Shown in pieces: positions 1 to 64,000 of a stretch of 64,000 nucleotides of DNA. The notes beneath the pieces were generated by a model, which was not told where the DNA came from, ran no database searches, and saw nothing but the letters and a program-made list of their open reading frames with translations. The stretch's first letter is position 1. Every line of letters starts with the position of its first letter. The DNA is from Leucoraja ocellata (Eukaryota): NCBI GenBank assembly GCA_036785375.1, contig JAWMAR010000329.1, positions 2,046,001-2,110,000 on the forward strand. The letters are read 5' to 3'. Both the position numbers and the translations under genes were made by a program.

Positions 1-1236
1 TTTTTTTCACCTTCTCATTTGCATTCTTGTATTTAAGATGACCCAATTGAGTGTTGCTCTTTACTCATAAATCAGTAGCATTGCAAGTGAAATGGCCATT
101 AGAGGCTGACTTGAGATTCAGTATATGATGAACCACAGTTGGACATGCTTGTGGGGGGGGGGGGGTAACTTTGATTCTTCATCAAGACAGCTGTTTGATC
201 TCTTCTATATTTGAAATCGAGCAAAAGTTACTTTGAATTATTTCATCTGTTGTTTACTGCATATAATTCTACAGTCTAAAACCATGTTATCTCTAGAGAT
301 TAGTTAGTTGGAAAGCAAGTAGATTGCTGGGGAATGATTTGGTTCAGGTTGGAGGATTGAATTGAAGAATAAAGAAATCCAAATTAATGTAAGTGTATTT
401 TAGACCTTGCGAATGTCTCCAATTAATAGCTCAAACAACAACTTCAAAGAGCCTACACAGGCATGATTATCTGAATGGTAGCCTCCTGTGCTATAAGATT
501 CTCTAATCAACATTTTACTCCCTTCTGGACATATCTCCCAGAGTCCGATTAAGGTCTATGTGACCATGCAAATCGTCATAAATATTTTCTTAGGTTTGCA
601 GAAGGCTTTGTACTATTTCACTTGTTATTCCACACAGCCATCATGCTGAATGTGTGCCAGATCCTCCCTTTCTTCCAACTGCTCTTTGTGCAGATACTCT
701 TATCTGTTTCCTCACTGCTTCGTATGATGTGTAAAATCTTTTTGAAATAGAAATTACTTAAATAACTTTATTATAACAACCCAGTGAAAGATTAAACAGC
801 AGTGAGGCTGAAATTTGGCATTTTCATATTTCCTACATTTACCACAACTGAATAAAATGTTATCAAAGTGAAAAATCTGATTGCATCGATTCAGTGTATT
901 ACATTAATCGCATTTTGATGGAATACCAAGGAAAATTGACAATTTCAATTTCTTGGTAGGGAAAGTTGTTACATGCCCTTCCTATGAATGCTGGAAAGTG
1001 AAATCTATATTTTAATTCGGCTACAATGTACTATCGTACATATAATAGATGATGTCCTTTATCCCCCAAGCAGGGTGGCTTAATTAAAACGGTCTTTCAC
1101 AGAGTTGGGCTTGAATTAGGTGTCAGATATGAGACCTTTTATCATTCCAAAGCTGGCCAAAAAAATGGAAGTTCTTACAATATAATTTGTCTAATGAGGC
1201 AAAAAAACTCACCATGAGCTGCATTAAGTGGGTGCA

Positions 1237-1425
1237 AGAAATTGCAGATGCTGGTTTACAAAAGAAAACACAAAGTGTTAGAGAAACTCAGCAAGTCGGG
1301 CAGCATCTCTGGAGAAGATTGATAGGTGATGTTTTAGATCGGGACCCTTCTTCACACACCTGAAGAAGGGTCCTGACCGAAGTCACCTATCCATGGTCTC
1401 CAGAGATACTGCCTGACCCGGTGAG
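1237..1425. repeat. Penelope-terminal-repeat fold-back
   Basis: GGCAGCATCTCTGGAGAAGATTGATAGGTGA versus TCACCTATCCATGGTCTCCAGAGATACTGCC. Confidence 0.8.
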
Positions 1426-2099
1426 CACAAGCGTGAAAGCATAGAGTCCTTTCCCCAGGATAGGGGAATCTTCTCACTTCCCCCATATGCATACACCCTT
1501 CTGATTACATCTGTAATAATGGAATGGCCAGGTTGTTTATTGCAGTCGGATATCATTCTGCATATTTGGCTGAGCCCTTTTGAATGATTTTCTTTTTGCA
1601 GTAGATTATAGATTAGAGATCATGGATTATGATCTACGCAATGCATCTGTCACCTTTGTTACCATGCTACTGTATATCATCTCATCCAAACAGATTGACA
1701 GTCAAAGGCACTGAATTATAAGTACACTATTGAACATTGTCAAGTCGGGTAAAGAAAGGAAAATGTGCATAAGACTGCCTTGTAAAGTTCATTTTCAGTG
1801 ACAGAGCTGTTGTTTGACATCTGACAAGTCAAGATGAGTTTATCATTATGTGTGCAAGTACGATGAAGTACAGGAGCAATGAAAGCTGTGCTTGCAGCAG
1901 CTTCACGAGCACATAGCCTCAGGCAAACACACAAAAATCACATTGTGCACAACTGTGAAAAGAAAATAACTGCAAAGAAACAAACATTAATGCAAAATCT
2001 AGAGAACAAGACAGCGACAGTGCAAGAGGTAGGATGTAGTGGTCTGGTGAGGTAGAATTAGGGTTGTGCAGGGCAGTACAAGAACTTGGTGATTATGGA

Positions 2100-2455
2100 T
2101 CGTGGTTGTGGAGAGGATGTTTCACTAGTGGGAGAGTCTCGGACCTGAAGTCATAGTCACAGAATTAAAGGATGTTTCTTTAGGAAGGAGATGAGGGGGA
2201 GGAATTTCTTTAGGATTTCTAAAATTTCTGTAGGTGGTGAATCTGTGGAATTCTTTCCCACAGAAGGCTGCGGAGGCCATGTCAATGGATATTTTTAAGG
2301 CAGAGATAGATTCTTCATTAGTACGGGTGTCGAGTATAATGGGGAGAAGGCAGTAGAATGTGGTTAGGAGGGAGAGAGAGATCAGCCATGATTGAATGTC
2401 AGAGTAGACTTGATGGGTAAATGGCCTAATTCCACTCTTATCACATGACCTTATG
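2100..2455 (+). mobile_element. CR1 LINE 3' end inserted in an older minus-strand LINE remnant (about 1835-2520)
   Basis: Typical CR1 3' end (GTGGTGAATCTGTGGAATTC...GATCAGCCATGATTGAATG...AATGGCCTAATTC). Confidence 0.8.
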
Positions 2456-2529
2456 ATTATAGGAAAGTGACTGTTCCTGAACCTGATGGTGTGGGACTTT
2501 GGGCTTCAGTCTTTCCTTTCTAATATCAT

Positions 2530-2703
2530 AGTCATAAATGTTATTGTACCTACCTCAACTCCTTGCTCTGGCAGATCATTCCATATAATCCCCAACCGTG
2601 TGGTGATAAAGTTGCCCCCCCCCCTCAGGTTCCTATAAAATCTTTCCCTTGTTGCATTAAACCAATGCCTTCTAGTTCTTGATTCGCCTATCCTGGGAAA
2701 GAA

Positions 2704-2735
<32 letters not shown>

Positions 2736-2970
2736 CCTTAAGATCTTAACCTTTAACCTCCTGCACTCCAAGAAGTAGCTCGAGCTGCCCAACTTCTCCC
2801 TGCACTTGAATCCGGGCAAAATCCTCAAATAATCTACTCTGCGCGTTTTCCAACTTAATCCCATCTTTTCTATAGCAGGGTGACCAGAACAGAACATTAT
2901 TATATATTATTATAACAGAACATTATTATATATTATTATAACAGAACATTATTATATATACTCCCAAGTG
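2530..2970 (-). mobile_element. Degenerate CR1 fragment with (TATC)n and a roughly 26-bp tandem repeat
   Basis: Reverse-complement CR1 3' motifs, (TATC)n at 2705-2734, AGAACATTATTATATATTATTATAAC units at about 2891-2960. Confidence 0.7.
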
Positions 2971-3114
2971 TGGTGCAAAATCATCCATATGGCCCCAGTT
3001 TTGTCGGTGTAAAGATCAATCTGTGTTGTCGTTTTAAAAATATATATAATTTCTATTGAATTCCATGAAATTATAATTTCTTTTTTTTTTTTTAATTATT
3101 TCCTATGTCACCAG

Positions 3115-3264
3115 CCTTTATGTCATAAGCAGCAATGCCTGGAACATGACAAGAATCTTGTTTCTTACCTGTCTCATGTGCTGGATATTGAGTTGAGGCT
3201 GAAGCAACAGAAGCCAGTCGGTGACAACCTGCCAAGGCTTCTTGAACAATTGCATGTGGCAAAG
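3115..3264 (+). CDS. MACF1: MACF1 exon, MACF1b-type segment (PLCHKQQCLEHDKNLVSYLS...HVAK), phase 0-0
   Basis: Polypyrimidine tract and CAG acceptor, GTTAGT donor, 150 nt open. Resembles human MACF1b QCLEHDEKLVSYLS (recalled). Confidence 0.85.
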
Positions 3265-3329
3265 GTTAGTCCATCATGCCTAATAGTCAAGAATGATATT
3301 TATTTATCGGAACTCAATTCTGCTTTGTA

Positions 3330-3556
3330 GAAACAGGAAACTGCAGATGCTGGTTTACCAAAGAAAGACACAAAGTGCTGGAGTAACTCAGCATGTCAGA
3401 CAGCATCTCTCGAGACCATGGATAGCTAATGTTTTGGGGGTCAGGTCTCTTCTTCAGTCACTTCTGAAGAAGGTACCCAACCTGAAATGTCACCTATCCA
3501 TATTCTCCAGGAATGCTGCCTGATCCACTGAGTTACTCCAGCACTTTGCATCTTTC
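3330..3556. repeat. Penelope-terminal-repeat fold-back (inverted pair)
   Basis: Arms 3362-3457 and 3464-3556 are reverse complements (CAAAGTGCTGGAGTAACTCAG / CTGAGTTACTCCAGCACTTTG). Confidence 0.85.
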
Positions 3557-3697
3557 CTTGAATTTTGGTTTGGACTTTTTCCTTAAATTTTGCTTAGTTA
3601 AACTGTGCATTGCATTCTATTTATTTGTTTTGATATCTGATTTTTATAATTATTGAAAATGCTGAAGTATTTCACACTGTCTTCACACTGTTTTTAG

Positions 3698-3907
3698 GGC
3701 TTTGAAGCAGAACTTGAGAAGCTATCAGTCCAGATTGACCAAGAGATGATATTGGTTAAGATACTCGAAGGATGCACACATGTACCTGATCAATTACAGA
3801 AGGCACTTGAGAAAGACTCGAAAAGCTTGCAGATCTCATTTACCTCAGTCCGTGAGCAGTCAAAAGCTTGGCACGGAGCTTTGACAGACGTTCTGGCAAC
3901 TAAGAAA
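3698..3907 (+). CDS. MACF1: MACF1 exon, MACF1b-type (GFEAELEKL...KALEKDSKSLQ...ATKK), phase 0-0
   Basis: TTTTTAG acceptor, GTAAGC donor, 210 nt open. Resembles human VPAQLLKALEKDAKNLQ (recalled). Confidence 0.87.
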
Positions 3908-4599
3908 GTAAGCTAAGTGAAAGACAGAAAATCAAATCATTTAAAAATATATATTTCTTGGCATTCTCCCTTCTTTTGTGTGCATTATCCGTGATCAGTG
4001 TATAAAGGTCATCTAATGAAAGTATATACTTGGTGATTAGTTTGTTTAGTTTAGAGATACAGCAAGGAAACAGGCCCTTCCGCCCACCGAGTCTGTGCCA
4101 ACCAGGGATCACTCCATCCACTAGCACTATCCTATACACTAGGAACAATTTGCAATTTTTACTGAAGCCAATTAATCTACAAATCTGTATGTCTGCCATC
4201 AATTGAACCTGTATGAGGATAACATGTAATCAAAGGTAAATTATTGAACTGTTGTCAGTGGACATGCAACCTTGATGTGAATGGCTGCACATCCATTAGT
4301 ATTTGCAGTTCCTGAACTGCCACTTAAGCTGGAGTTTTTCAACTATTACATCATGTTAATGTACGTCCAAATCAATCTTGGACCAATTTATCACTAACTT
4401 AGTAACTGGAATTTGTGATGGTTCATTAAATCACAATGCTGATCCTGCATCATTTTTTATTGTCCTGGATTGGAAACCAAATAATGGTTGTTCTGTTTCT
4501 TCAACTGATCAGGCATTTACCTTCAATGGAGGTCAACTATCCTCAAGATATGACCTTAATAATTTGTAATAACTGAAACTCATTTGGTATTTGTTTTAA

Positions 4600-5109
4600 A
4601 GGGGCTGTCCCACTTGGGCGATCTAATCCGTGAGTTCTGGCGAATTTGCCCTTGACTCGTACTCACAGCATGGTCGACACGAGGTCGTAGGAGGTTTTCG
4701 TAACTCTCCTTCATGCTCGAGAGTAGTCTCCGCCTACTCAAGGCCTCAGCTAGGTCGTGGCGTTTTTGTCAATCTGTTAAAAAATGCCCGCGAGTAAAAA
4801 AAGGTCGCCATGGAAAAAATCGATACTTTTTTTACTCGGAGGTTTAGTCGTAGTAGGTCGTCATGTTAGTCGTAGGTAATCGAGCGTAGTCGAAGGTAGT
4901 CGTAGATAGTCTTCATCATAGTCGAAGGGAGGTCGAAGGAGATCGAAGGAGGTCGTCTTCACTCTCCACTATTCGACGTCCAATTTTCCCAAAGTTTGTC
5001 GTAGCTAGTCGAAGCTGGTCTTCAACATAGTCGAAGGAGGTCTTCAACATGTCATTTTTTCAAACTCTTCTAAACTCGCCAATTAGGTCGCCCAAGTGGG
5101 ACAGCCCCT
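4600..5109. mobile_element. Non-autonomous DNA transposon (MITE), PIF/Harbinger-type
   Basis: About 28-bp TIRs AGGGGCTGTCCCACTTGGGCGA(T/C)CTAAT, TAA duplication at 4597-4599 and 5110-5112, CpG-rich internal GTCGTAG/GTCGAAGG repeats. Confidence 0.85.
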
Positions 5110-5904
5110 TAAGTGTGCTGATTTTTGACACTTTGTCATAAAGCAGCCAGAGTACTGTATATCAGTTATAATTAAATGAAACAAAAAATAAAGAGAAAGT
5201 GTTGGCTTGCTGTCTGTTATGAATGAGGGGGGAAAAAGCTTTTTCAAAAGTTTTTCCAAGGATCAGTTTCAATTTACCAGGTATCCACATCATAGGGGGA
5301 GACCAAATTTGTGAGTTGTATAATAGTGAAATATTCAGCTTCTTTCTTATAGATGAAATAGTTAATGTAAGATTAAGCTTCGATCAGTGTTCCATCTGGA
5401 CACAATATGTTACAATTAAATCTGTGCCATTGCCAGAATTGTGATCGCAGCATTTCAGCACTATACTTCAACATCAATCATAAAATACACACAGGATCAG
5501 ACAGAAAAATGAACAATGTGTGTGATGAGACAAGTTGTTTCTTTCAACCACCTGCTCTGCAGCTCCAAAACCAAAGATTGTATCCTTGAATGAGCATGCA
5601 GTTATTTTAGGTGGTCTATAAAAACTGGATTTGCTAAATTATCAGACAATATATTCAGTGATTAGTGATCACAGTGATTTGTAGCATTGTTTGCTAACAC
5701 ATTTTGCAGAGTCTAATCAGCAGTCAGATCACTAGGAATATAATTGAGAGCAAAATTCAAACAGTTGCCTTGACCTGTTACATTACAATTAAGTTAGTGA
5801 GTTTTAAAAAAGGGCCTTCGGTATTATGTTAGACAGCAGACCAGATCTTGATGGAAACCATTTCCAGTGTTTCTGACCTGGGATTGCTCATGGAGTCTAC
5901 ATTT

Positions 5905-6178
5905 CATTACCTCGCAGTGCCAGAGATAGAGGTTCGATCCCAACTTTGGGTGCTGTCTGTGAGAACTGTTTGAATGTTCTCCCTGTGACCATGTGGCCTT
6001 CCTCTGGGTGTTCTGGTTTCCTCCCAAATCCCAAATGTGTGTGGGTTTGTAGGTTAATTGGCCTCTGTAACTTGCCCTGGTATGTTGGGAGTAAATGCAA
6101 AAGTGGGATAACATAGAACTAGTGATGGTCAGCGTGGACTCGATGGGCCGAATAGCCTGTTTCCATACTGTATCTTTC
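5905..6178 (+). mobile_element. tRNA-derived SINE (HE1/V-SINE-like)
   Basis: B-box GGTTCGATCC at 5931-5940, central TCTGGTTTCCTCCCA domain, CR1-like tail. Confidence 0.85.
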
Positions 6179-7379
6179 AGAGGGAAGTTCTCTTGATGGA
6201 CAAGAAAAATGAAAAAGTAATAATTTGCTCCAAATGTGTTTTTTAATTTTGCCCATAAATAGCAACAGGAAAATGACAAGATAATCTGTTTTTAATTATG
6301 TTGTTTGAGATAAGAGAGGAATGGTTCTGAATATACTGCACATGTGGCTATATTAGTTATCCTTTTGAATGGGTGTTTGGTCAATGGGCTCAATTTAGCC
6401 AACTGTCTAAGTTTTTAAGCCGTTTGCACCACTCACTGCTGTTGCTGGGAAATGTAATTCAATATAGCATCTCTCCACAAGGTAAAGAAGTATGTAAAAA
6501 GTGAGGCCATGCTGGGTGCAGGTTGCCAGTTGCTGGCAGTGGGTTCTGGTTTACCAAAGGCTGCATTCGGAAAGTTTAACAAGTGTTTTTGCCCTTCTGC
6601 ATAAGGGAATAAAATAACAACATCTGACTTGTGTAATTGAAGTTACATTTCTCAAAATGTGGCTGGACATTGACAGTTGTGGAGATCTAATAGAAACAGT
6701 CCAGTTAAAGAGAGGTTTATACTTCTATCATCCCCTCTAGGATTCAAGGTGATCAAGAAATGAATTGCATTAGAAATTGCTGTTCTCATGTAGGGAACAT
6801 ACTGTAGCGTGCACCCAGAAATAGCAATAGCCAAACGACTAGATAATCTGTTTTTAATTGGGTTTGTTGAGGTATGTGTTGGCCGGGACTCTTGGGATTA
6901 TTCCCCTTCTCTTCCAAAATCTTTGAGAGAAGTTGGGCGTCTCAAAAGTTTAAAATCATTCCACATGATGGCTTCCTTGGGTGGGCAGCGTACTTACTAT
7001 CGGAGCTGCAAGGTCAACTCAGATTTTTGAGGAGGGCCTGAACCCACAAATTTATGTTGGTTGCTTGGAAAGGTAAAAGATCATAAGGTAATTTCAAATT
7101 TGTTTGGTTGAGATATGTCGTGACTGTTTCTGAATATCATGCATATGTCGAAATACTAGTTATTCAGTTGAATAGGTGTTTGTTTAACGGGCACCATTTT
7201 AACTAGTTGGGCACTTGAGTAATTTCATTAGGTAGATCACATTATCTATTTTATACGCTGATTTCTTCAGGAACCCAAAATAAAAAATTCAGATAATCAT
7301 AACTTGTAGGTGTAGTAATGATTTGAATTTTAGGGGAAGCAGAACTCCTGGCAAGAAGCAATAACTACCCTATGAGTTT

Positions 7380-7700
7380 ACTTTAGAGGTACTGCATGGA
7401 AACTAGCCCTTTGGACCACTGAATCCATACTGGCCATCCATCACCCATTGACACTACTTCTATGTTACCCCAGTTTTCGCATCCACTCTGTACGCACGAG
7501 AGTCACACTAACCTACAAACCCGCACGTCTTTGGGAAGTGGGGGGGGGGGGGGGGGAAGCCGGGGCACCTGGAGGAAACCAACGCTGTCACGGGGAGAAC
7601 CTGCAAACTCCACTTAGGCAGCCTCCGAGGACTGGATCGAACGTGGTTTGGGGTTGGCTCTGTGAGGCAGCAGCTCCACCAGCTGTGTCATTGCACTGGT
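7380..7700 (-). mobile_element. tRNA-derived SINE
   Basis: Same family, with a G-run expansion. Confidence 0.75.
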
Positions 7701-7961
7701 CACCCGCATGAGGCACAGGGTTTGAACAGTGAGAATGTGACGCCAATACCTGAATATGCAAAAATAAGATAGAGATTTAAGTAAAATTGTCATTCCAAAT
7801 ATGTAGAATTCTTTTGCAATTACATAATTTAATGAGCCAATATCACTGTTATTTCAAGAAAATATATTTGTTCCTATCCTCATAGATTTAATCACAAAGT
7901 GTAGATTTATGCTTTTGCTATATGACATGTTTACAATTAGTCCTCCCATTCTTTTTTGTAG

Positions 7962-8198
7962 GAGCTAGAGGGATCATCGTCACACACTAAAGCAGATATT
8001 GATGAAGTGAATTTTGATATTCAACGTTTTAATACTGATCATGCTCAAGCCTCAAGCCCTCAACAAAGCAGCATGTTGTTGCATAAACAATTAGATGACC
8101 CATTTGGGTCATTCGGAAACATTTCTGAAAATATTGGGGCATGGACTTCACCACCAGATCTTCAGCTTCAGGATAACGTGTCTGTGGAACCCAAGCAG
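7962..8198 (+). CDS. MACF1: MACF1 exon, MACF1b-type (ELEGSS...FDIQRFNTDHAQASSPQQ...EPKQ), phase 0-0
   Basis: TTTTTTGTAG acceptor, CAG|GTTTGG donor, 237 nt open. Resembles human FDIQFFISEHAQDLSPQQ (recalled). Confidence 0.82.
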
Positions 8199-8664
8199 GT
8201 TTGGACCAGCCAGCAATTAGATGTGAAATACAATAGTTTTGAGCCGTAGAAAATATTTCTAAAGCAAAATGTCAGGTGTGATATAATGCATTATCGGACA
8301 ATGGGTAAAAGTGAGAACCTAGTTATTATGAATATTAAGATATGCAAATAAATGCATTTCAAGTGCAAACTGCTGAAAAAGTAAAAACGGACATTGTAGC
8401 TTTTAAGCCACTTGTTGAAAAGTTGCTTTACTGTCAAAATCTTCACACAGTGAATGTACATAAATAAAACTGTAATCCACTATCCAATTTGGAAATCCTG
8501 CATCTCTGGCATCTGGCTGGCCAGCTGATACTTGAGATGTCCACTTTCCACAGCACCAGTTCCTGTGGCCCCAAGCCACTTGCAGCTCCCTGATGGCCGT
8601 GCTCCTCTCCTTGCACTGAGACCCCAGTTATCCTGTTGGCATTCCCGTCCCTGCACTTTCCGAC

Positions 8665-8840
8665 CACTTGAGAGAAGGAATGGGTGACGTTTCGGGTCGC
8701 GACCCTTCTTCTAAAGATGAGTCTTGACCCAAAATGTCACCCATTCCTTCTATCCAGAGATGCTGCCTGTCTCGCTGAGTTACTCCAGCATTTTGTGTCT
8801 GTTTTCGGTGTAAACCAGTATCTGCAGTTCTTTCCTACAC
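8665..8840. repeat. Penelope-terminal-repeat fold-back
   Basis: AGAAGGAATGGGTGAC...GTCACCCATTCCTTCT inverted arms. Confidence 0.8.
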
Positions 8841-8864
8841 TTTCCGAGCAATTGATGGGACTCT

Positions 8865-9160
8865 GTTAGACAATAGGTGCAGGAGTAGGCCATTCGGCCC
8901 TTTGAGCTAGCACAGCCATTCAATGTGATCATGGCTGATCATCCCCAATCAGTATCCCGTTCCTGCCTTCACCCCATATCCCCTGACTACACTATTTTTA
9001 AGAGCCCTATCTAGCTCTCTCTTGAAAACATCCAGAGAACCTGCCTCCACCGCCTTCTGAGGCAGAGAATTCCCCAGACTCGCCACTCTCTGTGAGAAAA
9101 AGTGTTTCCTTGTCTCCGTTCTAAATGGCTTATTCTTAAACTGTGGCCCCTAGTTCTGGA
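8865..9160 (-). mobile_element. CR1 LINE 3' end
   Basis: GCAGGAGTAGGCCATTCGGCCC tail; the reverse strand encodes RTRGHSLRI. Confidence 0.85.
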
Positions 9161-10561
9161 GTTCTGAAGTTTCAGGCTTCCAGTTCTGCGCACTGGGAAG
9201 CGGGTTCACCCTCCCCTTTGCCACTCGCCAGTAGCGGGTTTCCATGCACCCTTGATGCTCACAAGGGTCCTGTAGATAGATTTGTATAATAATTCAATTA
9301 AATTAGAAATAAAGGAACTTGGATGGATTGGCTGTTTGAAAGAAAATGTGCTGATCTGTATTCGGCTGATATAAACGTTGATTGGCAGTGTGCTTGCTGA
9401 TTTTACCACAGTTTAATGTGACTGGGCAAAACAGCTGACATACCAAGTACATTTAAGAGATTCCATGTAATTTCCGTCCATGGCACATCAATGGTCCAAC
9501 TTGCGCTCGATTTGGGTTCTTCATAAAGCTGCTCCAATAATCTTTTTTCCTTTAATCTAATGCCAGTCAGTAGCCTCAGCCATGTGTGTATTGTGTGTGT
9601 AAGTGTGATGTCTGAAATGTCTGTGGATTATTTCTCTGTCTTGTTCAGTTGCAATGCTTTCAGTAACACTCTAACCAATGTTCTTTGAGTCAATCTTGTA
9701 ATCTGTTTTGCCTTGCTTTTTTCAGATACTTTTGTTCCGTTAACCGCCACGGCTCACATAATGAAGATAATGCTTTGCAGTGGATCTGAAAATGGTCATT
9801 GAAGTGTTAACTGTGGTTTTTAACCATGAGACCACATGCTAATAGTTCTTGTCATTGTCCTATAACAGCTGATTCTTCACTGCTTCTATAATGTATTTCC
9901 GTGAAATCTCCACACAGTGGCTTCCCTGTATATTTGTGACACATCTTGCTCAATTGTACTAATTCATAATGTGATATCTGTAGTCCATCTAAAGGCTGGA
10001 GATGAGGACTATTTGCTTGTGACTGCTGTTTAATTTCAAGCAGCTCTTTGAAAATTGCTCAGACAAATGTTCACAGAATTCTGAGTGTGTAGTGTAAGCA
10101 TTTTATGTGCATATTGCAGCACATTCTAACATCACCCATCAATTTTCTTTCATCTGCCATGCAATCATGTGCATTAAACTTTAATCAACCAGTTTGAATC
10201 CATCTAGTTTTGAAGATCACAGATTATTATCTCTCAAGCTTAGCTTTCTAAATCTCATTCAGAACTTAAATATTTCAAATCAATTATTAAATCTAAAGTT
10301 ATACCATTGTGGACCTCATACGTGTTCAGATGATTTGAAGGCAAATTGCACAACTACATGTGCATGACAATTGTTTTTGGATTGGGTTTAATCAAGTAAA
10401 AAAATGTTTGGCTTATGAAAACAAAATCTGCATGGATCTATTGTGTCCACCCAGCCAGAGATGATCTATAGACATCATTAAGTTGTATTTCAAAATGCCA
10501 GTTATGTGAATTAGCAGCACATAAATGGAAAGAAGGAATGTACATTCTAGTTTTGTTTCAG

Positions 10562-10711
10562 ACGCGACAGGAACAACAGGAGGAATGCGAGCAGAAACTG
10601 GATGAGCTTGGTACATGGCTGGCGCAGACAGCTAACATGGTGGCCAGTCACCAGGTGGCAATTAGCGAGTGTGACTTGCCAGCTCTTCATGAACAGCAGA
10701 GTGCGATTCAG
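10562..10711 (+). CDS. MACF1: MACF1 spectrin-repeat exon (TRQEQQEECEQKLDELGTWL...SAIQ)
   Basis: TTTGTTTCAG acceptor, CAG|GTTTGT donor, 150 nt, helix-A Trp of a spectrin repeat. Confidence 0.9.
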
Positions 10712-10784
10712 GTTTGTGAAGCCAATTTTATAATAATGGACTAGCTTTTGCCTTAACTCAAACTGTTTTTTCACCATCAAATTT

Positions 10785-11490
10785 AGTCATACAATGTGGA
10801 AAAAGACCCTTTGGCCCAACATTCCCATGCCGACCAACTTGCCCCAAATATAGTAGACCCACCTGCCTGTGTTTGGCCTATATTCCTCCAATTCCTCCTT
10901 GTCCCCTTTCTAAAGGAACGTCCTTTTATTCTGAGGGTATGCCCTCTGCTCCTAGACACTCCCACTAGTGGAAACATCCTCTCCATGTTTGTTCTATCCA
11001 AGCCTTTCATTGGTTAGTTAGTTAGTTAGTTCTGCTCACCCTTCTACAGGAAAGATGTGGAGACTTTGGAGAGGGGGAAGAAGAAGTTGTCTGGACTAGA
11101 GGGCATTGGATATAAGGAAGGTTGGACAAACTTGGATTGTTTTCTCTCGAGGTCTAAGGCTGAGGAGAGACCTGATAGAAGTATTAAAAAATATATGAAA
11201 GTCACAGAATCTTTATCCCAGGATTGAAATATCAAAGACTAGAGGGCATTGCTTTGTGAGAGGAGCAAAGTTTAAATGCGAGCTGTGGGTTTTTTTTTTA
11301 CGGAATGGTGGGTGCCTGGAACACATCACCGGGGGAGGTGATGGAAGCTGATACAATTTGGTATTTATGAGGGGGACATAGATATTGAGGGAATGGGGGG
11401 GGGATATAGATGATGTGTAGGGATTAGATTAATTTGGCATCGTGTTGAGTATAGACATTGTGTGCTGAAGCATCTGTCCTGAATTGTTCT
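10785..11490. mobile_element. Two adjacent CR1 3' fragments in opposite orientation (10785-11010 minus, 11045-11490 plus)
   Basis: SRSRGHTLRIKG on the minus strand; GAGACCTGATAGAAGTAT and ACTAGAGGGCAT on the plus strand. Confidence 0.75.
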
Positions 11491-13011
11491 GTTCTAATGA
11501 AGAGGGAGCAGCTCCATCGAAATACATTGCAAGACTTATTGCACTTATTATTTACTATTTACATAATATGGCTCCAGGAGATTCCTTAACTGAGCGTGAA
11601 TCAGTAGCTAAATGTGCTTCAACTTGGAACAGCAGCTGCACACTACAGTCCCCAGCCAGCACAGTAGGGGAACAGCCCACCCTGGATTGCAGCTGGGTGA
11701 GAAATTGGAAGGATGAGCCGAGCGTTAAGACCAAATTCAATAATATTTGGGAGATGGGATTAGGTGACATGGTTGATCCGGAAACTGGATAAACTGCTGC
11801 CAAATGCATGGAAGTTAACTGGCGTTGGTATTTTCAAGGGAAAGCTGTGTTAAATACTTGAGGAAGCTAGAGTGGTTTCATATGGCAGAGGAAGTTCATG
11901 AAGAGCATGAGATTGAGGTATAAAAGTAGCAGTGTGTTTATGATGTACCATGAAGAAGCTGCAGTTCAGGAAATAAGCCATCATCTTTTTATCGGCATTA
12001 TTTATGATGGAAAGCACATAAAAACATCAATTTCAATTTTTTAAAGCTTTTCTCCAACAGTAAAATAATTCCATATGCCCTTTGTAATTAATACATGACA
12101 TTCTAAAATTTTAGATGAAGCAGAGATTATTAATTTTCCAACTTTTTTTGTTGTTTCTATGCAATAAAGCCTATATTTGGTCTTTTTGCTAAATGATTTT
12201 TACAAGACGAACCATCATTTTTAGAACTCCGCATCTCCAAATTTAATATCACTGAAACGCTGTTCTTAAAATATCTTTTAGATCTCCAGTTTGATGGCTT
12301 AAATGAAATTCAGTATTGTTACTAATGTCATTGAGGTATTTAGCAGAAGTATAACTGATATCACAAAAATATTTTCCACTTCTCAACTCAGGATAGTAGC
12401 TGGCTTCCATCAAAACATAACAGCAGATGGGAAATATCGTACGGTTTTCTGAATTTCCTCATCAATCCGCTCCGTATGTTAAGAAAAAAAGAACAGTTGG
12501 TTGACCATGAACTGCTTTTGTCATGGACATAAATATCAGTTACTTCTCAACTGCACAGTAATAAGAAGTACAGTTGAGAAGTGGCTGACTTTAGTAATTT
12601 TACCAGGCTGTAGCCTCAGTGAGTCAACAACCAAAATAGAACGGGCAGGTTTACTTGGGTAAAACCCTCTATAATTGTGGGATTCATCTTTTGCTTAAAA
12701 TAAACTGTGCCTAAAACAAGGCTACAGGAATTTGTAGAAATAAGGAACTGCAGATGCTGGCTTATGGGGGAAAAAAATACACAAAGTTCTGGAATATCTC
12801 AGCAGGTCAGGCAGCATCTCTGGAGAACATGGATAGGCAATGTTTCAGGTTGAGAGCCTTCTTCAGACTGATTGTGGGGGAGGGGGGTGGCTACAGGAAT
12901 TTGATTTGATTTGGGCATGAAGTACATGTAGGTATATTGTCAGTGTTGTTTTGTGTGCCTTCTTTCACAATAAGGCTATTACAATATTTTTTCTGTTATG
13001 TTCCTTCTTAG

Positions 13012-13245
13012 GCATTACAAAAAGACATGCAATCACGCGCTGCTGCTATGGAGGATGTAATCAAGGCAACAGAACACTTATTACATGAGAATGAGGGAAA
13101 GCTAGGTACTGAAGAATTGGCAAAAGTTGAAACAAAACTATTGGAAGTTAAGGCTCAGCACAAAGTCTTGAGTCAAAGTGCCGAGAAACTTCAGAAACAA
13201 GTAGACAGTGCCTTAACGAAAGCTGTGCAGCAGGAAACAGAAAAG
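13012..13245 (+). CDS. MACF1: MACF1 spectrin-repeat exon (ALQKDMQSR...AVQQETEK)
   Basis: CTTCTTAG acceptor, AAG|GTAAC donor, 234 nt. The QQETEK end matches MACF1. Confidence 0.92.
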
Positions 13246-14220
13246 GTAACACCCACCAGAAAATCGATCGAAGTCAGTACAGTACCCCCACATTATAATG
13301 GTAGATTGTAACCCCATGTTACTGCTCACGGGGTATCAAAAATTCCCCCTTATGGACTTTACAAGTGACTACTAGAACGTTTAAGATACAGAAAACATTT
13401 TGCTCTTATGTAATTTGTGCGGAAAAGTAGCGAAACAAACACAAAATGTGAAAATAACAACGAATTGTGGCGATTTTGTCAAGGGTTCCCATTTCAGAAC
13501 TTTGTAATTACAGCATTTTCTAGGACGGCAATGCCACCCATAACTGGGTATACTGTACTGTAATGCAACAGCAGTTTTATACTAATCAAATGCTCAAACA
13601 GTGTTATAGAATAGAGGTGAAGGAGCCGCAAATGTATCTAATGTTTGTTGCTTCCTGTTTTTTCGAGTTGCCAGGGAAATGGTCATTTGTTGATGCTAAT
13701 ACCAAGTTTAGAAATAATAATCCAGGGAATTATGTAAATGCAGTGAATAAGTGCATAAACGTTTTGTAATTGTAATGAGGGAGAAAACCAGAATGGTGGT
13801 GAAGTAACTTTACACTGGGATAGAGTAGTTGAGCAGGAGATGGAGATTTGGGGGCTGGGGTTGGGTGGTTGTGGCAGAGATAGAGAGCAAGGGGAAATCA
13901 AGATGGAAAGAAAAGGGTTGAGAGAAAAGATGAGCAAAGTAGGCGGGAGCTGAGAAGGAGGTGGACCAGGAAAGAGAGATGGAGAAAGACAGGGCGTGGA
14001 GAGGGAGCTGAGGAAGAGAGAGTGGGCAAGAACAGATATTTGTCATGTGTGTTTGGTTAGAGAGTGTTGGTGTGTCTCATGTTCAGTGTTTACTATTCCC
14101 CTCCCATTGGACCAACGCTGGCCAAGTCCACGTGTTTGGTCAGCTGAAATGGTCTGCCATGGGCACAGAACCTATTGAAAAGCTTCTTCAACTCATCTGA
14201 CTTACTCATCATCAATCTTG

Positions 14221-14363
14221 GTGTGGGAGATTGCAACCTTCACGTGGCCCGCCCTGTTTCGACGAATGCAATCAACCCGGCGTGCACAATCAAATAAGAC
14301 CAAATAGAACAAGTTGTCCTACAACTTTAGGCTGCGCAGGCCATACGCAAGAAGAAGAAGAAG
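14221..14363 (+). mobile_element. 143-bp retroposed element with (AAG)n tail and 13-bp target-site duplication
   Basis: ATCATCAATCTTG (14208-14220) and ATCGTCAATCTTG (14364-14376) flank a CpG-retaining body ending in AAG repeats. Confidence 0.8.
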
Positions 14364-14489
14364 ATCGTCAATCTTGAGGATTTCCCCCAAAGACGAAAAG
14401 AAAATGTTTAAATTCTACCTAAACTTTGTAAAACATCAGAACTTCTATGAAATTTATATCTCTGAGCTAACAGAATTTTGTGATTGCAG

Positions 14490-14738
14490 GCAAAAGCAGA
14501 AGAGGAACTTGAAGAAAATAAGGTTAAGATCGATGGTCTGTTGGAGTGGCTGTCATCCGTGGGGCAGCAGACAGCCACATATTACCCTCACATGCGGCCT
14601 CGTGAGGTCAGAGACCGCCTTGGTGAAGATGAAATTGATGCTTTAGGAAATGGTGTACGGCCACGAGACCGGGACGATGTAATGGATACTACCGCTGGGA
14701 AGGGTGGAAACCTGAACCAGCAGCAACAGGCATTGAAG
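14490..14738 (+). CDS. MACF1: MACF1 exon (AKAEEELEENKVKIDGLLEWL...QQALK)
   Basis: TGCAG acceptor, AAG|GTATG donor, 249 nt. Resembles ELAENKKKIDALLDWV. Confidence 0.92.
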
Positions 14739-15404
14739 GTATGAACACTCATGCTTTAACTCCCCTGATTTAGTCATCCTCAATCTGGAACATTTCCCTA
14801 AAATAATGAGAGAATGATTAAATGCTCCCAACATTTTGAAAACTATCGATACTTTAGACAAGTGCTTGTTTGAACAATTACAATCACAAATAAAAGAAAA
14901 TCTCTGCTCTATTGTTTTGACCCCAATGTCAAATTGGAATGGTATTGAGTTCAATCGATGACTTGTGGCCAGTTATAGGAAGGATGCCATTATGTTGGAA
15001 CAGATGTAGAAAGATTCACGAGGTTGTGGATTTGAGTTATAGGCAGAGATTGGATCGGCTGCAACATTTATCTTTGGAGTAAGGAAGCAGATGGGAGACC
15101 ATATTCAGATGTCCAAGATCATGAGGGGAATGGATAAGGTGAATGCTCAGTCTTTTTTCCCAGGGTAGAGGATTCTAACACCAGAGGACATAGACATCAC
15201 CTAATCCCATCATGATAAAAGTAATTCAGTCATTATTATGATAATACTATTTAAAATTACAAAATTTCAATTAGAAACAGATCTGCAATGTGAATGTTTG
15301 ATGTGTTTTTCTATATGCTGATTTTTTTGTCAGGAAACTTGATATCTTGTTTCTTGTATTTGTAAGAAACTTGATATCTTGATATATTGTATTTATACTA
15401 AATT

Positions 15405-16230
15405 AGAGTCAGAGAGTCATGCAGCATGGAAACAGGCCCTTCAGCCCATTTTGCCCATGTCAACCAAGATGCCCCATCTCCACTAGTCCCTCCTGCCTGT
15501 GTTTGGTCCATATCTCTTTAAATCATTCATATCGATGTACCTGTCCAAATGTTTTTGAAATATTGTTATGGTATCTGCCTCAACTACCACCTCTGGCAGC
15601 TCATTCCATATACCCACCACCCTCTGATTAAAACGATTGTCCCTCAGATTCCTATTTAATCTTTCCCCTCTCACCTTAAACCTGTATCTTCTAGTTCTTG
15701 ATTCCCCTACTCTGGGTGAAATACTCTCTGCATCTACTCTATGTAGTATGATCCTCATAATCTAAAACACCTCTATGAGATCACTCCTCATCCTCATGTA
15801 CTTTAAGGAATAAAGTCCTAGCTTGCCCAATCTGACTATAGCTCAGGCCCTCCAGTCCTGGCAACATCCTCGTAAATCTTCTCTGCACACTTTCAAGCTT
15901 AAAAAACGATTTCTTATAAGCAGAGTGACCAAACTGAACACAAATGTGACCTCACCAGCACCTTGTACAGCAGTAACATCCCAACTACTACACTCAGTAC
16001 CTAGACCGGTGAAGCCGAAAGCTGCCTTAACCACCCTGTCTACCTGTGACACCACTTTCAAGGAACTATTTACTTGCACTCCTAGGTCCCTCTGCTCTAC
16101 AACCCTCCCCAGGGTCCTGCCATTCACTGTGATGGTCCTGCCCTTGTTTGATTTTCCAAAATGCTCTATCTCGCATTCATCTGCAATAAACTCAATTTGC
16201 CATTCCTCAGCCAACTTGCCCAGCTGATCA
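15405..16230 (-). mobile_element. CR1 LINE 3' fragment (post-RT region and tail)
   Basis: WQIEF..ECEIEHFG, RDLGV and FNQRVVGIWNELP motifs, frameshifted. Confidence 0.9.
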
Positions 16231-16259
16231 AATTGAAACTAAATCCCCAAGATATTTTC

Positions 16260-16550
16260 AGTTTAGCTTTGTTTACAGATACAGTGCAGAAACAGGCCCT
16301 TGAGCCCACCGAGTCCGCACCGACCAGCGACCCCCGTACACAAGCACTATCCTACACACTGGGGCCAATTTTACCAAAGCTAAGTCATCTACAAACCTGT
16401 ACTTTTTTGGAATGTGGTAGGAAACTGGAGCATCTGGAGAAAACCCACGCAATAACAGGGAGAATGTCCAAACTCCATTCAAACAGCACCAGTAGTCGGG
16501 ATCGGACCCGGGTCACTGGTGCTGCAAGGCAGCAACTCCACCTCTGCTAT
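16260..16550 (-). mobile_element. tRNA-derived SINE, near full length
   Basis: AGATACAG..GAAACAGGCCCTT tail through GGCAGCAACTC head, reverse orientation. Confidence 0.85.
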
Positions 16551-16596
16551 CTAAGAACAATGTAAATGAACCAAGTACACTTTGACTTTTGTTTAG

Positions 16597-16825
16597 GAAC
16601 ATCATGAAACGTTGCTGTCACAGCAACAAGCGTTTGTATTGGCGACACAGTCAGCTCAGTCCTTTCTGGATAAGCATGGCCACAATCTTTCACCAGAAGA
16701 GAGAAAACAACTGCAGAGTAACTTGAACGATTTGAAGGAACAGTTTGAGACGGCGCTGTTACATGCAGACTCTCAGCTGAAATATGTTCACGCTTTGCAG
16801 GAAGAACTCCAAAAATTTCAGAAAG
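16597..16825 (+). CDS. MACF1: MACF1 exon (EHHETLLSQQQAFVLATQSAQSFL...QKFQK), phase 0-1
   Basis: TTTAG acceptor, G|GTAAG donor. Highly conserved LLSQQQxFxLATQSAQxFL. Confidence 0.95.
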
Positions 16826-16974
16826 GTAAGTTAAAGAATTCCTTTGTTTTCCACACTTCAATTCAAGGTCTATTTACTGAAAATTGAGAAGAATTATAAC
16901 TGTGATGACAGAAAACTGCATGTGGTTTAAAATAACATGATCTGGAAATTAGCTTTAATAATTCTTGCCAGATA

Positions 16975-17530
16975 GTTTAGTTTAGTTCAGAGATACAGCG
17001 TGGATACAGTGTGGAAACAGGCCCTTTGGCCCAACAATCCGTGTCGACTAATGATTTTCCCAGTTCTCACTAGTGCTATGTCATCCTAGTTTCGCATCCT
17101 ACGCACCAGGGGCAATTTACAGAATAATAATAATAATAATAATAATATAATAATATCTTTTATTGTCATTGCACATAAGTGCAACGAGATTTGGGCTTGC
17201 AGCTTCCATCCAAAATGTCATAACTTAAATAACTAATTAAATTTAGATTTAGATACCCCGAGAAAAATGGTTTGTAAAAAGAACATTACAACAGTAAAAC
17301 AGATCAAACAGAATAAAGTGCAGATGTGTCTGTGCAACGTGACCATCCGAGGGAGATACTACAAATCTGCACGTGTTTGGAATGTGGGAGGAAACCTGAG
17401 CACCTGGAAAAAGCCCACATGGTCACAAGGAGAACGTACAAGCTCCATACAGACAGCACTTGTAGTGAGGAAGGACCTCGGGTCTTTGGCGCAGTAAGGC
17501 GGCAACCCTACCGCTGCGCCACTGTACCGC
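16975..17530 (-). mobile_element. SINE split by a nested (AAT)n-tailed retroelement fragment (about 17123-17357)
   Basis: SINE halves 16975-17122 and 17358-17530 are collinear with intact copies. Confidence 0.75.
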
Positions 17531-17640
17531 GAGTAAAGTCTATGTGATTTGGGACATTTTCTGACTAATTTCCAGAGCTCCAAAGCATTTTGTGGTCACC
17601 ATCTTCAATATTTGATAACCATCTTAATTTCTTTTATTAG

Positions 17641-17957
17641 ATCATGGTGAATTTGAGACCTGGCTAATTCAGTCTGAGCATGAACTAGAAGAGATAAAAG
17701 CAGGTGAAATGGACTCTGATTCATTGCAAGTCAAGTTGCAGAAGCAGAAGGGTTTCTCTGAAGATGTTATTTCTCACAAAGGAGATCTAAGATATATCAC
17801 TATCTCTGGGCAAAAAGTCTTGGATGCGGCAGATGTCTTTGCAGAAGCTAATGCAAATGAAGATTTTAAGAGCCCAATTGACCCATCTGTAACCCGCACA
17901 CTGGTGAACGAGAAGTTAGAAGATGCCAAAAATCGCTACAGCACACTTCATTCAAAA
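17641..17957 (+). CDS. MACF1: MACF1 exon (DHGEFETWL...FSEDVISHKGDLRYITISGQKVLD...LHSK), phase 1-0
   Basis: TTTTATTAG acceptor, GTATG donor. FSEDVISHKGDLR is a spectraplakin signature. Confidence 0.95.
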
Positions 17958-18294
17958 GTATGACTTCTTTCATTTTCTTAATATAATGGCATTTGAAGTC
18001 TTGCATTGTATTTGAAATTTTCAATTATGCCTAAGCTCAGTGCATTAATATGCATTGAGAAAGACTAACAGAATGATGTACATTTTAATCCGGTTAGAGG
18101 AAGTGTGGTAACTTGTGACGGTTCACTAAGTAATACTGGTAATGACCAGTCACCATTCTCAGGTGATCAAAGCATTATGCATCTCCCTTACTGGCCCAAC
18201 ACACTTTGATGAAACAGAGACCATTGCAAGGATTAATCATGAGATAATACAAGTGGTCTAATTTCTTTTAGAGAAAACACTAATAATGTTCCTG

Positions 18295-18670
18295 ATAGAC
18301 ACAAAAAGCTGTAGTCACTCAGTGGGTCAGGCATCATCTCTGGGGGAAAAAAAGAATAGGTGAAGTTTTGGGTCAAATCCCTTCTTCAGACTGAGAGTCA
18401 GGGGAAAGGGAAACAAGGTATAGACGGTGATTTAGAGAAATACAGAACAGAAAAGGTTGCAAAAGGCAACAATTATCAAGGACAGGTAGAGCCCACAATA
18501 GTCCATTGTTGGTTGTGGGCTTAGTGATAACGAGTTACACAGACGGTGAAGCTCAACTAGATGTCAATGAAACTAGTACGACGACTTAGGCGGAGGAGGG
18601 ACGGAGAGAGAGGGGATGCAAGGGTTACTTGAGGTTTGGGAAATCAATATTCGTACTGCTGGGTTGTATT
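18295..18670 (-). mobile_element. Penelope-like element 3' end (GIY-YIG C-terminus and terminal repeat)
   Basis: The reverse strand near 18625-18668 encodes QPSSTNIDFPNLK*, like the PxGxN end of PLE endonucleases, followed by the same terminal repeat found in the fold-backs. Confidence 0.7.
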
Positions 18671-18714
18671 CAGCGGTTTATTGGAATGAATATAATTCCT
18701 AAAAGATTGACACG

Positions 18715-18915
18715 ACAAACTAGAGAAGCTCAGCAGGACAGGCAACATCTCTCGAGAGAAGGAATCGGTGACATTTTGTGTCGAGACCCTTCTTCAGACC
18801 CGACCCGAAACGTCACCCATTCCTTCTTTTCAGAGGTGCTGCCTGTCCCGCTGAGTTACTCCAGCTTTTTGTGTCTCTCTTTGGTTTAAACTAGCATCTG
18901 CAGTTCCTTCTTACA
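18715..18915. repeat. Penelope-terminal-repeat fold-back
   Basis: Inverted arms around 18790-18805. Confidence 0.8.
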
Positions 18916-19209
18916 CAATATAATTCCTAAAGCCAGCGCAGATCAAATGGTTCTGAATTATTATAATTGAATCCTTTGCTTCTAACTTTGGTGTGCATTG
19001 AATGTTGCCTTTTCATCTATAGTTCTCAAAAAAATGATGCAGGCAGCATCCAATTCTCGATGGTCTTTGACTAACATTAGTTTTTGCAATGGACCAGTAA
19101 CATATTGCGTGAGCCATTTTGGAGAGGTTGAACACTCGATACTTGGCAGCATTTCACCAAAATTGAGGGTTTTAAAAATCTATATAATTTTTTTTTTTTT
19201 GGTTAACAG

Positions 19210-19386
19210 TGCAATAAACTTGGCACTCACCTTGCCAATATGTTGGAGAAATATCAACATTTCCATGACATTGCCAGTGAGCTGAATTCATGGCTGGAGA
19301 ACTCGGAGGCAACTGGAGATAGGCTTCTGTTGGAAACTATTTCTTCTGATCCAGAAAGCTTACAGAAACACCTTGCAGAAATCAAG
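19210..19386 (+). CDS. MACF1: MACF1 exon (CNKLGTHL...SDPESLQKHLAEIK)
   Basis: Poly-T and AACAG acceptor, AAG|GTAAT donor, 177 nt. Confidence 0.93.
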
Positions 19387-20532
19387 GTAATCAAAGTTGT
19401 TTTTTTCTATAAATTGCTGCATAATATTACTTTTTCTGAATTATAAGTAGAAATGTGAATGTCTTGAAATAATGTTAAAATGCACCTCAGACAATAGGAA
19501 TTGAGGCCAGATGGAAGGTTTGATATTTGGAATAGTATTGTGGGCCACACTAAATTTAGTTCCATTTTTGTTTCAATGAAGAAACAAGGAACTGCAGATG
19601 CTGGTTTACAAAAAATAACACAAAGTGCTGGAATTACCCAGTGGATAAGGCAGCATCTCTGCAACTGAAGAGTCTGAAGAAGGGGTTCCGACCCAAAACA
19701 TCACCTAACCATGTTCTTCAGAGATGCTGCCCGGCCTGCACTTTGTCTTTTTTTGTTATTTTGGAAGCCTGACAACAAACCTGCAGCATTCTGCTTCTGG
19801 GAAGCTGAACTGCTCTACAATTACAATGGGCATATTTTTAACCTTGTTTTTATGAGCTTCCCGGTGTTTGGGTTACCTGCATGGGCATGCAACTGAGACT
19901 CAGTGATTGGGGACGAAGGTAGCTAATTCTGGATAACCTCAAATTTACAATAGTAGAACAAGGGAGGCCAACAAAGAGCTGATGGACTAATCAGGTCCAG
20001 GAATAACAAAGGATTGCAGCAGAACATGAGGTAAGGTGTCAGAAAGTTGTGACTCAATTTGGGGTCAGATTTGTTTGCAAGATTACAAAAAGTTTAGTTT
20101 AATCCAAATAAATATGGAGTTAGTAGTTATGCACATGGAATTTGCAACAGAAAGGCAAATCAGTGGCGCCAGTTTTCACAATATCGGAGAGTATTGCTGC
20201 TCGTTCAGTCAGAGAAGCAGCCTGACCATTGAGTTACAGTAAATGAGTTGGGGTTTGACGATGGTGAAGTGGAAGCTGTGTGCTGTCAATGTAGAACTTA
20301 GTGTCACGTACTTGGCCGTGGTTATCGAGGGCATCACCCATTTGATTAAGGCACAAGAGACTGTAGGTGCTGGAAACTGGGGCTAAAAAAGAGCTGATGG
20401 AGGAACTCAGCAGGTCAGGAAGGAAATAGACAGACAGCATTTTGGATCTAGATCCTTCATCTGAACGACAAGAGTAGAGGGGAGATGTTCAGTATAAAAA
20501 AATCTGACTAACCTGCCAATCAACCCCATCTG

Positions 20533-20770
20533 TGTAGGAAAGAACTGCAGATGCTGGTTTAAATCGAAGATAGACACAAAATGCTAGTTTGTAACTCAGC
20601 GGGACAAGCAGCATCTCCAGAGAAAAGGAATGGGTGCCATTTTGAGTCGAGACCCTTCTACAGATGATCAGTCTGAAGAAGGGTCTTGACCGGAAACGTC
20701 ACCCATTGCTTCCCTCCAGAGATGCTGCTTGTCCCGCTGAGTTACAAACCAGCATTTTGTGTCTATCTTT
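20533..20770. repeat. Penelope-terminal-repeat fold-back
   Basis: GATAGACACAAAATGCT...AGCATTTTGTGTCTATC arms with shared private variants (TTTGTAACTC / GAGTTACAAA). Confidence 0.85.
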
Positions 20771-21997
20771 GAATCAACCCCATCTCATCTGTATCCACCT
20801 AGCTCTTGTCCTACCCTCGCTGTATATTGGCTTTCTCTCCTCTACTCTTTTAGCCCATATGGAAGGTGTAGACACAAAATGCTGACTCTCCATTTCCCCC
20901 CACAGATGCTGAGTTCCTCCAGCAGTTCTCCTTCTGTTTTTGGTACATATTTAATTAATGTGAGAGATCCAGGATAGTAGATGGGAACTTTTGGAGTAAA
21001 GGAACAGGAGCAGAAAACAGTTACTACGTAGAACGCAACCTATTGCAGTCAAATGTTTGTACTTGGTGCTGAAGAGGCAAATGACGGCTTTGGCATTATT
21101 GTGCAAATCTTGCTGCGTTTTAAATCTAAGCTTCAAGTGTTGCATGCGATGCAAACTCTAATAACGTTTTTTAATATTTTCTTCTATCTTGGTATGGTCG
21201 GCAATTATTGGCTATTGATATTTGGCTTACTTTGTTGTTTATAGGGCTAGTCTCATGAAGACTAGCTAAGGATAGTGAGCTCAACAACAACAGGGAATGC
21301 TCACGCATCAGATATGTTTAACACTTACAAACATTCATGATGATCAATGTAGATTTTTGATCTGGTGACATGTTAAAGCTGTGAAGTTAGACAAAAAAGC
21401 TGTGGAAACGCAGCGGGTGAGGCAGCATCTATGGAGCGAAGGGACAAAAATGCTGGAGAAACTGATACTTTTTATTTCAACATGTTTACTGCCAGGTCAA
21501 ATTAGCAGAAAATTGTAAAAAATATACTGTGAAAGGGTATATTTTTTCTTTTATTAGCGTGATATTTTAATAAACCTTCTGAGAACTGCCAGGTATGGTT
21601 ACCTGTCCGCAATCAACCTGAGATTATTTGTCGGTGTGGCAATTCTTAAGTAATGTACTTGGTGCTGAAGAGGACAATGACGACTTCTGCATTATTGTGC
21701 AAATCTAAGTATTCTTAAGCAAATAGATGGGGGACGTTTAAACTAGCCCCGCTCTCGGTCTTCCAATATCCTGTGGCGACTAGGTCCTTGCTAATTCAAG
21801 CAACACTCTCTCCAAAGCAGGCTGTTGGGGATTACTGTGGTGTTTTTACAACATCTTTATCCCAATCTGTATATCTCCATAACGCACCTGGGCAATATCA
21901 AAATACACCAAGCCATCAGTTGAGCTAAGTGGTCCTTTTACAGAGAGAAGGATTCATTTAAATATGAATGAGTTATTGTATAATTTTGCATTTACAG

Positions 21998-22121
21998 GTA
22001 CTTCAGGGAGACCTAGCTGAACATGAAGTCGGCGTAGAAAAGTTACAAAAAGCAGCAAACTCCTTGATGTCCTTGGATGATGACCTTGTTCCAAACCAAG
22101 ATCAAATTCAACTAACGACAG
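21998..22121 (+). CDS. MACF1: MACF1 exon (VLQGDLAEHEVGVEKLQK...QLTT), phase 0-1
   Basis: TTTACAG acceptor, CAG|GTACC donor. Resembles LAEHQVPVEKLQK. Confidence 0.92.
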
Positions 22122-23739
22122 GTACCATTTCAGTATTAGCTGTTTACACCAAAATGTGGTTCTGTAATTGCAACAAATAGGAAATAACGCTGCTTCTCAG
22201 CAAATCATCCATCTTCAATATATATAAATAAAATTGGTGATCCGCCAACCTCTCTATATCTTTATAAAAAATTAATTGTCATTTATAATTCAGGCTTCAA
22301 ATCCTGAGTCATCTTCACATAGTAGATCATAAATCTACTCTCATTTGATTACAGCAATGAAACTTTTCAGGTAAATACAATTATCATCTACAAACGACAG
22401 TGACTGAAATGTTTTAAATAATAATGTAAGTTTTCAAAGTTCAATAATACTTGAGAAATTGCCTTTCTTCACTAAATTGATGGCAGTGATTCAGACATCC
22501 CGAAAGTATTGTAAAATGTGAATTGTATGATGTCTCTGCCAAAGTGGCACATAGTTTATGTGTTAGGTCATATGAAACCATTGCATGAGCAGTAACCTAT
22601 GGTTTAGAATTGTTGGGTTAATCTTCCCTTATTTGGTGTACTGAAAATAAAAATAGCACCAATTGGGAATTCCTGAAGGGAATCAAAGCGATACACTGAT
22701 ATTAGTTGAAGCAACTAATTAGGCTCTAGTTGTGCCTTGACTGAAGCTGTTCATTCAATGCTAAGGACATTATTTGTAAATCTGACAATTTACAAACAAT
22801 AGAAAAAATATAAATATACTGGGAATCTGAAACAAATCAAGAAAACAGACTGGGAATAAAGAATTCAGTCAGGAGTTAAAATGTATAAGGGAAAAATGTT
22901 GACATTTTAATGTTGCTTTTCTTTTTCCAGATGCTCTGTTCACTATTCTACTTTCTACATTTTTTTTGTTTTCTAAATTCCAAGTTGGCTAATATTTCTG
23001 CTAATTTTCTGAAGAATCAATTTACCTTGTATATCAGTTTACAAATGTATCATGGGTAAAGTAAGTGGACAAATGGTTTAATGTTATGCAACGGGAATGT
23101 GGCGAGTGTGAACATCTGGCAGTGATGCAGTCGGGGAAGTATTTGTGACTAACGGCACAAAGGCCCACAATGAGAGGTGATTTTTCATGCTCTGCTGGAA
23201 GTGCAGTGCAGAGACACGCAACCGATCGCCCCAACAGTGCAGAGTGGGCCGCTGCGACCAGGCTTCTGCTGAGAACTTTCGCAGCTGTTATCAGAGCCTG
23301 CCCCGCTGAGCAGAATACTCTTTATGTTTTTTTGCTGCCCCACTTCCCTCCACTCCACCTGCTCCCCTCCTTGACGGGGGGAAAAAACGGTTGAAGTCAA
23401 AGTGGTAATAAAACATTATAAAAAATGTTGCACAGAATTGAATAGTCTAATTGTATTAGACAGAAGATAGACACAAAAGGCTGGAGTAACTCAGCGGGTC
23501 AGACAGCATCTCAGGAGAATAGGAATAGGTGACGTTTCGGGTTGAGACCCTTCTTCAGACTGAGAGTCAGGAATTGTATTCCTCGGTTTCTCTCTCCTCT
23601 CTTATTTTGCATATTCATCCTCCTCTTCCCTGTTCCTCATTTACTCTTATCACACATTACAATCTCACCCCATTCCCTTTTTTCATTCCCTACTCTCCTT
23701 TTTGCTCCCACATTCCCCTTTTAACTTTCCTCCTTATAA

Positions 23740-24260
23740 CATAGAACAGTACAATACAAGAATGGACCCCTTAGCCCACAATGTTTGTACCGAACATAAT
23801 CCCGTCTCGAACATAATCCCTTCTCGTGGAACCCCCCTCGGCTTTAGAACTCTTTATCCAAAACCGCCGTCGCGACATCAACCGCCTCAACTTCTCCACT
23901 CCCCTGTCTCACTCCAATCTCTCCCCCCCTGAACGTACTGCCATCGACTCACTCCGCAACAACCCAGATTGGGCTATCAAAGGCATACTCAATAATCCCA
24001 AATTAAACTGATCGCATCTGCCCATACATGATCCATTTCTGTGTGCCTATATAAAAGCCTCTTAAATACCACTTTCGCATCTGCCTCCTCCACCACCCCG
24101 GCAATACGATCCAGGCACCCACCACTCTCTGTGTAAAACAAAACCTGCCCCGCACATCTCCATTAAACTTTCCCTCTCTCTCACCTTAAAGCTGTGCCCT
24201 CTAGTGCTGGACAATTCCAGCTTGGGGGAAAAAGGTTCTGACTGTCTAGCATATCTATAC
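23740..24260. mobile_element. Minus-strand CR1 tail interrupted by a plus-strand Penelope-like ORF fragment (about 23820-23982)
   Basis: The fragment encodes LELFI..RRDINRL..SNLSPPERTAIDSLRNNPDWAIK, the segment that precedes the ADKG motif of Penelope RTs. Confidence 0.75.
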
Positions 24261-24451
24261 ACTTCTGTGCCTTTTCTTTCCTTTAACCATTTACTTCAAA
24301 GCCAAGTTGACCTTTCCTTGCATTACTGACTTTTAGAATTTCATTCTCCAAAATAAATATTTGTATTTATGCAAACTGAAACTTTACACAGTACAATCAT
24401 TAAAAAACACATTCTGAATATCTGAATAACATAGTCTTGTATTCCTTTTAG

Positions 24452-24660
24452 GTTCCATTACGCAGAGGTTCAAGAAATTGTCTACAGTAGTTTCAGAACA
24501 CAACGAGAAGATGCAGGTATCAATCGCTCAGTCTCAGAGTGTTCAAGAAGGTCTGGATAATTTACTGAACTGGCTGGAAGGTGTTGAAAAGAGTTTGAAA
24601 AATCAGGATAATTTGCCGTTGTCATCTGCTGCCATTCAGGATTCCCTGGCCCAAAACGCT
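24452..24660 (+). CDS. MACF1: MACF1 exon (SITQRF...IAQSQSVQEGLDNLL...AQNA), phase 1-0
   Basis: CCTTTTAG acceptor, GTGAGT donor, 209 nt. Confidence 0.93.
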
Positions 24661-25056
24661 GTGAGTTTTCTCCTAGTCCTTTGCTTTTTGCAGAATTGAG
24701 AAGTTATGATAGCCATATCATACCCGGTGTCATAGTTTCATACATGTATTATGATTTTGTGAAAGACTTTGTCTAAGTAGATTCCTTGCCGCAGCAATAT
24801 GTGCTTTACAGTCAGAATACCCATTGATTGCAAGTGTTTTCCCTCCATCCCTCCCTCTCTCCTTCCCTTCCTTGTTTCCTTGCTCATTCCCTCTCTCTTT
24901 CTCATATATCACAGGACAAATATATATCTCAATCAAGAGCATACTGGAGCAAGCAATGGCCATGAATAGCAGTAAAATTACAATGTGTGAAGTTTGTGCT
25001 GAAGTCCAAAGAAGTACACTATTTTAAATAACTATTTGTTTTCTAAAACTTTTCAG

Positions 25057-25374
25057 AAATTAAAGCAGGATATTGCTAGTCATCAAAGCAGCATTAACAC
25101 AATCCAGGAAATGGTTCACGGTTTTATTGAAAATACAGATAGAGCAACTGCTTCCTCACTGCAAGAGAAGCTTGAACGGTTGAATAGCCAAGTGCAAGCG
25201 GTGTGCAATGAGCAACAGGTGAAGGAGGAGAAGCTGAGGAAACTGCTACCTAAAACAGAGCAGTTTGAAAAACTGGTGCAGGATGTTGGACAGTTCATCG
25301 AAAACAAATCTCAGAGTCTGGCAGCTGGAGGAGATCCCAATGAAGATATTGCTCACTTTTCACAGAAAATACTG
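25057..25374 (+). CDS. MACF1: MACF1 exon (KLKQDIASHQSS...HFSQKIL)
   Basis: TTTTCAG acceptor, CTG|GTAAAT donor, 318 nt. Confidence 0.93.
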
Positions 25375-25734
25375 GTAAATACATTATTTGTGAAATTCTA
25401 CTTCTATCTTCATTTCTATTAATGGCATCAAAAATATATATGTTATTGTGTGTGTGTGTGTGTATATATGTTAATATATGTGATTTATTAAACAGCTAGC
25501 TGTGTCCAGCTCTCTTTATAACTTAGATAATGAAGCAATCCATGTCCAATGTCTATAGAACTTTCATTATGCTTTTGATTTGTGGACACTTGGAGCTCAT
25601 CCTTAATTTTCTTTGCGATGGTTCTTCCGCAGAGCCTACATGGATTGCATCTAAATAAGCAAGGACTTAACCATTTCCCAAGGATGTGCCACTGCTCAGA
25701 TTCCTCTCACCAAACTCTTGAGAGCAGATTCTAA

Positions 25735-26405
25735 ACTATACAATACAACACAATACAATATTTATTACATGTCAATTGAACCTCAGTGAGGCTCAAATGA
25801 AACTCCGTTTCCACAGCCATACAAAAAAAGACAATTCCTACAAGACTTACACACAATTCAATTTACAAAAACATCCATCACAGTGAATCTCCTCCTCACT
25901 GTGATGGAAGGCAAAGTCTTTTCTCTCCCCTGCACCATTTCTCTCCCGATGTCGAAGCCCCCGGCGGGCAATGGTAAGTCCCACGGCCATTTTAGGCCAC
26001 GCCGGTCGATGTACGGCCCTCCTCCAGGTCTAAAAGTCACGAAGTTGGAGCCCCCGGCAGGTGTTCGAATGTCCCACGGCCATTAAAGCCGCGCCGGGCA
26101 ATGTACGGCCCCGCTCTGGGTCGTTCCAACCCCGCGACATGGGCGGGAGAAGTTGCGTTGCGGGAGCTCCGAAAAGCGGTCTCCACCCGGACCCGCGAGC
26201 TCCCGATATCCCGACAGTCCACAGGTATGCAGCAGGAGCTTCCGAGCTCCGGGGTCGGGCCGCAGCAGCAATCCACCACCGCTCCCCATGCTCCGAGGCC
26301 AGCCAGCCCCACGATGGTGAGTAGTCCGCAGCTCCGCGACTGGAGCCCCAGGTCGTTCCGGCTGGAGGCTGCTCCACGGTGCTAGGCCCCAACGACAATG
26401 GACAA
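25735..26405 (-). mobile_element. GC/CpG-rich non-LTR retroelement 3' region with a short-repeat tail
   Basis: CAATA-type tail, stem-loop CCATCACAGTGA..TCACTGTGATGG shared with 61710-61860, internal duplication of about 90 bp. Confidence 0.65.
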
Positions 26406-27388
26406 AAACTATAGTAGGGCAAATAGAACTGCAGGCTCTAACCCACATATGATAGAATCATCCTTGTCTACAGCTGTTGCATAATGTCCCCACGTGTACT
26501 CAATGCCCTTATCAATGAAGACAAGTACGCCACATGCCTTCTTCACCACCCTATCTATGTGCGCACCACTTTCAGAGAACTATGTTTCTGTACTCCGAGT
26601 TATCTTGACTCGACAATACTTTCCACGAACCTACCATTTACTGTGCAGTCCTGCCTGGCTTGACTTGCCAAAATGCATCGCCTCAAATTTGTCAGATTTA
26701 AATTCAACCATTGGCCACTTCCTCCCTTGATCCAGGAATTTTTTTGCAAACTTAGACATCCTTCCCCACCGTTTTGGTACCATCTGCTCCCTTACTAACC
26801 AACCACATTCTCAAACCAAATAGAACTGTGTATGTTTCTTCACTGCATGCGAGTGGTTGGAGAATATGGACCACAACTACCACCTTGAAGGGAAGCAGAG
26901 GTGTACAAACTGTTCTGAAATGACTGGTGGTGATCTCATCCTCATCTGAAAAATAAATATTGCTGTTAAATGGATTTTAAACTTTCTGAATTTAGTTAAG
27001 TTTTCAGATACAGCATAGAAACAGGCCCATCGGCCCACCGAGTCCACATGGACCATTGATCACCCATACACTAGTTCCATGTTCTCTACACTGTGTTCTA
27101 TACACCATGTTCTTAACCTGCAAAACTGCTCGTCTTTGGAATATCTTGTACAATTAAATATATTATTGTAATACTGCCTTCTTGATAAACGTGATAATTT
27201 GATCATCTCTTGTTCTCTTGACTCTTTATTACAAATAAAGGATTTTAATTTCAGTTAAGTGCTGAGATTGGAGAACAATTGTTTTATATAATATTTATTA
27301 GAAGATCAACAGTGGCAACATTAAAACATAGAAGAGCAGCTAGGCTACCGTTTTTAATGGCACGTGACCATGTGTTTCCTTACCACAG

Positions 27389-27555
27389 GAGGCAAGCACA
27401 GAAATGGTGAAGCAAAGGGAAGACCTACAGGCTCTGCAGCAGCTCGCTGAAGAACTGGCCACATTTGACATCTTGACGGAAAAGAATCAGCTCACGGAGA
27501 CTGTCAAAGACCTAACCAAAGGGTACAAAAAACTAGAACTGAATATTAAGAAGAG
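27389..27555 (+). CDS. MACF1: MACF1 exon (EASTEMVKQREDLQALQQL...NIKKR), phase 0-2
   Basis: CCACAG acceptor, AG|GTAAG donor, 167 nt. Not in the ORF track; translated by hand. Confidence 0.9.
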
Positions 27556-27607
27556 GTAAGAGATGATGATTCTTCAAATTGACTTTCCTAAACCATTTAT
27601 TAGCTGC

Positions 27608-27641
<34 letters not shown>
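27608..27641. repeat. (ATT)n microsatellite
   Basis: About 11 units. Confidence 0.95.
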
Positions 27642-29854
27642 TCTTCGCATATTTGACTTTAAGGGGCATAAAACCCATTCATTAAATTAATGCCTTATCA
27701 CGCTTTGAATAAATATGCTGACTAAAAGGTCAAAATTGGCATGAATGTTTTGAGCAGCTTGAATCTGTGTGAATTTATTTTTCTATTTTTCTCCCTCTGA
27801 TTTCCTTCTTTCCTGTTTGTTATTTTTTAGATGAATCCATTTCCATTCAATAATCTTCATTTGCAGACCTCCAGTAGCGCACACATTTCCTCTCGTGTTC
27901 GCTCTCACTCCTGTGCGCTCTCTCCCTATGATTGAATGAGTTGGCACTTGGACAAACAATACATTGTCAGCCTGGGAAGCATTTACAGCGTGATGTCTGT
28001 CAGGTGGCAAAGATGGGATTGGGATTGTAATGGAGGTTAATGTAACAAAGCTCAAGAGGGTGGTCATTGTGGTGGCCAGAATGTGTGGTTGGAGCATGCC
28101 TCACGATTTTAAATTGTAGACCATCCAAACTTCAGATTAGATTAGATTAGATTCCTTTATTGTCATTCAGACCTTTCGGTCTGAACGAAGTTTCATTGCC
28201 TGCCGTCATAAATATATTAATAAATAACAAAACATCCAATAAACACAAATTAACATCCACCACAGATTAACATCCACCAGTGAAAGGCAATATTATCTCA
28301 ATGAATTTGATTAAGTCGTTCCAGAAAACCTTTTGAGCACTAGGTTTTTGAAAAGGAAAAGGAACGATTCTCATCACAATTTTACTGCGATCATTTTGTT
28401 ACATTTTTTGAAGTCCTTTTGTAATTGGGTGCAATGAGAATCGTTAACACTTTGATCCATATCTGTCTAATATTCGTTATTTGCAGCACATTTGATTTTT
28501 AGTTTTGCCAGGGTTAATGAAATGTTTTCACTCATCAGATTCTTTGTAATCATGCATACGATGAAATCTAAACACAACTTGTTAATTTGTTTAGCAACAT
28601 TAATTTGTGACTTAAAGTTATCCTTTCTTAGAATTTAATGAAACTTAAAACTGACTCTTCATTTCCGAGTAACAGTGGATTTGTTTGAAATGAGCAGGTT
28701 TGCACTTTTTGGAAGCACATGATTACCTGCCCCTTAGAACACGCAACATGTTTATCGTCCGTCTCAGCAGTTTTTAAGAAAAAGTATAAATAACAGGCTC
28801 AAACTGGCTTTATGTTGTGAAAGATAGAACGCAATTGATGTGGTATAAAAACAAATTGTTTTCAAGAAGTCTGATTTGCCATGAGTTATTGTCTGTGGCT
28901 ATATTTTTAAAGGAAGTTACAATTGGCTGCAGAAGTAAGTTGGTGATCAATATGTCTGAATTTCCAGGCAGTGGTCAACTACCACTCTGGCTGTTTCAAA
29001 TCTTGTAGGTTCTCTTAGCTGGAGTGGGTCTTCTGACAACTTCCTGAATGCAACTGATACTTAGTTTAGAGATACAGCACGGAAACAGGCCCTTCGGCCC
29101 ACCAGGTCCGTGCCGACCGTTACTCTGGGCTTGAGACACCCCAGTGCAGTACAGAGCTCCAATGTTGTAAGAGGCAAATTCTGCCCAGAGGACCCAACCT
29201 TCACCAATTATCAAAATACATGCCTTGAATGTTTCGGAAAATCTGTGACAATAACCAACATTCAAAACGATTACGTTTTTGTAGTGATTAACTATTAAAT
29301 GTTTTAAAATAGGCAATGATTTTAATTGTTTTTTTAAATTTAACAATCATAAAACTTGTCTTGCATTCTCTCGGCCAGTCCTCTCCACTGATTGGAGTCA
29401 CTGAATAGTGGGCAGATTATCTAGGGGAAAATTAATTGCTGGGAAATTGCAGCAAATTGGAATTTTGTCTTGGAGCCCAAGCCGAGTTCAACATCATAGT
29501 GTCGTTGGGAAATTAGGAAGTTTAGGACTCCCCATTGCATTTGCATTTCCACAACGAATATTGAGGCCTTTGTGTATAGGAGCCTGCTTGGATTTAACAG
29601 AAGATGGCCTCTTTGAATTTCTTCCTTCTGTTGAGTGATGAATACTCATTCTCTGGTGGTCAGCACTACAATGGGGAATTGGGAATGATGGCAGAGAATG
29701 ATGGCAAGTACAATCGGAAAAAAAAACCCTTTGTAATTGTATCAGTAAACCAGATATGTATTCTAAATTAGTTCAAGTAGCCCAGCATTTCCAACATTAG
29801 AAGCATTTTCTAATAATGGATTAATAGGTCACTGATTGAGCCTCAATTTTTCAG

Positions 29855-30011
29855 GGAGGAAGAGGCAACATCCTGCCAGCAGTCTCTGAGCGACTTCACT
29901 TCCCTGGTTGAGTCGATTAGAAAATGGTTAAAGGAAACAGAGACTCGCATTCCGTGTTTTGAATCGGCTCTTGAGACAGACACAATCAAGGAACAGATCC
30001 AAGAAGTGGTG
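29855..30011 (+). CDS. MACF1: MACF1 exon (EEEATSCQQSL...KWLKETE...QEVV), phase 2-0
   Basis: TTTTTCAG acceptor, GTAAGT donor. KWLKETE is conserved. Confidence 0.92.
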
Positions 30012-30351
30012 GTAAGTCTACGTAAAATGAAAAGCATACGGTATTTGCTATTTTAAGGAATATTAGGTTGTTTTTTTTTTCCAATTCATGTGCAGGATGA
30101 CTGTGAAGATGAAACGGTCTGTATGCAGGCTTTCCACATTTTGGTCAAGCAAGTTTGCTCCTCCTTGTGTGCAAACATTTCCTGTTATTATTTTGAGGAG
30201 GACGGGAGGGAGAATGGTCCCAATTAATATGATGTAAACCCGTCGTGTGAAGCAATGGTTCATAATGTCTGAGAAAAGAAGCACAAAAACAAGCCTCAAT
30301 TGACAAAGGTTTTTAATAAAACGGTATGATAAGGCTTATTTCAATTAACAG

Positions 30352-30478
30352 GTTCTTTTGGAAGATTGGTCAGCAAAATCTCCACAAATTCAAGAAATAA
30401 ACCACAAAGGAACTGAGTTAGAAAGTCTCATCATGGAAATAACATCTCCAGACACTGCTTTGAACACCAGTAAAACAG
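30352..30478 (+). CDS. MACF1: MACF1 exon (VLLEDWSAK...LESLIMEITSPD...SKT), phase 0-1
   Basis: AACAG acceptor, CAG|GTAAC donor. Resembles LENLIMEITAPD. Confidence 0.92.
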
Positions 30479-32312
30479 GTAACATCTTGGATCAGGAAAA
30501 GTGCAGTTGACCTTATCGTTTTGTAACTTTTTAACTAACTTTGTCTTCTTCTACAATGCTCCATACACCATCATAAGAGTGTGCACAGGATACCTGATCA
30601 AAACCTCTCTCAAAGCAATTCTATAGTCAACTTAGAACAAGAAAGAATGAAAATGAATGATTTAAATTTCCTTTTAACTCCACATAGTGTCAGCAGAATA
30701 AGCCGCTTGGCACACTGATTCCATGCTGACCATCAAACACACACATACACTAATCCCCGTTTATTCTCCCACATTGCCATCACCTCTTCCTAAGTTCTGC
30801 CACTTACCTAACCATTAAGAGCAAAGTATAATTAATCTAACAACCAAAACATGAAGAGGATCCTCTCATGGTCATGGGACAACTTGAAAACTCCACGTAA
30901 AATGCAGCCGGGGTCAGAAACAATCCTGATCAATGGAGCTCTGAGGCAGTAGCTCTACCAGCTGCACCACTGTGTGGCCCTGCCTAGGGCTCAGCCATGC
31001 CCATGAACGTTCCTATCCATTATACTCTTGCTACCATATTGATCATTACTGGATCATTTTGTAACACAACATATGAAACATACACTGGATCTATTAGCCT
31101 GTGCTTCTGATTGTTTCTTGCAATGTTTCCCATGTTTTTTAAATCTTTTTATTATTATTTATTTAAATTTGGCTTGATTTCTTACAAATTACAATTTCTA
31201 ATTGGTGTAATCACATTTCACCAGTGTGCTTGCCATATTAACGTAAATTTGATTAATACTCTCCCTCTAGTTTATATTCTATATTGGAAAAGCAGCAGTT
31301 TACTTGTTGAACCCTATAATTGATTAGCTTAATGTATCTTATTTGTCAGCGCTGTGTAAGTATGTAGCTTATTCTTAATTCTCTCTATATATATGACTAG
31401 TAACTTGTTTCACTTTTCTTAGCTTGAATGCTGCAATTAATTGAGTTGTTTAAAGTAAAATTTACATGCTGCAGAAGAATTTTGTCCATAGATAAATTTG
31501 AGACACAAGAGACCGCTGATACTGGACTCGGGAGTAATTTAAAAAAAACTCCTCCAGCAGATTTTGTTTTTGCACCATGGATAAATTTGATACAATGTGA
31601 TATGAAATGGTATAATCTATGGTGCAGTGTGCTTTGTATGTTGTACTTCACCATAATTGATCCATGAACTTCACTCAAAGCAGGGTACAATACACACATG
31701 GTCCTAAATGGCACTTTTATAGCACGCAGTAGAGGATATAGTTTAAATGACAAATATGTTCCTGGATGCAGGAGAGCCCCCTTGTAACTCTTCAGATAGT
31801 ACTATGGAATCTTCCCTCTGCATTCACGAAAGCTAATAGGACATGGTTTGAGATCTCATCAAAGTCGTGGCACTTCCACGCATATAATTTTATTTTTCTA
31901 CTTAACACGTCATTCTGGAATACACAGAATCTCTGGCGTTTTATGTGACTTCATGGCCAGCTGAAACGGAAGCAAATCTGCTATCGCTCTCAATGCTGAT
32001 ACCGTCCATGGTCGCAGAGCTTCAGAAAAACGGCTTAAAGATGCTGGACAATTTTATACACCCACCAGTGTATACAAAATAGATTATGATAAATTGAAGT
32101 GAAACTATCCAGGTGTACATCTAATATTTATGCACTGCTGCAAAACAGTACAAAAGCTTTTTTTTTTACTTTATAACAAAATGCTTCATGTGTAAATCGA
32201 TGTGCTTGTTTATGTCTTGCTTTGTTCCACTAAGGGAACCTGTGTCTGTTGAGCGTTTGTTCCTAATATTGGCTGTCCCGTGCATTGTTCTGTCTCCCTG
32301 TTGTTCACATAG

Positions 32313-32375
32313 GTTCTGTGATGATGAATGGTGGAGTGACTGCGCCTAGTATGAATGGGTACCACAGGAGCAAAG
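32313..32375 (+). CDS. MACF1: MACF1 63-nt frame-preserving cassette exon (GSVMMNGGVTAPSMNGYHRSK), phase 1-1
   Basis: Long pyrimidine/UG-rich tract and CATAG acceptor, AAG|GTGAG donor. Resembles human GSILPSVGSSVGSVNGYHTCK (recalled). Confidence 0.85.
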
Positions 32376-32484
32376 GTGAGAATGTATAGAAACATGAGGT
32401 GTGTTTATGTTGGATTTACTAGCCAATTTACATCCGGAGTTAAATTCCCACATAGAAAAATAAATTGACTTTGGACTTTTTAGT

Positions 32485-32775
32485 GTTTAGAGATACAACG
32501 TGGACACAGGCCCTTCAGTCCACCAAGCCCGTACCGACCAGCGATCACCCCGTGCTGCAGCACTATCTTCACATTAGGGACATTTTACAGAAGCCAATTA
32601 ACCTACAACTCTGTAGGTCTTTGGAGTGTAGGAGGAAACCGGAGCATCCGGAGAAAACCCATGTGGTCACAGGGAAAATGTACAAACTCCGTACAGACCG
32701 CACCCGTTGTCAGGATCAAATCCAGTTCTCTAGCGCTGTAAGGCAGCAACTCTAACACATGCCGGCATTGTGCCA
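32485..32775 (-). mobile_element. tRNA-derived SINE
   Basis: Same family, near full length. Confidence 0.85.
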
Positions 32776-33699
32776 ATAATCGGGTTGAAATTTATATGTT
32801 GGAATAGTTGGCCCATCGAATCAATGACAACACATTCCCATTGGACCCATTCTCCCACTTAGCTCCCTTTAACCTATTCTCTTTCACATGCTCAGCAACA
32901 CAGTAGCTCCTTCCCCCGCAATGTTAGTAGTAATTTGCATTAGCCAATTAACCTTCTATCCAATAAATCCACGCCTTGCAATGACAAACTGAAATATGCA
33001 AACTCCATACAGTACTGAAGAATTGTGATCGCTGGAACTGTGAGGCAGTGTTGCCTCTGCTCCATCCAGTAGAACCCTACCCACTTAAATAAAATGGTGT
33101 CAGTGAACTATAAGTATATTGTTCCCAAGCAATTGTAAGAAGAACATTTGCACATATTGACTCATAGTCAGAGGTATTCTAACCATGATCTAAAATTCAG
33201 AATTTGTAGTAAGATATAATACGGTGACAGTGAATCTGTCTCCACCACATGCTGTGAATTCAAGATTCCAACTACACGTTGTGAATAAAAAAAACACACT
33301 TGATCTCATCATTCTTAATTCATTTCTCCGCCTTTATTACCTATGACCTCTAATTCTTGAACGCTCCACGAGCAGGAACAGCCCTGTACCCATACTGTCA
33401 ATATTCCTCATCAATTTATATACAAATTAAAACATTGTAGCTCACAACTCCTTTATTTCTAGGTCATTAGTATAAGATTTATTTTGTAAGAAAGCGCTGC
33501 GTCTAAGACTGATCCCTGGGGAATACCACTATCCTGCTTCCTCCAGCCCCAAAACCATACGTCTGAAGCAATCCCTGGAGCATGCACATGAGTAATTATA
33601 AAAAGACACTTTAGGTATTTCTTTGCTTCTCCTTAGGGTGGCTGTTTTATAATTTTCTCCAATATGAGCTTAGATAACATATCAGAAAGTGTTTTAGAG

Positions 33700-33885
33700 A
33701 CAAAAACCTGGAATAACAGACAGCATCTCTTGAGAAAAGGAATATGTGATGTTTCGGGTTGAGACCCTTCTTCAGACCCAACCCGAAATGTCACCTATCC
33801 TTTTTCTCCAGAGATGCCGCCTGACTTACGCCAGCTTTTTGGGTCTATCTCTGGTTTAAACCAGCATTTGCAGTTCCTTCCTACT
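33700..33885. repeat. Penelope-terminal-repeat fold-back
   Basis: Same family, inverted arms. Confidence 0.75.
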
Positions 33886-34284
33886 CCGGAAATGTTTTGC
33901 TTTGTAGGTACTATGAGCAAAAGTTAACGAAATCACAAGTCATCATTATGGCTTAACCTCTTTGTCCCTAATGATCAACATTTCAAAATGCGATGTAACA
34001 TAACTTTATTAGTACTTGCCCATTTCAATTTCTACCTCAATCATGTTTACTTTTTTAATTAAAAATTAAAGCTTGATATGTTGTGAGAAGTTTTCAATAT
34101 GATCGGCTGGTCGTACTGAGGACATAATTATTGTTGAATGGCATCATGCCCCAGAAGTGAAGTCCAGCAGTAGCTGCCACTGAGAATGGAGGTGACTTAC
34201 TTTGAGATCAGCACCGAAAGCTGCAATTTTGACCCTGACACTTTAAAATCACATTTGCTCACTGACTCGTTTAACTTTTTGTAG

Positions 34285-34520
34285 AACTTGCAGAAATCCA
34301 GCAGAATGTCTCTGATGTGAACCATAATTATAAAATCCTTGGTAATACGCTGAAGGAATGTCAGGACCATCTAAGCGCCACACTTAACCAAATGCAAGAG
34401 GTCGAGGAAGAGACTGCTTCTATCATGAACTGGCTGGAATCAAAAGAACAGACTTTAACCTCTTTAAGCTCATCATCAATCAAAACTCAAGCTATGAAAG
34501 CACAAGTGGAGCAAAACAAG
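34285..34520 (+). CDS. MACF1: MACF1 exon (ELAEIQQNVSDVN...WLESKE...EQNK), phase 1-0
   Basis: TTTTTGTAG acceptor, AAG|GTGAC donor. Confidence 0.93.
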
Positions 34521-34816
34521 GTGACTTTTTAAAATGAATATGGCAAAGTACATCCCAGAGATAATAATGGCATAATTTAAATTAACACATTGTTGGTGCA
34601 TCTAGAGCTACTGATCTTCCATATGAGGGTAACTTGAATATTTTTCCAGTAGTTTGTTGGCAGGGAACGTGAGGGATAAATCATGATGACTAAATTGGAT
34701 GCCATTTTTTGAACTTTAGTCCTTTGTTATTCTGGCTCTTCAAGCTCGAGGGCACTCTCCTGAAAAACCTCGAGCTGGATCGACCGTCAGCGATGAAACC
34801 ACGAGCTGGATAGACC

Positions 34817-34819
<3 letters not shown>

Positions 34820-34871
<52 letters not shown>
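34820..34871. repeat. (GT)n microsatellite
   Basis: About 26 perfect TG units. Confidence 0.98.
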
Positions 34872-34875
<4 letters not shown>

Positions 34876-35134
34876 CACACACACGCACACACAGCAAAGT
34901 CGGGGGCCAGGGAAAGCGGGGGAGCGCTGTCTGAAATTCACACCTGCGATGAACAGGAAGGTAAAAGATGGCTGACACAGTTACGGTAAGACCTTATAGA
35001 GGGGGGGGGGGAGGGAGAGAGAAGGGGGAGGAGAAGAAGTGGAGACACTTTTAAGATGCCAGACAACTTTTAATAAAGTTTAGCGGGCATTTAACATTAC
35101 TGGTCGGTTTACTTACCTTTTTTTTCTCAACGAA

Positions 35135-35330
35135 CTATTACCTTCAACTACCTTCGATTACCTTCGATAGCATTACGACCCACTACGACCTACCTCGACT
35201 AAACCTACGAGTAAAAAAATATCTTTTTTTTTCCATTGCGACCTTTTTTTACTCGCGGGCATTTTTCAGCTTCGAGTACGTGGGGACTACTCTCGAGCAT
35301 GAAGGAGAGTTACAAAGACCTCCTAGGACT
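35135..35330. mobile_element. Inverted partial copy of the 4600-5109 MITE family (may extend left to about 34740)
   Basis: CTCTCGAGCATGAAGGAGAGTTAC and TTTTTACTCGCGGGCATTTTT are reverse complements of sequence in 4700-4800. No TIRs seen. Confidence 0.75.
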
Positions 35331-35641
35331 TTCATCAAATATTGTCCATGATTAAAGAATTGGGGAGAAATACTATGCTTAATTTCTTTAATGTTATAAG
35401 CTTTACAAAAATCTCACGTACTCCAAGTTAATGTGTAGTTCATATTGAAAAGAAGAATTGCGTTTTGAAGTAAATCAGGTATACTTGATACTCGAAGAGT
35501 AAACACACATTGAAAAGAGCAATGAATTGTACCGTTACAAAACTCAAAGGGTGAATGTTGGAAATAACAACCCCGCTGCTGCCTTTAATCAAAGCACGTT
35601 TGCAAAGTTGTTGTAAATCACTGGAATTCTCTTTGGTTTAG

Positions 35642-35771
35642 GTACATCTGGCTGAGCTTGAACAGAATTCTGATAAGATTAATAAACTTAAAGAAACATT
35701 GAAAGGCTTACTGAAGAAAAATCCAGACTCGCCCGAAGCCAAGAAATGGACGGAAATGCTGGAAGGAATAG
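35642..35771 (+). CDS. MACF1: MACF1 exon (VHLAELEQNSDKI...PDSPEAKKW...EGI), phase 0-1
   Basis: TTTAG acceptor, G|GTAAAG donor. LAELEQNS is conserved. Confidence 0.93.
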
Positions 35772-35919
35772 GTAAAGCCAATGCAGTGCCAACATGAATG
35801 TTTCAGTTTATAGAAAACTTTGCACTTAACATTTTAAGAAGCAGTTAGTAAGAGTGTTGTAATATGAAATCTGGACTATTACTTTGGTGTAAGCTAAGCA
35901 GGGAAAGAACAATTTGAAC

Positions 35920-36130
35920 TACAAAAGTACTTGAGTAACTCAGGGGGTCAGGCAGTTTCTATTGAGAACATGGATAGGTGACATTTTGGGTCAGGTCCCT
36001 TCTTTGGACGTGAAGAAGGGCCCTGATCCAAAATGTCACCTATCCATGTTCTCCAGCGATGCTGTTGGACCAGCTGAGTGACTCCATCACTATGATTTTT
36101 GTAAACCAGCATCTACAATTCCTTGTTTCT
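35920..36130. repeat. Penelope-terminal-repeat fold-back
   Basis: GAGAACATGGATAGGTGACATTTTGG / CCAAAATGTCACCTATCCATGTTCTC. Confidence 0.85.
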
Positions 36131-37788
36131 CCAATTTGAGTTCCTTTATACATTTGTGGGGAAATTTAGTCTTGGAATCTTGATCAAGAACAAGAGAAGT
36201 TAAGTGAAAATAAATGACGTCTGGTAGTTACAAGAAATACATTGGTCATTTAACTGCACACTGACAATTGTTATAAATAATTAAAAGCTAAGGTCATGCT
36301 TTCACAATATTCCCTCATTCTTAAATAACTAATCGATACTAGGGTTCGCCAAATATGGATTTGGTTCTCATAATAAGAGAACGTATGTTTTAAAGGCATT
36401 GATTAAAATGGGAATTATAACACTAGTGATTTTCCAAAAAATACATTAAATATTGGTAGCTTCCTTAAATCTTTTAAAATAAATTAATGACTCCCACAAA
36501 TACAATATATTTCATTGATTTTCTTAAATCTTGAGAAAGAGTATAGAAATTCCATCTTTGTGCTGAATGCCATTGTAGTATGAGTTGTTTGTTGTATTTC
36601 CCCCTCAATAGTCTGGCCTGCACCAGTCAGTAATTGTAAGGAACTGAATGTCGACAGGTAAAGACCATCATTAGTCATTATTTCAACACCAAGCGTCTAA
36701 GGCCTCTTTCTGCATCTCATTTTAAACTCATCTGCTATCCTTGTATGTTGTCTTGCACATTATGAAATATATTCGGTAACATTGGCATTGACATCCTGTG
36801 TTCTAAATCTTCCTCCGATAAATATTTCAGCGTTTGAAATCAGAGGGTATATTGTTTTAAAGTGTTTCCATTAACAGACTGGACTGAGCTCTACACAATG
36901 TTGATAATTTGGAGATCATTTATTACCAGGCAAATAACATAAACATACTTGCTTCCCATGTTAGAGTCAGAATTGGACAGCATGCAAACAAACCCTTCGG
37001 CCCAACTTGCCCGTGCCAACCAAGATACCCCATCTACACCAGTCCCACCCACCCATGTCTGGCCCGTTTTCCTCCAAACCTTTCATAGAGTCAAAGAGGA
37101 AGAAGGAGGTTGTTAATTTAAACATGGAGAAAAACGTCCTCTTGAAAAATACAATATTTAAAATTATTAGACGAAGGAGGGTCAGGATATTTTAAATATT
37201 TAGATAACGTCAAGTTCGGACTGATGCGAGAAGAAATTGTCCACAGTCGAATGACTGCAGTTTTGATCGTAAATCTGGTAAACTCATTGTGAGATGTTCC
37301 GGTCTAAATGTTAGTTTGGAGTTTCCAGCTTCCTTTATAATTTACATTAGGCATTTGAATTAAAGCATTTTTAACTCTGATTTTAAAGTTGTCTTAATGA
37401 AACACTGTAGAGTTTAAGTTAGAGACACAGCATGAAAACAGGCCCTTCAGCCCACGCTGGTTCTACGCTATCCCTCTTTCACATCCACTCCCCACACAAG
37501 GGGCAATTTGCAGAGCCCAGTTAACCTACAAACCCGCAAGTCATTGGGATGTGGGTGGAGAAGGGGAACGTGCAAACTCCATACAGACAGCATCAGCGGA
37601 GTGCACCGAACCAGAGCTGCACCACTGTGCTGCCTGAGATGCAAATGTTTAAATCATTTTGCTTTGCATTGATAGTAAGTGCAAAACATCTTATAATGGT
37701 AACATCAGAAGAATGAGCCAGTCTGTATAATATTTGCATGAAACCCTTCTTGGAATAACTTATCATTGGTATTTGTGTTCTTTTTTAG

Positions 37789-37988
37789 AGTCAAAGTGGG
37801 CTCGTGCTAATCAGGCAATAACACAGAGGCAACAAAAACTTGAAGAGTCAGCAGATCTTCTTTCAACTTTCCAGAGCACAGAATCACAGCTCAGTCCATG
37901 GTTATCAGAGAAAGAATTAATGATGAGTGTACTGGGTCCTCTATCGATCGATCCAAACATGCTGCATGCTCAGAAACAACAAGTGCAG
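37789..37988 (+). CDS. MACF1: MACF1 exon (ESKW...[27 protein letters not shown]), phase 1-0
   Basis: TTTTTTAG acceptor, CAG|GTAAT donor. Near-invariant spectraplakin motif. Confidence 0.96.
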
Positions 37989-38934
37989 GTAATATTTTGT
38001 TTAATCAAAAACTTTGAGAACTAAGAATTCCTTTGGTTTGTACTTTGACTTTTAACTGCAGCTAAAGGTAAAAAGTAGAGTTGAAGCATTTGCAAACTTC
38101 AAATATGGATTTAGAAAGCACATTTTGTAATTCATGAAAATAATTTGTCAGTGTTTCTGTACACAATATGCCTCAAGTGAAGTATGATAGCAATGTTCAT
38201 TGTTGGAGTTGGCTTTGTAACCTGAAGCTAGAAACTGCAATGACCTTAGCAGTTACCTTTGTCTCAAAAGCCAACCTGCTCCACCTGCAAATGTTGGTGA
38301 TCAGTATAGGATCTACAGAATAAGTCCAAAATCAATGGCCAACATGGACTCAGTGGGCCAAATGGCCTGTTTCCAGGGTGTACTTTTCAAATCAATTCAA
38401 TACTTGTTTCGGAAAACTACTTCAACACTTTTTTCCTACACCTGGATCCAGATATACAGCATTGTGACCATTCTTCAGACTCTGTACAAGGCTCCCGACC
38501 TGAAAAGTCACCTATCCATATTCTCCAGGGATGCAACCTGACCCGCTGAGTTACTCCAGCACTTTGTATCTTTTTTATAAACCAGCTTCTGCAGTTCGTT
38601 GGTTCCACATGTCCACACGTAACTGGGCTAAATAGAGGTCCTATCCTAATCTGCATCACCTCCTTCAGCAAGACAACCTTATCTAGAACACCATCAACTC
38701 CTAAACCTGGAGTCCTCTCCAGTTATACATCACTTCCAGCTGTCAATGGAAACTAATACAAATGTAATTCATAGTGGTACAAATTAGCAATAATCTCTCT
38801 TTTTAGAGCAGGAGTCACGGTGTTAGTTACTTTTAGGTAGCTTTTACAGATGCACTGCATTGTTGAAATGGCTGGAGCTCAATGTAGGATAACAGCACAA
38901 TCTTTGTTCTGCAAATATTAAATATCCATGTTTT

Positions 38935-39215
38935 TTTAGAGATACAGCACAGAAACAGGCCCACCAAATTAGTGCCGACCAGCGATCACCCCATACACTA
39001 ACACTACCCTACACAGTAGAGACAAATTTTCACCAAAGCTAATTAACCAACAAACCTGTTGGCCTTTGGAGTGAGGAAGGAAAACTGAGCACTCGGTGAA
39101 AACTCACTCGGTCATGGGGAGAACGTACAAACTCTGTACAGACAGCACCCATTGTCAGGATCGGACCTGGGCCACTGCCGCTGCAAGGCAACAGCTCTAC
39201 CGCTGTGCCACTGTG
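38935..39215 (-). mobile_element. tRNA-derived SINE
   Basis: Same family, near full length. Confidence 0.85.
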
Positions 39216-39446
39216 TAGCCCTCTTGGTTGCCCAAAGACATTTTTGTAACCTTCCTCCTCCCCATACTTGCTACATACCTTTGGCACAAGGATAAATGGA
39301 TATTTCCCCAAGACAGAATCATTTTTTCGAATAAACACATTTCTAACCCAAGATGATGTACCACTGTGCTACAGAAGATTAAATATGAGATTGTTCCCAG
39401 TATAGTATCTCTAATTGAAGTTTTTGTTTTGTTTTGTTTACGACAG

Positions 39447-39942
39447 TTCATGCTGAAGGAGTTTGAGACCCGCAAACCGCAATACGAACAACTTAACCAG
39501 GCAGCGCAGGGCATACTCTGTGCTCCCGATGATGTGTCTCCGTCTGACAGCCACGTGAGAGACCAGCACAGAGCCATCAACGACAAGTGGGAGAACCTCA
39601 CGCATCAGCTCAGCAGCCGTTCCAATCAGATTGATCAAGCCACCGCCAAGAGTACTGAGTACCACGAGTTACTGCAGCGGCTCAGCGACAGAGTCGGGAT
39701 CCTCAACCATAAACTAAACAGTCAGTCGGTGATCAGCACACAGCCCGACATTGTCAAACAGCAGCTCGAAGAAATCAGTGAGATCCGTTCAGATTTAGAA
39801 CAGCAGAAGGAACAGATTGAAGAAGCTCAGAATCTCTGCGATGACCTCTCCTCCCTCATCGGTGAACAGTATTTGAAGGATGAGCTTCGTAAGCGGCTAG
39901 ATGCGGTCTTGCTGCCATTTAATGGTCTCGAGGAGCGAGCAG
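39447..39942 (+). CDS. MACF1: MACF1 exon (FMLKEFETR...LIGEQYLKDELRKRL...EERA), phase 0-1
   Basis: GACAG acceptor, CAG|GTTGG donor, 496 nt. LIGEQYLKDEL matches MACF1. Confidence 0.96.
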
Positions 39943-40359
39943 GTTGGTATAGATACTGCAGATCTGTTTGTGTTATGCCAGAGGAACAAGATTATAATGT
40001 GATTTTGAGCTTCGTTAATCAATCACATCAGATGAAGGCTTCTGTAATTTTTCACGCAGTGGCCTTTTATTTCAGGGACAATCCACTCTCCCATCAATTT
40101 ATAACTAAAGCCTTGTACTAAAGAACTTACCTGATATATTTCTAATGGACCAAACCACTTAGAGCTTGTACAATCTAATCTCTTTCCACAATTGTTTTTA
40201 GTTTTAGCTCCTGCAATTGCTATTTCAGATTTGCTCCCTTTTTAATCTTCTGCTTAGAAAGTTCATATTTATGAGTTAAATCCTCTTGCCAAAACTTAGA
40301 TACACTAGCGTGTGATCCTTGAGGATGGGAGTCAACAAACTGAGTAGCAGTGGGGCACA

Positions 40360-40575
40360 AATTGCTGGAGTAACTGGATGAGGCAGTATCTCTGGAGAAC
40401 GTGGATAGGCGATATTTTGTGCCAGGACCCTTCTTCAGACTCTTGTGCCCGAAGAAGGGCCCCAACCTGAAACATCACCTCTCCATGTTCTCAAGAGATG
40501 CTGCCTGACATGATGAGTTACTCCGGCACTCTGTGTTCTTTTGTGTAAACCAGCATGCACAGCTCCTTGTTTCAA
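40360..40575. repeat. Penelope-terminal-repeat fold-back
   Basis: Same family, inverted arms around 40445. Confidence 0.75.
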
Positions 40576-41625
40576 CATTTTGACTGTACTTCAGTGGAGA
40601 GCTTTGCTCTGAAAACCTATCCTATCGTGATTTAACCTCCATGAACATTGGCTCGCAAGTGTGGTCACTTGACAAAGCAAAGACGAGAATCTGGTTCTAT
40701 TCTCCCCCTTCGTAGCATAGACACACTGAGGTATGTTTATTATCCCAATCACTCCCCAGGTAATACGAGTTAAATTAGTCCATCTTCTGATTTGAACCTC
40801 AGATGTATTTATCTGGTGGCATTAATTAAGAATCCTTAAATTGGGATTTTTGAACTGTTGACTTTATTTATATTTGAACTTTAGCTTGTAAGGAAGTTAA
40901 TGTAAACAGCTGCAGATAAACTGTACATTCCCAGGTTAAAAACCTCATTCATAACATTCAAGGAGAAATCGAAGCAATTTGGTAAAGAATATATTTAAAA
41001 TTAGTAAATGTTCATAACTGTCCTCATTGCATGTGCAATGCTAAAATAGTTGAAGGACATTATAACCACACAATACACACATCTGCCTTCAGCCACATGT
41101 GAATTTTCTGTCAAATGGTATGTATCACAATGGAGGGAAAATGTAAAGCTTCTGTGCCAAACATTGAGAATGCTTGCAACAAAAGTGCAACAAAATTCCA
41201 TTTACTGATTATTAGTTTTAATCCAAAGTTTAGTCTTAACTTTTTCCAAGTTATTTATGATAAATCAATGGTCTACAGGCATCAAAAGCCTTGAAGTTAT
41301 AATCTACGATACATATTATTATAAAGTCAAAATAGGGCTTGGTCTTTTGGATCATAAAAAGCTTATTTTTTTGGCTTCCACAGCTTTGGGTTATTCAGTA
41401 TTTCATTGTTTACAAATGTGAGAAGTAGTGGTCAGCTTGTCTGTAAATATTAACTAAACATTGTATTCCGAAGATTAGTTTTGGTTACAGATTGCAGTGC
41501 TTTAGAAAATATACTCTTACATCTATAGTTTGGCGAATTGGAGGAATACTACCGATTCAGAGTTAATGATGAAGCAATAGTATTAGTTATGACACGACAT
41601 GCCTTTAATGATTTGTCATCTCCAG

Positions 41626-43097
41626 GTGATCGCATAAATCAACTACAAACAACTCTGGCCAGTTCGCAGCAGTTTCAACAAACCTTTGACGAGCTCAGGC
41701 TGTGGCTGGATGAGAAATGCAGCGAGCATTCAAGGAAATCTCCCGTGTCTGCAAACCTTGACATTTTACAATCTCAAATCAGTGAACAGGAGGAGTTCCA
41801 AAAAAGCCTGAATCAGCATTCGGGCTCCTATGAGATGATCTTGGGTGAAGGAGAGTCTCTGGTCCGTAGTGCTCAGACAGGTGAAGAAAAGACGAATCTT
41901 CAGAGTCAATTGTCGACTCTTAAAGGGCAGTGGGATGAGCTCTGGAAGCAGGCAGCAGGTAGATATTCGAAACTCAAAGACTGTGTTCAAAAAGCACAGA
42001 AGTACAGGCAGTACATGGAAGAGCTGCTCCCATGGATAGAAGAATGTGAATTTAAAGTGGAAGAACTGGGGATCACCATTGATCCAGCACAACTGAACTC
42101 CTCCTTAGCTAACGCAAAGGATCTACAACATGATGTGGAAAAACATCGCTCGCCGCTGGAAATGATGAACACTGCCGCTGACATCCTTGTAGATTCCTGT
42201 CAGGTGGATGAAGAAGATATTAGGGATGAAAAAACGGACATAAACCAGAGGATGGACATCGTTACAGAACGACTTCAAGCCAAAAGTGAATCAATTGAAG
42301 AAATGGCCCAAAGGTTAAAAGAATTCCAGGATTCCCTGAAAAGCATTCAAATGAAGCTTGATGGCACTAAACAGCAGCTTGAAATATACGATGCTCTTGG
42401 ATCACAGGCCTACAGCAATAAGAACTTGGAAAAGTTGAGGACTCGTCAGGAATCGCTTCAGATCTTGGAGTCGCAGGTAGACTATCTGAGAGACCTGGCT
42501 CAAGGACTGGCAGAAGATGCCCCTGATGGTGCAGATTCATCACGGCTCCTCCAGCAAGCAGAGTTAGTTCAGCAAGAATATGGCAGTGTAAAAGAGAGAG
42601 TGAATGAAAGTTGTTTGGCGATGGAAAATAGACTTCAGGGAATCGGACATTTCCAGAACCATATTCGGGAAATGTTTTCACATCTTGCAGACTTGGATGA
42701 CGAATTGGACAGCATGAGTCCCATTGGGAGAGACCTAGACAGTCTGCAGTCACAGATTGATGACATTAAGCAGTTTATCAGCAAACTTAAAGAATTAAAG
42801 AAAGATATTGAAAGTTCAGAAGAAAAATGCAAACAAATGCTGGAGGAGGAAGGCAGTCCAGATCTTCAGGGGCTGAAACGAGAACTTGAAGCCTTGAATA
42901 AACAATGTGGTAAACTGCTTGAACGTGGAAGGAACCGGCAAGAGCAAGTGGAGATGACTGTGGGACGTGTTGAAGACTTTTATGAGAAACTCAGAGAATT
43001 AAATAACCTTCTAACCAAAACTGAAGAGGGCGAGGAATTGCAAGGAAACGTGGGCACAGAAGTTGACGTTATCAATCAACAGCTGGCCAACTTTAAG
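41626..43097 (+). CDS. MACF1: MACF1 1472-nt spectrin-repeat exon (DRINQLQ...INQQLANFK), phase 1-0
   Basis: TCCAG acceptor, AAG|GTAAG donor. Motifs SLNQHSGSYE, DALGSQA, GLKRELEALNKQCGKL match MACF1. Confidence 0.97.
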
Positions 43098-44179
43098 GTA
43101 AGATTTGTTTAACTCTGCCTAGGGGCACTTACAGTCCTTGAACTTCTTTGAACAAAGTGATGAACAAATTCAAACTTTATTTAAAGCTTTTTAATTGTTT
43201 GAACTGTTATTCAAATATGCCCTTTTATTCCTGCAACTGTCAGAATTTAAGCCTCATTTGCTTTGATGATGAGTTTGAGCTTTAGTTTTTGTGGCCGTGT
43301 GTGCAATGAATATTATTAAACCTCTCAAAACTAGATCTTCTAGTTAGCTGGATCTTCAGGTCTAGGTGTTGTGAGTTGCTTATATAACAGGGACAGGAGC
43401 ATTCACAAGCATCAAATGGTCTCCTGTGCCAATAGAATCACAGAAAGTTGTGAATAAAAACAATTCCAGTTTTTAACCATTGCAATTTTAGGAATGATTA
43501 GGCCCCAAGTAAATAGAACTACAAAAATGCCTGAAAGAGTATAAAAGACCCATCAGCCATTGCTTGCTCCTGACAGTAATTTTACTTAAGATAGACACAA
43601 AGTGCTGGAGTAACTCAGCGGTTCAGCAGCATCTCTGGAGAAAAAGGATGGGTGACATTTCGGGTCATGACCCTTCTTCAGTTTTACTTTGTCTACTACT
43701 TTGCCTTTTGTTCACTAAATGCTCCGTATTATCATAATTTAAGGAAAAGCTTGCATTACCTTTTCAATGAAACATTCTAGATCATGATATCTATACGTTA
43801 AATAATTTTCTGCTATCTCCTTTAAGCCCTTTCTGTCCGAAGGAGTGCTAAACTAGGTTAGAATACATCTTGAATTTGCACACAGCTGTAAGCTGCCACT
43901 TGGACTAATATAGTGGTAACAAATCTAAAGGATACAAGTACCACACATCTCCAATGACCAAAGATACATTGTTCTGCTAAAAGTGAGCACTTGGGGTGGG
44001 GATTAAGGTTGTCGGGTCCACCACCTGCTACTCTCAGAAAAACGGCGGAGTTGTCGGGAAGAGCGTTTTGACGTCACATCTTAACTGTTTGGGAATCAAC
44101 AGCAGCTCCCCAGGAATTGACCTTTAAACCAAGGCAGAAGCTGCCCTCCATTTTCTACAGAAGGCCAGCTGTTAACCAC

Positions 44180-44475
44180 ATAACCATATAACAATGACAG
44201 CACGGAAAACAGGCCATCTCGGCCCTTCAAGTCCGTGCCGAACACTTATTTTCCCCTAGTCCCATCTACCTGCACTCAGACCTTAACCCTCCATTCCTTT
44301 CCCGTCCATATACCTATCCAATTTATTTTTAAATGATAAAATCAAACCTGCCTCCACCACTTCCACTGGAAGCTCATTCCACACAGCTACCACTCTCTGA
44401 GTAAAGAAGTTCCCCATCATGTTACCCATAAACTTCTGTCCCTTAATTCTCAAGTCATGTCCTCTTGTTTGAATC
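44180..44475 (-). mobile_element. CR1 LINE 3' end
   Basis: TRGHDLRIKG...NFFTQRVVAVWNELP on the minus strand. Confidence 0.9.
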
Positions 44476-46879
44476 TTGTTAAAATGAGATTGAAGACCAT
44501 ATACGCAATAGAAGATTTGTAAAAAATCAACGTTATTCATGCATTGCTCATCAACTAATGTTACTGCCCAGTATATACTAATGTGTCATATATACTTAGA
44601 ACAACTTCTGTAAGCAAGAAATGCCTCTATGGGTTCCCAATTACATTGTAGAAATTATTCACATAAAATCCCATCGTATCTCACAAACGTTTGATCTCCT
44701 GTTAGAATTTCTATACCCTAACTTTTCCAACTATTCCTCATTGATTCTCATCTCAGTTAACATTTTGGTAAACCAGCTCTCCCATCTTCACTTTCTTGTT
44801 TTGTTTATTAGTTGGATAAATGCGCAAAAGAAATGGCTTCAAAGATACTGTGCTAATAATAACACATATCTCAAATGAGAACTCTTAAAGTATTATTGAG
44901 ATTCCTTAGTCTAAATCGTTGTTTGTGTGAACCTTGGGAAAAAAATGGATGATGCGGACATATTACGCCAAACACTTCCATTACCTGATGAAAATTGCAT
45001 TAATTCCATTAATGAGCAACTGGCCTGAGCTAGCTTGTTATTCTGTTTTTAAAATAGCGCGCAGAATCTGTCACCTGTCTTCAGCTATTTGTGTTCCTCC
45101 CCAATTCTTGACATAGCAGTCAGTGTCTGGAGTTGTACAGCTCTACGCCTGTTGTCTCAGGACCCCGCCCTATTGAAGCATGGCCTGCCTTGAATATCAT
45201 GGCTTTTCTATTTTTAAGAAGTGATGCAGAGTAGAGAGCATTTAACAGCCGCCTTAATGGCTCCATTCTTAAAAGATTCGATCCACCCATAATTGAAGTG
45301 ATCTAAAACCTATGTTGTTTTAATTGTGGGATTTTCCCTCTCACAGCCTTTTTTGTTTAGATCATTCATTGCCCTTATGCTGCCCTTTGTGTAGGCACTC
45401 CCCGAGGAATGCATCCACAGGTGTAATTGCTCTTCAGTGTCTGCACATGTTGAACCCCAGACAGTGATTGTTAGCAGGCTATTAGAGTGCATGGCACGTC
45501 ACAATCTGAACTAACCTGAAATCAGGATATTTGCCCCCATTGTAGGATCACTGAATAACTATATTTTGGGCAACATTATCTGTTTATTTTCCCTTCCTTG
45601 AACCATGCAAGTCAACCCCATCTGTAGAGTCCATTGAGTGGATGAAATAGAACAGTACAGAACATGAAAAGGCCCAATTTATTTCAGAATGCAGATTAAA
45701 ATGGCATTTTTGCAAACAACATGCATTTCTTAGAACATAATGTCACCAGAACTCTGAATTTTAAAAGAAACCCCATGCTTGTGGTTTTTTTCAGGCTTCA
45801 TTTAATCTAGCTAGGAATTACCACTCAATTTCATCATTAAAATAATCAATCATGCACATTTACTTCAAACCACCCACAAAGGCAGGTTGAAGTTTCTAAC
45901 ATCTCAGTTTACAATTGAGCCTTAATAATCACTTTCTCATCTGAAAGGCAATTTTAAAATAATGAAAATAATTGATAATTGGTTGTTTTGATCAAAAATA
46001 GTTGTGTGATTGCACAGAAAAATAGTTTAATTTTATAACTTAATGTAGCCTCTTTTTTCATGTTCATTGTCTGCTCAATCAAACACTTAGTGTCTTAAAT
46101 AAAGTATTACTTGCTAAAATAATTACTCTAGATTGTTAAGGTTCACCTCTGTGGCAGGCAAAATATTCCTTTATACTATTTTCACTTGAGAAAATGATCT
46201 TGTATAACTTGGGAAGTAAGTTAATAGTTAAAATAAATATTTTTATTAACCTTGGTTCATTTGGTTTTACCATTGTTAGAAAGTATTTGAAGAGAATGAC
46301 TTATCTTTTTAGGTTGTGATGCCTGTAGATAAAGCAACAATTTATCATGAATACATATGTTCTTCAGAGACGTCAATTTACCAACATTTCAAAATTGCCC
46401 TCATACAATTTATCTTTTTTACAATAATCCATTACTTTACATATATTTTGTATTTAAGTGGCTTCTCGCGGAGTATTTTATTCCATGTAACATTTCCTCT
46501 TACTGTTTCTTTGTTTATGGCACAAAAACTTGCTTTAAAACCTTATACTTGTTAATAGTGTCACAAATATTCAGCTGCGGATCAGTACACAAAAGCCATA
46601 CCAGCTTATAAATAGAAATGTTATGAAAATAACTGCCTTGACATGTTGATGCAGTGCAGGAGTTGTATTCTACTTTCAAATGTAACTTCATAACAGCAGT
46701 CGCTATTGTTGTGTGAAGTTGTTCAGTGATGCCTTCAGCCAGTTTATCGGTGATCAGTCATCCATGTCGCACCATGTGAGGTGAAGTTAAACTCTCTACA
46801 TTTACTATATTGTGGTGTCACCTCTTATAAACAGTGCAGGGCAGAGGATTAAACTGCTTTGGCAGCCTATGTGGCTTAG

Positions 46880-47175
46880 TGTAGTTTAGATATACAGCAT
46901 GGAAACAGGCCCTTCAGCCTACCAAGTCCATGCTGACCAGTGATCACCCATACATTAGTTCTATCCTCCTCAATTGGAACAATTTGCAGAATCCAATTAA
47001 CTTATAAACCTGCATGTCTTTGGAACGTGAGAGGAAACTGGAGCACCAGGAGAAAGATACCCTTGTGGCCACAGGGAGAAAGGACAAACTCTATACAGAA
47101 AGCACCCGTTGTCAGGATGGAACATGGTTCTCTGGCACTGTAAGGCAGCAACTCTACCGCTGCGCCACTGTGCTG
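46880..47175 (-). mobile_element. tRNA-derived SINE
   Basis: Same family, near full length. Confidence 0.85.
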
Positions 47176-47414
47176 TTTCCAAATAGTAATGTTTCTGCAG
47201 ATCATTCCAGTCATCTGCAAAACATTTGTCTATTTATTCATGGTGTTCTACAGTAAACAGTTTGACATGCGGACTTGGGCTTATTTTAGTTTTTCAAATC
47301 CTTAGAAGGATTAAACTAGCTAATCAGGAATGTTAGGTATTTATCGCAAATATACATAATACATATTGTCACTTCTAAAGCCCCAAAGATTAAATCTTGG
47401 CCCTCTCTTTTCGA

Positions 47415-47745
47415 GTCATACAGTTTGGAAACGCCCTTCGGCCTAACTTGCCGACGCTGACCAACATGTCCCATCTACACTAGTCCCACCTGCCTGCATT
47501 TGGCCCATATCCCTCTAAACCTGGCTTGTATATGTACCTGTCTAATTGCTTCTTAAATAATGTGGTAATCCCTACTTCAACCACCACCTCCGGCAGCTCG
47601 TTCCATACACCCACTACCAATTGTGTGAAAAAGTTACCCCTCGGATTCCTATAAAATATTTCTCCCTTCACCTTAAATCCAAGGCCTCGTGTTCTCGATT
47701 GCCCCATTCTGGGTGAGACTCTGTGTCTTTCCGATCTATTCCTCT
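47415..47745 (-). mobile_element. CR1 LINE 3' end
   Basis: SRTRG...NFFTQLVVGVWNELP on the minus strand. Confidence 0.88.
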
Positions 47746-50700
47746 AATGATTTTATCCGCTTTTGTGTGTACATGCATTCTAATAAGTGCTGGATGTCAG
47801 TCAATTCCTTCAGGCCACACCCTTGTTTCTGGTTACATCCTTTATCCACCTGCCCTCCAACCCCATCCTACAAGGGAAACCATGTCTATGCAAAACTTTG
47901 GGATTACCTGCACCTTATCGTCTCCCTGCCCTCTTTGTTAAATCTGCCCTCGGTATGTTTCATCTTCAAATCTTTAAATCTGTGGATCACCGTTCATTTC
48001 GGGAATCAGACCAGTGCTCTGGTATATTACATTACTTCATAGTGCCAGATTGATAGAGCATGGCAACAGGCCTTCTATCTTGCCAAGTTTACTCCGGCTG
48101 GAAACCTCCCTGATAGACTAACCCTAAACAACCTACTTTATTCTCCACTCTTTCCCATTGCTCAGCTTCTACCACTAAGCTGCACATTACAACATTAACC
48201 TACAAAATCACACGGGTAATCAGAACACTCAATGGAAACCCATGTTATCACTAAGGAGAGCATGAAACCTCCGCATAGACAGCACTATCGTTAAGACCAA
48301 GCTAATCAAGCTTTGAGGCAACAAATCTTTTCTCCGTGCTGCGCTGGTTCTGCTTTCGATCTTTTTCCATATTTACTGGTATGCAGGCGGACGATCAAGC
48401 CCGAAGGGAAACTGAAATATTAGGAATGAAATGTTCATTATGGTTTGGAATTTTAAAAATTACTTAGCCTGTCCTTAATCCGTCTTAGGACACGTTTTTT
48501 GATAGCTGCGGGTACTGAAATGGTGTGCTGCCTTTGGGTTTTAACGCATAGTGGTTAAGAGGATGCATTTTTGTGGGCTGAAGTGGAGAGATCAAATCTT
48601 ACTTTTAATTATCCCCACATGATGTAATGTTTAACCATCTGAAGGAATGTTGAATTGTAAGTCATTTGTATAATCAACTGGTGATTTCAAAGTGAGCAAG
48701 GCGAGTGACGCATCTCCATTTACATTTTACTATGTGTGAGTGGAAAGTGGAATTTTAATAATAAGCATTGTAACCGTAGTGTTTATGTTTGCTGAAGGGT
48801 TTTGGAATCTGATATAATAGGTCATAAAATAGATTTTTTTTTTAAATTTAAAGAGGATTTGGGATAGACATCTGTGCCTTCCTCTCTGGTTCTCTGCCGT
48901 ATATTCTACTAAGAAGACATTGATATTCGTGTATATTAACGTATAAAATTCTGCATCTAACATATTTAGCTTTGCTAAAAGGCGACAGACTGTATTTTTC
49001 AATGAGCTATCAACTGAATATTAAAACAGATAGGGTTCGCGAGCAATTGGAATACCGCTTCGACCTGGGGTGGTGATTCCAATTAGGTGTTACCTCCAGA
49101 TTCATTTTTGTCACTGTTACTGCTGTGCTTATGTCCCATTGTTCCACTGTTAAGAAAAAGAATGCTGAGGCAATTCAATCACTCCCAACCATTTCAACTA
49201 CCACTAAAACTGTGTGTAAAAGTGAGCATTTAGAGATGAAGTGATTTTTAATGCTTATGTGTCTGAACCTGGGAGGGTCAGTGAAAGATTAACTCACCAT
49301 TTTAAAGCCCATTTTAGAGGCATTGCGCAGAATCGCACTCAGCCTATAAGCATCTGATACCTAACTTTTTATAGATTGGCTGCTGTGGTTAGAAATAGCA
49401 ATGCAAAGAATTTTTTTGCATCATGAATCAGAAAATACATACCCATCATATTTTTCAAGAGCACCTTAAAATATTATATTCTGACTGCCTGCCATCGCCA
49501 AAAACGTTGTACGTTTCTTTGGCGCACTCTTTGCACGATGCTTCATTGAGCAATGACGTTGGTGGCTTCAGTTTGCTTTAGAATACATCAGACCAATTCC
49601 CATGATCAGCAGTTCCCAATGTTATTATTTCTCAGTGCAACTTGTTTCCACTGCATTCAGTAGAGTCTGCGGATAAAGGAGAATTTCTCAAATCAGATGC
49701 TGTTCCCAATTTGACTATATTGGTGTTATAATATCATTCCATTTTTAATCCAATCTTTATTTGTACATCTACTAATGTGTGACTGTCCATGGTTGTATTA
49801 ACCACCTCAAAATATTACCCTTCAAGGATCATCTTTTTCGTGAATAGTATCCAACAGTTCATACAGATCAATAGTTACAAGATTATCAATGAATTTAGAT
49901 ATGATCATGATATTTACTCTGAATATTCAAATGGCCGTAGGTGTTTTGATGCTGTGTGTAATGCAAGTCATACTAACTGAGTTGAAATTAGCATTTGGAA
50001 ACTAACCTTCCATAGTTCCACAATGGGCTTGTGTGACTTATAACAGCTTAAAAGTGTTAATAATGTCCATTTGAAAACACCATGCAATGAAATGAACATG
50101 GATTTAATGTCGTCCTTTCTGTGTTTGAGGTTATTCTGACTGCAGGGAATTGTCTCGTTGTACAATGGCCTAAATGCAGGACAAATTCTGATCTCATCAC
50201 TTGTGCACCTGGTTTCACTGTTTATTGTGAACAAATTAATGACTTTTTGCACGGCTGCTTTCAGTCTTGCTTTTAAAGGCATGGCTGCCTTTAATAGCAG
50301 ATTTATATGCTTGTAATGTAAAGTTCCTCCTTTAAAGGTAATTTCTTTATATTTCAAGTTTCTTACGTAAAATTCATCGAGAGATCTTGGTGTTGTGGCA
50401 ATCTGCTGTTGAAATGTGGAGCAAGCTATTAATAAGTTACGATGCCAAGGTGCACTCTTGTTGACCTTTCTACAAGTCTTGGTGTTAACGTGTTTTTCTG
50501 CATGACAGACTCTGCTCGCTTACGAGTCTGATATCCCCACCTTCACTTGGTGGATTAAATTACCGACTGGCAGACAAAAAAGCAAGCAGTGGTATTCTAA
50601 TTTCCTTGTAACTGTTGAAAATTCTTGAATCCAGACATGGCAACATTTGTGCACACTTTAAAACTAGGGAGATAATTGCACTGTAGAACATTGATTTAAT

Positions 50701-51339
50701 GGCTTTCGTGTCAAGCCTCTAATAAGCAAAGGGCCAAACAAATGCAGTAAAGATGCTGAACAAATATTGTTGTAAATTAAGTAAAAATGAATTATTTCCT
50801 TAATTGAAAAAAAAATCCGTGCAGTGGTTTAAACGTCCAATAAATGAAGAAAGCATGTGTAGGAAGGAACTGCAGATGCTGGTTTACACTGAAGTTAGAC
50901 ACAAAATGCTGGAGTAACTCAGCAGGACAGGCAGCATCTCTGGATAGAAGGAATGGATGATGTTTTGGTCTCGACCCAAAACGTCACCCCTTCCTATCCA
51001 TGATGTCTGTCCTGCTGATTTTCTCCAACATTTTGTGTCATTCTTAAATGATGAAAGCTTGTTCTTCCTCTTTGATGTTACTGCAAAAAAATCAAATGAT
51101 TCCTTCCCATCCACTATGCTGTTCGGAAATGGTTATCTGTAGTTCATTCAGTAACTTAATAAATAAATATAATCACTCGGTGTATCACTTTACTATACGT
51201 CACAGATGCAAACAACCCTAGAACATGTTCCAATGATTGATCAATAAATTCATCTTGGGGACAGCATTGACTGGAATTAGCTGCAGAATCCTGAGCAAAA
51301 TAAATGTTTGCCATGCTTCCCACTTCCTCTTCTAAAGCA

Positions 51340-52205
51340 AACTGTCTGCTCTACAACATTACCCAGAGGTTTACCATTTACTGTGTAGGTCCTGCCCTTG
51401 TTCGACGTCCCAAAATGCAACATCACACTTCTCTATATTAAATTCCATCAACCATTCCTCTGCCTACCTGGCCAATCGATCCAGATCCTGCTGCAATCGT
51501 TCACAACCATCTTCACTATCTGTAAAACCACTAACTTTTGTATCATCAGCAAACTTGCTAATCTTGCCCTGTACGTTCTCATCCAAATCATTGATGTAGA
51601 TGACAAACAATATCGGGCCCAGCACCGAACTCTTAGGCACACCACTAATCATGGGCATCCAGTCTGAGAAGCAACCTTCTACCATCACCCTCTGCTTCCT
51701 TCCATGGAGCCAATTTGCTATCCATTCAGCTATCTCTCCTTGGATCCCGTGCAATCTAACCTTCCAGAGCATCCTACCATGCAGAACCTTGTCGAATACC
51801 TTACTGAAGTCCATGTACACAACATCTACAGCTCTGCTCTCATTAACCTTTTTGGTCACGTCTTCAAAAAAATCAGTCAGATTTGTGAGACACGACCTCC
51901 CACGTACAAAACCATGCGGACTATCCCTCATCAGCCCTTGCCCATCCAAATACCTATATATCCTATCCCTCAGAATTCTCTCCAGTAATTTACCAACTAC
52001 AGATGTTAAGCTCACCGGCCTATAGTTCTCAGCATTTTCCATGCAGCCCTTCTTGGAAAGAAGTACAACATTTGCCACCCTCCAGTCTTCCAGCACCTCT
52101 CCTATATTTAAGGATGTAAATTTCAACCAGGGCTCCCGTAATTTTCTCTCTAATTTCCCACAATGTCCTCCGATATATCTGATCAGGCCCTGGGGATTTG
52201 TCAAG
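51340..52205 (-). mobile_element. CR1 LINE ORF2 reverse transcriptase fragment
   Basis: NYRPVSLTSVVGKLLE, HGFVRGRSCLTNL, YMDFSKVFDKV, GVPKSSVLGP, KFADDTK. Truncated, with a stop after the FADD motif. Confidence 0.95.
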
Positions 52206-55079
52206 ACAATGTAGCACCAACAGACTCTTCCACAGATGGACTAGTTGCAGGCAAACAGCTCGGAGAAGTAAATGGTTGAGTAGGTGATAAGGTAATCCTT
52301 TGTGTTCCAGGAGGTTCTCAGTGCCACCCAGAATGCTCCTTCTCCATCTTAAGAATTCATGGGTGAGAGATTCCTTGGAGTCAGTGGAGATGGTGAATTT
52401 CTTCAAGGAATACATCTGTAGATCCCCATCCTTTCCCTGCCATGAAATCTTTTCCCACGGAATAGTGTCTGTTTCAGGAATCTACTGTCAGAAATGCAAA
52501 CATCGTGGCATGCCTACCCTAGTCAGCAAAGTGATAATAGGGCTTCAGCACAGTGTTGGTCCAGGATAGTAACTCTGGTCCACTTGTTCTGCCAGTGAAT
52601 TTGGAGAATTTGTTTGGACACCATTGTAGGTAATGTAAGGAGGGCGCTGACCTCCCACTCATGATCCAGTTATGTCTGCTAAGTAGATATGTGGCAGCAC
52701 TGGTCTCTAAGATCAATGGAATTAGGGAGCCAAGAGAGAAGCAATGCATCTGAAATGGGAACTGAAATGCACCAAAATTATTTATTAAGTTTAAACAATA
52801 AGCTGTGTCTTTTGGCAGAGATATAAACAGCACCATGAAAATACAAAACTATGTAATGTGTCATTCTAAAGGATCTTTAAAATTACTCCAACGCTTTATG
52901 CAACTATTGATATTTCTATCGTTTGATGTTCTATCTTGATTGGCGCATCTGGATTTCAAATGTCAGGTATTTTATTCAACTACGCTTGCTTTGAATGTTG
53001 AAGCCTCCAGTCAAATGGTTAATTAGAAGACTGGAAGTGCGATGCTTCCACCAAAGACACAGGACTCGGACCTCTCCTGTTTCCTCGGTAACCGTTGACA
53101 AACTTCAGTGCGGCCGATCAAATTTGCCACCAACTGAGCACGTACTAATTGGGGAAGGTGGGGGAACTTTGCAGGGGGGATAAATTGTATTTTTATATCT
53201 TGCTAGTACTTTGGACTGGTACGTTGGTACTTGCAGTTGTTATTGTCAGTGCTGATGTTATGTTGGCTTTTAGTTTAAAAGAAGCACATTTATGTTGAGA
53301 TACAAACGCAGAATGTTTCTTCGCACTTAGGTTTTCAGGTGTGTGTGTGTGTGGTGCACCCCAGCTTGGATACGTTGATATTATGCACATAAATGCTTCC
53401 CTGCCTTTCCAGCAATTTTGCCCAGGTTCCTGTTTTATTGATCACCACACTTCTTCTTATGCGTTTTGTTCTCTGAACATTTAATCATTTCTTTCCCATG
53501 TCTGTCAGTGGTTCTGTGACCTTTGCACAGTGTAAAGACCAGAGCTCCCCAGTACTCTTAAATGTGAGTATAGGAGCAGGGAGGTTCTACTGCAGTTGTA
53601 CAGGGCCTTGGATGATCAGCCATGATTATATTGAATGGCGGTGCAGGCTCGAAGGGCCGAATGGCCTACTCCTGCACCTAATTTCTATGTTTCTATGTAG
53701 CCAGATTTGGGACTTAAACAATTTTAACACAACTCAGTGTTTTTGTTAGCCTTTTAGTTTGCTGTTCATATTACTTTTAAATAATGTAATTGCCAGTACT
53801 TTGGTTCTGTCATAACATTTGTAAAACTACAATTGCACACAAACTGGGTTAACAATAGAAAGATTTGACGTCTAATTTATTATTAATCCTCACGATTTAA
53901 ATCAGTGAATATTTCCTAATCTAAAGATTTCTTTAGGAATGACTGCACAGCAAAATACCAAGTGTTGTTATCTGGAACATTGACGATCATTGTGATAACT
54001 GTACTTCTATAAATGTAAAGATCTAATTTTTGAGGGAAATCTTAGTGAGGGCAGACTATTGTTTTAAATTGTTGTTAAAGTGCAGGCCCCGTGTTGAAAG
54101 TAAAATCTTGAGCCTTTGTTCACCCCCCTTCAATATGTGTGGTTTAGAAAAATAATTGCTCACAACCAAAGGCATGTTTGAAAAGATAAAGAATATATTG
54201 TGACTCAGATTAATATTATTTCATGTGCTCCACTGGATACAGACAATTATTATAATTTGAATTTCCATAGATTCTGCTCCAACATTTTGATTATGTTGTA
54301 AAACAGTATGCTGGGGATGTTACACTGGAATATGATTGCTGTTTATCTTCAATACTATGGTTGTATCCTTGTAAAAGGATGAGAGTAGCAAAACAAAGAA
54401 GCCAAAACAGGAACTGGAGAGGCACCCAGGATGTGACAAAACAGAAAAAGAATTTTGAATTGATCAATGTTTCCGTAGCAAGATTGCACTGAAGGAGTAC
54501 ACATATTAATCCCTTAGAATCCTCACATTATATTGGCTGAACTTGTCTTGATGAAAACTTGTTTTTGCAATGCACAGAGGGGCTTGCTCCTTAGGTTTTT
54601 ACTTCAGATGTTTATTTGTTTTGTCATCTTGTTGAATCATTTGATATTCAAGAAGATCCCGATAAAGTCAATATTAAAATATTTGAACTTGGATCATATT
54701 CAGAGTAATATTTTGTAAATAAATTAATCTGCGATTTGTAAAGTTTGAGAACTGTAAAAGGTTTATGATCAAATATTTGTATTAATTGGCTTTTAAAAGC
54801 AAGATTATGCATCGTTTTTCAATGGTAAATTAATTATGTAATGTGGAATTTTCAAGTTATTTTTTTTAATCCTATGTTAATTTAATTTTGAATGAAAACA
54901 GACACCTTAGAGTTGACATTTCACGGCAAATTGCAAAGTTTTTTCAATGTTGAATCTTAATCTAAAATTGAAGGCTTTGCTTCCTTCCATAACACACTTC
55001 CCACAGTTATGTCACGTATGCAAACTAAAGCAAAAGTATGAGACAAACAGCCATTAAAGAGTCAACTTTCTGAAAAGCT

Positions 55080-56581
55080 GCAGTTTGACCACATGGGGCT
55101 GAAACGTAATCGGGGAAGGGGAGAGTGCACAAGGTCGAATCTTCAGTGGCATTCATAATGTTGCGCGATTGGCGGTGAAAATAGGATCACAACAGATGCT
55201 ATTCAGTGTTGTGTGTGACAGAGCAAGTGAGGGGGAGAGGGAGAGAGAGAGAGAGCAACCAAAAAAGGGCGTTTCTTTGTCTGTACAGCAAGGAGACACT
55301 GAAGTCGGTTGAGAGAGGAAAGAATCCAGTGGAAACCGTTTGCTTAGAGTACTGCCTAAGATCTTGTGGCAGTTTTACAATCAAATAAAAGAAGTAAGTG
55401 TTTAAAACTCTTTTTAACCTCTTCCTAAGTTCTGGAAAGTTGACAAGGCTGCTGCAAGATTCTTTGTGGTGAAGAGAGCGTAACTGCATCTAATTAGGCA
55501 CAGAAGCTGACGTAGGCTATGGGATTAATCACAGCAGCTTTACATTGCCCATGAACAAACCAGTCGTGCTAACTTTCTCTAGACAGCACATGCTAAGGAA
55601 GGAGCAGCGCTGGGATTTTTGGAAAAGCTGGACAGAGCGTGGCAGCTCTCAACACTCTTTTGTTCAACAGCAATAGTTTGCCTTGTACAACGTGACAACT
55701 GGACCCTACGTTTTGAAGAGAATTGTCAGTCATACCTCTCGCAGTCTGGTTGCTGCTGTTCACAACGCAAAAGGAGAAAGTTTTTTTTAACCAACATCTG
55801 AGGAAAAATAAAAATAATGCCTGGATTAAAACGGGAATAAATAGATAAACGAACCTTGCTGGAAGAGGATCCGTGGCTTTAAGAGCAGTGCATTTTAAAT
55901 TGGAGTTAAACAGTGTAAACTGTACACTGACTGGAATTACAGGATTTTGCCAAATACCTTAAACCTGAAAAGTATTTATTTTCCAATCAATAAATTAATA
56001 GTTTTCTCTCAAGGAAGTCTCATCTGGAAACTTTTAGCCATTGTTCTGAAGTTGAACACTTTTTTAAAAAATGCCATGATGTTGCTAAGGGAGGAAGCAG
56101 CTGAAGCCCCACTGATTGAAGAACTTCCTGTCTTTGAATCTGCCGGAATATCCGCCAAGAATCACTTTTCAAAAGAAAACATGTGGAATTTCAAGGACTG
56201 CCTCTCTTGCAGCAGCTGGGCATTTGGGCATTGTAGTTTGTGGTTAAAATGAAAGGAATTTGCACAGAGTTGGAATACAGTCTTTGAAATACCTTTCTCT
56301 TGTCAGCCGTCATGCATTTGAACTGAAAACTCGAAAGAATCCGAATTGAATGCACAAATTGGTTTGGTTGTTGTTTTCCTGGAATGATTTTATAGTTTGC
56401 CTGGGCTTCATTGGTATGACAAGTGAGTAACATGTTGTTGGAATATCTAAATATAACGGCGTGCCTTTTGGATTAAAATATACGGATACATTCTACTATC
56501 GGATGTGGAATACAGTTCATTATCTTTTTTTTAAAAATTGATCTACTTTGTACTGTGGGTATTTGAAATTCCAATCTAATT
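55080..56581 (+). promoter_or_regulatory. Candidate internal promoter and long 5' leader of the KIAA0754-like exon
   Basis: No recognisable repeats. Inverted CCAAT (GATTGG near 55167), GA-rich tract 55229-55255, CRE-like TGACGTA near 55508, several upstream ATGs. The TSS cannot be located from sequence. Confidence 0.45.
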
Positions 56582-59500
56582 ATGGGGAAGCCACTCAGTA
56601 GGCCAGACTGTTTGCGACGTAATAATCCCACCTGTTTAAGAAAGAATGAAGAGGACGACATGTACATTGAAGATTGCTACATTCCGCAAAGATCTATTTA
56701 CGACACCATGAGAATTAATGAACAGATAGACCTCGGGGCAAAGGCTAACCCGCCATCAAGATGTTTTGTTGACCACACACATTCGCAAACCCAGAGAGCT
56801 GTGGACTCGAGCACTTTATCAAGTAATGGAACGCCCACTACATCAAATGTATTTGAAACGCGATTTAGTTCTGAAAGTAAAAAGTTGGATGAAAGACTTA
56901 TATTTGACGCATTAAAACTGAGCAGTGATGTTATTCGGTCTTCTGGTCCACCAAAGCGGAGACCGCACGTAGAGAGAAAGGAAAACACAAATAGGAGATC
57001 CTGGAAAGCTTTCCTGCCTCCAAATTTCCCAGACTTCACAGAACGAACGGAGGTGTCCGCCAATGAGCCGACCGGTAGTTCTAATTCAATTAAAGAGAAG
57101 AGGCTTTCTAGCCACTTGCTTGCTGAAAGTCCTGATCTATCTTCTGAAAAAGAACTGATCGTAGCTAAGTCAACAATAGAAAATGAACACAAATCTGCCA
57201 GAACCCTGGTCTTTCAGCAAAGAGCAGAAAGCAAATTGAAAACTCCTGCAGTTTTATCTCAAAGTTCAGAGAGTGAAAGTGCTCCATTAATGGAGTGTAA
57301 ACATGTACTGGAGATGGCAAGATTTTTACCAGAGCATCATACAAGTATATCTGCAACATGGCCCAGAGCCTTCAAGGCCCAAGGGACATTGGAAGATGCC
57401 TCATTTCTACATAAAAGAACAATTGATCTGGCACAGGAAAGTATCGTTACCTATGCAGCATCTCTGGAATGTCGAGGGGTGTTGGATTCTGGTGCAACCA
57501 GACTAGATGTGCAGGAGGTTACAGCTGAATTTGATGAACAGAATTATGAAGAGGCTTGTAAATGCCACATTAACCCTGAGATGGTGCACCGGTGTGAAAC
57601 TGAAGAAATGCTATTTACGTCAGAATTTCTGAGTGAAGAATTAGCACTTCAGCAACTAGATGCTGTAATCCTGGAAGGTAGAGAGGAAGATACTGACTCC
57701 CTATTGCAGTTTGAGCAAGAGGAGCAAAGATTGACTGAGGAAAAAGACAATCTCATTGAAGACTCGGTACCTCAACAGTTAGATCGCTTAATTATTAAGC
57801 AGGTAGATGACACAGTCACTCCAATATTTGAAAAAGAAAAAGTGATTGATGACGAGGAGCCTGGTAAGAAACAATTTCACCGATATACTGCAATAGAGGT
57901 TGTACAGGGAGATACTGAATCACTAATACAATTTAAAGATGAAAGAAACCCTATGGATAATGAAAGGTATATTTCTGAGGAATCATTTCAGCTAGATGAT
58001 GTAGCCTTGGGGGAGGCAGAGGGGGATACAGATTCTCTGATACAATTTGAAGAAATGGAGCAAAGCCTCATTGAAGATGCAGAATTGTACGATGAATTGG
58101 CATTTCAGCAACTAGATGCTGTCATTTTGGAAAACACAGAGGTATTCCATTTTGCAATGCAGCTTGAAGAAGATGGGAGACTGATTGAAGATGAAAAATT
58201 CCTGGATGAAAAATCAGCACTTCAGCAGCTCGATGCAATCATCTTGGAAAACACAGAGAGAGATGCAGTCTCTCCCACACATTTTTACGAAGAGCAGAGA
58301 CAGACGGAAGACAATTTCATTTTTGAAGAGGCTGCACGTCAATTGGATGCTGTAATCTTGGAGAACACGAAAGGAGATGCAGACTCCCTCCTCCAGTTTG
58401 AAGATGAAGAGCGAAAGATGATTGCAGACAGCAAAGATCTCTTTGAAGAATCAGCATTTCAACAGCTGGATGCTGTCATCTTGGCAAGCACAGAGGGGGG
58501 TGCACATTCGTTAAGGTTTGAACAGGATGAGAAGAGAGTTATGGGGACGGCCAAAATAATGGAATCCGACGTATTAATAGAAGGGGAAAAAGAATTTATA
58601 ACTTTACAAACATTGAGCTCTTTAGTCAGCCGGAGTTCAGAGGAAGAGAAAATATTTGAAGAGTTAGAAAACAAACAGCATCGCCTGAGGAGAGTTATTG
58701 CAACTGAACAAAGATCAACTACTTCTACAGAATGGAAATATTATGCTGATCAGAAAGAGATATCCGAATGTATCTTTCTACAAGGGTCTGATACTGACCC
58801 TGATGCCAATGTAAATCAAGAACTTACAAATGTATCTGAAGAAGACTACAATTTACAAATTGGTCACGATGCCTCCGAAGTTATGATCGATGCAAATGAG
58901 GTGTTCATTGACGAAAATAGTAATAAAGATGAAGAAACCGCATTTGTGGTGGAGGTTACAGGTAGTGACTGTGAAACTTTAATTGACGGATGTGGAATGC
59001 AGAGTACTGGTGTAAAATGTGAAGGACAACTAAACTCTCTTCATTTCGAAGAATGTGAACCAATTGCTCTTTGCCCCCCAGCAAATCCATGCACACCAAC
59101 AGATTCAGATCTTGCTCATTATGCTCAGGAAGTGGTCATGTTGTCTGCTGTTGAAGAAAATCCGGACATGCCGACAGACTTTGTCCACTTAAATGAACAT
59201 CAGCTTATTACTGAAATTCCTTCAACAGATTCCATCGAAGCCTCGTATCTCGATCTCTCGCACTGTGCTCAGCAGATGGCAACGTTGCACTGTGTGGAGG
59301 AGACCAGGGATATGCAGGCGGCTTTGGTCCAGTTAGAAGAATGTGAAATGGTTGCTGAGCCCCCTACGACGAGTTGTCCTTTCCATCCTTTAGCACCTAG
59401 TGTAGATTTCACAAACTGTTCTCAGGAAGTTATAATTTCTAATGTGATTGATGCAGACTGTGATGCAGACAAACTTCCTGGTAATTCCGATGAAGAAGAG

Positions 59501-60208
59501 CATGATTTTAATTTGGAAAGTAAAAGCCTTGAATTTGAAGAATGTGAAGTTAATGTTCAATCAGAGTTCTCTGACTTAGTGGAGTCTGATGCAGCAGAGA
59601 TTCATAGTCTTCAGAGGGACAACTTCACTGATTTTCAATGGGACAAACAGAAAGGTTTGATAGAGTTGGATGCAATAATATGCTCAGACATTACCGACCC
59701 TGTTGCTTTAGATCCAGTGGACACTGATACCACAGAAACACCATGTAACAGTGATAACTCAAAAATAAATTCTACGCCGGATGCGCTTGTTCAACACGGG
59801 ATAAGTGAGGTCTTGTTGATTGATGAGGATACTGACGAGCAGGTACTCGAAGCAATCAGGTTCCTTTTCCAATCTGACGAAGATGAGGAAACTATTAACA
59901 CCACCATGGAAAGACAAGCAAACAAAGCTCAAAGTTGGGAGACTAGCCTGCAGGCTGATGTGCTGGAAAATGTTTCCACTTCATACCTTGATGATGACTT
60001 TATCGAAGAAGGAACGCTGGAATCTTTATTTGAGATGCAGGAAGCAAGCTTTGAATCCAGCCCTTGGGGATTATCCTTAGACCCAGGACCACTCTGTGAA
60101 CTGGTTGAGACCGGTGGAGGCTGCTTCGCTGTGAAAGCTAATCAACTCGATTCTTCTGCTCAAAGTGATACAGATGATGAGGTATTTATCTTCCTCTCTG
60201 ATGCTTAA
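56582..60208 (+). CDS. KIAA0754: KIAA0754-like 1208-aa acidic ORF nested in the MACF1 intron; probable alternative first coding exon (56582-60181 if spliced)
   Basis: Strong Kozak (A at -3, G at +4). N-terminus MGKPLSRPDCLRR...YIEDCYIPQRSIYDTMRINEQID and blocks KKLDERLIFDALKLSSDV, RRSWKAFLPPNFP and SATWPRA match human KIAA0754 as recalled. Same intronic position within MACF1. Confidence 0.9.
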   Translation: MGKPLSRPDCLRRNNPTCLRKNEEDDMYIEDCYIPQRSIYDTMRINEQIDLGAKANPPSRCFVDHTHSQTQRAVDSSTLSSNGTPTTSNVFETRFSSESKKLDERLIFDALKLSSDVIRSSGPPKRRPHVERKENTNRRSWKAFLPPNFPDFTERTEVSANEPTGSSNSIKEKRLSSHLLAESPDLSSEKELIVAKSTIENEHKSARTLVFQQRAESKLKTPAVLSQSSESESAPLMECKHVLEMARFLPEHHTSISATWPRAFKAQGTLEDASFLHKRTIDLAQESIVTYAASLECRGVLDSGATRLDVQEVTAEFDEQNYEEACKCHINPEMVHRCETEEMLFTSEFLSEELALQQLDAVILEGREEDTDSLLQFEQEEQRLTEEKDNLIEDSVPQQLDRLIIKQVDDTVTPIFEKEKVIDDEEPGKKQFHRYTAIEVVQGDTESLIQFKDERNPMDNERYISEESFQLDDVALGEAEGDTDSLIQFEEMEQSLIEDAELYDELAFQQLDAVILENTEVFHFAMQLEEDGRLIEDEKFLDEKSALQQLDAIILENTERDAVSPTHFYEEQRQTEDNFIFEEAARQLDAVILENTKGDADSLLQFEDEERKMIADSKDLFEESAFQQLDAVILASTEGGAHSLRFEQDEKRVMGTAKIMESDVLIEGEKEFITLQTLSSLVSRSSEEEKIFEELENKQHRLRRVIATEQRSTTSTEWKYYADQKEISECIFLQGSDTDPDANVNQELTNVSEEDYNLQIGHDASEVMIDANEVFIDENSNKDEETAFVVEVTGSDCETLIDGCGMQSTGVKCEGQLNSLHFEECEPIALCPPANPCTPTDSDLAHYAQEVVMLSAVEENPDMPTDFVHLNEHQLITEIPSTDSIEASYLDLSHCAQQMATLHCVEETRDMQAALVQLEECEMVAEPPTTSCPFHPLAPSVDFTNCSQEVIISNVIDADCDADKLPGNSDEEEHDFNLESKSLEFEECEVNVQSEFSDLVESDAAEIHSLQRDNFTDFQWDKQKGLIELDAIICSDITDPVALDPVDTDTTETPCNSDNSKINSTPDALVQHGISEVLLIDEDTDEQVLEAIRFLFQSDEDEETINTTMERQANKAQSWETSLQADVLENVSTSYLDDDFIEEGTLESLFEMQEASFESSPWGLSLDPGPLCELVETGGGCFAVKANQLDSSAQSDTDDEVFIFLSDA

Positions 60209-60383
60209 CATCATTTTTAGGAAACACAGTTGCTTGGGCTTCGCATGAAACCCCATTTGAAACTGCTGAGCTTTATTTACAGTGTCTTGTGACTAAATTA
60301 GAAATGTAGAACTTTTTGATGGATTTTCATCAACAACTGCAATATTTGTAACCGTTTTAAGTAACAATTTCCCTCCAGGGATG

Positions 60384-60389
60384 AATAAA
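60384..60389 (+). terminator. Candidate AATAAA poly(A) signal about 175 nt after the KIAA0754-like stop
   Basis: AATAAA followed by T/GT-rich sequence. Context resembles a retroelement 3' tail. Confidence 0.35.
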
Positions 60390-62919
60390 GTTTTATCGTA
60401 TCGTTAGTAAACTGTGTGTGACTTCAGCCTTTCAAGGTCCTTCACCATGAGCTGCATTCAATGTCCTGTTTGTGAAATACATTTACTATATTATGACCTT
60501 CATATTACTGTAAATATATTTCACAAACACTCATTAAAAGCTTCCGCAAGATCTATGTCACTGTGGCAACTATTATTGCTCAGCTAATTACTTAAAACAA
60601 AATGTATGTGTCGACGGAGATGGGGCCATTCCGTTACGAGGAGAGACTGTACCGGTTGTCTTTGTTTTCCTTTGAGTGGAGGAAGCTGAAAGGAACTTGA
60701 CAGGGATGTACTAAATTACACGAGGCTCATAGAGGGTGGACAGGGACATACCTTATCCACAACCAAGACGTCTGAAATCAAAGGGCATAGCTTTAAGGTG
60801 AGGGGGAGAGGGGACCTGAGGAATATATTTGCAATCTAGCATGTAGTGCCTGAAAAGATAGGAGGTAAGTGCTTGCAACATTATACATTTACCTGGATAA
60901 GCTCTTGAATCACCAAGGCAAGGAAGGGTGAAAACCAAGTGCTGCTGAAAGGGATTGGTGCAGCTGAGTGCCCAGTGGTCAGCGTGCACCACGGCGCCCA
61001 TTTTTGTGTCAATGTTTCAGTAATATAGAAGCTAAAGGTAGAATGGGAGAAAATAAATGTGGCATTGGCTGTCGATGGTTATTACAGGATGAGGTTGGAT
61101 AATATTTCAATGCCGACATAATGTTTATTTAGATTCCGATGAAAGATTTTTTATTTAGCTTCTTTGAAATTACCGCTGCACAGATTAGGTTTCAAGTCGG
61201 GGCTCAGATTTGGTGATTTGCATGGTTTTAATGTGGAGGTGCAAGCAGACAAGTTTGATTGTTAAAAATATTTCTGCTGGCCTGATTAAAATCCCTTTAT
61301 ATTTTGTATTCGTACACCAGATAGAGATGGAGCTACCAAGGCTAACGTTACTCTTCACTTACTGTGTGAGAAAGTAGTGCTACGGTGCCTTCTCTAACTG
61401 CTGTGATCCATTGTTGAAGGTGGAGAGGCTGTTAGGTGGAGAGTTCAGCACATTTTCTCAGCAACAGTGAAGGAATAGCAACATGTTGTGCAGCGTGGAG
61501 GTTGCACCTGCAATCATTGACTTTTTATTTGGAACAGGTCAGGAGTATAGTCAAATACGTTTTAACAAGTTGATTAAATACAGATGACAAACGTAGAAAT
61601 AAGGAACTGCAGATGCTGATTTACGAAATAAAAAACATAAAAGTGCTGAAGTAACTCAGTGGAACAGGCAGCATCTCTGGAGAACGTGGATAGGTGACGT
61701 TTTGGGTTCAAGTTCACATTTATTGTCACATGTTGAGTTACATGATATTTGAGTTACCATGCAGCCATACAAGTAAAAAAGCAAACCATACACAATAGAG
61801 TTTAACATAAACATCCACCACAGTGGAATCAGCACTCTTCACTGTGATGGAAGGCAATTGTGTATTGTTGCTGTCCCTACCACTTCTTATTTTTGTTTCA
61901 TTTTGTTTATATGTTTGTAATTTGCTTGTTTTAATCTGTAAGGTGTCATTGAGAGTCCTGAAAGGCACCCATAAATAAGATGCATTATTATTAATATTAT
62001 TATTAATAAAGTTCAGTCATTCTTTGTTCAATCATTCAGATCTGATGAAGAGATAGTTTTAGAGGGAATGAATGATTACGGTGTGGGATGGGCGGCAAGT
62101 CCAGCTGGCTACTTTGCCTCAATAGTGTTGTTGTGATTTGAAATTGTTGGCATTGCACCCAACCAAAGCGAGTAGCAAGCACCATATCACTTGTGCCTTG
62201 TTATCAGGGTGTGAATATGTGAGTCGCTTGCCATATGATTTAGTCTCTGACCTGCATTTAGAGCCATGGTCGTTACTTATCTAGCTGTTGTTGAGATATT
62301 GGTTAATGGTGACAACCCCTCCCCCCCCCCCACACACACACACACAACCTACCCTCTGCAAGTTGCTGATAGTGGGGGCCGGGAAACTGCTTGTGCACGT
62401 CAAAGATAGGTGCCTAGACATTGGAGGTGCTCATTGCCTGACACTTGACACAAATGCTACTTGCCACTTGTCTGCCCATTCCTGCACTTGCTCTGTTTAT
62501 TTTCTCTTTGTGCACTCATCCATACATGATATGAATGCAGTATGATCGGTATGGATATCATTGTGCTTTTCACTGTATCTTAGTACACGTGACAATAATA
62601 TACCAAAAACAATCTGGAACTCCCTCCCTCTGATGGCTCGTTGAGATAATTATTCTGGCAGCATTTAAGAAGTAATTAGATGAGCGCTTGAAATTGTACA
62701 GATGTTCATGAACCAAATGCTGAGAAATAGGATTCCTATGGGCCAGCGTGTACCAAAGGCCTGTTTATGTATTGTCTGACTGGATTTGTATTGTCTGACT
62801 GGATTTGCTCCTTTTTCTGTTTTCAGGTGCTTTATATACATTAGAGCTCGCCATATTACCTGATAAATATATTCCAAAGTCTTGTACTTTCATATTCCTA
62901 TATTTTGAAATCAAAGTGG

Positions 62920-63130
62920 AATTCATTGCCACAGACAGCTGTGGAGGCCAAGTCAATGGATATTTTTAAGTGGGAGATTGACAGATTCCTGATTAGTATG
63001 GGTGTCAGGGGTTATGGGGAGAAGGCAGGAGAATGGGGTTGAGAGGGAAAGATAGATTAGCCATGATTGAATGGCGGAGTAGACTTGATTAGACCAAATA
63101 ATCTAATTCTGTATCTAGAACTTATGAACT
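62920..63130 (+). mobile_element. CR1 LINE 3' end
   Basis: Closely matches the 2240-2450 copy. Confidence 0.82.
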
Positions 63131-64000
63131 TATAAAAGTAAGTGTATTTGCAACTGTGAAAACTATTATAGCATTTTCTGGTGTTGATCATTTATGAGAT
63201 CAAATATAATGTTACACTTCCCATAAATGTTTTTGATTTCTCAAGGCAGGTCTTAAAAACATCTTGAATGTCTGCAAAAGGTGGACATTAATGAATCAAT
63301 AACCTGTGCACCAAGTGGTAAAAAGGTTTTCCAAATGTTCATTTGGAGCTGTCTGGTTTTCTTCTGTCACTGCCTAACACAAATTGAGAATGTAATCCTT
63401 TGTTAATAACCTGCATATTACAATGCCCCTTTTCTTAGTGTGCAAAATTATTTGAATGTTAAGACAGGGCAATATGGACACTGGCTTTATGTAGCAGGCA
63501 GCTAGAATTGAATGCCGATTCTTCCATTTGTTGCAGAAATTGCAAACAAATTGCTCTTTCCACATATTGATGAAAGGATTTGTTTTTAATTAAGATTAAG
63601 CTTTATTGGTTTTGCAGTGTTTACTGATACTTTATTAGTCAGCCTGTGGTGCCACATAATATGTATGTCACAACAGCTGGAGGGGATTTACAATCCAGTT
63701 GGCTTAAGGAATTTTTAAAAATGGAATAAGTTAATTGATCACTTGTAACTGTTCTGTCATTCAGTGAAATTATGGCCAACATCTTATTTCAGCGCTACCT
63801 TCCTGCATTAATCCCAGTACCCCTGGGTTTCCTTGGTATGAAATAACCTTTAGCGCTCTATGTTAGCACAGGCAACTGAGCAGCCTGCTAGAATAGTGAC
63901 GTCCCAAGATTCACTAATTATTTAAGTGAAAACATTATTTCCAAAATCCCTCTCCTGAATGGCTGATCCTTTATTTTGGGACTGTGACCACTCGTTCTGG

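Follow-up and report, generated by a model that had tools for sequence, protein, structure and literature searches.

A KIAA0754-type, probable alternative first exon of skate MACF1 that likely exchanges the actin-binding half for a predicted lipid anchor

Microtubule binding by the rod end, EF hands and GAR tail is established for spectraplakins. Reviews list six MACF1 isoforms, each with a plakin domain; an isoform with the KIAA0754 head (accession O94854) is present in UniProt but stands outside those six. UniProt equates mouse isoform 7, of 1115 residues, with KIAA0754. The dystonin type-3 first exon (BPAG1a3) bears a myristoylation motif (PMC3352950), and the legend to Figure 1 of a review refers to an "additional exon conserved between dystonin and MACF1", which the passages of its text that treat this exon present as an isoform of its own or an alternative start, with no motif or function given (bioRxiv 10.1101/122010). 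A caspase-cut MACF1 fragment that is post-translationally myristoylated starts at Gly5087 (PMC4200515 supplement), and MACF1CTL, a gene beside PLEC, encodes only the rod end, EF hand and GAS2 (PMC8782857).

A skate exon found within a window of 64,000 nucleotides, the whole stretch of DNA analysed, represents in cartilaginous fish the KIAA0754 start that databases annotate for MACF1 isoforms 6/7. In MACF1, and through its counterpart in dystonin, the exon likely puts a predicted lipid anchor in place of the actin-binding half. An earlier, sequence-only reading of this DNA had called the feature little characterised. That holds for function, as no functional study of the KIAA0754 head was found in a literature search of non-subscription papers; it does not hold for annotation, as UniProt and RefSeq already name MACF1 isoforms 6/7.

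The head exon and its host gene

The following features define the gene structure (a slash marks a splice boundary):

41626..43097, + strand: upstream constitutive MACF1 spectrin-rod exon; its phase-0 donor and that of the head exon compete for one acceptor
56582..60181, + strand: coding part of the head exon, the proposed alternative first exon of MACF1, with 1200 codons and a phase-0 GT donor
60182..60208, + strand: extension past the unused donor as far as the stop, an 8-residue tail in the unspliced (KIAA0754 / isoform 7-type) form
G000:C329:2113250-2113411, equal to 67250-67411 by window count and outside the window, about 7 kb downstream: next MACF1 rod exon, acceptor TTTCAG/ACG TTT CAA

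The 3.6-kb open reading frame that the sequence-only reading had placed in a MACF1 intron was recovered, running from the ATG at 56582 to the TAA at 60208 and encoding 1208 residues, compared to 215 residues for the longest stop-free frame across all 20 base-shuffled windows. Its predicted donor at codon 1200 (GAG/GTATTT, 60181/60182) shares phase 0 with that of the upstream rod exon (AAG/GTAAGA). TFQKVQVDP is read from either donor (43097 or 60181), and an in-frame splice to the next rod exon is therefore possible, with DDE/TFQKVQVDP at the head-to-rod junction. The assignment of the host gene was likewise correct, the downstream exons being 68-74% identical to four MACF1 references and 63-65% identical to four dystonin references.

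Behind the head, a distal rod and microtubule-binding tail had been postulated, and downstream exons are indeed present through the EF hands and GAR: in the second genome copy (C63), they cover 2193 of the 2258 downstream residues of a wombat model. The predicted isoform thus contains spectrin rod, EF hands and GAR domain, as judged from the C63 exons and the domains in the reference model. The plakin domain lies outside it, upstream of its start, which makes it the product of a spectraplakin gene that is itself no plakin. The head had no family match in Pfam and gave no usable match in the ESM Atlas.

Transcript evidence for a first exon joined to the rod

Runs X1-X13 are taken as RNA by guess only, and four transcript-like assemblies were compared at the junction. 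In run X1, the contigs leaving donors 43097 and 60181 both have an unmatched overhang of 28 letters, and another contig begins at the AG of the next-rod-exon acceptor. The two overhangs and the contig start, three values in all, are exactly those expected of a 31-mer graph in which two exons share one acceptor, the join being read from contig geometry (overhang lengths) and not from the overhang letters. In unique intron bins, X1 has no cover. The junction from 60181 to the next MACF1 exon, which the sequence-only reading had put forward for checking, therefore fits the contig geometry of X1, but among the contig joints listed this geometry was seen in one of the four runs compared, and a contig of run X2 joins the upstream rod exon to the next rod exon and skips the head exon. 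Cover of the head exon in X2 and X9 is partial and stops short of the donor, and X3 has no cover over its last kilobase; uncovered parts in X2, X3, X4 and X9 were not counted as absence. The only raw-read RNA run, X20, from a relative and read to 6%, gave almost no cover, too little to judge.

Some transcripts may end within the intron. Low cover of 60235-60518, just past the stop, occurs in three of the four runs (X1, X3 and X9; depth 0.7-1.6), where the following candidate signal is found:

60384..60389, + strand: AATAAA, candidate intronic poly(A) signal of a stand-alone form, 176 nt past the stop

Together with the mouse isoform 7 entry, these observations would suit a single-exon protein as the main product, with the donor read through, the stop at 60208 used and no link to microtubules. 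We consider this improbable. In X1, depth is 8.2 for the contig leaving at the donor compared to 0.7 past it; in the 82 homologues scored, the length of the read-through tail ranges between 4 and 62 residues; and MACF1, dystonin and hagfish all retain the donor phase and the join. A first exon spliced to the distal rod is the reading we hold with high confidence.

Transcription extends well upstream of the head ATG:

55421..56581, + strand: transcribed leader of at least 1.16 kb in X1, where contig pieces cover 55421-55638 and position 55855

X1 cover reaches back to 55421, contigs being unable to show a start site. Two putative promoter signatures were dropped as evidence: CpG observed/expected values upstream of the ATG (0.4-0.55, with a window median of 0.39), and resemblance to the dystonin 5' flank, which is limited to one 15-nt match (E 0.97) and a GA tract. 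Within the leader, 15 ATGs precede that of the head, as might be expected if the transcript were poorly translated or the exon were an internal or terminal part of full-length MACF1. Such an origin is very improbable, given that an in-frame stop lies 15 nt upstream of the head ATG with no AG (acceptor) between the two, that three full-length rod models map directly from 43100 to 67244, bypassing the head exon as the X2 contig does, and that the protein N-terminus is invariant. This invariance argues for translation from the ATG at 56582.

Predicted acylation, conserved blocks and spacer

The head can be divided as follows:

56582..56647, + strand: residues 1-22, myristoylation-type start (Gly2/Lys3/Ser6/Arg7), with Cys10 and Cys18 as predicted acylation sites
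56666..56731, + strand: block 2, residues 29-50 (DCY.PQRSIYDT.R.NEQID), found alike in MACF1, dystonin and hagfish; predicted to bind partners
56885..56920, + strand: block 3, residues 102-113 (LDE..IFDALKL), conserved
56993..57019, + strand: block 4, residues 138-146 (RRSW..F.P), conserved
57644..58561, + strand: about seven acidic repeats of about 40 residues (QLDAVILE...DSLLQFE) in the spacer, with QLD cores at residues 358-628

Gly2, Ser6, Cys10, Cys18 and the basic residues on which a lipid anchor had been proposed are all present, and residues 1-22 carry a net charge of +5 here. Among 213 homologues selected on an MGK start, P4, L5, S6, P8 and C10 are invariant (213/213), position 7 is Arg in 209 and Lys in 4, and at least two cysteines fall within the first 22 residues in every case. 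Cys10 and Cys18 are conserved among head homologues, and a divergent teleost group carries additional N-terminal Cys; Cys32, in block 2, is present in 204 of the 213 and replaced by Gly in 9. In 191 of the 213, residues 1-24 have a net charge of no more than 0 or +1, which makes for a weak polybasic second signal. The head has no transmembrane stretch (maximum Kyte-Doolittle value 1.17).

The PROSITE myristoylation pattern excludes Lys3. MGKxxS starts are among enriched myristoylation hits, namely ARF6, HPCAL1, NCS1, GLIPR2 and TMEM106B (PMC4200515, supplementary file 2), and N-myristoylation substrates with Lys3 are documented (PMC7048800). Pro4 is a caveat on the predicted myristoylation: when 12 of 20 MGxP starts were queried in the HeLa myristoylome table, the single match was MCAM, predicted to be non-myristoylated. 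KIAA0754/O94854 is absent from the HeLa myristoylome supplements (all six files, PMC4200515), and two supplement files of PMC5498535 held no palmitoylation match for the head.

These results bear on a reading in which the isoform is real and its head is a protein-binding module, with the N-terminus and cysteines docking a partner or binding metal and Gly2 unmyristoylated. Complete or almost complete conservation far outside the N-myristoyltransferase footprint (P4, L5, P8 and C10; residues 29-50, 102-113 and 138-146), no true substrate with Pro4 among the 12 starts queried, and no entry found in the myristoylome supplements all speak for it. However, Gly2-x-x-x-Ser6-Arg/Lys7 with at least two nearby cysteines, found in all 213 homologues, is the usual layout of dual acylation, substrates with Lys3 exist, and acylation and binding motifs can coexist. 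A purely protein-binding head is accordingly rather unlikely, and we favour myristoylation of Gly2 and palmitoylation of Cys10 and Cys18 as the probable state, as predicted from sequence.

The long acidic spacer of the sequence-only reading is strongly acidic in this skate (22% D+E), but its length and sequence vary between lineages and the spacer is not conserved. The repeats of about 40 residues also occur in catshark; comparison with six non-chondrichthyan heads gave no match to them. Seven of eight head segments fall on the disordered side by composition, and a disordered spacer is the best reading.

A simple model would combine these features. An internal promoter would set off transcription 1.2 kb or more ahead of the head ATG. 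Once Met is removed, Gly2 would receive myristate from N-myristoyltransferase, and Cys10 and Cys18 would be modified by a palmitoyl transferase. Three short conserved blocks within residues 29-146 may bind membrane-side partners, as their conservation alone suggests. A disordered spacer of free sequence would follow, of about 1000 residues in MACF1 and about 280 in dystonin, and the remaining part, about 2260 residues long and made up of rod, EF hands and GAR/tail, would then bind microtubules. On balance, we lean towards this model as a whole: an alternative first MACF1 exon with a likely internal promoter, in frame with the distal rod, whose predicted acylated head would hold microtubules at a membrane without actin. 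Given acylation, a membrane-to-microtubule tether is very likely.

Evolutionary depth and comparison with known systems

In the same genome, the dystonin paralogue (C95, where downstream exon identities are reversed and closer to the dystonin than to the MACF1 references) has the equivalent upstream exon, a head exon whose codon 447 ends at a phase-0 donor, and the equivalent next exon. A hagfish gene model contains a head exon with the same join to the rod. The head-rod join is also present in gene models of human, catshark (DIE/TFQKVQVDP), reptile, bird, amphibian and teleost, and in two Logan-derived dystonin proteins (P0030 and P0032). The sequence-only reading had described an ancient MACF1 isoform of jawed vertebrates; the alternative head isoform stands, but its range extends to dystonin and the hagfish model. 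Since both carry it, the head exon, as traced by sequence, is vertebrate-wide and predates the hagfish split and the MACF1/dystonin duplication. No invertebrate was seen among the 18 of 51 profile matches whose name is known, and a sea-urchin MACF1 model had no head match, which is weak evidence for absence in invertebrates. No third paralogue was found in this skate genome. Two divergent head-bearing proteins (P0062 and P0065), considered as MACF1CTL, were rejected, as both nest in teleost MACF1 at 100/100.

In both paralogues the N-terminus is unchanged between hagfish and human, which points to a constant function. If it is acylated, MACF1 and dystonin each own an actin-independent form that anchors microtubules to the membrane. 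More generally, and as a tentative proposal, vertebrates as a whole may possess overlooked acyl-anchored, actin-free back-half spectraplakins that arise from internal promoters in both genes and tether microtubules to membranes via a lineage-tuned spacer. Were this true, no knockout or patient allele confined to the actin-binding and plakin exons would remove the back-half form. The head isoform would escape 5' knockouts and 5' patient variants, yet suffer GAR-domain variants, and such sparing bears on the interpretation of spectraplakin phenotypes. The internal start could also have allowed back-half genes, such as the teleost MACF1 duplicates annotated with a head and a shortened rod, and MACF1CTL beside plectin possibly also arose in this manner.

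The closest known system is KIAA0754 / MACF1 isoforms 6/7, with which the skate exon shares its N-terminus, intron, join to (M/T)FQK.QVDP and read-through form. The human facts given in the sequence-only reading hold at database level: residues 1-160 are 65-67% identical to KIAA0754-named records (E ~1e-55), and a human MACF1 record joins ...NSDE/MFQKEQVDP. Only the spacer differs, being 22% acidic with the repeats shared with catshark, and the skate head does not align to bony-vertebrate spacers past residue 160-390. The dystonin head exon, 54% identical over residues 1-155, shares intron, phase and next exon with the MACF1 head, but measures about 430 residues compared to about 1100 in MACF1. 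To judge from the legend of Figure 1, it is probably the additional exon of bioRxiv 10.1101/122010.

BPAG1a3 is also an alternative first exon giving a spectraplakin a predicted lipid anchor (PMC3352950). In contrast to the KIAA0754-type head, it is a 5'-end exon that retains CH2, the plakin domain and the whole rod; the KIAA0754-type head replaces CH2, the plakin domain and the proximal rod. MACF1c likewise lacks the actin-binding domain, but keeps the plakin domain at about 600 kDa (PMC4914211, PMC8012552), whereas the head isoform, comprising the head and about 2260 residues, would be about 390 kDa and has no plakin domain. In the Gly5087 fragment, too, a myristoyl-Gly precedes this distal rod and tail, and its cut site is kept in skate MACF1, 190 residues before the join, and not in dystonin; the fragment is headless and results from proteolysis in apoptosis (PMC4200515). 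Finally, MACF1CTL also expresses the back half of a spectraplakin alone (PMC8782857), but does so as a separate gene.

Structure of the head exon and its host gene

The Leucoraja ocellata sequence contains a real, ancient and previously annotated alternative head exon lying in an intron of MACF1. Spectrin-repeat exons are present upstream of it in the window, and the elements that define its splicing are as follows (67250-67411 being counted on from the window and located in neighbouring genome stretches):

41626-43097: upstream rod exon, GT donor, phase 0
56582-60208, forward strand: head open reading frame, ATG to TAA
60181: head exon donor, after codon 1200 of the frame, GT, phase 0
60384: AATAAA, past the head stop codon
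67250-67411: next rod exon

The head frame is uninterrupted over 1208 residues, compared with 215 for the longest stop-free frame after base shuffling of the window (20 shuffles). The sequence-only reading had described a 3.6-kb frame whose phase-0 donor matches that at 43097, and had proposed in-frame splicing to the next rod exon; both points hold, since the two donors share phase 0 and splicing from each would keep the next rod exon in frame. The head frame is closed by a stop codon 15 nt 5' of the ATG, with no AG between the two; an in-frame upstream exon therefore cannot be spliced before this ATG.

A GA-rich tract with a short preceding motif occupies 55165-55267, 1.3-1.4 kb 5' of the ATG. 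The head found in dystonin has a similar tract about 1.1 kb upstream; the alignment is too weak for it to count as a feature common to the two 5' flanks. High-copy interspersed repeats, with run depth in the thousands, occur in the intron at 43500-44500, 46900-47700, 50850-52200 and 53560-53700.

The copy on the contig bearing the window stops after the next rod exon, at a 200-N gap (69352-69551, counted on from the window). A second copy (contig C63; 98.6-98.8% identity over 38 kb) has an intact head frame and the remainder of the gene; its exons account for 2193 of the 2258 residues that a wombat model has downstream, up to and including the EF hands and GAR domain. Judged by these downstream exons, the host gene is closer to MACF1 (68-74%, four references) than to dystonin (63-65%, four references). 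The dystonin region is likewise present twice (C95, C402), and the duplicate regions resemble retained haplotypes. The two MACF1 head frames differ at seven bases, five of them residue-changing, all in the spacer.

Transcript support for the join

The assemblies used, none of them listed on record as RNA, were taken as RNA by guess. X1 and X2 have the properties of spliced RNA: their contigs agree with exon limits, and depth is zero over unique intron bins. Three contigs of X1 bear on the join: one of 914 nt (depth 8.2) tracks the head frame up to 60181 and continues for 28 unmatched letters, that of the upstream rod exon (depth 9.4) extends 28 letters past 43097, and one of 4900 nt starts at the acceptor AG of the next rod exon. 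For two exons merging on one acceptor with only the final AG in common, a 31-mer graph predicts 28, 28 and that AG. The X1 geometry fits the proposed join of 60181 to the next rod exon and is strong but indirect evidence for it, in one of the four runs examined at the junction. A single 8635-nt contig of X2 carries 41623-43097 and the next rod exon, skipping the head exon. Cover of the head frame is partial in X2 and X9 and does not reach the donor; X3 lacks cover over the last kilobase, and X20, raw RNA reads of a relative of which 6% were read, has almost none.

Cover in X1 extends upstream to 55421, and the head isoform would be transcribed from an internal promoter. Past the head stop codon, cover is low in three of four runs, which together with the AATAAA allows a minor read-through form.

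Relatives, dystonin twin and age

Searches with residues 1-160 gave 65 homologues from 150 candidates among longer proteins and 230 from 564 among near-length proteins (120 of the 230 listed). Names among the matches listed are MACF1, MACF1 isoforms 6/7, KIAA0754 and dystonin, the closest named relative among them being catshark (89% over residues 1-160). One mouse record bears both "Isoform 7 of MACF1 isoforms 6/7" and "KIAA0754". In a human record the head is joined directly to MFQKEQVDP, which together with the KIAA0754-named matches agrees with the earlier statement that human KIAA0754 shares this N-terminus and sits in a MACF1 intron. The head exon and both its forms, spliced and read-through, are already in databases. 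The Fig. 1 legend of bioRxiv 10.1101/122010 mentions an additional exon conserved in dystonin and MACF1 that could define a separate isoform or serve as an alternative start; matched by the legend text, this is probably the head exon. Isoforms in the accessible parts of reviews all retain the plakin domain (PMC3352950, PMC8012552, PMC4914211, PMC12918444), and a literature search outside subscription papers found no functional study of the head exon or KIAA0754; a term search of PMC4550359 also gave no match. The present analysis adds cartilaginous-fish transcript support for the join, a twin exon at the corresponding place in dystonin, the inferred depth back to hagfish, and a short set of invariant head residues as test targets.

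The dystonin twin (C95/C402) has a phase-0 donor at codon 447 and is flanked by paralogues of the upstream and next rod exons. Among MGKP-starting models with the join, MACF1-type heads have a median length of 1102 (range 307-1404, n=32), the short ones looking like model artefacts, and dystonin-type heads one of 429 (range 367-459, n=26).

Among 1.84 billion representatives searched with a profile, 51 matched, with no invertebrate seen among those with names. In one of the matches, a hagfish model, about 607 head residues precede the same rod junction, and the rod is 50% identical to MACF1 and 48% to dystonin. Its head forms a long branch between the MACF1 and dystonin heads (tree of 38 rows, one left out), which suggests, from this one gene model, that the exon already existed when the cyclostomes split off and when MACF1 and dystonin duplicated. 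The sequence-only reading had proposed an ancient jawed-vertebrate exon of MACF1; its antiquity stands, and its restriction to MACF1 and to jawed vertebrates does not. P0296, named lamprey dystonin-like, nests within teleost dystonin (100/99) and was left out of the dating as likely mislabelled or a contaminant.

In the teleost models P0062, P0065 and P0207 the rod to which the head is joined begins about 610 residues later. C-terminal EF hands with a weak GAR domain are present in two of these proteins, and the two placed on the tree nest inside teleost MACF1. As gene models, they are possibly duplicates retaining the head isoform only.

Conserved residues and the predicted product

Conservation was scored over 213 distinct homologues selected for an MGK start (12 of the 65 longer-protein matches have other modelled starts). 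P4, L5, S6, P8 and C10 are invariant in this set, position 7 is always basic (209 R, 4 K), all 213 have at least two Cys within the first 22 residues, and Cys32 is present in 204. Divergent teleost heads (P0213, P0215, P0216, P0220, P0223-P0226) have extra N-terminal Cys and Gly replacing Cys32. Across 33 diverse heads, blocks 29-50, 102-113 and 138-146 are nearly invariant and may bind partners. Past residue 160-390, the frame is alignable to catshark alone (seven heads compared). The spacer, with a net charge of -172, a pI of 4.2 and about seven 40-residue repeats, is presumably disordered; no transmembrane stretch was found in it.

MGKxxS starts occur among real myristoylation hits in HeLa cells (PMC4200515, in supplement file 2), and Lys3 substrates are described (PMC7048800). 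Against these precedents, none of 12 starts looked up in the PMC4200515 supplement is a true substrate with Pro4, KIAA0754 is absent from all six supplement files of that study, and net positive charge is small at the N-terminus of most homologues. Two supplement files of PMC5498535 gave no match. On balance, N-terminal acylation is predicted, with somewhat better than even confidence.

The EF/GAR/tail region is established as microtubule-binding (PMC8012552). The product is most likely a membrane-to-microtubule protein of about 3460 residues, with acylation predicted. It would have neither an actin nor a plakin link and would tie microtubules to the membrane, the spacer and rod setting the distance.

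The upstream rod exon contains a caspase-type site (DAPD/G; 42516-42545 in the window), absent in dystonin, 190 residues 5' of the exon's donor. The PMC4200515 supplement lists the human counterpart of the site's Gly, Gly5087, among residues myristoylated post-translationally during apoptosis; a cut here would therefore yield a lipid-anchored back half of MACF1, much like the head isoform.
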